The translations under genes and the position numbers were made by a program. DNA of 45,476 nucleotides from Oligoflexales bacterium (GTDB taxonomy: Bacteria; Bdellovibrionota_B; Oligoflexia; Oligoflexales; RGVZ01). How positions within the stretch are numbered: the stretch's first letter is position 1; every line of letters begins with the position of its first letter. Shown one piece after another: positions 1 to 45,476 of the stretch. The notes under the pieces were generated by a model that did no database searches, had not been told where the DNA came from, and saw only the letters and a program-made list of their open reading frames with translations. The stretch is from NCBI GenBank assembly GCA_044236265.1, contig JBIIGV010000008.1, positions 1-45,476 on the forward strand, given 5' to 3'.

Positions 1-1
1 A

Positions 2-1753
2 TTTAATATGGCCGATATTCTCTTCGTTCAGAAAAAATACCGTGAGGCTGGGAAGTACTACTACGAAGTCGCAGCTCTTGGGAAAGACAAGGCAATTCAA
101 ATCATTCCGCCAAATAACAAGACAGTGAGTATTCACAGAGACTCTGCCCGTTATATGCTGGATAGTTATGGACTTGATTTTGAGGCGGAGTACAAGGTTC
201 TACTAAAGGTCAATCCTGACTTCAAAAAACCAGGACGTCCTCTTTCCCCAAGAGCGACAGCCTACGTTCAGGCCTGTAGTGAATATGGTAAGTGGTATCC
301 CGAGGATAAAAAGGCGTCGAGAGAATGTGATATTTATGTAACAGCGATTTACTATCGTAACGGTGATAAGGAGCGATCCAAAAAGCTCCTCTTCAACGTT
401 GCTCAGAAGTATTCAAGCGAAAAAATTGGCCCAGAAGCTGTTGAATGGCTCATACCTCTCTACGGTAGTGATACAAAATCTTTGGTTCAAGTTGCCGAGT
501 CACTTCTTAAAATTCCCGCATATCAAAAAGGAAAATTGGGCGAAAAACTGCGGGGTCTGAAGCGTGGTGCTGAGATAGACGAGATCAAAAAAATCGGTGA
601 CATCGCTAAACGTGCGAAGGCCTATGAAGATCAAGCAAAGAAAAATCCAAAGGCCGACGACGCTGATAAGCTGATGTATAACGCCGGCGTCGATTACATC
701 AAGGCTGGAATGGTGGGAGCTGGCATCGCCGCTTATACATTTGTTGTGAAAAATTATCCGAAGTCTGAGGGTTATCAGGAGGCTCTTCTCCAGATTGCAA
801 AACTATCAGACAAGCGTCTTGAGTACGGCGTGGCATCCGGATATTACCTTGCTTATGCAAATCGATACCCGAAGGACAAGAACTCGCTACCGGCCATCGG
901 TCGGGCCTGTGAGTTGCAGGTCGCCATGTCAGACGAGAAGGCGTTTTCCACTTGTATGAATCTTGCAAAGCTGGATGCTGAAGGTGCCAAGATTTTTATC
1001 GATCGTATGGTTCGCGAAGCTGAGTATTCAAAGAACTATGCCAAAATGCAGCAGTTGATTGGCCAGGGTTATCTTAAGTTTAATTTGACGCCGGAAGAGC
1101 GAATTATCGCATTCCATCGGATTTATAACGCTGCTAATGGCAAAGGTGCAGCCGCCCAGCAGGCAGCAAGGGAGATGCTTGCATCATACCGGAAGGCGGG
1201 AGGAAAGGTTGGCGCAGAGTCTAGTCGCTATGTAGGGGAGTTGGTATTTAGCGGCAAAAATGTCGTCATGCCAAAGTTTGCGAGTACAAAGCTCGTTGGT
1301 GGAACTCTCGATAATCTCGTCAAATCAATTCAGAGAAAAGCAGGTATGATTCCTGAGATTGATAAGGCTTACAACGAGGTCTTGGCAACTAAAGATGCTT
1401 ATTGGGGTGTAGCTGCTCTGTATCAATTAGGATTTGCCCGAGAGTTGTTAGCTGTTGACCTTGAAAATCCGCCATCAATTGAAGGCGCAACTCTCGAAGC
1501 TGTCAAAGCCGAGCTGGCTCCGCAGGCCCAAGCTCAAAGAGCTGAAGCGAAAAAGTTCTATCAGTTTGCGATTGAGTCGATTCAGAAATTCTCCGTTTAC
1601 AATGAATGGGGCGGCAAAGCTGTTTCAGGATTGGCTCGGATTAGTGGACAAAAACTCAGCTTTGAGGATGTTGCCCTAATGCCAGACTTTATTGGCAGTG
1701 ATGTTTCGGCTCCACTGGTACAAGCTGTTCAGAGCGGAAAGGGCGGTAACTGA
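2..1753 (+). CDS. Large TPR-repeat protein, 5'-truncated by window edge; GltD/AgmU-like gliding-motility component
   Basis: Frame is open to the window edge (TTT AAT ATG). Repeated TPR-like helices (ADKLMYNAGVDY, EALLQIAKL, AALYQLGFARE). Directly upstream of a TPR lipoprotein and an FHA/TonB-C protein, the order of myxobacterial gltD-E-(F)-G. Confidence 0.7.
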   Translation, partial: FNMADILFVQKKYREAGKYYYEVAALGKDKAIQIIPPNNKTVSIHRDSARYMLDSYGLDFEAEYKVLLKVNPDFKKPGRPLSPRATAYVQACSEYGKWYPEDKKASRECDIYVTAIYYRNGDKERSKKLLFNVAQKYSSEKIGPEAVEWLIPLYGSDTKSLVQVAESLLKIPAYQKGKLGEKLRGLKRGAEIDEIKKIGDIAKRAKAYEDQAKKNPKADDADKLMYNAGVDYIKAGMVGAGIAAYTFVVKNYPKSEGYQEALLQIAKLSDKRLEYGVASGYYLAYANRYPKDKNSLPAIGRACELQVAMSDEKAFSTCMNLAKLDAEGAKIFIDRMVREAEYSKNYAKMQQLIGQGYLKFNLTPEERIIAFHRIYNAANGKGAAAQQAAREMLASYRKAGGKVGAESSRYVGELVFSGKNVVMPKFASTKLVGGTLDNLVKSIQRKAGMIPEIDKAYNEVLATKDAYWGVAALYQLGFARELLAVDLENPPSIEGATLEAVKAELAPQAQAQRAEAKKFYQFAIESIQKFSVYNEWGGKAVSGLARISGQKLSFEDVALMPDFIGSDVSAPLVQAVQSGKGGN

Positions 1754-2895
1754 TGCATATGAAATTAAATGTAATTTCAACTGTACGGATTTCAACTTTC
1801 GCAATTATCGCGGCCGAAATGCTTTGGTCTTGTGCTGATAACAAGCCCGCAAAGAAAACCAGTGAGCCAGTCGCCGCAAGTGGATCCGAGGCTCGTGAGG
1901 ACTCAGGTGTAACCTCACTTTCTGGTGAGCGTCGCTTTTTGACAACGAGTCTTAGCAACAATGGTTTTACATCCAAGTCGATTGATAGAGGTCGTGCCGC
2001 GGATTTTGCTGCCCAACATGGTAATGGTAAGTCTAAAGATATCAATTCACTTGCAGCAGCGATTGCTGCCAATCGCCTGGCCGGTCGCGGTGTAAATGAT
2101 GTGATGTCGGAAGCTCGACAAATCGCAGAACTTGAGATGTCGAAAAATGTCGATCGTGATCTACCGGAGCTCGTTCAGCTCGAGCTGGGCCTCGTCGGAG
2201 TGCAAAGTGGTCGATTGGCTTTCGCAGAATTTTGGCTTGATAAACTACTAAAATCTAAAAATGCGACCATTCGCGCGTCGGCAATCAATGCCAAGGGTGT
2301 GGTGGCCATTCGGATGGAGCGTATTCCTGATGCTATGGTACTTTTCAAGGAAGCTCTTGCGGTGAATAGTGAGTACAAGCCCGCTCTTTTGAATATCGGA
2401 TTTCTAGCACTTCAGGGCGGCGACGTGGTTACAGCAAAAAAAGCTTTGGGAGGAATGCAGGACGACTGGTACGTGATGTCTGGTCTAATCTCTGTGCTTC
2501 GTCTTGAAGGAGACGTTGATAAGGCGGATGCTATTTGTGAGAGGATTCTAGCCCAACATCCAAAGCACAAGCCGACATTGATTAACTGCGGCATCAATTC
2601 ATTGCAGGGGCGTAAGGACTACAAAAAAGCTCGAGATTATTTGAACCGGGCGCTCTCTGTTGCCGGCGGCGTCTCTATCTGGGATGAAAAAGCAGGCAAG
2701 CTTTTGGGCGCCATTGACTCTGAAGAGGCGAGAGCTGCGCAGCTTAGGTCTTTGAAAGAAGCTGAGGAGCGCAAAGCCAAGGAGCAAGCGGACAAGGCGA
2801 AAGCAGCTCCCGCTCAGGGCCAGCCAGCTAAGGATGCAGGCGGAGCAGAAGCGGAAAAATCGGGCTCTGGTCAGGAGCCAACAAAGAAACCCTAG
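1753..2895 (+). CDS. TPR lipoprotein, GltE/AglT-like
   Basis: TGATG overlap with upstream gene; lipobox-like MLWSC; TPR motifs (AINAKGVVAI...ALLNIGFLAL, TLINCGINSL); charged low-complexity tail. Confidence 0.7.
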   Translation: MHMKLNVISTVRISTFAIIAAEMLWSCADNKPAKKTSEPVAASGSEAREDSGVTSLSGERRFLTTSLSNNGFTSKSIDRGRAADFAAQHGNGKSKDINSLAAAIAANRLAGRGVNDVMSEARQIAELEMSKNVDRDLPELVQLELGLVGVQSGRLAFAEFWLDKLLKSKNATIRASAINAKGVVAIRMERIPDAMVLFKEALAVNSEYKPALLNIGFLALQGGDVVTAKKALGGMQDDWYVMSGLISVLRLEGDVDKADAICERILAQHPKHKPTLINCGINSLQGRKDYKKARDYLNRALSVAGGVSIWDEKAGKLLGAIDSEEARAAQLRSLKEAEERKAKEQADKAKAAPAQGQPAKDAGGAEAEKSGSGQEPTKKP

Positions 2896-3036
2896 TACAT
2901 TAAATGACTGATCTTTGGTGTAAGTGATAAGTTGTGGGATAATATAAGAAAGTTTGAAATCGGTCTTGGTTTTGGCATGAATAGAGCAATTATTTTGTGG
3001 ATAGTTGCCGCGAATTCGGGTGGATAAAGGTTTCTT

Positions 3037-5262
3037 ATGGCATTTGAGTTGCGATTCCAGATTCCTGGACAGTTACTTCGCACAGTTCCCGTTGATCAGA
3101 CTCGGATGATGATGGGAACTTTGCCGTCAAACCATGTGGTTTTGAGGGCTCCGGGAGTTGATCCCATCCACGCTTTGATCGAAGAGGTCGACGCGGGTCA
3201 GTGGATCGTGACTGATGTCGGCAGTGAAACAGGCGTGAAAGTTAATGGGGTGCTGATCGATGTCGAGGCGTCGATCAAAACCGGAGATATTATAACCATT
3301 GGTAGTGTCAATGTTGAGTTTGCAGAGCAAGCTCAATTTGTTCCACCACCACCCGCAGCTGGAGCGGCAGTTGTGCAAGCCCTGGCTGGAGCCGCTGCTC
3401 CCAAGGTAAAGTCACTAGCTGATACTGTTCGTTTACCAGATGCAAAAGTGCCTGCCCGAACATCTTCTGATGGTTTACCATCTGCGGCAGGATCAACTGT
3501 TCTGCAATCTTCACCTCAGCAGGGCGAAGAAAGACGCACACAAAAACAAGTTCTTTTTTCCCCACGAGATGCTCGGCCCACCGGAGATATTTTGGAGGTT
3601 GTAGCCTACTGGGGTGATTCGGTTTTAAATGTGGATCTATTTCATCCACAGTGGAAGGGGTTTGATCACGTATCCATTGGTGTGACGCCAATCGCTCATT
3701 TCATTGCTGGCGGAGAGAATCATAATCATAAGCACACGCTGGCACGATTTAGTAGCAGTGGCGGCTATAAGCTGAAGCTCGTTGAGGGCATGGACACTCG
3801 CATTCGTCGTGGCGGTAAAGTTGAAAAAATTGACGGTGCTGGCAGCGTTGCTCTTGATCGTCGTGATATTGCACACATCAAGTTCGGCGCAGTACGATAT
3901 TTCCTTCTGTTTGTTCGACCACCTGAGTTTGATGTTCGTCGCAGTGGGCCAAGAGATCCACTGTTAATGTGGATGTCTTTGTTGGCACTTTTATTTTATC
4001 TGGTAGCCGGCACGAAGCTTTGGTTCACGACGCCGTCGAAGGATAAACCTGAAGAGGCAGAGATTTTCCAGATTGTTGAGGCACCTCAGGAACAGAAGAA
4101 ACCGGAGCCAAAACCAAAGGAACCAGAACCCAAGAAGCCAGAGGTGAAGGTTGAGGAGAAGAAGGAGCCACCCAAAACTCCTAAGCCACCTCCACCACCC
4201 AAGCCAAAACCAGTGAAGCCTGCAAAGGCCGTTGAGGTTGAAAAGCCTCAGCAGACAAAGCCAGTTGAGAAACCTGTTGAGAAGCCTCAGCAGACACAGA
4301 ATCTGACGCCGCAGAAACCGACTCCGCCAGCTCCTACGCCGCAGAAGCCAACGGACGGCAAGCCAGGTGACCCTGGCAAGAAAGATTTGTCGAGTCTGAG
4401 CAAGGCGACTGCAGGTATGGAGTCTACGGGAGCTAAAAAGCCAGACTTTAAATACGCAGGCGAGAAAAACAACAAACCTCTCGGCGCAGCAGGTGGTCCG
4501 AAGGGTGCTGGTAATAATCAAACTGGCGGTGCCATCAAGGGCAACAAAAATTATAGTGTCCAGGGTGTTGAGGGAGTGAATAATGAAAAGCCCTCAGGCG
4601 TGAACCTGTCGCAACTCGGCCTCGGCGTCGGTAAAGTTTTAAGTAAGACCGGACCTGGCGCGATCCAAACCAACTTCCAAAGCTCCGCAGGCGGAGCCGG
4701 TGGTGGTGCGGGCTCTGGCTCCAAAACTTATGGTATGGGTGGAGCTGGAAGTGGCAAGTCCTTGGGACTCGCTGGAGCAGGTGGTGCAGCTAACAACTTT
4801 GGCTCTGGATCCGGAGGTAGCGGATCTGGTCAGGGCGGCTCTGGAGGCTTCGGTGGTTCAGGTGGTGGTCCTGGATTTGGATCGGGCAGCGGCAACGGTA
4901 AAGGCGGTGCCGGCGGGCATGGCCGCGCCAACGTGACAATCCCTCCCGGAGATCCCTCGGTATCTGGTGGTTTGACGGCACAAGAGATTATGGCCGTGAT
5001 TCGCGCTCACTTAAATGAGATACGTCACTGTTACGAGCAGCTTCTCCAGAGATCACCGAGTTCAAACGGTAAGATTTCGGTTTCCTTTGTCGTTGGATTG
5101 TCAGGATCAGTGACGTCTGTTTCAGTTGCTGAAGCGACTCTAAACGATTCTGTGATGCGCGGGTGTGTGACTGGGCGCATTCGCCAATGGGACTTCCCAA
5201 AACCCCGTGGTGGTCAGCCGGTTACAGTCAATTATCCTTTCGTGTTTAACCCGATCAATTAG
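3037..5262 (+). CDS. FHA-domain / single-TM / TonB-C-like (AgmX/PglI C-terminal) protein, GltG-like
   Basis: N-terminal FHA-like motifs (MGT..NHVVL..VDPIHA..DVGSETGVKVNG), TM LLMWMSLLALLFYLVAG, Pro/Lys-rich then Gly-rich linker, C-terminal IRHCYE...GKISVSFVVG..GSV...CV..RIRQWDFPKPRGG.VTVNYPFVF. Confidence 0.85.
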   Translation: MAFELRFQIPGQLLRTVPVDQTRMMMGTLPSNHVVLRAPGVDPIHALIEEVDAGQWIVTDVGSETGVKVNGVLIDVEASIKTGDIITIGSVNVEFAEQAQFVPPPPAAGAAVVQALAGAAAPKVKSLADTVRLPDAKVPARTSSDGLPSAAGSTVLQSSPQQGEERRTQKQVLFSPRDARPTGDILEVVAYWGDSVLNVDLFHPQWKGFDHVSIGVTPIAHFIAGGENHNHKHTLARFSSSGGYKLKLVEGMDTRIRRGGKVEKIDGAGSVALDRRDIAHIKFGAVRYFLLFVRPPEFDVRRSGPRDPLLMWMSLLALLFYLVAGTKLWFTTPSKDKPEEAEIFQIVEAPQEQKKPEPKPKEPEPKKPEVKVEEKKEPPKTPKPPPPPKPKPVKPAKAVEVEKPQQTKPVEKPVEKPQQTQNLTPQKPTPPAPTPQKPTDGKPGDPGKKDLSSLSKATAGMESTGAKKPDFKYAGEKNNKPLGAAGGPKGAGNNQTGGAIKGNKNYSVQGVEGVNNEKPSGVNLSQLGLGVGKVLSKTGPGAIQTNFQSSAGGAGGGAGSGSKTYGMGGAGSGKSLGLAGAGGAANNFGSGSGGSGSGQGGSGGFGGSGGGPGFGSGSGNGKGGAGGHGRANVTIPPGDPSVSGGLTAQEIMAVIRAHLNEIRHCYEQLLQRSPSSNGKISVSFVVGLSGSVTSVSVAEATLNDSVMRGCVTGRIRQWDFPKPRGGQPVTVNYPFVFNPIN

Positions 5263-5270
5263 TAAAGACG

Positions 5271-5305
5271 AGGCCCCTACACTGTGGTAGGGGCTTTGTT
5301 TTTTG
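5271..5305 (+). terminator. Rho-independent terminator after gliding cluster
   Basis: GCCCCTAC/GTAGGGGC stem, 6-nt loop, followed by TTTGTTTTTTG. Confidence 0.85.
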
Positions 5306-5354
5306 TATTCGGAAGCAGTTGAAACTGCGACTTAATTAGTCAGCGCATGCTCGT

Positions 5355-5407
5355 AAAAGACGCATTCCTCTGAATTTCTTGCGTCTTTTTATCTTGTTCA
5401 GTAACCT
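5355..5407 (+). promoter_or_regulatory. Possible sigma70 promoter for surE overlapped by a 10-bp inverted repeat
   Basis: TTGCGT(5379)-17 bp-TAACCT(5402); AAAAGACGCA (5355-5364) / TGCGTCTTTT (5380-5389) perfect inverted repeat. Confidence 0.35.
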
Positions 5408-5439
5408 AGACCCTTTGCCACGACTTAGCGGGGGTACAG

Positions 5440-6228
5440 GTGCCAAGCAGGCCTTTATTTTTGATCACAAACGACGACGGTGTGCATGCACCTGGCGTGC
5501 GTATGCTGGCAAATGCGGTTAAAGACCTCGGAGACGTTATTATTGTGGCGCCCCATGTCGAACGATCTGCTTCAAGCCATGCAATTTCGATTCACCTGCC
5601 CTTGAGACTTGAGCAAGTCGAGCCAAATATCTACGCGGTTGAAGGGACTCCGGCTGACTGTGTCATGTTAGCCATTCGCAAGCTGCTTCGGAGGAAGCCC
5701 AACTGGGTATTGAGTGGCATCAATCGAGGTGCTAACCTAGGTGTAGACACAATCTATTCAGGGACAGTTGCGGCGGCTATGGAGGGAACTCTCCATAACA
5801 TACCGTCCATTGCCGTCTCTACGTTTGGAAAGGCCCGAGAGCATCTACACTACGAGTCCGCAGCCAAGGTGGTCCGTATGCTTCTTGAGCAGCCTGATGT
5901 GTTGGGTGAGGTGACGCGGTCCGCGTTGGTGAACCTAAATGTCCCCAATCTTCCATTTGAGAAGCTCAAGGGCATTTCGGTGACGTCGATGGGACGCAGA
6001 ATTTATGAAGATGAGATGCAGGAAGGAACTGATCCCAGGGGTAGGGCTTATTACTGGATCGGTGCAGGTGGAGAGATGTTTGAAGACATCCCCAAGTCGG
6101 ACTGCGTGATGATAGATCAAGGGTTCGTGACGGCATCGGTCCTCCGACCCAGTTTTTTGGATGAGCAGGGTAATGCCCTGCTTGAGGCGAAACTAGCGGG
6201 AGTATTTGATCACACGTTTTCGCGTTGA
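5440..6228 (+). CDS. surE: 5'/3'-nucleotidase SurE
   Basis: ITNDDG, GTPADCV, SGINRGANLG, YSGTVAAAMEG, DPRGR.YYW motifs. Confidence 0.95.
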   Translation: MPSRPLFLITNDDGVHAPGVRMLANAVKDLGDVIIVAPHVERSASSHAISIHLPLRLEQVEPNIYAVEGTPADCVMLAIRKLLRRKPNWVLSGINRGANLGVDTIYSGTVAAAMEGTLHNIPSIAVSTFGKAREHLHYESAAKVVRMLLEQPDVLGEVTRSALVNLNVPNLPFEKLKGISVTSMGRRIYEDEMQEGTDPRGRAYYWIGAGGEMFEDIPKSDCVMIDQGFVTASVLRPSFLDEQGNALLEAKLAGVFDHTFSR

Positions 6229-6269
6229 TTGATTTCTCCAGCTCCTGACCAAAAGAAGGGAGACCCCAC

Positions 6270-7130
6270 ATGAAGCTCGTTTTGGTGGCACTATCGGCGT
6301 TGGTTCTGGTATTTGGATGCGCCACATCCCAAGGGCAAGATCAGCTTGCAAGAGTTATTGTTCAGAAAGACGATACTCTTCGCTCACTTGCTACCGCTTA
6401 TGACACGGACTGGCGCGTCATCGTGGCCATGAATCGAGAGCAGGTTTCCAAGGGGTTGCAGGAGGGACAGGAGCTCCTGATTAAACCAGGACCAAAGGCG
6501 ACGGTCCCCTACCAGTTGGGCGATTCAGACCTACACGCAGCGGATGATCAAGGTTCAGATGAAGAGATGGACTTTCTTGCCAAAAGGAAGAAAGGCTTGC
6601 TTGACGCGCCCCGCTCCGCGGAGCCAAGTCACTTGATATTTCCTGTCGAGGGTCGAATCTCAAGCAAATTTGGTAAGCGCGGACGTAAGCATCACAAAGG
6701 GATTGATCTTGTTGCCAACAAAGGTACGCCGATCGTTGCGTCCGGAGATGGTGAGGTCATTTTTTCTGGACGGCAGCGAGGCTATGGATTGACCGTCGTG
6801 GTGGACCATGGGCAGTTCATGACGCTATATGCACATGCAAGTAAGTTGATTGCGCGCAACGGTGACAGAGTTCGTCAGGGTGACTATATCGCGAAGGTCG
6901 GGCGAACCGGAAATGCGCGAGGTGTTCACCTGCACTTTGAATTACGAGACAGCGAAAACAAACCAATCGATCCACTTCCATACTTAAGACATCGTCCAAT
7001 AGCGGACAATAAGGTTACAAGGGCTTCGCAAAAAGCTGTGGTTTGGCAGAAAAAGTCTTCAAGTCAGCCCAGAGCCAAAGCGGCCAAGGTTCGACGGGGC
7101 AAAAAAGGTCTTCTTTACGCGAAGGACTGA
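6270..7130 (+). CDS. LysM + M23 metallopeptidase lipoprotein (NlpD-like)
   Basis: Lipobox VFGC; LysM (VQKDDTLRSLA...N...GQELLI); M23 motifs HKGID, YAH, HLHFE. Confidence 0.9.
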   Translation: MKLVLVALSALVLVFGCATSQGQDQLARVIVQKDDTLRSLATAYDTDWRVIVAMNREQVSKGLQEGQELLIKPGPKATVPYQLGDSDLHAADDQGSDEEMDFLAKRKKGLLDAPRSAEPSHLIFPVEGRISSKFGKRGRKHHKGIDLVANKGTPIVASGDGEVIFSGRQRGYGLTVVVDHGQFMTLYAHASKLIARNGDRVRQGDYIAKVGRTGNARGVHLHFELRDSENKPIDPLPYLRHRPIADNKVTRASQKAVVWQKKSSSQPRAKAAKVRRGKKGLLYAKD

Positions 7131-7235
7131 ACCTACGGAAATGATTCATTTCGTAGTCATTCCTCGGGGATAATTGTTTAATTTTTACCCATATTTACTT
7201 CTGTGCGCGCGCTTTTGCTTGACAGGCGCAGCTAG

Positions 7236-7727
7236 GTGGGGTTTGTTCCGACTCAACCAAAAACTCACTTCATGACAATTGGACATTTAATGTTTTCTGA
7301 GCGCTCCATTTCTAACCGAATCCGCCACCTAAAAGCCGTCAAAGCATCTGGGCAAGGTGGGTCTAAAGATGAGTCTCCCGCCGGGGAAATAATTGTTGTC
7401 GGTCTTGGAGATCGTATGGTGATTTCCGAGCAAGCAGAGGTCTGGACCGTTCGCGGCGTCTTGCGTGACGGACAAGTTTTACAGGATCCTGTTGGGGAAA
7501 TTTCGTTCACGATGATTCCCGGACAATTTCAGCCGTCCACGGCTGTTATCGGTTACATAGCGCCACATGCGCCAAATATTTTGGGAATCTCTGAGGAAAC
7601 CCTCTGGCCGCAACTAAGAGCTATGATTGCCCAGCTTGGTTACGATTTGGATGGCTTTTACGTGTCGATGTCTGTCAACGGAAAGCCATTTTACCGTCGC
7701 GAATTAGTGGAAACCAAGGGGCGATGA
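7236..7727 (+). CDS. Hypothetical protein (true start possibly a downstream ATG)
   Basis: 163-codon ORF filling the gap between the M23 gene and apaG; no recognisable motif. Confidence 0.55.
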   Translation: MGFVPTQPKTHFMTIGHLMFSERSISNRIRHLKAVKASGQGGSKDESPAGEIIVVGLGDRMVISEQAEVWTVRGVLRDGQVLQDPVGEISFTMIPGQFQPSTAVIGYIAPHAPNILGISEETLWPQLRAMIAQLGYDLDGFYVSMSVNGKPFYRRELVETKGR

Positions 7728-7779
7728 GCCCATCAGAATTTTAAATAAAAATTTAGATTTGATAGCACCTGTTAGAAAA

Positions 7780-8151
7780 TCAGTGGCGCACGCTCACTGT
7801 GCGCAAGAAAAATAGCGGGATGCGTGATTTGAATTGTTTTCCTGATGTGGAACTAAAATAGTACCAACCCCGCATATTCCCTGTGGGGGTTCTCAATGGG
7901 CATCCACTTTCGTAGGTAAAGCTATCACCCGGCTCGATCCAGGGCTGTTCACCAATGACACCATCACCCTCAACCTCTTCAACATAACCTGTACCATCAG
8001 TGATCAGCCAATGGCGTCTGAGTAGTTGGACCGGCTCCGTGCCAAAGTTACTAATCGTGACCCGGTAACCAAAAGCATAAAAATTTTGATCAGCATTTGA
8101 TCTCTCGGGAAGAAATTCCGGGACAACTGAGACATCAATGTTATTTGACAT
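7780..8151 (-). CDS. apaG: ApaG protein
   Basis: FGYRVTISN..VQLLRRHWLITDG..EEVEGDGVIGEQP.I.PG..F.YESG..L.TP.G.M.G; start moved to ATG at 8151, giving a typical ~123-aa length. Confidence 0.92.
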   Translation of the reverse strand: MSNNIDVSVVPEFLPERSNADQNFYAFGYRVTISNFGTEPVQLLRRHWLITDGTGYVEEVEGDGVIGEQPWIEPGDSFTYESGCPLRTPTGNMRGWYYFSSTSGKQFKSRIPLFFLRTVSVRH

Positions 8152-8515
8152 CACGCGCCAGGCGTACAGTCCATTGCGCTGAGATAATCCTGTTGTCTGA
8201 CCTATCACTAGTAAAACTCCGGAGTGCTCGTTAGGAAAATTTACTTGAGCCCGCCAATCTTTTGCCAAAATTTGCGTATTTGTGTCGAGTCATATTGCTG
8301 TTTCTATTGTAACATATTGTAATTATTAGATTTAATAAATTTCCGCGGTTGGCAATTCAGCGCCAACTCAGGACTATGCAGGGATTTTCGCCGCCAATGG
8401 TGTGTTCATGAGGTTTTTCTGTCTTCTAGAATCAATGATTGTAATTTCAAAATGGAAGGCATGAAGATTTTAAAGCTGACGTGATACAATATGGAAGATC
8501 ATTCAGTTTACTATC

Positions 8516-10000
8516 ATGTGTCAGGAACAAGATTTGAATTTTTTGTATAAAATTTTTTATTCATCGATTTTAGTTTTTACGTTTTGTCCTGCTGCTTTAG
8601 CGGTGACGCCAGGTCTGGATCTGACTATCGAAATGACAGATTTCCCACGGCAAGAAATTATCAAGAAAAAGAAAATTCGTTTTAAAAAAGCCTGTGCGAA
8701 ATTTGGTACCTACCTCTCGAATAATCGGGGACTTTGGGGCAGCGGACCCTTTAAAAAAGTAACGTGTAAGAGTTCTGCAAGCGGAAAAGGTGTCAAGACA
8801 CCTTGGCTACTGAAGGTGTCGGGCGATAGCTCTGTAAAGGTATTTGAGATTTTTTATCGTGAAAAAGCTGGAAAAGACTCTTTACAAGCTCGCTACTCTT
8901 TACAAACAGAGGTTGGCCCGCTTGTTTTGATGGGTAAAGAAAACAGCAAACTCATCGCATTTTATTTGACGTCTTCGTTGCCATTTAGGTCAGTATTGCC
9001 TCCAGATCTTAAACCAGGATCCGGTCAGGCAGGATTGAAGGGGCGCTCGGTTTCATTGAAGAATATGAACCCTCCATCTACTTTAGAAGTGTTTTCTATT
9101 GATCGCGTGGGTGATTTGTGGCGAGCAGACTCTAAAGGCCGTCTAACATTTAAGGAAGAAAACGGTAAGACAGCAGAATGGGTTTTGTCAGAGCTTAAAC
9201 AAAATAGCGGTGACGGCGATGTTTTATTTGTAGCGCAAATTGAAAACAACGCCGAGACCCTTCAAGCAGTTGATCGCATGATTCGAAACAGCTCAGAGAC
9301 CTTTTTCGAAAAATTTTTAAATTTTGGAAGGTCGGCTTACGTCGGAGGGCGATACGGTGTTCCGTTGAAAGGGCAGGGGGTCATGAAAAATGCACCCTTG
9401 ATAGGATTATTTGGAGAGTTTCGATCGGGATTCCTTTCTGGTCTCAGGCTTAATTACGATCTGATTCCGAAGCAACAAGTAAGTGACGTTAATGGATCAA
9501 CGTCCTTCACCTGGTCGAGACTTCAGTTGGCATATTCTTTTTCGAAGATTTTTTCTGGAAAAATCATTAATTCGTTTGATGTGACACCTCGCCTTGGTGT
9601 GGCGAATCTGAACTATGAATATGCGCCGTCTGCAACCTCCGACACCACTGCGTATTCATTTAAATTGAATAGTGCACCAACGGTGGGCTTGGAAGTTGGT
9701 GCTGAGAAGGCGACCAACCTTTTCCGAGTGCGAGCTTGGAGTTTCGGTAGCTTCTCTGTAGGTGTTCTTCCCCTGGATAAAAACTATACGACCACGAGTC
9801 TGCGAGTTGGACTCGATCTTTACCGTGAGTTTATAAGCTTCAGAATGATAAAACTGGCTGTTCTGGGTTTTACGGCATTCGAGTCCACAAAAATTGAAAA
9901 AAAATTGACAGATGAGCAAAAAGCTTCGGATGCCACATTGGTCAGTCAGTTGCAGCTCAATAGTTCCTTTTTAGGCGGAGGACTTACACTGACATGGTAA
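8516..10000 (+). CDS. Secreted hypothetical protein with probable C-terminal outer-membrane beta-barrel
   Basis: Signal-like N-terminus ending PAALA; alternating beta-strand pattern in the last ~220 aa; ends GGGLTLTW (aromatic beta-signal-like terminus). Confidence 0.6.
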   Translation: MCQEQDLNFLYKIFYSSILVFTFCPAALAVTPGLDLTIEMTDFPRQEIIKKKKIRFKKACAKFGTYLSNNRGLWGSGPFKKVTCKSSASGKGVKTPWLLKVSGDSSVKVFEIFYREKAGKDSLQARYSLQTEVGPLVLMGKENSKLIAFYLTSSLPFRSVLPPDLKPGSGQAGLKGRSVSLKNMNPPSTLEVFSIDRVGDLWRADSKGRLTFKEENGKTAEWVLSELKQNSGDGDVLFVAQIENNAETLQAVDRMIRNSSETFFEKFLNFGRSAYVGGRYGVPLKGQGVMKNAPLIGLFGEFRSGFLSGLRLNYDLIPKQQVSDVNGSTSFTWSRLQLAYSFSKIFSGKIINSFDVTPRLGVANLNYEYAPSATSDTTAYSFKLNSAPTVGLEVGAEKATNLFRVRAWSFGSFSVGVLPLDKNYTTTSLRVGLDLYREFISFRMIKLAVLGFTAFESTKIEKKLTDEQKASDATLVSQLQLNSSFLGGGLTLTW

Positions 10001-10818
10001 TCTCCATTGGTCTCTCCCGGCTGAAAATTCAACAAGTAGTCTTAACTTCGGCTGTCTTCATGCTTAGTGTCATGTCGACCTTGGCCGAAGCTGAAGTTGC
10101 CAAAGGGCCCAAACGTCCTGCAGCTGAGTGGGGGGCTGCATGGGAAGGTCTATATGCTTCTAATATTGCTGGAGAGACTAGTCCAGGCTTTCTATCTCGC
10201 GTTGGTGTCGTTAAGAAGTCGGGTGCTGGATTTCAGGTTTTACCTTTGGAGCAAAAGGATGCTGATCAGCATTCTTTCATGGCAGTCCCCGAGGAGCGCG
10301 AGCTGAATTTGGCTCGATTTGCAAATAAGGTTTTTCAGCAGAATCCAGAAAATAAGCCGACAACTAATCCCTGTGAGGTCAGTCACCAGTCGATCGCAAT
10401 TTGCTTGGGACTTGATGCGCTATTGGACGTCTCAAATCCAAAATGGAAACTTCTAAAATTTAACAAGCAAAAAAAGTCAGTAGAACTATTACTGGAAGCC
10501 CCTGGCGCATCTGATGAAGACTACTTCAAGTGGATCCATAGTCAGTTGAATTATGACGGCGTGGTTATCGATGTTGAGGGGGATTATCTGCTTGTTCTAC
10601 TTCCACCTGGTCGCGCAGGTGATGAAATTCAGGCTCTGACGCTCAAGGATTCTGCAGATAAGATCTTTTTGCCACCATCAACGGTAAAAGGCACAAGTTT
10701 ACTGCAACTTATTCAGCGATCTGGTCGATTTGCCGTATTCTTGCCGGTAATCACGTCAGCAGAAGCTGCAAAATCATTCGTTAAGGGCTCTAAGCTTATC
10801 ATTGAAAAAGGTAAGTGA
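9994..10818 (+). CDS. Secreted hypothetical protein
   Basis: Overlaps upstream stop; hydrophobic signal ending TLAEA; no known motif. Confidence 0.6.
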   Translation: MVISIGLSRLKIQQVVLTSAVFMLSVMSTLAEAEVAKGPKRPAAEWGAAWEGLYASNIAGETSPGFLSRVGVVKKSGAGFQVLPLEQKDADQHSFMAVPEERELNLARFANKVFQQNPENKPTTNPCEVSHQSIAICLGLDALLDVSNPKWKLLKFNKQKKSVELLLEAPGASDEDYFKWIHSQLNYDGVVIDVEGDYLLVLLPPGRAGDEIQALTLKDSADKIFLPPSTVKGTSLLQLIQRSGRFAVFLPVITSAEAAKSFVKGSKLIIEKGK

Positions 10819-10946
10819 GAGGTTCTTCAGATGTGTGCGGTTTGGGGAATATCCCCAGCTGGCAATCATTCAATGCTTTATTTAGTTTGTTGAGCTCCTG
10901 AGTGTTGTTGCGTTGACAGCACTCGTATTCACGCAAGGAGCGAGAC

Positions 10947-11273
10947 ATGAACAACTCAAATTTTATTAAAAAGCTAATCGTGTGCTTGGGACTTAGCAGC
11001 CCGGTCGTTCAGGCAGGATGTTTGACCGATCTTGGTCCGTACAGAGACCATTACGGCTTTGCCGTTTTCCCATTTAGCAATGGATGTGATGAGAGTGTAA
11101 CGGTTAATCTTTGTGTCAAGTCATGGATTCCTGGAAGTGAGGACCCCGTCTTTAATTCTTACTCGGGTGTCGTCTATGGTAATGATCGACTGGATATAAC
11201 AGATGGACAATGGGAGTATTTAGATTCCTATCAATGGACCGAAGAAGGTTATCAGAGTTGTCCATTCGAGTGA
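10947..11273 (+). CDS. Small secreted Cys-containing hypothetical protein
   Basis: AGGAG RBS, signal ending VQA, four Cys in the mature part. Confidence 0.7.
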   Translation: MNNSNFIKKLIVCLGLSSPVVQAGCLTDLGPYRDHYGFAVFPFSNGCDESVTVNLCVKSWIPGSEDPVFNSYSGVVYGNDRLDITDGQWEYLDSYQWTEEGYQSCPFE

Positions 11274-11283
11274 GTATCCCTGG

Positions 11284-11324
11284 AAAACCAAAAGCCCCCG
11301 CGCCGTTTCCGGCACGGGGGCTTT
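11284..11324 (-). terminator. Rho-independent terminator of the FAS/PKS-like operon (possibly bidirectional)
   Basis: Minus strand reads AAAGCCCCCGTGCCG-GAAA-CGGCGCGGGGGCTTTTGGTTTT: long stem, GNRA loop, U tract. Confidence 0.9.
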
Positions 11325-11332
11325 CAGGTTCA

Positions 11333-12499
11333 TTAGAAGTTCGCCACAGGTGGATTGCGGTACTCGAACTCCGGAAGACGTAGGTTTCGTCCCCATTTGC
11401 TTTCGATACAATACTTCAGGATTTCCCTTCCGTATGTTCTCCAGTGAGGAGCGGATTTTCCTCCGAGTTTTCTTAAATACTCGGTAGATCTAGTGTTGTC
11501 GAAGACCACATCTGTACCGGAAAGGTAAGCGCTGTAAACAGACGCCAACTCACAGGTGCGCCAGATGCTCTCGTCCATAAGCTTTCTCAGCCATGTGCCC
11601 TTGAGGAGTTTGAATAACCAAACTGGGATCATAGGGCGACGTTTGATGTTGGTCAGGCTGAACGCATCGCGCAGAAGCTCGTCGATGCGTACGCTTTTCT
11701 CTTTGCCCGCTGTGAGATAGAACGTCTCACCGATGCTTTTTGGAGTCATCATGATGCGGTACATCGAAGCTGCGACGTAGTCGACAGGAACGATATCGAG
11801 TCGTGCATTTCTCTTACATGGCACGAAAGGCAGAATGTCTTTGGACAAAAGCTGCAGCGGCCAGTAAAGGACTTTGAAGTGCGGTGTGAAACCATTGCGC
11901 GAGTCACCAACCACGATTGATGGACGGTAAACTGTTACAGGAAGCTCCCGCATATACTCACGAACGAGAAGCTCGGCTTCGAACTTACTTTGTTCGTATG
12001 CATTGGCGAAACTTTGCTGACGGTCTAGGTCGTTTTCCGAGACCAATCCAGCTTTTGTACCTGCTACGAAAGCAGTGGAAACATAATCGAATCGCTCGAG
12101 TGTCCCATTGTTTTTCGACTTTACAGCGAAATCCAATAGCTTTCTTGTGCCCTCTACGTTGATCGCGCGAGACTCTTCGATTGGTGCTCCGAAGTCTGTA
12201 CTCGCACCAATGTGCATGATGTGTGTACATTCTTTGAGAAGCAATGATTCAGTCTCATTGTCGAAACCCATATTGTCGAGCGTTAAGTCGCCTGCAGCCA
12301 AAGCGATCTTTTGGGTCGCCAGGTTACGATCGGCAGGTTTAAAGACCTTCTCGATCAAACTTTGAATGCGCTCTGCTTGAGTCTGTTTCGCTGAAGGGCG
12401 AGTTAATAGATAGATCGTCTTTACGCGCCTATCTTTAATAAGATAGGGGAGCAAAGCTGTTCCGAGAAATCCTGTACCACCTGTGACTAGAACCTTCAT
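11333..12499 (-). CDS. Extended SDR of the fatty acyl/thioester reductase (NAD_binding_4-like) type
   Basis: TGGTGFLG, GDLT, H.GASTDF, INVEGT, VSTAFV, YEQSK, YRPSIVVG, VPVDYVA; AGGAGG RBS supports ATG at 12499. Confidence 0.85.
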   Translation of the reverse strand: MKVLVTGGTGFLGTALLPYLIKDRRVKTIYLLTRPSAKQTQAERIQSLIEKVFKPADRNLATQKIALAAGDLTLDNMGFDNETESLLLKECTHIMHIGASTDFGAPIEESRAINVEGTRKLLDFAVKSKNNGTLERFDYVSTAFVAGTKAGLVSENDLDRQQSFANAYEQSKFEAELLVREYMRELPVTVYRPSIVVGDSRNGFTPHFKVLYWPLQLLSKDILPFVPCKRNARLDIVPVDYVAASMYRIMMTPKSIGETFYLTAGKEKSVRIDELLRDAFSLTNIKRRPMIPVWLFKLLKGTWLRKLMDESIWRTCELASVYSAYLSGTDVVFDNTRSTEYLRKLGGKSAPHWRTYGREILKYCIESKWGRNLRLPEFEYRNPPVANF

Positions 12500-12567
12500 T
12501 TTGCACTTCCTCCTGAACATTAGAGAGCTGCTACCACTTCTACAGTACCTACGCCCGAAGCCCTATT

Positions 12568-13767
12568 TTAGGCTTCTACGGCGACCACCAGGCACGAGTA
12601 CTCTCCATAAGGAGAAGCACGAAGAATCATTGCGACTTTGTTGCTTGGGTTAAATTCCTTAGTGGACTTGTAACCCTTCCATTCCTCTGCGACAGCAGAC
12701 GATGGAACTTCGCTTTTAGCGTACGCTTTCTGGAGGAAACCGATTTCTGCGATTCCACCAGCTTCCATCATGTTGCCCCAGCGGGTTGCTGTGGTTGCTA
12801 CGATGGGCTTTTTCTTGTCTTTCCAGACCTTTTCGATCGCTGCTTTTTCAGTAGCGGTCACATCATTAATCGCACTGCCGGTCACCATAACGACTTCTAC
12901 ATCGTCAGCTGAAATCCCAGCTTTGCTCATAGTGCTCTGAATCAGGTCGGAGTAAACCGACGACTCAGGGATCTGGCCATATGGACCGACAGCATCAGAT
13001 GCTGCTGCGCAGGCCATAATCTTACCCATGATTTTCGCGCCGCGTTTTTCAGCGGCTGCACGTTGCTCCAGAGTTGCGAAGGCTGCGCCTTCAGCGATAG
13101 GAGCCACATCGTTAGCATGGCCACGCAATTTTATAGCCGATGCAAATACACGGTCACTGTGTGCAGAGTAACCACCGGTTACTGCGCAATCAAGTCGACC
13201 CAATTTCATCGATCGAACAGCTCCGATGATGGCCATGTGGCTACTTGTCTCGAGAGTCGTATAGTTCGAGTTTGGACCGCGTGCGTCCAGAGTCTTGGCT
13301 CCGTAGCACAGAACGTTGTTCGGAAGTCCTGTAAGAAGAGTCGTTGGGCTCGCCGTTCTAAAGGTTTCGCCGAAATTCTTCTCGTTAAGAACGCCCGCAG
13401 AGTCAGTGGCAGCCGTAATTCCTTCTTCGTAGTTTGCGTGATCAAGACACGATGAAGGAGGAGCTCCTACATAGAGACCAGTGCGGTCTGGGTTAACTGT
13501 TTGAGCAGAAACCCCAGCATTCTTAAGACACTCTTCGAGAGCCACAAGGCCCAAGACATCCCGGTGTGACACAACTTTAACGACCTTACGGTCAGATAAG
13601 TGTGGGGCCGGGTTGAAACCCTTAACTTTATAGTCTTCCTGGGTCTTGCGCGCAGCTGGAGCATTGAAAGCTTCCAGGTTTGCGTCGAGACCTAGGCCGG
13701 TTGCGGTTAACATACCGAGGCCGGTGATGACGATATCGTTTGGAGTGTTATTTTGTGACTTACTCAT
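12568..13767 (-). CDS. Ketosynthase-like protein lacking catalytic residues (chain-length-factor type)
   Basis: KS fold motifs (IVITGLG, RTGLYVG, LPN, AEGAA..LE..A.KRGA), but TACASS becomes TLETSS, HGTST becomes TGSAI and GH becomes GN. Confidence 0.8.
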   Translation of the reverse strand: MSKSQNNTPNDIVITGLGMLTATGLGLDANLEAFNAPAARKTQEDYKVKGFNPAPHLSDRKVVKVVSHRDVLGLVALEECLKNAGVSAQTVNPDRTGLYVGAPPSSCLDHANYEEGITAATDSAGVLNEKNFGETFRTASPTTLLTGLPNNVLCYGAKTLDARGPNSNYTTLETSSHMAIIGAVRSMKLGRLDCAVTGGYSAHSDRVFASAIKLRGHANDVAPIAEGAAFATLEQRAAAEKRGAKIMGKIMACAAASDAVGPYGQIPESSVYSDLIQSTMSKAGISADDVEVVMVTGSAINDVTATEKAAIEKVWKDKKKPIVATTATRWGNMMEAGGIAEIGFLQKAYAKSEVPSSAVAEEWKGYKSTKEFNPSNKVAMILRASPYGEYSCLVVAVEA

Positions 13768-13769
13768 AT

Positions 13770-15035
13770 TTAAACCCTCCTAGCGACCAAGGATGTGTTC
13801 GAACCACCGAATCCAACTGAGTTGGACAGGGCATACGAAGAATTCATCGGACTTGGCGTGGTTGCGGTCAGGTTAATGTCGCAGCCTGGATCCTGGTTTT
13901 TCAGGTTCGCCGAAGGCGGATAAACTTGGTACTTCAGGGACATCATTGCGACCGCGAACTCAATCGCACCAGCCGCGGAAATCAAATGTCCAGTTGTACT
14001 CTTCGTACTAGATACCTTTGTCGCACATTTATCTTTAGGGAACACTTTGCTGATCGCCAGTGATTCGACTTTGTCGTTAAGCAACGTCGAAGTACCGTGG
14101 GCGTTGATGTAGCCAACTTGATCAGCAGCGATACCAGCGTCCTTTAGAGCCATTTCCATGGACTCGATAACGCCACGTCCTTCAGGGTGAAGGTCCGTGA
14201 TTCGGTAAGCTGATTCGGTTACGCCGTAACCACAGATCTCACCAAGGATCGTTGCGCCGCGTTTTTTGGCGTGCTCGTATTCTTCGAAAACAAGCATACA
14301 AGCGCCTTCACCTAGAACGAAACCATCACGATCAGCGTCGAATGGACGCGATGCGCTTTGTGGGTCGCTGACGCGATTTGAGAGTGCACCGAGCAAGCAG
14401 AAGCCTGCCATCTGGAATGGGTTGACCATGGAGTCTGCTCCACCAGTCATAACCACATCGTATTCACCCGAAGCAACCATTTCATATGCTTCACCGAGAG
14501 CTTGTCCAGAGGACGCACACGCAGTGTGAATGGTTGAGGTTGCGCCTTTGGCTCCAATCAAGCTGGCCACCAAAGTCGACAATGTATTCGGGAAGTACTT
14601 GCGGTGATAAGGAGTGATCTCATCAGTATCACACTTATCAGCCATGTAGACGTCCTTGTGCCAAGCAAGCTCAGGACTGCCTACGCCCACACCCAAACAA
14701 ACACCCATCTTAAGGGGGTCAGTACTGGTTGTGCCAAGAATATTGGCTTGTTTCGCAGCTTCGATCGCCGCGTTCCAGCCGAATTCTCCAGCGCGGTTCA
14801 AAAATTTCGCTTTATTGCGAAGATCTGATTTTTGCTCCAAGCCGGTTTGATCCAGTTTGAAGTCACGAACCTGGTAAGCAAAATTACAGGAGAACTTCTC
14901 GGCGTCGTAAATTTCGACTTTGCCGGCAGTTCTTTTGCCTTCGATGATGCCATTCCAGGTTTCTGTCATGGTATTGCCGACTGGGGTGACTGCCCCAAGT
15001 CCGGTTACTACCACTCGACGTTTCGTCGTATTCAT
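13770..15035 (-). CDS. Beta-ketoacyl-ACP synthase (FabF-like, Cys-His-His)
   Basis: RRVVVTGLG, TACASS, SRPFD.DRDGFVLGEGA, INAHGTST, KSTTGH, SNSVGFGG; AGGAG RBS supports ATG at 15035. Confidence 0.92.
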   Translation of the reverse strand: MNTTKRRVVVTGLGAVTPVGNTMTETWNGIIEGKRTAGKVEIYDAEKFSCNFAYQVRDFKLDQTGLEQKSDLRNKAKFLNRAGEFGWNAAIEAAKQANILGTTSTDPLKMGVCLGVGVGSPELAWHKDVYMADKCDTDEITPYHRKYFPNTLSTLVASLIGAKGATSTIHTACASSGQALGEAYEMVASGEYDVVMTGGADSMVNPFQMAGFCLLGALSNRVSDPQSASRPFDADRDGFVLGEGACMLVFEEYEHAKKRGATILGEICGYGVTESAYRITDLHPEGRGVIESMEMALKDAGIAADQVGYINAHGTSTLLNDKVESLAISKVFPKDKCATKVSSTKSTTGHLISAAGAIEFAVAMMSLKYQVYPPSANLKNQDPGCDINLTATTPSPMNSSYALSNSVGFGGSNTSLVARRV

Positions 15036-15100
15036 GTTTCGCTCCTTTTCCACCCACTACAACAGCCAACTCAAGAGACGACACAACTTCAGATCATCAC

Positions 15101-15952
15101 TCACTTGGTCCGTTGGTAGCGATAACGGCCTCTTAAAATACGCTTCTGATTCACCGTGATTTCAGCCACGGTTTCAAACGAGTCACTATTTGACTCGGTC
15201 ACTTTTACGTTTACGACGGCAGTATCGCCTGGTCTGATAAACGATTTGATTTTAAGGTCTTGTACCGAAATCGGGATAATATTTCCCTGGGTTGCAGGGT
15301 TATCCGCCATCAGCCTTCTCGTGGCTTCCGCGATCATTTCGTTGATAACCACAATTGGAGTTACCGGGAAACGGGGGAAGTGATCAGGGTAAAACGGCTC
15401 GTCTTGACGGAAAACTTTTGCCGTCGAGATCGATTTTTCCGGAACAATTTCGGTCACAGTATCGACCAAGCTTTTGAAATCAAAAGCAGGCGTCTGAGGA
15501 TTTGCACTCAACCCTGTTGATGTCAGGGTCGCAAAGCGCTGTCTCGTGACCGAAGGATCCTCGAGCTCAGCCAGTGGCATGAAATATCCGCCACAGTCTT
15601 TGATCTCTACAACAGTTTTACCACCAACTTTGGCAGTACCAGAGAAGATGAAGGAATCTTCACTGCGATCTGTGATCCAGGCTTCCAGGTCAACCGTTGC
15701 CGGTGCTGGAACACCTTGACCAAGATCGATGCTCGTAGCGAAGAGGAAAACGGGGCGTCCCGAAAAGTCGTTATCGCGGAGCGCCATCCATGAAACAAGT
15801 TGTCCAACTGCTTCAGAAATAACGCTTGTGCTGATTAGGGTTTGGCCATTGGCGTCTTGACGACGCCATGGTTCCCCTGCACTAAAGTCAACTTGTCCAC
15901 GGACTTTTTGTCCTTGAATGTCATTGACGCGACTGACGAATAAGAAACGCAT
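15101..15952 (-). CDS. Tandem hot-dog-fold 3-hydroxyacyl-ACP dehydratase (FabZ/FabA-like di-domain)
   Basis: C-terminal half has FYPDHFPRFPVTPIVVINE and FIRPGD (FabZ-like); N-terminal half (FLFVSRV...ISEAVGQL) looks like a degenerate second copy. Confidence 0.8.
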   Translation of the reverse strand: MRFLFVSRVNDIQGQKVRGQVDFSAGEPWRRQDANGQTLISTSVISEAVGQLVSWMALRDNDFSGRPVFLFATSIDLGQGVPAPATVDLEAWITDRSEDSFIFSGTAKVGGKTVVEIKDCGGYFMPLAELEDPSVTRQRFATLTSTGLSANPQTPAFDFKSLVDTVTEIVPEKSISTAKVFRQDEPFYPDHFPRFPVTPIVVINEMIAEATRRLMADNPATQGNIIPISVQDLKIKSFIRPGDTAVVNVKVTESNSDSFETVAEITVNQKRILRGRYRYQRTK

Positions 15953-15996
15953 ATCCCATTTTCCTCTAGTGCTACTGGGTCATTCATTCCGCTGGA

Positions 15997-16431
15997 TTAG
16001 AGCGTAGCCGTAGCTGGCTTGGATGCAGGAGCACCTGAAACAGGAGCCATGTCACCTAGACGTTCAAGCACCATGCGCTCGAATGTCGCTACAGAGAACA
16101 AGGTTGGGATATCTTTGACCTTAAGACCGTTCTTGATACGGCTAGGGTCAACTTCAGGCATGATCGTCTTAAGACGAGCAAGACCTTTTTCTTGAAGAGT
16201 TCCCTGAACCTCGAACTCACCATCGGCTAAGTCACCACGGGCGCGTGCCTCTATGTCACCCTTAGGCAATTTGATGCCGAAAGCTTTTTCTAGACGGAAT
16301 ACGATATCGAGGAAGTCGATACTTTCCGCCCCGAGGTCGGCCATAAGATTCGCATCGCGCGTTACTTGCTCTTTGTCGCAGTACAGCGCTTCGGCGATAA
16401 TCTCTTGGATTTTCTCGAATGTTGTTTGCAT
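15997..16431 (-). CDS. Long acyl carrier protein with internal insertion
   Basis: DLGAESIDFLDIVFRLEKAFGIKLP with the Ppant Ser at 16321-16323; 144 aa versus ~80 for AcpP. Confidence 0.9.
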   Translation of the reverse strand: MQTTFEKIQEIIAEALYCDKEQVTRDANLMADLGAESIDFLDIVFRLEKAFGIKLPKGDIEARARGDLADGEFEVQGTLQEKGLARLKTIMPEVDPSRIKNGLKVKDIPTLFSVATFERMVLERLGDMAPVSGAPASKPATATL

Positions 16432-16473
16432 AGCGTGTCCTTTCTCATAACTAGGTTAATGAACGAACCCTTG

Positions 16474-17223
16474 TTAAAGTTTTAATCCACCATCTATGTG
16501 AATAACTTCACCAGTGATATATGACGACATGTCTGACGCCATAAATACCGCCATGTTAGCGATATCTTCTGGATTTCCGAATCGCTTGAGCAACACGGAT
16601 TCCAGGATCTTATCGCCCGCAGCGTCACGAACATCTTTACTCATGTCCGTCGTAATAACGCCGGGTGCGATACAGTTGACTCGAACATTTCGCGGTGCTA
16701 ACTCTACCGCGAGTGCCTTGGTAACGGCCTCAACACCGCCCTTAGAAGCGGCATAGTTGACCTGACCACGGCCTGGGCGCGAAGCAGCAACAGAGGAAAT
16801 ATTGATGATATTTCCGGATCTTGCTCTCAGCATTTGACGTGCAACAGCACGTGTGACGTTGAAAACGCCGCCCAAGTTTGTATTAATGACGTCACTCCAG
16901 GCTTCATCTTCCATGGAGAGAATTAGGTCGTCTTTAACAATTCCCGCATTGTTTATCAGTACATGCACGGGTCCATGCTCGGACTCCATCGTAGCCAAGG
17001 CCTCGTCGACCTGCTTGGAGTTCCTAACGTCCATCTTAATACCATGAACTTTAAGGCCTTTTGAGCGCAGGGACCCAATAAAGTCCTGAGCTGCCGCCTC
17101 ATTACTCATATAAGTGGCGATTACGTTAGCTCCAGCCTGCGCTGTAGCCTCGGTCATGGCGCGCCCGATACCTCGGGTACCCCCCGTTATTAGCACTGTC
17201 TTATTTTGCAAGCTGACTTGCAT
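16474..17223 (-). CDS. fabG: 3-oxoacyl-ACP reductase (FabG-like SDR)
   Basis: TGGTRGIG, NNAGI, NISS, YAASK, VNCIAPG, IDGG; GGAGG RBS supports ATG at 17223. Confidence 0.88.
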   Translation of the reverse strand: MQVSLQNKTVLITGGTRGIGRAMTEATAQAGANVIATYMSNEAAAQDFIGSLRSKGLKVHGIKMDVRNSKQVDEALATMESEHGPVHVLINNAGIVKDDLILSMEDEAWSDVINTNLGGVFNVTRAVARQMLRARSGNIINISSVAASRPGRGQVNYAASKGGVEAVTKALAVELAPRNVRVNCIAPGVITTDMSKDVRDAAGDKILESVLLKRFGNPEDIANMAVFMASDMSSYITGEVIHIDGGLKL

Positions 17224-17345
17224 TTCCACCTCCATTCGCAACAGGCCACACGGTGTGCAACCTGACAAATACGGGTGTAAGGCATGTGGGTATCACTTTG
17301 CAAGCATAAAATTATTAGTTTTATGATTTTAGATATTTATACAAA

Positions 17346-17445
17346 GATTAGAATTTGATTAGAAAGCTTAATTTTAATGATTTTAAACTAATTCTAATGG
17401 TTAAGAAAATATACCAGTTGCCCATTAAATTTAACAAGCAACTGG
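17346..17445. promoter_or_regulatory. AT-rich control region upstream of fabG operon with direct and inverted repeats
   Basis: GATTAGAA at 17346 and 17357; ATTAGAATT (17347) / AATTCTAAT (17390); CCAGTTGC (17414) / GCAACTGG (17438). Confidence 0.4.
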
Positions 17446-17455
17446 CTTAATAAGC

Positions 17456-18265
17456 TTATTTTGTTGGCAAAACAGCGCGTCCAGGGCTTCCCATGACGTG
17501 GTAACCGCAGTCCACGTGGAGGGTTTCCCCCGTCGTACCCGATGCAAGATCACTTAATAAGAAGCCCGTCGATCGTCCAACCTCTTCTGCGCTGATGTTG
17601 CGACCCATAGGAGCAATTGATTCATACATCGTGAGCATGTCGCTCGCACCAACAGCAGATGATGCCAAAGTTTTAACCGGACCTGCACTCACAGCGTTCA
17701 CGCGAATACCTTTTGGTCCCAAATCCCACGCGAGATATTTCGTCGCAGACTCAAGAGCGGCTTTGCAAAGGCCCATCAAGTTGTAACCACCAACAACGCG
17801 CTCACCACCGTAGTACGTCATCGTGGCCATCGCTCCGCCGCGTTCCATTAAAGGAGCAGCAGCGCGTGCGCAAGCAATGAAACTGTAACAACTAATATCC
17901 ATAGCATTGAGAAAGCCGGCGCGACTTGCATCGATGGTCGCACACTTGATGTCATCCATCGGAGCATAAGCGATTGAGTGGACTAAGAAGTCAATGACTC
18001 CAAAATGAGCACGAACCTCTTCGAAAAAGCGCGTGATGTCTGCATCACTGCTAACATCACAAGGTTTTAGAAATTGAATGCCGAGTGGTTCAGCAACTCG
18101 CATCACGCGGCGCAGCATCTTCGGCGGGCCATCAGCTTTGTCTGGAAGATGACTAAGGCCAATTTCAGCACCTTCTTTGTGCAAAAATTCAGCAACCCCT
18201 GCTGCTAGAGAGTGCTCATTGGCAACTCCCATGATAATGCCCTTCTTGCCTGTAAAGAGTCCCAT
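17456..18265 (-). CDS. fabI: Enoyl-ACP reductase FabI
   Basis: GKKGIIMGVANEHSLA, LVHSIAYA, MDISCYSF, YNLMGLCKAALE, ISAG-type VSAGPVKTLA; GGAGG RBS supports ATG at 18265. Confidence 0.93.
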   Translation of the reverse strand: MGLFTGKKGIIMGVANEHSLAAGVAEFLHKEGAEIGLSHLPDKADGPPKMLRRVMRVAEPLGIQFLKPCDVSSDADITRFFEEVRAHFGVIDFLVHSIAYAPMDDIKCATIDASRAGFLNAMDISCYSFIACARAAAPLMERGGAMATMTYYGGERVVGGYNLMGLCKAALESATKYLAWDLGPKGIRVNAVSAGPVKTLASSAVGASDMLTMYESIAPMGRNISAEEVGRSTGFLLSDLASGTTGETLHVDCGYHVMGSPGRAVLPTK

Positions 18266-18437
18266 CGTTTGGACCTCCGGAAAAGTTAATGCTCTGTTCG
18301 ACGAATTTGAAGCTAATACCCTAGCGGAAGGTTTTGCTTCCGACAACGCTAAACCTTCATTTTAACGCCTCTAAGGTCGTCATGCAGGACGCGCTGCTTA
18401 GAAATTAAACTCGCGCGTTATCGCCAGAGTTTCATCA

Positions 18438-19646
18438 TTAGTTTGCTCTCGTCAGGAAAAGTGCAAGCATGGGGTATCTTGTTTTTAGAACTGATTTTGG
18501 AGACTCGGTGATGATTGAGTCAAAGTAAGCTAGCCCGACTCCAAAGCGCATACCTTTTGGCGGACCCATTATAATCGCTATCGAGCCTGCTTTTGTTTTA
18601 TTGAGGGACTGGGTTGACGCGGAGACTGATTTTTTAACATCGTAATCATAAGATAGTAGGTATCCAAAGCTTGAGAACTGTTGTCCGACGTCCCATGAAA
18701 CCCCGAAAGATGATTTTTTTTCCGCGGATTCAAAATCGTCCTCATCTGTTTGATTAAGAGTAAATCCAGTAAACAGCGTTTCGGTAACACCTAGTCGCAA
18801 CGGTAAGTCGATGGAGCGTGAAAGTTCGTTTTTATCAGATTCAATTTCGTATTCGAGCCCCGCGCGGCTTGTGTTGCTGATAACCTCAAACGCGAACACC
18901 TGCGATGTGGTTTCCTTTCGCTCGGTTTCGGTGGTGTCGCTTACAGTCGTTCCATTAAAGGAGGTTTTTGTTTCCGTTTTATTAAATGAATTTCCCCATT
19001 TTGATCCGAAGCCAAACCAAAGACCAGGGCGCACCTGAGCGCTGACAAACGCACTGGTACTGGGGTTGTCGTCTTTCGTAGAAATACTAGCTTTAACGCC
19101 ACCGGAAGTGATGTCGCCTTTTCCAATCGAGCGTGTGACATCTGCGCTCACGCCATAGGCAAATTTCTTAGACGACGTCTTCGCTTGATAAGTTGAAGCT
19201 AGAGACGCAAATTGAGGTTTTGCATTATAAGAGATTTCGCTGTCATCAGAGGTTGATTTCAATGATACCGTGGCTTGTCCTAAAGTAGTTATCGCAGAAA
19301 CAAGACTGCTCTCATAAAACTCTCCTGGTGTTGCAGTGAGCCCTAAGTCAAACATCCAACCTGGTCCACGTATCGTTCCTTGGGTGGACACTTTGGAATC
19401 AGAAACTTTTTTGGGATCACGGCGACCTTTAGACGTCTCATCAGTCGCCATCTCACTATCGTTTGTGCTTGATGGTGGTGGCTCTTCTCCAATGTTTGTG
19501 GAGCCAGTTGGATCGGAGGGAGCGACCTCGGAGTTCGTGGCTGGAGCTTTGCTTTTTTTACTCCGTCGCTTGTCCGTTTTGGATTGCGCCAACGAAACTT
19601 CTGCAATCATCAAGGTTGCTAAAAATACTGTCAGTAAATTACGCAT
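18438..19646 (-). CDS. Secreted, beta-strand-rich hypothetical protein (probable outer-membrane barrel)
   Basis: GGAG RBS and signal ending SLA; disordered Ser/Thr/Lys-rich N-terminus, then amphipathic beta-strands. Confidence 0.55.
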   Translation of the reverse strand: MRNLLTVFLATLMIAEVSLAQSKTDKRRSKKSKAPATNSEVAPSDPTGSTNIGEEPPPSSTNDSEMATDETSKGRRDPKKVSDSKVSTQGTIRGPGWMFDLGLTATPGEFYESSLVSAITTLGQATVSLKSTSDDSEISYNAKPQFASLASTYQAKTSSKKFAYGVSADVTRSIGKGDITSGGVKASISTKDDNPSTSAFVSAQVRPGLWFGFGSKWGNSFNKTETKTSFNGTTVSDTTETERKETTSQVFAFEVISNTSRAGLEYEIESDKNELSRSIDLPLRLGVTETLFTGFTLNQTDEDDFESAEKKSSFGVSWDVGQQFSSFGYLLSYDYDVKKSVSASTQSLNKTKAGSIAIIMGPPKGMRFGVGLAYFDSIITESPKSVLKTRYPMLALFLTRAN

Positions 19647-19675
19647 TCTCAATCTCCATCCCAGATGATTCACGA

Positions 19676-22531
19676 TTAAAACAAAGCATCAAATCCAAAC
19701 GTCCAATAAGCTTGCCATGGCTCACTAATAACCTGACCAACACCTAACCCCACATTGAAATGAACGCCTTTATTATCCAGAAACAAATCGACGCTGTAAC
19801 CGTGCGCTCCAATTAAATCACTTGAATCTGGCCACTCGCGGTTGCGCCAGGCTGTCCCATGGTTATAGAAGCCCGACACATCGAGACGGTCCATGTAGAG
19901 AATGGAGATGAACTTATCTATGTCTTTCATTAATGGATAGGTCGCGAAAAATTTTGCCCGCGCTTGATTCTCGCCGTAGATTGGCGAAAAAAGTCCGTAG
20001 TCCTCGGTAAGTGCAAAATTTGTTTGGTTGTAGCCTGCGCCGGAGCCCGGGATTAAAGTCTTTAGTGGTGTATACATTTCCTGAAGGTCGCGTCTCTTAG
20101 GGCCGCGTGTACGGCTGCCGTCCAAGCCAAGCTCAAACTTCGCAGCGCCGACATACATACCTGCAGCTGAATTCAGGCTGACGATATCATAGTGATAGAC
20201 GTTGTTAACTGCAGGTGATGCAAATCTCGTTCTGAGACTACTGCTGGCATAGCCTGAGTCACCGATGTTGCCGGTAAGACTGAGTGATCCGTAGCCCTCA
20301 TTCAGATGACCAACGCGGCGTGCGCTGCCAATATAAGGTTTCAAATGGGATGTTTTTATTCCCCAGGAGTACTCGGCGGTTAGATTTTTCCACGATTGCG
20401 AGTAAACACCGTCAAGACGCCCTCCAGACTCCTCGAGGTAGCTCGAGTAAATCTGATTGTTAGATCGACTGCGATAGCGGCCATTATAAACTTGCGATCT
20501 AAAGGCCGAAGCTGACCAGGTGGGTGCAAAGCGATTCGTATAAATAGTCACATCCTGATAAGGAAAGCGGCTAGCAGCGCCGTATAGCATTGTGAGTCTG
20601 ACAGTCTCGTTTTGCAGTTCGTCCATCAACGGGACTGATATTACACCAATCTGTGGGCCAATCGGATCATCAGCGCCGATCCAGGGGAAAGCAAAAACAG
20701 GCCGTCCTCGCCAACGCGCCGGCTTTGATTTGGCCTTAGTCAAAGGCGAAGCCGCATTGTTTTGGCCTAGTATCGGGTTTTTAGGGTCATGTGTTTTCCC
20801 ATCAGACCAGATATCAGATGCCTTGACCGCCTCCGCAAGGGTGAGTGCTTTGCCCGCACGAATCGTTTCAAGTAGCGGAGAGGTTCGTTGTGATAGATTT
20901 TTGCAGGGTAATGGCGGCAGGCGTTTTGGATCTGGGGAAAATAGACCATATCCGTCCGCGGTGAAGAGAATCACATTTGGTCGCGCATCTGCTGACCCGA
21001 TAATGCGCACAGGATAATCAGCGATTTCAACCATTTCAGCGCAGCGATCATCGGCCTCAAGTTTAACAAGGTGGCGTAGGGAGCGGTCTGCCACCAGCAA
21101 CCATCGGCTATTTCCCGCATAGGCCATGCTAATGGGACGACCGCCTATGTTGCTTGTAAGTGTGCGTTCGACGCCACTTGCAAGTTGGACTTCGATCAAC
21201 TGATGCTGGTCTCCTGATATGAGCTCCTCATCTTTAGCGAGCCAAATGGCCGATGTTACATTTTCAGTCGGCTCGTTATGATGACCGAGAATGCGCAAAT
21301 GATGGGGCATCGTAGCCGTGAGTTTGCAGGTAATCGAGTCTGACTTAAATTTGTCGATCGGCGCTTTGCAAAGTCTTGATGATTGAGTGTTCGTCTCAAG
21401 CCACCAAACATCACTGTAGCTGATCCAAATTCCGTCGACGAAGGTTGATTTGTCACGCTTGATCCAGCGGGTTTTACTGCCCTCCGTTTTGAGGCCGATG
21501 CGCAATCTGCGATCGTTAGCACTCGCGTCATAGCTATTCACCCATGCGCGTAGTTGACCGCTTTTCGCCTCTAAGACTCCTACCACATCTTCCTTTGTGG
21601 ACTTTACTTCAAGCTTTCCATTTTCAAATGCAAAGAGCCAAGGGCTGCGCTTTAAGGCAGTTGTTTTTACACCTTGAGCTAAAGTTGGGGCCTTGACCTT
21701 ACTGGTCCAAAACTTCGTGGCCTCTGCCTTGTACTGTTCGTATAACTGACGCCCCTTTTCCTCGGTCAGGTGTTCCAGAGCATGGTCCATGGGTAGAAAG
21801 CCATTGAATGGTGTCAGTGCCCAAGGCCAGTACCAGGGCATCGATTTCGCCTTAAACTGTTCAAGAGCGCTTGCAAGTTTATTGGCGTCGTTAATGCGAA
21901 GAATCCAGGAAACAAATGCGCCGCTGGTCGCATAGCCGCGGTAATTAAATGGACCGCTCGTATAAAGACTGTGAATGCGATCCCAAGATGGCCATTGACC
22001 GGATAGAGCTTGGAAGCGCTCCACGCCTGCTTGCTCATCTGAGCCGATTGAAACACTGATCGCCTCCGCCAAGCCCTCCAGGAACCAAGCTTCCATCCAG
22101 GGCAGATGCAAAATTGCTCCTGCTGGACCAAACCAATTGTCCAGATGTCGATACATCATGGAATGTGTGTACTCATGCCAAGCTAGATCGCGCCCACCTT
22201 GACCAAGTGTCTGCAGCTCGATGGAGTCGGTGATGAAGTTTGCAAATGACGCATTATCACTTGCTGCCGACATATTGACGATGAGTGGTGTTTCGCGCTT
22301 TACAGATAGCCATCGCTCCAAGTGGGGCTTTGCTGCTTCCAGTGACTCGAGAGTTAGTCGTGCTTCGTCCGGTGTGCGACTATCGTGATAAATTCTGAAG
22401 TTATCTGACTCGAGCTCCATGAATTTCAGGTCGCCCTGATTGTAACCAAACCCTATTGGCAACGCAGTGGCAGACGTTGCGCGCATGAAAAATAGTAATA
22501 GAGTAAACGTCGTAATGAGACGGATAATCAC
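19676..22531 (-). CDS. Outer-membrane protein with N-terminal zinc metallopeptidase (MA clan) domain, propeller-like middle and C-terminal beta-barrel
   Basis: Signal peptide; HEYTH...WFLEGLAE; C-terminal strands ending YWTFGFDALF. Confidence 0.7.
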   Translation of the reverse strand: MIIRLITTFTLLLFFMRATSATALPIGFGYNQGDLKFMELESDNFRIYHDSRTPDEARLTLESLEAAKPHLERWLSVKRETPLIVNMSAASDNASFANFITDSIELQTLGQGGRDLAWHEYTHSMMYRHLDNWFGPAGAILHLPWMEAWFLEGLAEAISVSIGSDEQAGVERFQALSGQWPSWDRIHSLYTSGPFNYRGYATSGAFVSWILRINDANKLASALEQFKAKSMPWYWPWALTPFNGFLPMDHALEHLTEEKGRQLYEQYKAEATKFWTSKVKAPTLAQGVKTTALKRSPWLFAFENGKLEVKSTKEDVVGVLEAKSGQLRAWVNSYDASANDRRLRIGLKTEGSKTRWIKRDKSTFVDGIWISYSDVWWLETNTQSSRLCKAPIDKFKSDSITCKLTATMPHHLRILGHHNEPTENVTSAIWLAKDEELISGDQHQLIEVQLASGVERTLTSNIGGRPISMAYAGNSRWLLVADRSLRHLVKLEADDRCAEMVEIADYPVRIIGSADARPNVILFTADGYGLFSPDPKRLPPLPCKNLSQRTSPLLETIRAGKALTLAEAVKASDIWSDGKTHDPKNPILGQNNAASPLTKAKSKPARWRGRPVFAFPWIGADDPIGPQIGVISVPLMDELQNETVRLTMLYGAASRFPYQDVTIYTNRFAPTWSASAFRSQVYNGRYRSRSNNQIYSSYLEESGGRLDGVYSQSWKNLTAEYSWGIKTSHLKPYIGSARRVGHLNEGYGSLSLTGNIGDSGYASSSLRTRFASPAVNNVYHYDIVSLNSAAGMYVGAAKFELGLDGSRTRGPKRRDLQEMYTPLKTLIPGSGAGYNQTNFALTEDYGLFSPIYGENQARAKFFATYPLMKDIDKFISILYMDRLDVSGFYNHGTAWRNREWPDSSDLIGAHGYSVDLFLDNKGVHFNVGLGVGQVISEPWQAYWTFGFDALF

Positions 22532-22692
22532 GCGAGAGGTCCTGTGCGGTGGAAGTAATTTGTCTTTAAATTATATCACGTTAACTCCGCTTCAAGGAAA
22601 ATAAGTGGTGCGATATTAGTTTCTGCTAGGCAGCTTTTGCTTACTAATTTCTATAGATTTTTCGTCTCATCTGAGAGAGAAGGCGTGAGTGT

Positions 22693-23763
22693 TTGCAATC
22701 CCGACGAGGTATCCTGATGAAGTCCCTTGGGCTTTCATTTCCTTTTATGATCGCGCCCATGGTTGGTATCAGCCATGTTGCCTTCAGAGAGCTTGTTCGC
22801 TCATATACGCCCGTTGGTCTAAATGCCCTGCGTTTCACAGAGATGTTATCAACCCGCAAGCTTCCGAGTGAACGCTTACATACGACGAGAGAACTGAGAG
22901 TCTCTGATGGAGAGACGCACTTTGTTCCGCAATTGCTTGGTAATGAAGAGTCATTTATTGCGCCTAGTGTGAAAAAACTAATGCAGCTTTCACCTTGGGG
23001 CTTTGACATTAATATGGGATGTCCTCAAAGCCATGTGCTTCGCCACAATTGGGGGGTGCGCCTTATGGGTGATGCGTCCTATGCGGCAGATGTTGTGTCC
23101 ATGGTCAAGCGACATTCCCCTGTCCCCGTCAGCGTGAAACTAAGAGGTGGAGCTGACAAGGATCTCGATATCAAATATTTAAAAGATTTTACTCATGCAC
23201 TTGAATCGGCGGGTGCGGACTGGATTACGATTCACGCAAGACCAAGAGCCGCAAAGCATGAAGGTCCAGCGAATTGGAATATTGTCGGTGAAATCGCATC
23301 TGCGCGGAAAATTCCGGTCGTTGCTAATGGGGATATTCAAACGGCGCAAGACGCGCTAACCGTCATGCGAGAGTTTGGCTGTGCTGGGGCTATGATTGCC
23401 CGCGCAGCTACGGCCCGACCTTGGATTTTCTGGCAAATTGCCGAGGATCTTGGGCTGGATGTAAAACCTCCTGGACGAGAGTCAGAATTGGCTCCACGAA
23501 CTCCCGCAGAAGAGGCACAAGAGTTTTATCGAGCGTTTCTACGACTGATTGATCTTGTCGAGTTTTATTTCGGTGAAGGTGACGGGGTCGAAGAATACGG
23601 GTTGCAAAAGTTGAGATTTTTCGCGGCGACTGCGTCAAAGTGGTTTATGTTCGGGCATTCGTTTTGGAGACTCACGACGAAGTCAAAAACATTTGATGAG
23701 ATGCGCGAACGAGTCACACATTATGTAGCAACGACTGAGCAGTCGATGATCGACCGCGTTTAA
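22693..23763 (+). CDS. tRNA-dihydrouridine synthase (Dus family); start possibly 22717
   Basis: APMVG, PQLLG, DINMGCP, VSVKLR, TIHAR, ANGDI, MIARAA..PWIF. Confidence 0.92.
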   Translation: MQSRRGILMKSLGLSFPFMIAPMVGISHVAFRELVRSYTPVGLNALRFTEMLSTRKLPSERLHTTRELRVSDGETHFVPQLLGNEESFIAPSVKKLMQLSPWGFDINMGCPQSHVLRHNWGVRLMGDASYAADVVSMVKRHSPVPVSVKLRGGADKDLDIKYLKDFTHALESAGADWITIHARPRAAKHEGPANWNIVGEIASARKIPVVANGDIQTAQDALTVMREFGCAGAMIARAATARPWIFWQIAEDLGLDVKPPGRESELAPRTPAEEAQEFYRAFLRLIDLVEFYFGEGDGVEEYGLQKLRFFAATASKWFMFGHSFWRLTTKSKTFDEMRERVTHYVATTEQSMIDRV

Positions 23764-23772
23764 TTCTAATCC

Positions 23773-25227
23773 TCAGGACGGTTGAGGACTTAATATTTTG
23801 CCGTCTGGATAAATTTTATTGAGTGCGTTGAATGCAGCGATTCGATAGGCCTCAGCTAGAGTCGGATAGTTGAAGATCATGTTGATCAGGTCGTTGGCAA
23901 TGCCGTCTTTAAGCATGAAGGCAAGGCCAATATGAACAAGGTTTGCGGCGTCTTCTCCTACGATGTGAATCCCCAAAATTCGATGCGTTTTACGCTCAAC
24001 CAGAAGTTTGAGAATGCCGTGATGATCGCCTTTTATGTACCCACGTGCCAATTCATAATAGTAGGCACGGCCTACGACGTAATCGACACCCGATTCTTTA
24101 AGCTGCTCTTCGGTTGGGCCGACACTTGATAGCTCAGGGATGGTGTATACACCGATCGGGAAGTGTTTTGGAAACTCGCTTTTTATTGTAGCAAACGCAT
24201 GTAGAGCGCAAAACCTTCCTTGCTGTGCCGAGGTGGCGGCCAATGCTGGCGGTCCTATGACGTCTCCGGCAGCGTAAATATGAGGAACGCTTGTTTGGAA
24301 GGACTCATTGACGGCGATAATGCCGCGATCGTTGACCTTGATTCCAATTTTTTCCAGGCCCATGTTCTGTGAGTTCGAAATGCGCCCGGCGGCAAAAAAT
24401 AATACGTCGGTGTCAAGCTTGTCGTCGGAAAGGGTTATCGTGACGCGCGGGCCATCCAGTGAGACTTCTTTCAGTTCTTGTTTGAAGCGAATCTTGACCC
24501 CTAATTCAGTCATGGATTTTTCCAGTGACTTTACGACTTCGGCGTCGGACATCGCAAGTAATCGGTCTCGTCCATCGACAAGAACCGTCTCAACTCCCAG
24601 TGCCGCAAAAATACATGCATATTCGCAGCCGATGACCCCGGCGCCATAAATAACCATGTGCTTAGGTACTGACTCTAGAGACAAGACTTCATCGCTATCA
24701 ACGATTCTCCAACCGTCGAATGGAATGCTTGCTGGTCGACGGGGTCTTGAACCTGTGGCTACGACAAATACTTGGCCACGAATTCTCGATTCATTCCCCG
24801 CTTCATTGGTTATTTTGACATGATGTTCGTCGATGAATTCAGCGAATCCTTGAACGACTTCAATCTTGTTTTTTTGCAGGTAGCGACGCACCAATGTTTC
24901 TTCGTCAGCAGATACCTTGTGGGCTCTTTGGTAAAGTTTAGTCGTGCTTAGGTCGTTGATAACTCGCTCAACCCATTTGCCGCCAGCATGATGCTTGATT
25001 CCATGTATGGCGTCTAAGCTTTCGCGAATAGTTTTGGATGGGATAGTCCCCGTTTGAATCCAGGCCCCGCCAAGGTGATGTGACATTTTTTCAATGATGC
25101 AGACGGACTTTTTTAATTTTGCTGCCTGCATTGCCGCTTGGTATCCAGCGGGACCACTGCCGATAACGATTAAATCATATTGCAGTTTGGATGGCTTATT
25201 GGGTGTTGCGGTTGGCTCTGATTGCAT
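23773..25227 (-). CDS. sthA: Soluble pyridine nucleotide transhydrogenase
   Basis: GSGPAG, GTIPSKT, ATGSRP, YGAGVIGCEYA, YAAGDVIG.PALA, GVYTIPE.SSVG, FNYPTLAEAYRIAA.NALN. Confidence 0.88.
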   Translation of the reverse strand: MQSEPTATPNKPSKLQYDLIVIGSGPAGYQAAMQAAKLKKSVCIIEKMSHHLGGAWIQTGTIPSKTIRESLDAIHGIKHHAGGKWVERVINDLSTTKLYQRAHKVSADEETLVRRYLQKNKIEVVQGFAEFIDEHHVKITNEAGNESRIRGQVFVVATGSRPRRPASIPFDGWRIVDSDEVLSLESVPKHMVIYGAGVIGCEYACIFAALGVETVLVDGRDRLLAMSDAEVVKSLEKSMTELGVKIRFKQELKEVSLDGPRVTITLSDDKLDTDVLFFAAGRISNSQNMGLEKIGIKVNDRGIIAVNESFQTSVPHIYAAGDVIGPPALAATSAQQGRFCALHAFATIKSEFPKHFPIGVYTIPELSSVGPTEEQLKESGVDYVVGRAYYYELARGYIKGDHHGILKLLVERKTHRILGIHIVGEDAANLVHIGLAFMLKDGIANDLINMIFNYPTLAEAYRIAAFNALNKIYPDGKILSPQPS

Positions 25228-25367
25228 TGGATTTTTCGTTAAGCAACTTGAAGGGGAGTTTTTCTATTAGCCGTTTTACAGCTGAACTGTCACTTGCTAA
25301 ATTAGAGGCGTTATTTATGCAACTAAAACATGATGAAATTTGTGCCTCAGACCACCGGGGAGTTTAA

Positions 25368-25931
25368 ATGGACATTAGTTTAGCTATGGCCGGCATTTTA
25401 CCTTTGGTGGTTTTTGCCATTGTAGACATCTTTGCCGGTATGCGGACCGCCATCATTGCTGCCATAGTGATTGCATTGCTGGAGGCGGGTTGGAGTTGGT
25501 ACAAATTTGGCGAGGTGGACAACATCACATGGATTTCCATCGGTTTGATCGTTGTCATGGGATTGATCAGCTTGCGTATGAAAGACTCCCGCCTCTTCAA
25601 GTTTCAGCCCGTCGTTTTGGCTGGAGTGATGGTCGTAACCTTCGCCTGGTTTCAGTGGCACGGTAACCCCTTACTCGTTCAGATGATGCCGAAGGTGGCA
25701 ACCTTTTTTCCTCCGGAGCAGCAGGCGCTCATGTCGGACCAAAGAATGATCAATGCCATGGCACGCCTGGACTTGCTGATGGTCGGTGTGTTTTTACTAC
25801 ATGGTGCGCTTGTATCTTGGTCCGCATTGCGCAAAAGCACGATGCACTGGCTGATCATGAGGGGTGTAGGCATCTATGTTTTGATGATCTTAGCCGTCTT
25901 AATAAACTTTATGATTGCTCCACCCCAGTAG
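25368..25931 (+). CDS. Inner-membrane protein, YciB/IspZ-like
   Basis: 5-6 TM segments; LPLVVF and D..LFKFQP resemble YciB PL..FF and D..FIK.KP. Confidence 0.6.
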   Translation: MDISLAMAGILPLVVFAIVDIFAGMRTAIIAAIVIALLEAGWSWYKFGEVDNITWISIGLIVVMGLISLRMKDSRLFKFQPVVLAGVMVVTFAWFQWHGNPLLVQMMPKVATFFPPEQQALMSDQRMINAMARLDLLMVGVFLLHGALVSWSALRKSTMHWLIMRGVGIYVLMILAVLINFMIAPPQ

Positions 25932-26131
25932 ATTTGTCGACAAGGCTGAGCCTAGAGTCACAAGAAAAAATTGTGGTTGGTTGCGGCAAAAGTTGGCGCC
26001 CAATTACAGACGATGCTATTCTACTTTAATGTCCAATGAGGAAAATCGACTTTAGGATCTCCAGAACTGGAGTTTCCGGGCCATTTGCGATGTTGCTAGA
26101 CTAACTATGTAGCATCGAGTGAGGGGTTAAG

Positions 26132-27271
26132 ATGATGCAGCATGTGGGCGTCCCGACGAGCAGCACTTCAAATGCCGAACCAGCAGTCATTTCCGGTCAG
26201 GGTTTGCCGCAAACAAGCGGGGTTGAATTCCCCACGCAGATATTAAATCAGCGCCATCGTGCATGGGTTCAGGGTTTGCCGCCCCAGTGTGTTGCGCCAA
26301 CGCAGTCTCGGCCGCTAATTATCGCCGTCGGTGGCGGGAAAGGCGGTGTTGGGAAGAGTTTGCTGTCGGCTAATCTTGCGGCACGGCTGGCGCGCATGGG
26401 ATTGAAAGTGGCCGCCCTAGATTTGGACTGTGGCGGGGCTAATCTTCATACCTATTTCGGCATGAGTACCGTTCCTGCTCACCTAGGTGACTGGTTGGTG
26501 CACGGCAAGACCGACTTAGCAGGGGTTTTGACACCGACGACTGTTGATGGCCTTCACATAGCGTCATCTCAGCGGGATGACGTTTGGGCAGTAGCTGACT
26601 CATTGACCGGCAAAGGTTTAGGAGACCTCTGGACGGGTGTTACAGGTCTTGGGGACCTAGGATATCAAGTTGTTTTGCTTGATTTGGGTGCCGGAACCAG
26701 TCGCCAAACGATCGATCTCTTCTGCTGCGCTCATGCAGGAATCGTTACGGCACTTCCCGAGCCGACATCTGTAGAGAATGCCTATCTGTTTATGAGGACC
26801 GCGCTGATGCGTCTTTTGAGTCACTCAGCTCACAGATTAGGCATGGAGAGCGAAGGGGCATCGATTGTCTCTTTTTTAAACACTGATCAGGAAGGGTCTC
26901 CGACTAGGAGTTACACCGAGAAGTTGCGGCTGCTTTATCAGTCCAACCCTGCTACTGTTGGGGCCATAGCTTCCGTACTCTCTGGGCGTTTACTGGGAAT
27001 CATGGTCAATCAGACACGGTCTCAGGCTGACATCGATATTGGTAAAGCTATGGAGATGGCGGCACAAAGGTATTTTGGGTTCTCGGCGGCCTACTTAGGC
27101 TACCTGAATTACGACGAAGTTGCTTGGAAAAGCCTGCGTAACAAGAGATTGCTGCTCCTGGACTTTCCTCAGTCAGTCATCGTAAGGCGGTTAAGTGAAG
27201 CGACCAATGTTTTGCTGAAGCACTGTGGAATCACGGTTGGGCACGGAACCAGAATGGGTCTCACGTACTAA
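26132..27271 (+). CDS. MinD/FlhG-like P-loop ATPase
   Basis: Deviant Walker A GGKGGVGKS, DLD.GGANLH, LLDLGAG, PEPTS.ENAY, VNQ. Confidence 0.85.
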   Translation: MMQHVGVPTSSTSNAEPAVISGQGLPQTSGVEFPTQILNQRHRAWVQGLPPQCVAPTQSRPLIIAVGGGKGGVGKSLLSANLAARLARMGLKVAALDLDCGGANLHTYFGMSTVPAHLGDWLVHGKTDLAGVLTPTTVDGLHIASSQRDDVWAVADSLTGKGLGDLWTGVTGLGDLGYQVVLLDLGAGTSRQTIDLFCCAHAGIVTALPEPTSVENAYLFMRTALMRLLSHSAHRLGMESEGASIVSFLNTDQEGSPTRSYTEKLRLLYQSNPATVGAIASVLSGRLLGIMVNQTRSQADIDIGKAMEMAAQRYFGFSAAYLGYLNYDEVAWKSLRNKRLLLLDFPQSVIVRRLSEATNVLLKHCGITVGHGTRMGLTY

Positions 27272-27307
27272 GTTTTATCTATTCAGGTGAATGGGAGGAT
27301 CTTCATC

Positions 27308-28045
27308 ATGGAACATATCAATTTGTCGAATCGGATGGGTGATGCTGAGATGTCAATTTGTCCTGCGTTGGCGCAGCCAAACTACTACGAAATTTTGAAC
27401 GTTGACTCGAGTGCTTCGCGGCTCATGATTCGTGAGGCTTATTTGCGTTTGAAAAATGTTTACGCAAACGGCGGCGACGGACTTTATGGAGTTGCTGCAG
27501 ACACTGATTTGGCTCGTCATTTGAATGAACTGGAAGTGGCTTTTACTGTTCTGAATGATGATTCCAAGCGTGCTGAGTACGATCGCAAGCTGGTTGGCGG
27601 CGTCGGAGCCCGTGGGGCATCCGATTGGAATATTGAGGCCGAAACCTGGACGCCTTCGGGAGCATCTCTGACTGGTCAAGAGGTGATTCAAACCAGCCGC
27701 AGCACTTTAAAAGTCACGCGCACCCATGCAAATGGAAGTCATAACGGTGAGTTGCAAGAAAAACTCACGGCGGCGATGGAAGACGGTGACATTGGTGACG
27801 GCTCCATTCTTGTGCGTTTAAGAGAGGTTGCCGGGGTGTCCCAACAAGAAATTCAGGAGCGTACGAAAATTTCCCTTGAGTATATTCGCGGAATGGAGAA
27901 CAACCGCTTCGACCGGCTCCCTCAGGTTGTGTACGTGAAGGGGTTCATGCGCAGCTATCTGCGCTACCTCAACGTCCCCGGTCTTGAAAAAATTGTGACC
28001 GCTTATGCGGCCCGTCTAGAGGCTTGGCAAGCAGGACAGAAGTGA
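27308..28045 (+). CDS. J-domain-like + C-terminal RodZ-type HTH protein
   Basis: NYYEIL...IREAY...AF.VL.D..KR.EYD without HPD; L..LRE..G.S..EI.ERTKI....I..ME...F..LP..VYVKGF.RSY.RYL; GGAGG RBS supports 27308. Confidence 0.8.
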   Translation: MEHINLSNRMGDAEMSICPALAQPNYYEILNVDSSASRLMIREAYLRLKNVYANGGDGLYGVAADTDLARHLNELEVAFTVLNDDSKRAEYDRKLVGGVGARGASDWNIEAETWTPSGASLTGQEVIQTSRSTLKVTRTHANGSHNGELQEKLTAAMEDGDIGDGSILVRLREVAGVSQQEIQERTKISLEYIRGMENNRFDRLPQVVYVKGFMRSYLRYLNVPGLEKIVTAYAARLEAWQAGQK

Positions 28046-29091
28046 TGGCATCTGAATCCGAACAAATTACGGTAACGCCCCTCGATGAGGGGCGTAGTCG
28101 TTTAGATGTTTATCTCTCGCGAACATTACCTGGTTTATCCCGCAGCAAAGCTCAAGAGATGATTGAGTCTGGACTGGTGACCGTTAATGGAGCAGTAGAA
28201 AATTCAAAATTTCAGGTTAGGGAAGGTGATGTCATCAGCTTTCAACGACCGGAAGCACCCCCATCCCATCTTGATCCCGTGGAGATGCAACTCGACATTC
28301 TGTTTGAAGATGACTCCCTTCTCGTAATCAATAAGCCGGCAGGAATTGCGGTTCATCCTGGTGCGGGAGAAAAGGGTGCAACTCTTGTTCATGGTTTGCT
28401 CTTTCATTGTAAAAAACTTGGTCGTGGGTCGTCTGATGATGAAGATGATGGGGAAGTTAACGAACGTCCCGGCATCGTTCATCGCTTAGACAAAGACACA
28501 ACAGGTGTGATGGTGGTCGCCAAGTCTGATGTGGCTCACGCTCATCTTTCGAAACAGTTTCACGACAAAACTAACTTTCGCCAGTATGTGGCACTTATGA
28601 ATGGCGCGTTTCCAGAAGGAGATTGGGTCAGAGACAGCTACTTGCATCGTGATCCTCGCGAGCGGACACGATTTGCGTCGATGGACGTCAATGTTTATGA
28701 GCACAAAAAGCAGCGTGAAGGCATGGATGACCTGCCTGGCTATAGATTTGCACGCACGGTATTTAAACGTGAAGCTCTTTACGGAAACGTTCTTTCTTTG
28801 GTTAGTCTCAAACTTTTTACCGGTCGAACCCACCAGATTCGATTGCATGCCAGTGATCTTGGTTGTCCCATTTTGGGAGACCAAACTTACGGTAAGTCCC
28901 CAGTATGCCTTGGGCGGTCAATTTTTAACCCAGACTTGGAGGGCATGATCGCAAGTATCGAACGCCAAATGCTTCATGCTTGGGTTTTGGGATTTACTCA
29001 TCCTGTTTCTGGAAAATGGCTGCAATTTGAGGCACCTCTACCCTCGGACTTTGCTAAGTTATTGCAACGTCTAGAGCCTTATAAAACTTAG
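28045..29091 (+). CDS. rluD: RluA/RluD-family 23S rRNA pseudouridine synthase
   Basis: S4 domain RLD.YL..., NKPAG..VHP, RPGIVHRLDKDTTG, TGRTHQIR, LHA; TGATG coupling to upstream gene. Confidence 0.85.
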   Translation: MASESEQITVTPLDEGRSRLDVYLSRTLPGLSRSKAQEMIESGLVTVNGAVENSKFQVREGDVISFQRPEAPPSHLDPVEMQLDILFEDDSLLVINKPAGIAVHPGAGEKGATLVHGLLFHCKKLGRGSSDDEDDGEVNERPGIVHRLDKDTTGVMVVAKSDVAHAHLSKQFHDKTNFRQYVALMNGAFPEGDWVRDSYLHRDPRERTRFASMDVNVYEHKKQREGMDDLPGYRFARTVFKREALYGNVLSLVSLKLFTGRTHQIRLHASDLGCPILGDQTYGKSPVCLGRSIFNPDLEGMIASIERQMLHAWVLGFTHPVSGKWLQFEAPLPSDFAKLLQRLEPYKT

Positions 29092-29180
29092 GTTCGTCTT
29101 GTTATTGACCTTAAAATGCGACAAAATAGAGGGACTGGCATCTCATCGAATATCTCATTCATGTTGTGGGGGTTTGCAAC

Positions 29181-30197
29181 ATGCGGATCGGTTGTCTCAA
29201 TTTGATCAGCGTGGCTCTTTTGGGAGCTGCTGGTACGTCATTGGGCGTCGTCGCTGAGTCGGCGGTTGAGGGTAATCAAGAAATGATTGTTCTGACCGTG
29301 GACAAGTCTCGCAGTCAGGCCTTCTTGGGAACGCTTCCAGAGGATATCACCAGCGCAAAGCTTTTGCGCTCATTTAAAATTGCTACCGGCAAGGTCGAAG
29401 GTGACAAAGAACGCCAAGGGGACAACAAAACCCCAGAGGGCATCTACTTCACGACTGGAACTATTCCCGCGAAGCAGTTGGCACCAGAAAAATACGGCCC
29501 TCTTGCTATCCCTTTAAACTTCCCTAATCCGATGGATCAGATTCATGGGAAAACTGGCTATGGGATCTGGCTTCACGGCGTTGGCGATAGACGCATCGAA
29601 GATGCCAGAGTGACCGAGGGATGCGTCGCATTTCAAAATACGGAAATTACCGGTCTTCAGCATTGGCTGCAGCCTAATCACGGCGTGGTTGTGATCGCGA
29701 AAGATTCTTCTGAAGTGAATCGCCCCGAGGACCAAAAGGCCGTCATGCGTGCTGCTTTAGATTGGATCGACTCTTGGGCTAGCCGTGACATCGCTCGTTA
29801 TATGAGTTTTTATGCAACGGATTTTCAAAACGCGGGCAAGGACCGAGGGGCCTATGAGGCCTATAAGCGCGCGGTTTTCGGCTCCTATAAAGTTATGAAC
29901 GTAAAAATGACCAATCTCCGCGCAGTAACGCATTCAAAGTACGCACTGGCGATGATGAATCAGGATTTCTCCGGTGATAATCGATTCCGTTCTGACGGTC
30001 GCAAAATGCTGTACTTCCGCAAGGACGATGGCGGCAACTGGCGTATAGTTCGTGAACACTTTGATAACTTTATGATGAAGCCGGTTCGTTATTCGGCCGC
30101 GGACATCGCAGGAAATGGCAAAGAGACTGCGCCTCAAAAGGCGGCAGCTCCGGCAGCTGAAGTCAGCTCGATGAATAGCGGAACCAAAAGCCTTTAA
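29181..30197 (+). CDS. L,D-transpeptidase/carboxypeptidase (YkuD) with C-terminal NTF2-like domain (Csd6-like)
   Basis: GDK...GD.KTPEGIY, LNFPN..D...GKTG.GIWLHG, TEGC; C-terminal W...W...D..RY..FY...F ... K.LY.....G.W.IV.E. Confidence 0.85.
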   Translation: MRIGCLNLISVALLGAAGTSLGVVAESAVEGNQEMIVLTVDKSRSQAFLGTLPEDITSAKLLRSFKIATGKVEGDKERQGDNKTPEGIYFTTGTIPAKQLAPEKYGPLAIPLNFPNPMDQIHGKTGYGIWLHGVGDRRIEDARVTEGCVAFQNTEITGLQHWLQPNHGVVVIAKDSSEVNRPEDQKAVMRAALDWIDSWASRDIARYMSFYATDFQNAGKDRGAYEAYKRAVFGSYKVMNVKMTNLRAVTHSKYALAMMNQDFSGDNRFRSDGRKMLYFRKDDGGNWRIVREHFDNFMMKPVRYSAADIAGNGKETAPQKAAAPAAEVSSMNSGTKSL

Positions 30198-30315
30198 TTA
30201 AACATTTAAATACATTTGTTCAGCGCGCTTGATCTCCGTGATTTTAGCGCGCTTATTTCTTGCGCTGTGAAATCCTCCGGGTTACTTTTACTGTATCTAT
30301 ACGGAGGATACTATT

Positions 30316-31299
30316 TTGAAACGCTTATATTTTGCCAGTCTACTTGCAGTTGTTTTTAGCACTCCAACTTTGGCTCAGGGTCTATTCTCCTACGGTGGGA
30401 AAACATACACCGATAAGGACCTAAGCCCGGCTCAACAGCAACAGATTTTTGAAATTGCGATGCAAAACTTCGAACAAACGAAGTCGGCCGTCGATAGTTT
30501 CATCTTTGATCTTTACGTTGAGGAAGAAGCCAAGAAGCAAAACAAATCTCGCGCTGATGTGGAAAAGAAGCTCCTAGAGGTTAAAGAGCCAAGCGATAAA
30601 GCTTTGAAGGCTTGGTATGAAAGTAACAAAAGCCGGATTCCACCGACATACCAGTTTGATCAAATCAAGGGCGAAATCGCGAAGATTGTTTCGCAAGAAG
30701 AAATGAAGAAAAAGCGCGATGACTTGCTTGAAAAAATCAGGAAGTCCAAAAAAGTGACGGTAGCACTGACAGCTCCGTCGGCGCCAGTTGTGAGTGTGAA
30801 CGTTGAAGGTTTCCCGGCAAAGGGTAAAGAAGGCGCCAAAGTTACATTGGTCGAGTTTGCAGACTTTCAATGTCCGCACTGTAAGCAGGCTTCAGAGAGC
30901 TTGAAAAAAGTGACGGACAAATTTAAGGACAAAGTCCGTTATGTGTTTTTAGATTTCCCGATCAACCCATCAGGCATCAGTAAGGCAGTCGCCGAAGGAA
31001 GTCATTGCGCCGCTGAGCAAGGTAAATACTGGGAGTATCATTACAAGGCTTTTGATGGTCAGTCCACTCTGGACAAAGAGACTCCATTGAAGCTTGCCAA
31101 AGAGTTAAAGCTGGATGAAGCCAAGTTTAAGGCCTGCTTTGACGGAACCAAAGGAAAAGCGATCGTTGAAAAAGGCCGGATGGAGGGAGAGCGTATTGGG
31201 GTCAGTGGTACGCCGTACTTGTTGATCAATGGACGCCGTTACATGGGTGCTCACACCTATGAGGCTATTGTCAAGGAAGTTGAGACATCGCTTAAATAA
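30316..31299 (+). CDS. Periplasmic DsbA-family thioredoxin-domain protein with helical N-terminal extension
   Basis: GGAGG RBS, TTG start, signal peptide; EFADFQCPHC, GVSGTP...ING. Confidence 0.9.
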   Translation: MKRLYFASLLAVVFSTPTLAQGLFSYGGKTYTDKDLSPAQQQQIFEIAMQNFEQTKSAVDSFIFDLYVEEEAKKQNKSRADVEKKLLEVKEPSDKALKAWYESNKSRIPPTYQFDQIKGEIAKIVSQEEMKKKRDDLLEKIRKSKKVTVALTAPSAPVVSVNVEGFPAKGKEGAKVTLVEFADFQCPHCKQASESLKKVTDKFKDKVRYVFLDFPINPSGISKAVAEGSHCAAEQGKYWEYHYKAFDGQSTLDKETPLKLAKELKLDEAKFKACFDGTKGKAIVEKGRMEGERIGVSGTPYLLINGRRYMGAHTYEAIVKEVETSLK

Positions 31300-31320
31300 C
31301 GATCCTACTTCTCATGTGAT

Positions 31321-31357
31321 AAAGCCCCCCTGTCTTACATAGACAGGGGGGCTTTTT
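31321..31357. terminator. Bidirectional terminator between convergent dsbA and lysR
   Basis: AAAGCCCCCCTGTCT / AGACAGGGGGGCTTT perfect 15-bp stem. Confidence 0.9.
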
Positions 31358-32249
31358 ACACGGATAAATTCAAAGTTTTCATAAGTTTTTGTGTAATTGG
31401 ATGCGGGATTTTTTTATCAACAGCCACAGCCCAATACTCTTCGTAAACTCCGTTCAATGTGCCGATGGAAACAAGTTCCTTGTCTTGAATAAGCTCTTCG
31501 ACAGCGAACGTTGCAGCAACAATCAGTCCCATGTCATGGGTAGCCATAAGTTTCTGCAGACTCGTATCTTGCGCCTCTGCGATCACGTTAATCTTTTGGT
31601 CGTGAATTGCTAGCCAATGGTCCAAAGAGTGGCGCAATTGACTATCGGGAGTTGGTACAACGAAGGGCTGCCCCGATAGAGAGTCAGGAAAGTTTTTCTT
31701 AAGACCAATGAATTTGCGGCTTCCACAGACAACCACCGGCATTCGCGCCACTTTGCGACTTTGCAGGGCTGATGCCTCTGATACAGGTGGGGCAAAATTG
31801 AGAAGAACTAGATCAAGTCTGTGGTCGCGAAGGTCTCGAAGAAGCTCTGAACCTTTACCCTCGTGAACTGTCACAACGCAGTCAGAGATCTCCCTGGCCG
31901 CGTTCAGTAATTCGAGGCTGACGTGTTTAGGAATCGTATCAATGATTCCAACATGGAAATCAAGTCGACCTTGCACAGGTCTTTGATTGATCGTATCCAG
32001 AAGCTCAGATCCCAGTCGGAAGATTTCGTTGGCGTAATCTAACGCGACCCGTCCCGCATCAGTGAGAATCAAGCGTCTGTTTTGGCGCTCAAAAAGTTTT
32101 TGCCCGATAACATCTTCCAGGAGTTTTAACTGTGCACTAAGAGTAGGTTGGCCGAGTCTCAAGGTCTTCGAGGCTTTGGCAATGCTTCCTTCCGTGGCAA
32201 TAACTTTAAAGTAGTAGAGATGATGATAATTCAGCCAAGACTGCGTCAT
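31356..32249 (-). CDS. LysR-family regulator, NhaR-like
   Basis: WLNYHHLYYF..IA.EGSI..A...L.LGQPTLS.QLK.LE, typical of the NhaR subfamily; LysR substrate-binding C-terminus. Confidence 0.88.
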   Translation of the reverse strand: MTQSWLNYHHLYYFKVIATEGSIAKASKTLRLGQPTLSAQLKLLEDVIGQKLFERQNRRLILTDAGRVALDYANEIFRLGSELLDTINQRPVQGRLDFHVGIIDTIPKHVSLELLNAAREISDCVVTVHEGKGSELLRDLRDHRLDLVLLNFAPPVSEASALQSRKVARMPVVVCGSRKFIGLKKNFPDSLSGQPFVVPTPDSQLRHSLDHWLAIHDQKINVIAEAQDTSLQKLMATHDMGLIVAATFAVEELIQDKELVSIGTLNGVYEEYWAVAVDKKIPHPITQKLMKTLNLSV

Positions 32250-32273
32250 AATTCCCCCATCCGGCTAAGGATG

Positions 32274-33308
32274 TCAGCTTGCATTACGCATGTTGTTAGA
32301 GGTCTCTTGTTCCTTTGGAAACATTAAAGACGCCAGGACGGAAACTGCTAAAATGCCGACAATGATCGACAGCGACCATGCAATCGGAAATTTTCCGCCC
32401 ATCATCTCATTCAACCATACCATTTTTAAGCCAACGAATGCCAATATGAAGGCAAGTCCCGTCTTCAGGTAATGGAACCGGTCCATCACACTTGCAAGCA
32501 TAAAGTACATGCTGCGAAGGCCAAGAATTGCAAAAATGTTGCTGGTGAAGACGATAAACGGTTCTTTTGTGAGGGCAAAGATGGCCGGCACTGAGTCAAC
32601 GGCAAAAATAATGTCGGTAAACTCGAGGAAAACCAACGCAAGAAATAGTGGGGTTGCGTACAAGACCTTGTTCTCGCGCACGAAGAAGTTCTCTCCACGA
32701 AGAGAGTCCGTCACTGGTAACAGGCGCCGCGTCAGACGAACAATCGGATTTTTCCCCGGATCGGGTGCTTTCTCGGGGGCGAACATCAGTTTTACGGCGG
32801 TTATAAGTAGAATGGCTCCAAATAGATAAACAACCCACTGGTATTGCATCAGCAGACTGCCAATTCCAATAAAGATGGCTCGAAAGATCAATGCCCCTAA
32901 GATTCCATAAAACAACACGCGGTGCTGGTAGGCCTTCGGAATGGCAAAATAACTGAACACGACGGCAAACACGAATATGTTATCGACAGCGAGCGCCTTC
33001 TCCACGACAAATCCGCTCAAAAATTCAAGCGCTGTCTGATTTGCTGCGAGTACTGGATCAAAACCCGGGATTGCGGTAAGTCGCTCGTCTTGAGGGAACT
33101 TCCATAAGCTGTAACGCCACAAACCGAGATTGAACAACATTGCCAGAGAGATCCAGACCATCGTCCAGATCGACGCTTCCTTAAACGATACCTCATGGGA
33201 CTTGCGATGAAAAACGCCAAGATCCAAAAGTAGCATCACCAAAACGATGCCCAAAAATACTAGATACAACCACCAGTAATCGGACATAGGAAAGAGTGAT
33301 ACATTCAT
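32274..33308 (-). CDS. TerC/Alx-family membrane protein
   Basis: EKALAVDNIFVF, YQHRVLFYGILGAL..R, EFTDIIFAVDSVPAIFA, TSNIFAILGLR. Confidence 0.93.
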   Translation of the reverse strand: MNVSLFPMSDYWWLYLVFLGIVLVMLLLDLGVFHRKSHEVSFKEASIWTMVWISLAMLFNLGLWRYSLWKFPQDERLTAIPGFDPVLAANQTALEFLSGFVVEKALAVDNIFVFAVVFSYFAIPKAYQHRVLFYGILGALIFRAIFIGIGSLLMQYQWVVYLFGAILLITAVKLMFAPEKAPDPGKNPIVRLTRRLLPVTDSLRGENFFVRENKVLYATPLFLALVFLEFTDIIFAVDSVPAIFALTKEPFIVFTSNIFAILGLRSMYFMLASVMDRFHYLKTGLAFILAFVGLKMVWLNEMMGGKFPIAWSLSIIVGILAVSVLASLMFPKEQETSNNMRNAS

Positions 33309-33335
33309 GTTTGCCGTCCTTTCTAAGGATTAAAA

Positions 33336-33956
33336 TTACTCGCGAATGAAATCCACGTAACCGGTATTTAGATTGTAAATACCGCCGACCACCTTGAACT
33401 GATCCTTCTCGGCAAGTTCTGAAAGAATTTTACTGCGCTCCAGAATTCGCTCCATGTTTCTGATAACGTTGAGTCTCGCGGCTTCCTCTACGATTGGGCG
33501 ATCCTCTTTTGATCCGGCTGCCATGGCTAGTTTTACTGATGGTTCAATTTCAAGAACGATATCTTGAATGTGATCGCTTGGGGCGCGTTTCTTCTTTGAC
33601 ACTGCCTCGACCGTTGCAGCGACGGCGCCGCATTTGGTGTGACCCAAAACGACACAAAGAGGTGTCCCGAAGTTTGCGGCTGCGAATTCAATGCTTCCTA
33701 AGCCCATGGGGGAGATGATGTTTCCAGCAAGACGGACCACGAAAAGATCACCTAACCCTGCGTCAAAAACTGTTTCGGCGGGAGCTCGGGAATCAGCGCA
33801 GCCTAAAACAATTGCATAGGGTCTTTGGCCATTGTCCGCGAGTTCTTCACGCTGTTTGTGGGTCATTAACGAGTTGATGGATTTTACCCCTTGTACAAAT
33901 CGATCGTTGCCTTCCTTTAGACGGTTGAGAGCTTCTTTGTGGTTGATTTGAGACAT
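33336..33956 (-). CDS. Beta-class carbonic anhydrase
   Basis: L.EGN.RF, GQ.P, GCADSR, GDLFVVR.AGN, GHTKCGA zinc ligands. Confidence 0.95.
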   Translation of the reverse strand: MSQINHKEALNRLKEGNDRFVQGVKSINSLMTHKQREELADNGQRPYAIVLGCADSRAPAETVFDAGLGDLFVVRLAGNIISPMGLGSIEFAAANFGTPLCVVLGHTKCGAVAATVEAVSKKKRAPSDHIQDIVLEIEPSVKLAMAAGSKEDRPIVEEAARLNVIRNMERILERSKILSELAEKDQFKVVGGIYNLNTGYVDFIRE

Positions 33957-34057
33957 CTTTCAGATACTCCTGTGTTCGATTTTTCATTTGAGAATCTTGG
34001 GCGTTATAGACGACAGCCTGACTCCTGACATAAGAGAGTGTATCGGAGATATGAAAA

Positions 34058-34139
34058 ATCGCATAAATAGATAATTATAATTATATACTTCGCATAAAAT
34101 GAATCAATATTTCGGCGGCCAAATTTCGTTTAAAACGAA
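34058..34139. promoter_or_regulatory. Array of LysR-type T-N11-A boxes in the divergent promoter
   Basis: ATCGCATAAATAGAT (34058-34072), TTCGCATAAAATGAA (34089-34103), TTCGTTTAAAACGAA (34125-34139). Confidence 0.6.
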
Positions 34140-34247
34140 CTAAAATAGTTAAATTATCGATTTTTATTTGAAAAAGAACTGCCGTAACCTTGTTATTCCT
34201 TCCCCGTGGTTTCTTGATGCTGCCGCCGCGTTCTTTATTAATATTTT

Positions 34248-35555
34248 TTGTTTGATGGAGATTTACCAGCCGTGCGACAAAATGTCATCGCCTCCTTCAT
34301 TGTGTTCTTGGTTGCTCTACCTTTATGTTTGGGAATAGCTGTTGCCTCGGGTGTTTCGCCGGAAAAAGGGATCGTCAGCGGATTTATCGGTGGAGTTGTT
34401 ACAGGAGCTCTTTCGGGTTCGCCGCTGCAAGTCTCCGGTCCTGCGAATAGTTTAATTGTAATTGTGGCAGAAGCTGTCAATGATGTCGGACTGGGCGGTT
34501 TGGCGGTGGCAGTTTGTCTAGCTGGTCTTATGCAAATTGGCGTTGGATTTGTTGGTGGCGGACGGTTGGTCCGACTTTTTCCAGCCTCTGTAACACAAGG
34601 TCTCATGACCGGATTTGCCATCCTGATTTTTGCAAGCCAGACCCATGTAATGCTTGATAGTAAACCTGAGGCGTCGTTTTTAAAAAATATTGAACGTTTA
34701 CCGGATGCGTTGCTTGCCATTGGGGGCAAGCTGATGGATGGTCAGATCAGTTGGGGCGCTCTTTTTGGTTTTGCTGCCCTTCTTGTGATGATCGGGATGA
34801 CGGCGTTCAATGCTAAACTTCCGACAACCCTTCGAAAGGTACCAGCAGCTTTATTTGTGGTCTTGTTGTTCAGTTTGATTTCGATTTTGACCCATGTAGA
34901 TTTGAAGCGCGTTCATGTTCCGGACAATTTGGTGGATGACTTCGTGATGCCAGATTTACAGGTTTGGCTCGCGAGTGTGAATGCAGTTGTTTTCGAGATT
35001 GCCGTAACTATCTTTATTCTTGCATCATCAGAGTCGTTACTATCTGCGTCAGCGGTTGATGTACTCAAGCCTGGTCATGTCTCTAACTATGACCGTGAGC
35101 TTGTAGCTCAGGGCGTTGGAAATATTTTGTGTGCTTTTGTGGGTGCCATACCTATTGCGGGAGTGATCATCAGATCGACGGCAAATATCGCAGCTGGGGC
35201 AACGTCTCGCTGGTCATCGGTGTTTCATGGTGTGTGGTTACTTGGAATGGTCGGGCTTTTCCCGTTTATAATCGATGACATACCAATGTCGATTCTCGGT
35301 GCGATTTTGATATTTAGTGTGATTCGCTTGATAAATCTTAAAGCTATTGCTGACTTGTCTCAAACTGATCGATGGGCGTGGCCTCTGTATATCTCCTCAT
35401 GCTCAACTGTTCTTTTGGTAAACCCCATGGCAGGGGTCGGCGTTGGGCTAGGGATGCATGCCGTTCGTCGATTGCTACAAAAGAGTGCGTTGCGTGGGCT
35501 TCGTGGCAAAAATGTCGAGGTGCCGCAGGCACCTACCGCTGATGAGCGAGCTTAG
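34248..35555 (+). CDS. SulP/SLC26-family anion (probably bicarbonate) transporter without STAS domain
   Basis: VFLVALPLCLGIA.ASG, QVSGPA, ESLLSA.AVD, NYDREL.AQG.GN, GVIIRS.AN..AGA; ends shortly after the last TM. Exact start uncertain. Confidence 0.9.
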   Translation: MFDGDLPAVRQNVIASFIVFLVALPLCLGIAVASGVSPEKGIVSGFIGGVVTGALSGSPLQVSGPANSLIVIVAEAVNDVGLGGLAVAVCLAGLMQIGVGFVGGGRLVRLFPASVTQGLMTGFAILIFASQTHVMLDSKPEASFLKNIERLPDALLAIGGKLMDGQISWGALFGFAALLVMIGMTAFNAKLPTTLRKVPAALFVVLLFSLISILTHVDLKRVHVPDNLVDDFVMPDLQVWLASVNAVVFEIAVTIFILASSESLLSASAVDVLKPGHVSNYDRELVAQGVGNILCAFVGAIPIAGVIIRSTANIAAGATSRWSSVFHGVWLLGMVGLFPFIIDDIPMSILGAILIFSVIRLINLKAIADLSQTDRWAWPLYISSCSTVLLVNPMAGVGVGLGMHAVRRLLQKSALRGLRGKNVEVPQAPTADERA

Positions 35556-35637
35556 TCGATCAGTAGGCATTTTCTGCCCTGTTAAGTAATACCCCTTGGT
35601 ACCGATGACAGACCGTAACCAAGGCTAAGGGGTATTT

Positions 35638-38019
35638 GTGAGACACTTGTTACTCCCATTGAGTACGCTGAAGGCAGCCGCTATATGCAGCCTGTTTGGC
35701 GCGAATTTATCCATGGCTCAGTCCGGGAGCTTGCAGGGCGATGGTATCGCACAGGCGAGAGCGAAAGTTAGTAGTGTACTCCTTAAGTACTGCGGGGATG
35801 CTTGTGAGCTGGTCAGCGTTGACGCCAGCATAGATCAGCAGGTCGTCGAGTCTGAGGAACTTGGATTCGAAAGTATTGCAGGCGAAGCTTCGACGCGCTC
35901 TGCGTTAGTTGGTATGACGATTGATGTTCAGGTCGACGAACGCGTTTCAGCAGCTGATCAGGATCGTCTTGGAAAACTTATTACGAACGCGGTTCGCTCT
36001 ATCAGTCCATCCGCTGTTGTGCGGTGGAGTAATGTTGCATTTCCTCAAATTGGTGTCTCTGCAGAGGTCGAAGATCGCCTCAAGCAGTCTGTATTGCAGC
36101 GGATCCAAGCCGCTGTTCAAGATACCATCTCAAGCTATTGTCCAACTGAATGTTTACTTTCTAGTGTAAATGTTGATGGTCGACTCATATCTCCAGATGC
36201 TGCACGAGGCGTTTCTGAGCGCGAGCTGGTAAGGGAAAGGGGAGGTCGCGGGATCCTTCGATTAGAAAATATCGATATCGACGTCAGCTTTGATGAAAAG
36301 CTATCTCAGGATGCTCGAACAAGAATCTACAATCTCATTAAAGCGAAAACCAGATTTGCGTTCCCAGTGAACATAAATGTTGCCGTGGTCGATTTTCCGG
36401 AGATCGCAAAAACCCGTGATGAACGCGATCCTTGGAATCTGGATCGATTGCGTCAGACATTGCAGATTTTCAGAGATTTAGCGGGCACGAAGGAAATTAT
36501 CACCAATAGTACCAATAGCAATACGAGCGCTACAAATAATCGCGAGCAGGTGGAGCGGACTGAGTCACGGGACTCAAAGGAAACATCCAGCCTGACCAGC
36601 AAGGAAAAGACATCTGCCTCCGAGAAAGCCATCTCTTCGACCTCTGAAAAGTCTGAGGCGATCTCTGAATCTGAACGCAACACCCAAGGCGGTGAGAATA
36701 CAGAAACCATGATGTACATAGCAGGATTCCTGGTTTTAGCGGGAATCTTGGTAGCTATGATTATGCGATTTGCATCGGCATCCAAGGATGCGCGCATCAT
36801 GCTTGAGTCACTTCCAACGGCGAATAGAGGTGCTGTGCCTGGAACAATGGCGGGATCAGCGGGAGACATGGGCTCTACCGGGACAAGTGCCGTGCAAGGG
36901 ATGCCAATTGTTGCTGGACGTGATGGGTTCTCTGGAAAATTACGGATTGAAGTTCTAAGAGAAGAACTCCTGAAGGTCTTTATGGATCAGCCGAAAGTAG
37001 CTCGTGATACGTTTTCCAGAATGATTAAGGAAGAGGGTATTGAGCAAACGGCTAAGTATGTGAATGTCTTTGGTCCTATGATTATTTTTGATCTCATGAA
37101 TGATCCCAATTTAAAGCGCGATCTCCATGACTTGGGCGAATATTATTACAAGGCATCGTTTGCTTTTACAGACGACCAAATTCTAGAGTTACTGCTAAAT
37201 CTAAAGACGAAGGTGACGGCAAGTGAGATCCGCGTGATGGCTCATCGGCACGCAGAGCAGTTTGATTTCCTCCAGAATTTGGAGCCGTCACAAATTTTTA
37301 CTTTGATTTCTGAGGAAAAGCCCCTTGTTCAAAGCGTGGTTCTCACGCAGCTTGATCATAGTAGACGCCGAGTCGTATTTGATCTTTACGAAGGCGATGC
37401 TAAGGTTAGCCTAATGCGTGAACTTTGTCGTGCTGACGCAATTCCGAAGGAGTTTTTATCTAACGTCGCAAAAGCTCTACATAAAAAAGTCCTTAATCGC
37501 ACGGACTTCGATACAGAACAGTTGCGCTCAAGCGATATCATTCTGGATCTTCTTGAAAAGTCGACCTTGCAGGCTCAAAGGGAGCTGATGGCCGATTTGG
37601 TTAAGACAAATCCCGAGGCTGCACGTGGTATCAAGCTGAAGCTCGTCACGGTTGAGATGCTACCATATATTAAGGATGGACATTTGCTAGAGATCGTCAT
37701 GGGACTTGAGCGAGAGGATCTGTTGTCATTTCTTGTCGGCTCTCCGGAGCACATACGTGAGTTGTTGCTGGCCAAGGCTCCGTCAGAGTTGTCTCAAAGC
37801 TGGATGGAAGATGTTGAGCAGCTGGCGGGTGTTGAAGAGGCGCGATATCGATTGGCGGAGATGCGCATCTTGGCTCGCGTTCGCAACCTAGCTAATAGTG
37901 GTGCGATTCGCCTGATTGATATCAATGATCGTATATTTGCTGCTGAGCATTTAGCTAATGCTTCCCGCTCGTCTGAGCCGGTGGAGATGGCCGTTGGAAA
38001 TAATTTCATTGCAGCTTAA
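35638..38019 (+). CDS. Membrane-anchored protein with C-terminal FliG M+C domains; apparent FliF-FliG fusion-like protein
   Basis: Signal peptide, duplicated periplasmic module, TM at aa ~358-376, FDFLQNLEP...EEKP (FliG-M-like), NPEAA.GIK.KLVT.E.L...L.G....IRE.LL...ED...AE.RIL..VR.L...G.I (FliG-C-like). Confidence 0.75.
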   Translation: MRHLLLPLSTLKAAAICSLFGANLSMAQSGSLQGDGIAQARAKVSSVLLKYCGDACELVSVDASIDQQVVESEELGFESIAGEASTRSALVGMTIDVQVDERVSAADQDRLGKLITNAVRSISPSAVVRWSNVAFPQIGVSAEVEDRLKQSVLQRIQAAVQDTISSYCPTECLLSSVNVDGRLISPDAARGVSERELVRERGGRGILRLENIDIDVSFDEKLSQDARTRIYNLIKAKTRFAFPVNINVAVVDFPEIAKTRDERDPWNLDRLRQTLQIFRDLAGTKEIITNSTNSNTSATNNREQVERTESRDSKETSSLTSKEKTSASEKAISSTSEKSEAISESERNTQGGENTETMMYIAGFLVLAGILVAMIMRFASASKDARIMLESLPTANRGAVPGTMAGSAGDMGSTGTSAVQGMPIVAGRDGFSGKLRIEVLREELLKVFMDQPKVARDTFSRMIKEEGIEQTAKYVNVFGPMIIFDLMNDPNLKRDLHDLGEYYYKASFAFTDDQILELLLNLKTKVTASEIRVMAHRHAEQFDFLQNLEPSQIFTLISEEKPLVQSVVLTQLDHSRRRVVFDLYEGDAKVSLMRELCRADAIPKEFLSNVAKALHKKVLNRTDFDTEQLRSSDIILDLLEKSTLQAQRELMADLVKTNPEAARGIKLKLVTVEMLPYIKDGHLLEIVMGLEREDLLSFLVGSPEHIRELLLAKAPSELSQSWMEDVEQLAGVEEARYRLAEMRILARVRNLANSGAIRLIDINDRIFAAEHLANASRSSEPVEMAVGNNFIAA

Positions 38020-38031
38020 TTTTTTGAGATA

Positions 38032-38056
38032 AGCCCCTTTTATTCAAAAAGGGGCT
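38032..38056. terminator. Hairpin/terminator between convergent genes
   Basis: AGCCCCTTTT / AAAAGGGGCT 10-bp stem. Confidence 0.65.
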
Positions 38057-38062
38057 AGTATT

Positions 38063-38887
38063 TTATAATCCTGACATGTAAGAGATCGCTTTTTCAAAAT
38101 GTGGATAAAAATGGCTGACCTCTACGCACGGTCCCGTTGATAAGGTTGCCCCATCTCGCAACGAGGCTTCAACGTGGGGCCTCATTTCGTCAATCATGAT
38201 CATGCCCAGACCTGCCAGTGGCTTTCCTAGCATATTATCAAAAATGTCACAGTGTCGTTTGGACATGGTTTCGATAGTTATTTCGGATATTATTTCGCGC
38301 AGTCCCTCGTAGCTTGCGTCATTGACGGTCACTTTGATCGGAGTCGAGTCAGCGGCATCTTCGCCAACATATTCCGGATTGGGTCGCCTTTCGATAAAGT
38401 TCTCGTCATTGTTAATGACGAGAACATATTTAGTCCGCATGAATCCTGCCCCCCAAAGATAGATTTTAGAGATTTGGGGATCGATCGGGGTATATGTACT
38501 CGTTGGTGAACAATTGCGTTGATTTGTTACGTCGTCGATTCCGACATCAATCATGTGCGAGAACCCCGTTCTGAAGCACAGGTTACCTGCGATGTTTGCC
38601 GCTTCTTCGCAATGTGATCCAGTTGTGAAAATCGTGATCAGCCCCGGTACTGGCCCATAAGTACATACAGTCCTTGTGGACGACGTGTCGTACCATGATG
38701 GATATGGGGCATTCATGATCATGAGGTCCCGATTTTCGTGAGCTGCGTAAAACTCAAGCCCTGACCCGCAGTGATGTTCCAATTCGTGCTTGAGTCGCTC
38801 GCAGATCGGATTTGCCCTTAATTGCACGCCAGTATTTGCTAAAACAACGAGCGCTAAGGACCGAGGAATTAAAGAAAAATAATTCAT
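38063..38887 (-). CDS. Secreted hypothetical protein, 8 Cys
   Basis: AGGAG RBS, signal-like N-terminus, 274-aa ORF, no recognised motif. Confidence 0.65.
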   Translation of the reverse strand: MNYFSLIPRSLALVVLANTGVQLRANPICERLKHELEHHCGSGLEFYAAHENRDLMIMNAPYPSWYDTSSTRTVCTYGPVPGLITIFTTGSHCEEAANIAGNLCFRTGFSHMIDVGIDDVTNQRNCSPTSTYTPIDPQISKIYLWGAGFMRTKYVLVINNDENFIERRPNPEYVGEDAADSTPIKVTVNDASYEGLREIISEITIETMSKRHCDIFDNMLGKPLAGLGMIMIDEMRPHVEASLRDGATLSTGPCVEVSHFYPHFEKAISYMSGL

Positions 38888-39143
38888 GACTGAGTCTCCT
38901 TGTGTTGTCGGTTACAAATCTGCTGCCGGGTTGTCCGACAGCTATGTGACAGTCATAAATGGGGTCTTAGCTAAGATTAAGACGGGAAATTTACGCATCC
39001 TGCCAGAGTTGACTTTTAAGTACCCGAAATGTCATTGGAAAATATCTTTGCGTACGCCTCTAGAACCCGTTGAAATTCTTGCGATCTCAGGTAAATTACG
39101 CTGCCTAACATAGCCGTAACGATGCTCACCACTTGAGGTTTCC

Positions 39144-40784
39144 ATGATCAATGTCAGCAATGCCACTAAACGATATGGCGACCGTGTGTTGTATGCTAAC
39201 GCAAGTTTTATCGTCAGACCGGGGGACAAAATTGGTTTGGTCGGTCCAAACGGAGCAGGAAAATCCACCATATTTAAAATTATTGTCGGTCGAGATCATC
39301 TGGATGACGGAACAGTGACTGTCGACCCTGGAGTCCTTGTCGGCTACTTCGATCAAAATATTGGCGAGATGGCCGGTCGTAGTGCGCTAGCTGAGTGTAT
39401 TGCAGGCGCTGGTAAGGTTTCTGAAATCGGTATTGAATTGGCAGCCATGGAAGCGCGGATGGGCCGGTTTGCTGACGAGCCGATGGGTGATGATGAGATG
39501 ATGACCTTCATGGAGCGTTTTGGGGAGCTCCAAATGGAGTATCAGGCGCGAGGTGGATATGATCTCGAATCGCGAGCTCAAGCAATTCTCACAGGCTTAG
39601 GCATTGGTCCTGACGCTTACAATCGTCCGGTGGAAAGTTTCTCGGGTGGTTGGAAAATGCGTATTGCTCTTGGGCAAATTCTTTTGCTTAACCCCGATGT
39701 TCTTTTGATAGATGAGCCGACTAACCACTTGGACATAGAATCGATTCTTTGGCTCGAAGAATGGCTGAAGAATTTTAAGGGTGCGATCGTAATGACGAGT
39801 CACGACCGTGAGTTCATGAACCGCATTTGTGGTCGAACAGTAGAGATAGCTAACAAGCAGATTACGACATATAGCGGCAACTATGATTTTTACTTGCGTG
39901 AACGGGAGATTCGCCGCGAACAACAAATCGCCGCATTCAAACGTCAACAAGAGCAACTGGCAAAAGAAGAGGAATTTATTGCAAAGTTCGCTGCGCGGGC
40001 TTCACATGCAGCACAAGTACAGTCGCGCGTTAAAAAATTAGACAAGATTGAACGTCTTGAGTTGCCAGTTGAAACAAAAAAACTAAACTTCGAATTTGCG
40101 GCTGCTCCGAGGAGTGGCAACGATGTTGTTCGATTGGAATCTCTTTGTAAGGAATACCCTCTGCATGAGGGTGGCGTTAAACGGGTTTTTAGCGGTGTGA
40201 GTGGGGTTGTTCAGCGTCAGAACAAGATCGCAGTGACTGGAGTCAACGGCGCAGGTAAAAGTACGCTATTAAAATGTATTATCGGTGATACAGCGGCGAC
40301 ATCGGGTGGCGCCGTTATTGGAGCTAGTGTTAATCTGGGGTATTTTTCGCAGTACTCATGCGATCTACTAAATCCAGAAAACACGATCTGGGATGAAGTT
40401 TCCAATCGACTGCCTGCGGCCTCTGTTGGCTACCTGCGTAATCTTCTGGGAGCATTCATGTTTTCAGGGGATGACATCGAAAAAAAGATTCGTATGCTAT
40501 CTGGAGGCGAGAAGAGCCGCGTGATGCTTGCCTGTATTTTGGCGACTCCAGTGAACTTTCTGGTTCTCGATGAACCGACAAACCATCTGGATATCGACAG
40601 TCGCGAGACTTTGCTCAATGCGCTCAAAGATTTTGATGGCACCGTTATGATCGTTAGTCACGACCGTTATTTCCTACGTAGCATCGTCAATCGTGTCTTT
40701 GAAATCGACCACGGTGAGATGCGTGTTTACGACGGCACATACGACTACTATCTGGAAAAGACAAGTCATAGGCACCATCATTAA
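39144..40784 (+). CDS. ABC-F family ATPase
   Basis: Two NBDs (GPNGAGKS, FSGGW, DEPTNHLD; GVNGAGKS, LSGGE, DEPTNHLD, SHDR) with no TM segments. Confidence 0.95.
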   Translation: MINVSNATKRYGDRVLYANASFIVRPGDKIGLVGPNGAGKSTIFKIIVGRDHLDDGTVTVDPGVLVGYFDQNIGEMAGRSALAECIAGAGKVSEIGIELAAMEARMGRFADEPMGDDEMMTFMERFGELQMEYQARGGYDLESRAQAILTGLGIGPDAYNRPVESFSGGWKMRIALGQILLLNPDVLLIDEPTNHLDIESILWLEEWLKNFKGAIVMTSHDREFMNRICGRTVEIANKQITTYSGNYDFYLREREIRREQQIAAFKRQQEQLAKEEEFIAKFAARASHAAQVQSRVKKLDKIERLELPVETKKLNFEFAAAPRSGNDVVRLESLCKEYPLHEGGVKRVFSGVSGVVQRQNKIAVTGVNGAGKSTLLKCIIGDTAATSGGAVIGASVNLGYFSQYSCDLLNPENTIWDEVSNRLPAASVGYLRNLLGAFMFSGDDIEKKIRMLSGGEKSRVMLACILATPVNFLVLDEPTNHLDIDSRETLLNALKDFDGTVMIVSHDRYFLRSIVNRVFEIDHGEMRVYDGTYDYYLEKTSHRHHH

Positions 40785-40792
40785 TTCGATTT

Positions 40793-42802
40793 TCAAATCT
40801 CAACAGGCCACGGAAGCGTGATGTGCTCGCCGCGGTCAGCATTCTCTGCGTTGAATTCCAGGCAGGTTTCAATTGAATGCTGATTCTGCGCCCATGCGCG
40901 TCGTGCGACACCGCCCATAACATCCCAGGGCATGGCTGCATCAAGAATGGCGTCGACTCTAGCAGTGCCATCTAAAAGCATACCGAAACCGCCATTAATA
41001 GACTTGCCAATGCCCACGCCGCCGCCATTATTTAATGCGCATAGTGTCATGCCGCGAGCTGCGTTCCCGGCAAAAATCTGCGTAGCCATGTCGGCCATGA
41101 TGTTGGAACCGTCCTTGATATTGCTTGTTTCTCGGAATGGGGAATCTGTTCCCCCGGTGTCGTGATGGTCCCGCCCAAGCATAATCGGGCCGACCTCGCC
41201 ACGACGGACCAATTCATTAAACTTCAATGCGATGGCCCTGCGTCCTTTGGCATCTTGGTATAAAATGCGGGCTTTCGTACCCACGACGAGTCGGTTTTTT
41301 TCTGCGTCGCGGACCCAGTTGTAATTATCCTCATCCTGGTAGCGCATTTCTTTGCGCAATGTCTTGATGATTTCAGCAGCTGCTGCATCTGTCTTTTGTA
41401 AGTCCTTTTCATCCCCTGAAAGACAAACCCAGCGAAATGGCCCGTATCCGTAGTCAAACAGTTCTGGTCCCAAAATGTCTTCGACGTAGCTCGGCCAAAT
41501 AAATCCATCCCGCGTATCAATACCATTTTTCGCTATGCTGCTAATTCCAGTGTCGAACACACTTTTCATGAATGCGTTGCCGTAGTCGAAAAAGTATGTG
41601 CCCCGGTCGGCTAAGGTTTTAATAAGCTTGAAGTGATGCTGCAGAGTGGCGTCTACGCGTTTTTTGAATTCGGGCTGATTTTTAGCGAGTAGCTCGGTTC
41701 TCTCTGTGAATGTCATTCCTTGGGGGCAGTATCCGCCCTCATAGACGGCGTGACAACTTGTTTGATCGCTGAGGAGATCAATATGGATTTTTTCATCAAC
41801 GGCATATTGCAGGAGATCAACAATATTTCCCTCAAATGCTATTGCTATCCCGGTTTTTTTTGCCATGGCCTCATGCGCCAGAGCAAATGCGTCCTTCGGA
41901 GTTCTTGCGACAACGTCAACCCATCCCTGGCTATGTCTAGTTTCAATTCTGGAGCGATCGACTTCGGCGATAATACCGGCGCATCCAGCAATGGCCACAG
42001 CCTTGCCTTGAGCTCCACTCATCCCACCCAGTCCGCTGGAGATGAACAATTTACCGCCCATATTTTCACCGTGTTTTAACCCAAGTTTGAGGCGACCAGC
42101 GAGCATAATGGTGTTGTAGGTTCCGTGAACGATTCCTTGCGGACCGATGTACATCCATCCGCCGGCGGTCATCTGTCCATAATTCGCGACGCCGATGGCG
42201 GCCGCACGATGCCAATCCTTTGGATTGTCAAACATTCCGATCATCAGTGCATTCGTTGTGATAACGCGCGGTGCGCCTGGATGAGAGCGGAATAGTCCGA
42301 CAGGGTGTCCAGAGTAAATGACCAGAGTTGTATCTTCAGTTAGCTCTTCAAGGTAGCGTTTGATGAGTCGATATTGCATCCAGTTTTGGCAAACTTGCCC
42401 CGTCTCTCCGTAGGTGACAAGCTCGTACGGATAGAGGGCAATGTCAAAATCTAGATTGTTATCAATCATGACTTGCAAAGCTTTTCCTGCGAGACACTTT
42501 CCCTTGTATTCTTGGACTGGCTTTCCCTTGATTGCGCCGTTTGGTCGAAATCGATAACCGTAAATTCGCCCTCGAGTTTTTAACTCCTCCAAAAATTCAG
42601 ACTTGAGCTGTCCGTGAAATTTCGGATGAACGTAACGAAGTGCATTGGCGAGAGCCAACTTAGTATCCTTTTCATCCAAGTAGAAGCCTCTCGACGGAGC
42701 TCTGCGGTATTTTGGATCGAAAGACGGAATTTCCGGAAGATTGAATTCTAGTTCTTCAACTTTAATGCGTGTGTTTTTTGAAATCTGATTTGCGTTGACC
42801 AT
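40793..42802 (-). CDS. hutU: Urocanate hydratase, long form
   Basis: NNLD...A..P.ELVTYG, YGQMTAG.WMYIGPQGIVHGT, GLGGMSGAQ, SDQTSCH, FDYGN, GPFRWVCLSG, GRDHHD.GG.DSP.RET, GGGVG.G. Confidence 0.95.
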   Translation of the reverse strand: MVNANQISKNTRIKVEELEFNLPEIPSFDPKYRRAPSRGFYLDEKDTKLALANALRYVHPKFHGQLKSEFLEELKTRGRIYGYRFRPNGAIKGKPVQEYKGKCLAGKALQVMIDNNLDFDIALYPYELVTYGETGQVCQNWMQYRLIKRYLEELTEDTTLVIYSGHPVGLFRSHPGAPRVITTNALMIGMFDNPKDWHRAAAIGVANYGQMTAGGWMYIGPQGIVHGTYNTIMLAGRLKLGLKHGENMGGKLFISSGLGGMSGAQGKAVAIAGCAGIIAEVDRSRIETRHSQGWVDVVARTPKDAFALAHEAMAKKTGIAIAFEGNIVDLLQYAVDEKIHIDLLSDQTSCHAVYEGGYCPQGMTFTERTELLAKNQPEFKKRVDATLQHHFKLIKTLADRGTYFFDYGNAFMKSVFDTGISSIAKNGIDTRDGFIWPSYVEDILGPELFDYGYGPFRWVCLSGDEKDLQKTDAAAAEIIKTLRKEMRYQDEDNYNWVRDAEKNRLVVGTKARILYQDAKGRRAIALKFNELVRRGEVGPIMLGRDHHDTGGTDSPFRETSNIKDGSNIMADMATQIFAGNAARGMTLCALNNGGGVGIGKSINGGFGMLLDGTARVDAILDAAMPWDVMGGVARRAWAQNQHSIETCLEFNAENADRGEHITLPWPVEI

Positions 42803-42812
42803 TTTTTCGTCC

Positions 42813-44132
42813 TTATGATTTCACGTCAGTTAAAACTGAACACTTTGATTTGATTTCGAGTAGTTCCATATCGGGATTACTTTTTACGACAAGGCCACTT
42901 CCGGCGGCGTAGCGTGCCGAGCGCATCCAATTGTCACTGATAATCGTACGGATCAGGATGTTGGATTTGACAGCCCCATCGTGCATGACTGCGAAAAGAT
43001 TTCCCATAAAAAATCCACGCGATTGCCCCTCATCGGACTTAATTCGTGCCATGGCAGCTATTTTCGGGGCTCCGGTAATTGAGCCTCCTGGACACAATGA
43101 TTGCAAAACGTCACGTAAGGTTATTTCAGAATTTAGACGCCCTTGCACATGTCCTTCTAGGTGCCACACTCCGGGAAATTTTTTAAGTTCACCAGCGCTG
43201 ATGACATCTACAGATCCCGTGTCACATAATTTCGCGAGATCATTGCGCATCAAATCAATGATCATGCGAAGTTCAGCAATGTCTTTTTCGCTTTTCAACA
43301 ATAGTTGCCCAGCATTGAGATCGGCTTTCTCATCGCCAGAAACCCTCGCGATCGTACCCTTTATAGGCCAGGTTTCAATCTTATGAGCGTCTTTTTCGGT
43401 TGATATTTCCACGAACCGTTCAGGGCTAAATGAAGCAAGAACGCGGCTTCCTTGTGTCAGCAGGCAGCCGTATGGTCCCGCGAATGTTTCTAGTCTCATG
43501 CATAAATTTTCCCAGCCTCCCGCGTTTGGAGATTGAAAAAAGCGTAGAAGATTGACCTGATAGAAATCGCCATTTTTTATCGAGTCGATGATAGACCTTA
43601 CGGCGTCTAGATAAGAGTCGTCACTAGTTACCGGTAGAAGTTCAATGGGTTTCGGACTCGTTGGGATCCACTTCAACGCATCGGATAGAAGAGACTTGAG
43701 TTCACGCGAGGGATCAAGGTGAAAACGGGACGTGTTTGCATCGGCGCGAGCGATGTACTTTGGCTCGTTCCGGTCGGCGGTCCAAATGAGAGCAGCTTTT
43801 ATATTCCATGCAATCGGGCGTTCGTTCGTAGTTACTGCAGATCCCGACGGGAAGAAATCGTAGGGAACCGCGAAAATCCATCTCGGAAGTTCCGATGTAT
43901 CAACCGAGACAAAAGTATCGTCCCTCAGATTAGAAACCCGCAAATCGAGCATATCCTCAAAATTTACGGGGGTCATGGATGTAGCGATGACGACCCGACC
44001 ATCACCCAGCATCGCCAATATTAGGGGCGCGTCCTGATGAGGCCAGCATGCCGCAACCCTAAACGGCCCTTGATGGGTATGACCTTTAATGGGGCCATTT
44101 TTTTTGGATTTAAGAGTCGGTGATTTTCTCAA
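42813..44132 (-). CDS. pabB: Aminodeoxychorismate synthase component I-like chorismate-binding protein (divergent N-terminus, start uncertain)
   Basis: GDFYQVNL, SPERF, PIKGT (the Lys is PabB-type; TrpE has PIAGT), K..AE..MIIDL.RNDL, PGGSITGAPK. Confidence 0.7.
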   Translation of the reverse strand: MRKSPTLKSKKNGPIKGHTHQGPFRVAACWPHQDAPLILAMLGDGRVVIATSMTPVNFEDMLDLRVSNLRDDTFVSVDTSELPRWIFAVPYDFFPSGSAVTTNERPIAWNIKAALIWTADRNEPKYIARADANTSRFHLDPSRELKSLLSDALKWIPTSPKPIELLPVTSDDSYLDAVRSIIDSIKNGDFYQVNLLRFFQSPNAGGWENLCMRLETFAGPYGCLLTQGSRVLASFSPERFVEISTEKDAHKIETWPIKGTIARVSGDEKADLNAGQLLLKSEKDIAELRMIIDLMRNDLAKLCDTGSVDVISAGELKKFPGVWHLEGHVQGRLNSEITLRDVLQSLCPGGSITGAPKIAAMARIKSDEGQSRGFFMGNLFAVMHDGAVKSNILIRTIISDNWMRSARYAAGSGLVVKSNPDMELLEIKSKCSVLTDVKS

Positions 44133-44338
44133 AACAATGCCTTTTCCTGAGGGCTTGTTGGCCAGAATACTCGCTTAAATTCTGCAGGAAAAGTACTTTA
44201 CATAGTCCGCAACGAGACCAGTCACAGTTCGGCGGCCTGGTGTCACAGACTGCACAAGTTGTCGATATTTTAGCCACTTTAGTAGCCTGAGTTTGCGGTA
44301 AGTAGCTGAAATTTTTAATACCGCCTTGACAGGTGCGG

Positions 44339-44354
44339 TGGCACGGGGGTTGCT
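44339..44354 (+). promoter_or_regulatory. Sigma54 (-24/-12) promoter
   Basis: TGGCACG-GGGG-TTGCT, an exact match to TGGCACG-N4-TTGCW, about 80 bp upstream of an RBS and ATG. Confidence 0.8.
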
Positions 44355-44432
44355 CCTTGGCCATTGAGCGGACCAAGGCATCCGCGTGTACTGTTGTTGC
44401 TCTGTATGAGTTGTGTTGTTGTTGGAGGCATT

Positions 44433-45173
44433 ATGAATTCACTATCACGCCTGATACTTTTATCTATTCTCCCCCTGATTACGTCTTGCGGTGTTGGAAC
44501 ATCGTCATCCCCAGAAAGGCGTATCGATGAAAATCTTGTCAAAAATTCGCCAAAAATGTTGATTGGTCGGATTACAGCTAACGACTTCACGGCAACATCC
44601 ATGAATGTCCAGTTTGTTGCGATTCATAAAGACGTAAAAATTAATTCTGGAGCTGACGCAGAGCGTGCGTTTAAAGAGGGTACACCAGTATCATTCGGAG
44701 GAAACTCCAGTTTTGGATTAAATGGGTCTTCGGATGTTCGATACGATATGCGACTTGCAAACGAGGGAATGGTGAACTGCCCTCCTGGTATGAATTGCTC
44801 GAATGAGCAATTTGTTGTTGCCGGTCCGCGTGTCGGGATATTTGGAGGATTATTTGCAGGTCTGATTACCCGCTTGAAAAATCTTTTTAGCTTTCTGAGA
44901 CCAAGCACTTGGATTGGCAATAACGGTTTGGGATATGGTTATCAGACGCAGTACGGCAATGGATCAGATCAGTATGGTGTCTTTGTTCCTAATCCGCAAA
45001 CCCCCGTCTATCAGCCGGTTCCAGTCCAGACCTATCCCGGAGGTCCGATCAATACTACGCCGCAATATCCAAACTATCCCACGACTCAGCCGGTAAACGG
45101 CCAGTACCCACAGAACCCTCAATATCCGCCTCTGCCACAAGGGCAGGAACCCATGCCTACCAACCTGAGGTAG
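44433..45173 (+). CDS. Hypothetical lipoprotein with Pro/Gln/Tyr-rich tail
   Basis: GGAGG RBS, ATG at 44433, lipobox ITSC; C-terminal PQYP/PVYQP repeats. Confidence 0.7.
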   Translation: MNSLSRLILLSILPLITSCGVGTSSSPERRIDENLVKNSPKMLIGRITANDFTATSMNVQFVAIHKDVKINSGADAERAFKEGTPVSFGGNSSFGLNGSSDVRYDMRLANEGMVNCPPGMNCSNEQFVVAGPRVGIFGGLFAGLITRLKNLFSFLRPSTWIGNNGLGYGYQTQYGNGSDQYGVFVPNPQTPVYQPVPVQTYPGGPINTTPQYPNYPTTQPVNGQYPQNPQYPPLPQGQEPMPTNLR

Positions 45174-45222
45174 ACTTGGTCTCAATTTGAAGGTGTTCGG
45201 ACTTTGAAATCTTGTTTTGACG

Positions 45223-45262
45223 TTGCTCTCCCCCTACACAAGGTGGAGGGCAAAATTTTTTC
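45223..45262 (+). terminator. Possible terminator after lipoprotein gene
   Basis: TTGCTCTCC / GGAGGGCAA stem (one G-U pair) followed by AATTTTTTC. Confidence 0.5.
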
Positions 45263-45460
45263 TTGTTTTTGCAAATTATTAAATTGGCCTTGTATACTTG
45301 GCAAATTCAGCTGGTTGCAATCGTTTGGGCAAACACGTTGTTGGCACTTTGCGCAAAATTGTGACCGGGTTTCTTGATTTGCGTCTGTATCACCCGCTAT
45401 AATTACAGGTAGACATAAGCTCATCCAGCCGTCGCTTCAACTATCGAGGAGAGTAGAGTT

Positions 45461-45476
45461 ATGAACTCCGCGCCAA
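45461..45476 (+). CDS. Possible start of next gene, truncated by window edge
   Basis: GAGGAG followed by ATG at 45461; only five codons visible. Confidence 0.3.

Follow-up and report, generated by a model that had tools for sequence, protein, structure and literature searches.

We somewhat favour the reading that six genes of an Oligoflexales bacterium form a dedicated type II fatty-acid synthesis (FAS) cassette, whose product, an alcohol or aldehyde of long and probably very long chain, would be released by reduction. Given such a release, a chain longer than C20 is fairly probable. An envelope lipid, or a precursor of one, is the most likely product. Each part of the cassette is a known enzyme type; no description of the combination was found in the literature searched. 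From the cassette, an undescribed lipid is predicted for roughly one in three genomes of a single order (33/94); its six genes would also make up a short pathway to long fatty alcohols, suited to a laboratory host.

Organisation of the locus and the separate housekeeping genes

The window, the whole 45,476-nucleotide stretch that was analysed, carries in tandem on its minus strand the genes for a FabG-type ketoreductase, a 144-residue acyl carrier protein (ACP), a double hot-dog dehydratase (DH), an active ketosynthase (KS), a triad-less ketosynthase (KS*) and a thioester reductase. An earlier note had described this co-oriented set with fabI upstream, and all seven genes were indeed found within 11333..18265. 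The likely starts, placed from ribosome-binding sites, are the ATG at 18265 for fabI, and 17223 for fabG, 16431 for the ACP, 15952 for the DH, 15035 for the KS, 13767 for KS* and 12499 for the reductase. The intergenic gaps are 232 bp between fabI and fabG, and then 42, 44, 65, 2 and 68 bp down to the reductase. The fabG product (16474..17223, minus strand) scores 259.9 bits against NF009466, above the cut-off of 222, and 287 against TIGR01830, slightly below 297.75. The set is closed by a strong terminator hairpin with a U-rich tail (11285..11331, minus strand) of −41.2 kcal/mol, which none of 200 shuffles matched (z −6.7); this shuffle control bears out the closing terminator claimed before. 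A simple scan for terminators had missed it. The GC and GC3 of the locus genes are genome-like (48%). No Rfam family matched the window, and a promoter scan of the window gave six candidates against 7.2 expected.

No acyltransferase, FabH, PPTase, thioesterase or tailoring family occurs among the seven proteins, as had been noted. For the PPTase, this absence holds for the cassette in the window and is strain-specific within the genus: acpS lies between KS* and the reductase in five of ten same-genus cassettes. The AcpS of the nearest relative has no match in this genome, the assembly of which is 88.7% complete.

The enoyl-ACP reductase gene fabI (17456..18265, minus strand) is matched best by the NCBIfam FabI families, at 292 bits under a cut-off of 337, and is the sole strong match in the whole assembly, that is, the single copy found. 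It adjoins the cassette, as the earlier note said, but a terminator-like hairpin of its own (17413..17446, minus strand, z −4.0) and the 232-bp spacer that contains it (68% AT) set it apart. Hairpins of −14 kcal/mol or lower occur in the spacer 3' of fabI in eight of the eleven genus loci, the shuffle control applying to the one in the window, and fabI adjoins the cassette in all eleven. It is probably transcribed separately from the cassette. The source bacterium is likely a freshwater organism, and RNA-library contigs from a single study, with two freshwater runs, map onto the cassette genes and not onto the flanks; none maps onto fabI in these two runs. The runs gave small shares (0.18 and 0.09) as contigs only, retrieved using the cassette itself; they lend weak support and do not prove an operon.

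A housekeeping FAS is encoded separately. The canonical fabF (TIGR03150, 621.8, over the cut-off), an 81-residue acpP and fabG-fabH lie on other contigs, fabZ-lpxA-lpxB-lpxK lies on another contig, and the genome has one FabD and one PPTase, of the Sfp type. The view that the locus is a dedicated type II system and not the housekeeping fab locus is therefore upheld. That the cassette is itself the housekeeping locus, as its possession of the sole fabI found might suggest, is scarcely credible: fabF, acpP, fabG-fabH, fabZ and fabD lie elsewhere, a genus member that lacks the cassette retains fabI at the same site, and the cassette was not found in 61 of 94 genomes of the order.

Carrier protein, dehydratase and ketosynthase pair

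The ACP (15997..16431, minus strand) matches PF00550, carries Ser37 within AESIDFLD and, in alignments, shows an insertion of about 45–50 residues. Its structure model (pLDDT 87.9) has as best fold match 2kw2, the ‘specialized ACP’ RPA2022, with a TMq of 0.55, where ordinary ACPs give about 0.4. AcpXL and the long ACP are reciprocal best ACP matches in the two genomes compared. In its likeness to AcpXL-type carriers, the sequence margin over ordinary ACPs is tiny (48.5 versus 47.9 bits). The same type of long ACP also occurs in polyketide-like clusters of Streptomyces and in planctomycete cassettes, 0/59 of which contain a reductase or LpxL; because these clusters use it too, the long ACP does not by itself prove a very long chain.

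In the fused DH (15101..15952, minus strand), the FabZ profile matches are confined to residues 162–273. His191 in the C-terminal half and Glu47 in the N-terminal half are invariant in 12/12 aligned homologues, and the two are predicted to form one composite site. The active KS (13770..15035, minus strand) matches FabF-like families, is nearest to FabF (about 300 bits) and retains the triad as C173, H313 and H350, numbered from the ATG at 15035. At the same columns KS* (12568..13767, minus strand) has Glu, Thr and Asn, and together with the trees this predicts a chain-length partner.

The earlier note drew a parallel with the rhizobial VLCFA (very-long-chain fatty acid) locus, acpXL-fabZXL-fabF2XL-fabF1XL-adhA2XL-lpxXL (PMC11901934, PMC5613085). 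A further mark of the rhizobial system is a C26–C30 (omega-1)-hydroxy acid on lipid A. Both systems have a dedicated enlarged ACP distinct from AcpP, a DH and a KS pair, and rely on housekeeping FabD/FabH; the rhizobial pair also includes a triad-less member, with Glu at the Cys column (22% over 338 aligned columns). On the other hand, the cassette lacks LpxXL and AdhA2XL and has FabG and a thioester reductase, its DH is a fused double hot-dog and its ACP insertion is longer. The cut-offs of the XL families, which the Sinorhizobium meliloti proteins pass, are widely missed: 59 bits against 83 for the ACP (PRK06508), 50 against 320 for KS* and 258 against 629 for the KS. The parallel is supported through the reciprocal ACP match and the RPA2022 fold, but not for the KS pair, as FabF1XL and FabF2XL (the latter a long branch) do not group with the cassette KSs in trees. 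The cassette appears to work like the rhizobial XL locus, by analogy, and is not a member of it.

The cassette is not an aryl polyene cluster either. In common with that of E. coli CFT073 it has a KS with a non-catalytic partner, a ketoreductase, a two-part DH and a dedicated ACP. In contrast, KS* is full-length where ApeC is half-size, one long ACP replaces two short ones, an enoyl reductase is adjacent, and ligase, thioesterase, glycosyltransferase and MMPL exporter are missing. When the 16 CFT073 ape proteins were compared with the genome by tblastn, ApeC, ApeH, ApeK, ApeL, ApeM, ApeN, ApeP, ApeI, ApeB and ApeE found no match, nor did the MMPL exporter.

Enoyl reduction and predicted reductive release

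Whether the chain would be saturated turns on the enoyl reductase. A type II polyketide synthase of the highly reducing kind that leaves FabI unused and releases a polyenal or polyenol, as pigment or antioxidant, would have the gene set observed: KS plus triad-less KS, ketoreductase, DH and ACP make up the polyene core (PMC9582728, PMC8358021), a core matched here by gene content alone. The hairpin that separates fabI would fit this scheme, as would the 24/41 cassette loci of the order for which the DNA retrieved contains no enoyl reductase. We nevertheless consider it improbable. FabL is the first gene in 23 of 30 loci of the nearest sister cassettes, which end in LpxL (four of six of the proteins tested passed the FabL cut-off and the other two fell slightly short), and a FabI or FabL-like gene stands at 17/41 order loci, in three different positions (FabI in 14, three of these with it on the opposite side). 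Moreover, the best 60 of 170 PDB matches to the KS include neither a polyene nor an aryl polyene KS, and the genome lacks matches to the aryl polyene markers listed above. Since the enoyl-reductase slot is common to both kinds of cassette, a polyene is less likely than a long saturated chain, and the polyene or aryl polyene framing of the earlier note is weakened by the missing marker genes and by FabL in the slot of fabI.

The last gene encodes a stand-alone thioester or fatty-acyl reductase of 388 residues (11333..12499, minus strand; PF07993, 199.6 bits; TIGR01746, 146.9, under the cut-off of 213). It belongs to the R-domain/FAR-type short-chain reductases (SDRs), having the Rossmann glycine motif TGGTGFLG, a Ser/Thr-Tyr-Lys set (Ser141, Tyr168 and Lys172, invariant in an alignment of 22) and an R-domain fold. 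Its best PDB match is the MxaA R domain (5e-31; TMq 0.76). The extended-SDR fold and the Ser/Thr-Tyr-Lys residues are common to MxaA R, the Streptomyces coelicolor PKS thioreductase, rice DPW, CAR R domains and the myxobacterial ElbD; as compared to these, the cassette reductase is a stand-alone protein coupled to a set of type II elongation genes. Among fused proteins, those that join a reductase to an AMP-binding part come nearest to it (30–45%). In agreement with the earlier proposal, the PDB match, the alignment and the fold comparison support reductive release as a prediction.

In the proposed pathway, the ACP would be primed in trans by the single Sfp-type PPTase of the genome, a step for which relatives would use AcpS, and the single FabD would load it. 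The KS would pair with KS*, which may set the chain length. Each elongation cycle would be completed by FabG, the double hot-dog DH with its single site and the housekeeping FabI, so that the acyl chain growing on the oversized ACP would be saturated and long, probably very long. The reductase may then cut the thioester by NAD(P)H-dependent reduction to yield a fatty alcohol or aldehyde; a four-electron reduction to the alcohol is a guess from the likeness to MxaA.

No downstream enzyme for the product was identified, and no acceptor for an alcohol and no AGPS-like or wax-synthase partner for the reductase was found in this genome. The wax ester synthase family PF03007 gave no match here, and the control genomes were likewise silent, so that absence is not shown. 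As for ether lipids, the sole PF02913 match resembles a D-2-hydroxyacid dehydrogenase by its sequence, which led us to reject it as an AGPS. A split ElbD was also considered, in view of an ACP-adenylation-acyltransferase protein encoded in the genome. This protein was rejected as an obligatory partner, full-length orthologues being found in just 6 (plus one partial) of 33 reductase genomes.

A released aldehyde might instead be converted by unlinked enzymes into a secreted metabolite (an amine, hydrocarbon, signal or predation surfactant) rather than a structural lipid. The best structural matches of the reductase, MxaA and the S. coelicolor thioreductase, are biosynthetic R domains, the cassette is duplicated in some genomes and dispensable within the genus, given the member without it beside fabI, and a larger variant includes genes for export and for a B12 radical SAM enzyme. 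We give this alternative a low probability, since neither the cassette of the window nor the ten genus copies contain an aminotransferase, regulator, resistance or export gene, and the chromosomal position is fixed with genome-like GC3.

LpxL-ending sister cassettes and the terminal gene

The nearest kin of the cassette is not the rhizobial locus, offered before as the parallel, but an LpxL-ending cassette that the earlier note did not name: FabL-FabG-long ACP-DH-KS-KS2-(AcpS)-LpxL, widespread in Verrucomicrobia and Gammaproteobacteria. The reductase- and LpxL-ending cassettes have in common the order enoyl reductase-ketoreductase-long ACP-double DH-KS-KS2, and the sister cassettes of Verrucomicrobia and low-GC Gammaproteobacteria further share the long ACP (42–56% to that of the cassette), the fused DH with the same His and Glu, the AcpS slot and the enoyl-reductase slot. 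They differ in that the present cassette closes with a reductase and has FabI where the sister has FabL. The reductase is present in 41/41 order loci and an LpxL-family gene in none, whereas the sister loci have LpxL in 22/30 (13/19 and 9/11) and the reductase in 0/30; the order loci were chosen by KS* (20) or reductase (20), with many relatives and repeats from one genome among them, so that the counts are not independent.

Trees of the KSs were built under LG+G4 without a mixture model from 46, 45 and 48 rows, which left out most planctomycete rows and near-duplicates and had no ishigamide-type or named Legionella sequences. The KS* tree unites the 17 reductase-type rows (100/98) and places eight LpxL-type second KSs as their sister group (100/99), and this relation returned at 100/99 after five gammaproteobacterial rows were added. 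KS* and the sister KS2 are thus of common descent. The triad is entirely lost in KS*, while many of the sister KS2 retain C/H/H or S/H/H. The active KS is weakly sister to the LpxL type in one tree (84/81), and a later tree places it, rather, beside a long-ACP KS of Streptomyces (88/77). The two cassette types are sister to each other, neither being nested, and the direction of the swap is not readable from the trees.

The LpxL-ending cassette is probably of the Legionella lpg0359-lpg0363 type. In Legionella, lpg0359 has been named an ACP and lpg0361/0362 KSs (PMC13200437), and lipid A bears VLCFA (PMC5613085). No characterisation of the sister cassettes was found in the literature searched. 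The very-long-chain reading is drawn from their LpxL neighbour and from the AcpXL-like ACP.

This kinship raises the possibility that the ACP delivers a very-long-chain acid to an unlinked LpxL for lipid A, the reductase tailoring the chain or draining excess acyl-ACP. The sister cassettes close with LpxL, the genome contains a complete lpx operon together with two genes of the LpxL family, and the rhizobial loci also include an oxidoreductase, adhA2XL, described as required for VLCFA (PMC11901934). Such a role is quite unlikely, as neither LpxL of the genome falls within the cassette clade (20–29% to it, against 43–60% among its members; 24–27% to LpxXL) and LpxL number does not track the cassette, with 2–3 matches in cassette-less genus members and 1–2 in carriers. 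Furthermore, the reductase is of the R-domain/FAR type and not a zinc alcohol dehydrogenase, and no order locus keeps LpxL.

The clean exchange of LpxL for a reductase on a common chassis amounts to a natural experiment on chain-length setting by a triad-less KS together with an enlarged ACP. Within the phylum, KS* exceeds 250 bits in 32/130 genomes (counted from the listing), all of them among the 33/94 order genomes with the reductase. Speculatively, and with rather low expectation, one long-ACP chassis may extend across phyla with exchangeable ends, the order having converted a pathway for very-long-chain acids of lipid A so that it became the first type II route in bacteria to C22–C30 fatty alcohols, building an undescribed envelope lipid that in a larger variant would be methylated and exported by LolA-like and FtsX proteins. 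If true, freshwater bacteria would be a hidden source of long n-alkanols, which are usually read as plant-wax markers. The larger variant, found in the order, adds LolA-like, FtsX, outer-membrane barrel and B12 radical SAM genes. Its B12 radical SAM enzyme and three families of unknown function have no match in this genome, and weak homologues of its LolA-like and FtsX proteins lie on one contig.

Layout, distribution and possible expression of the cassette

The cassette and the adjoining fabI span 11333–18265 and are read from the minus strand, in the order fabI, fabG, ACP, dehydratase (DH), two genes of the ketosynthase (KS) fold and an extended SDR. As the earlier note described, the six genes from fabG to the reductase, with an active KS beside a dead one (KS*), form a compact, co-oriented block, with spacings of 2–68 bp and a closing hairpin (−41.2 kcal/mol, z −6.7). 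The fabI gene does adjoin this block, as claimed, but it is set off by a 232-bp spacer (68% AT) with its own hairpin after fabI (z −4.0), and appears to be transcribed separately.

The cassette recurs in the same order in 10 of the 12 other genomes of the genus, and in five of these ten cassettes acpS precedes the reductase. The order is represented by 94 genomes, of which 33 have the reductase. When the KS* profile was run on 130 phylum genomes, 32 scored above 250 bits (ordinary KSs, 205–234 bits), and none of the 36 genomes outside the order did so. All 32 fall within the 33 reductase genomes; the remaining one is 72% complete, with its reductase at a contig end. Cassette genes adjoin the reductase in 19 of the 20 loci fetched around reductase matches. 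A neighboring gene belongs to a cluster drawn mostly from Bdellovibrionota, a loose fit to an assignment to Oligoflexales. Two freshwater metatranscriptome runs from one study contained 14 short RNA contigs on cassette genes (12 at ≥95%), one spanning ACP and DH, and no contig on the flanks or on fabI, which is weak evidence that the cassette is expressed.

A larger variant in the order (L117–L122, L145, L150, L151 and L154–L156) reads ACP-DH-KS-KS*-reductase-fabG, with genes for a B12 radical SAM/DUF4070 protein, an Sfp-type PPTase, a LolA-like protein, an FtsX permease and uncharacterized barrel-like and lipoprotein-like proteins; L122 additionally carries DUF3419 and a second KS pair. Several genomes hold both variants. 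In a rearranged cassette (L114, G030:C30), a kinase and a sigma-54 regulator separate the DH gene from ACP-KS-KS*-reductase.

Cassette enzymes and housekeeping synthesis

At the catalytic columns, the first KS carries Cys/His/His and KS* carries Glu/Thr/Asn, bearing out the active and dead assignments. The DH has 283 aa, and its FabZ match is confined to the C-half. All 12 aligned homologues keep one His in the C-half (His191 in this DH) and one Glu in the N-half (Glu47), whereas the sister types lack the C-half Glu. In FabZ, the active-site His and Glu are contributed by two different subunits, so the DH is probably a fused pseudo-dimer with one composite site. The reductase is a 388-aa extended SDR, in which TGGTGFLG, Ser141, Tyr168 and Lys172 are kept in 22 of 22 aligned rows. 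Its model (pLDDT 90.7) best matches the MxaA R domain (TMq 0.76; 5e-31 by sequence), and its closest fused relatives are reductase-adenylation proteins, which fits fatty-acyl substrates.

The earlier note had set the cluster apart from the housekeeping fab locus, a reading against which it would have counted grouping with housekeeping FAS together with the lack of any other acpP or fabF. In the assembly carrying the window (G000; 3.25 Mb, 88.7% complete), canonical fabF, an 81-aa acpP, fabG-fabH and fabZ-lpxA-lpxB-lpxK lie on other contigs, and there is a single FabD and a single Sfp-sized PPTase; that the cassette is the housekeeping locus is extremely improbable. The neighboring fabI is the only one found in G000. 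Because G003, of the same genus, retains fabI at the same site (L159, G003:C13) with no cassette gene within 10 kb downstream, fabI is general-purpose and the cassette accessory. There, the dus-barrel gene and fabI are kept, and trypsin-like, carbonic anhydrase, DUF6036 and RHS genes fill the 10 kb.

Related cassettes and ketosynthase ancestry

The 144-aa ACP has 563 relatives in GTDB genomes, the best 80 of which were retained. Verrucomicrobia and a few other taxa have the long ACP in the context FabL-FabG-long ACP-double DH-KS-KS2-AcpS/LpxL. In the class of a betaproteobacterial carrier it occurs in 12 of 400 genomes, and 11 newly fetched loci read FabL-(FabG)-ACP-DH-KS-KS2-(AcpS)-LpxL. A uniform tblastn tally over the locus sets found the reductase at 41/41 order loci and LpxL at none. 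The Verrucomicrobia-and-others set had LpxL at 13/19, FabL at 14/19 and the reductase at 0/19, the gammaproteobacterial set LpxL at 9/11 (two cut by contig ends), FabL at 9/11 and the reductase at 0/11, and the planctomycete-type set neither end module (0/59). The gammaproteobacterial cassette is presumably the Legionella cassette. AcpS-LpxL fusion proteins end nine sister loci (L003, L005, L009–L011, L013 and L017–L019), and the planctomycete cassettes (L020–L080) read DH-(fabG)-long ACP-DH-(KS*)-KS, with split dehydratase halves.

In IQ-TREE phylogenies of the KSs (LG+G4), built on subsets of 46, 45 and 48 rows, KS* of the reductase type forms a single clade that shares its ancestry with LpxL-type KS2, its sister at 100/99 in two trees. 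The active KSs also form one clade (97/94), with the LpxL type as a weakly supported sister (84/81) in one tree, a placement not recovered in another. Judged from these trees, the reductase-ending and LpxL-ending kinds are sisters, so the swap of end modules could have run in either direction. S. meliloti FabF1XL/FabF2XL (FabF2XL on a long branch), aryl polyene KSs, NodE and housekeeping FabF all fall outside the cassette clades.

The earlier parallel with the rhizobial very-long-chain fatty acid (XL) locus, defined in the available text of PMC11901934 and PMC5613085, holds for the ACP but not for the KSs. The cassette ACP best matches acpXL in the S. meliloti record, and the best G000 match of AcpXL is the cassette ACP (57.8 bits, vs 38.1 for acpP). 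The ACP model best matches the 'specialized ACP' RPA2022 (TMq 0.55, vs ~0.4 for ordinary ACPs), and the nearest Atlas cluster is an auto-named AcpXL family. However, the sequence margin in the PDB is small, family cut-offs were missed, and Streptomyces and planctomycete clusters employ the same long ACP. Up to the last step the cassette would work like the XL locus, but it is not a member. The same available texts place very-long-chain fatty acids on Legionella lipid A, and according to that of PMC13200437, lpg0359 encodes an ACP and lpg0361/0362 encode KSs. On Streptomyces plasmids (L130, 10891–22244; L133, 10814–23597), the long ACP is accompanied by FabD, two KSs, a fused KS-KS protein, FabH, an aldo/keto reductase and an FAD monooxygenase. 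The S. meliloti record (L131, CP090106.1), titled plasmid pSymB, is 3.7 Mb long with cob and acpXL genes and is probably a mislabelled chromosome.

The predicted acyl chain and its possible fate

The earlier note left the product as a polyene if FabI is not used and saturated if it is. Sister cassettes carry FabL in the enoyl-reductase slot that fabI occupies here, and aryl polyene markers, as defined in the available text of PMC8358021 and PMC9582728, were not found in G000; we favour a saturated chain. FabI adjoins the cassette in 11/11 genus loci and lies on its opposite side in three loci of another family, and a FabL-like gene lies 5' of the reductase in three more. A polyene would better suit the 24 of 41 order loci that show no enoyl reductase in the fetched DNA and the apparently separate transcription of fabI, but against the shared slot and the missing markers it is improbable. 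The claim of a dedicated type II system stands, with its polyene framing weakened: the cassette is real, conserved and non-housekeeping, and belongs with dedicated long-ACP type II fatty-acid systems as a new variant. No description of it was found in the searched literature (few subscription papers, supplements excluded).

In the mechanism we rank first, KS and KS* would pair as a heterodimer, FabI would serve the elongation cycle, and a long or very long chain would grow on the ACP until the reductase freed it as an alcohol or aldehyde, destined for an envelope lipid. We hold this reduction of a saturated long or very-long acyl-ACP at little better than even. The LolA-like and FtsX genes of the larger variant are an indirect pointer to an envelope destination. 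Acylation of lipid A in trans, ranked second and ahead of the polyene, is unlikely: both LpxL-family proteins of G000 fall outside the cassette LpxL clade, and LpxL copy number does not track the cassette. A secreted metabolite derived from the aldehyde is similarly doubtful and ranks fourth, before the housekeeping role. In G000, a search run without a positive control returned no wax synthase match, and no AGPS-like gene was found.

An ElbD-like protein was rejected as an obligatory partner, as it does not track the cassette. This 946-aa ACP-adenylation-acyltransferase (L176 1040–3880, G000:C40) resembles ElbD without its reductase domain; the available text describing ElbD (bioRxiv 10.1101/2025.10.10.681575) does not mention the lineage of the window. 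Just 3' of the cassette, three plus-strand ORFs (8516–11273; GC3 lower, 0.40–0.41) lack Pfam or NCBIfam matches, and two recur in a relative (L104). Upstream of fabI, a 951-aa protein (19676–22531, minus strand) is kept across the genus, including the cassette-less G003. It contains an HEYTH (HExxH) motif and matches no Pfam family, and its Atlas look-alikes combine a propeller with an Omp85-type barrel. A 793-aa protein (35638–38019, plus strand), much longer than usual FliG, ends in the FliG middle and C-terminal domains.
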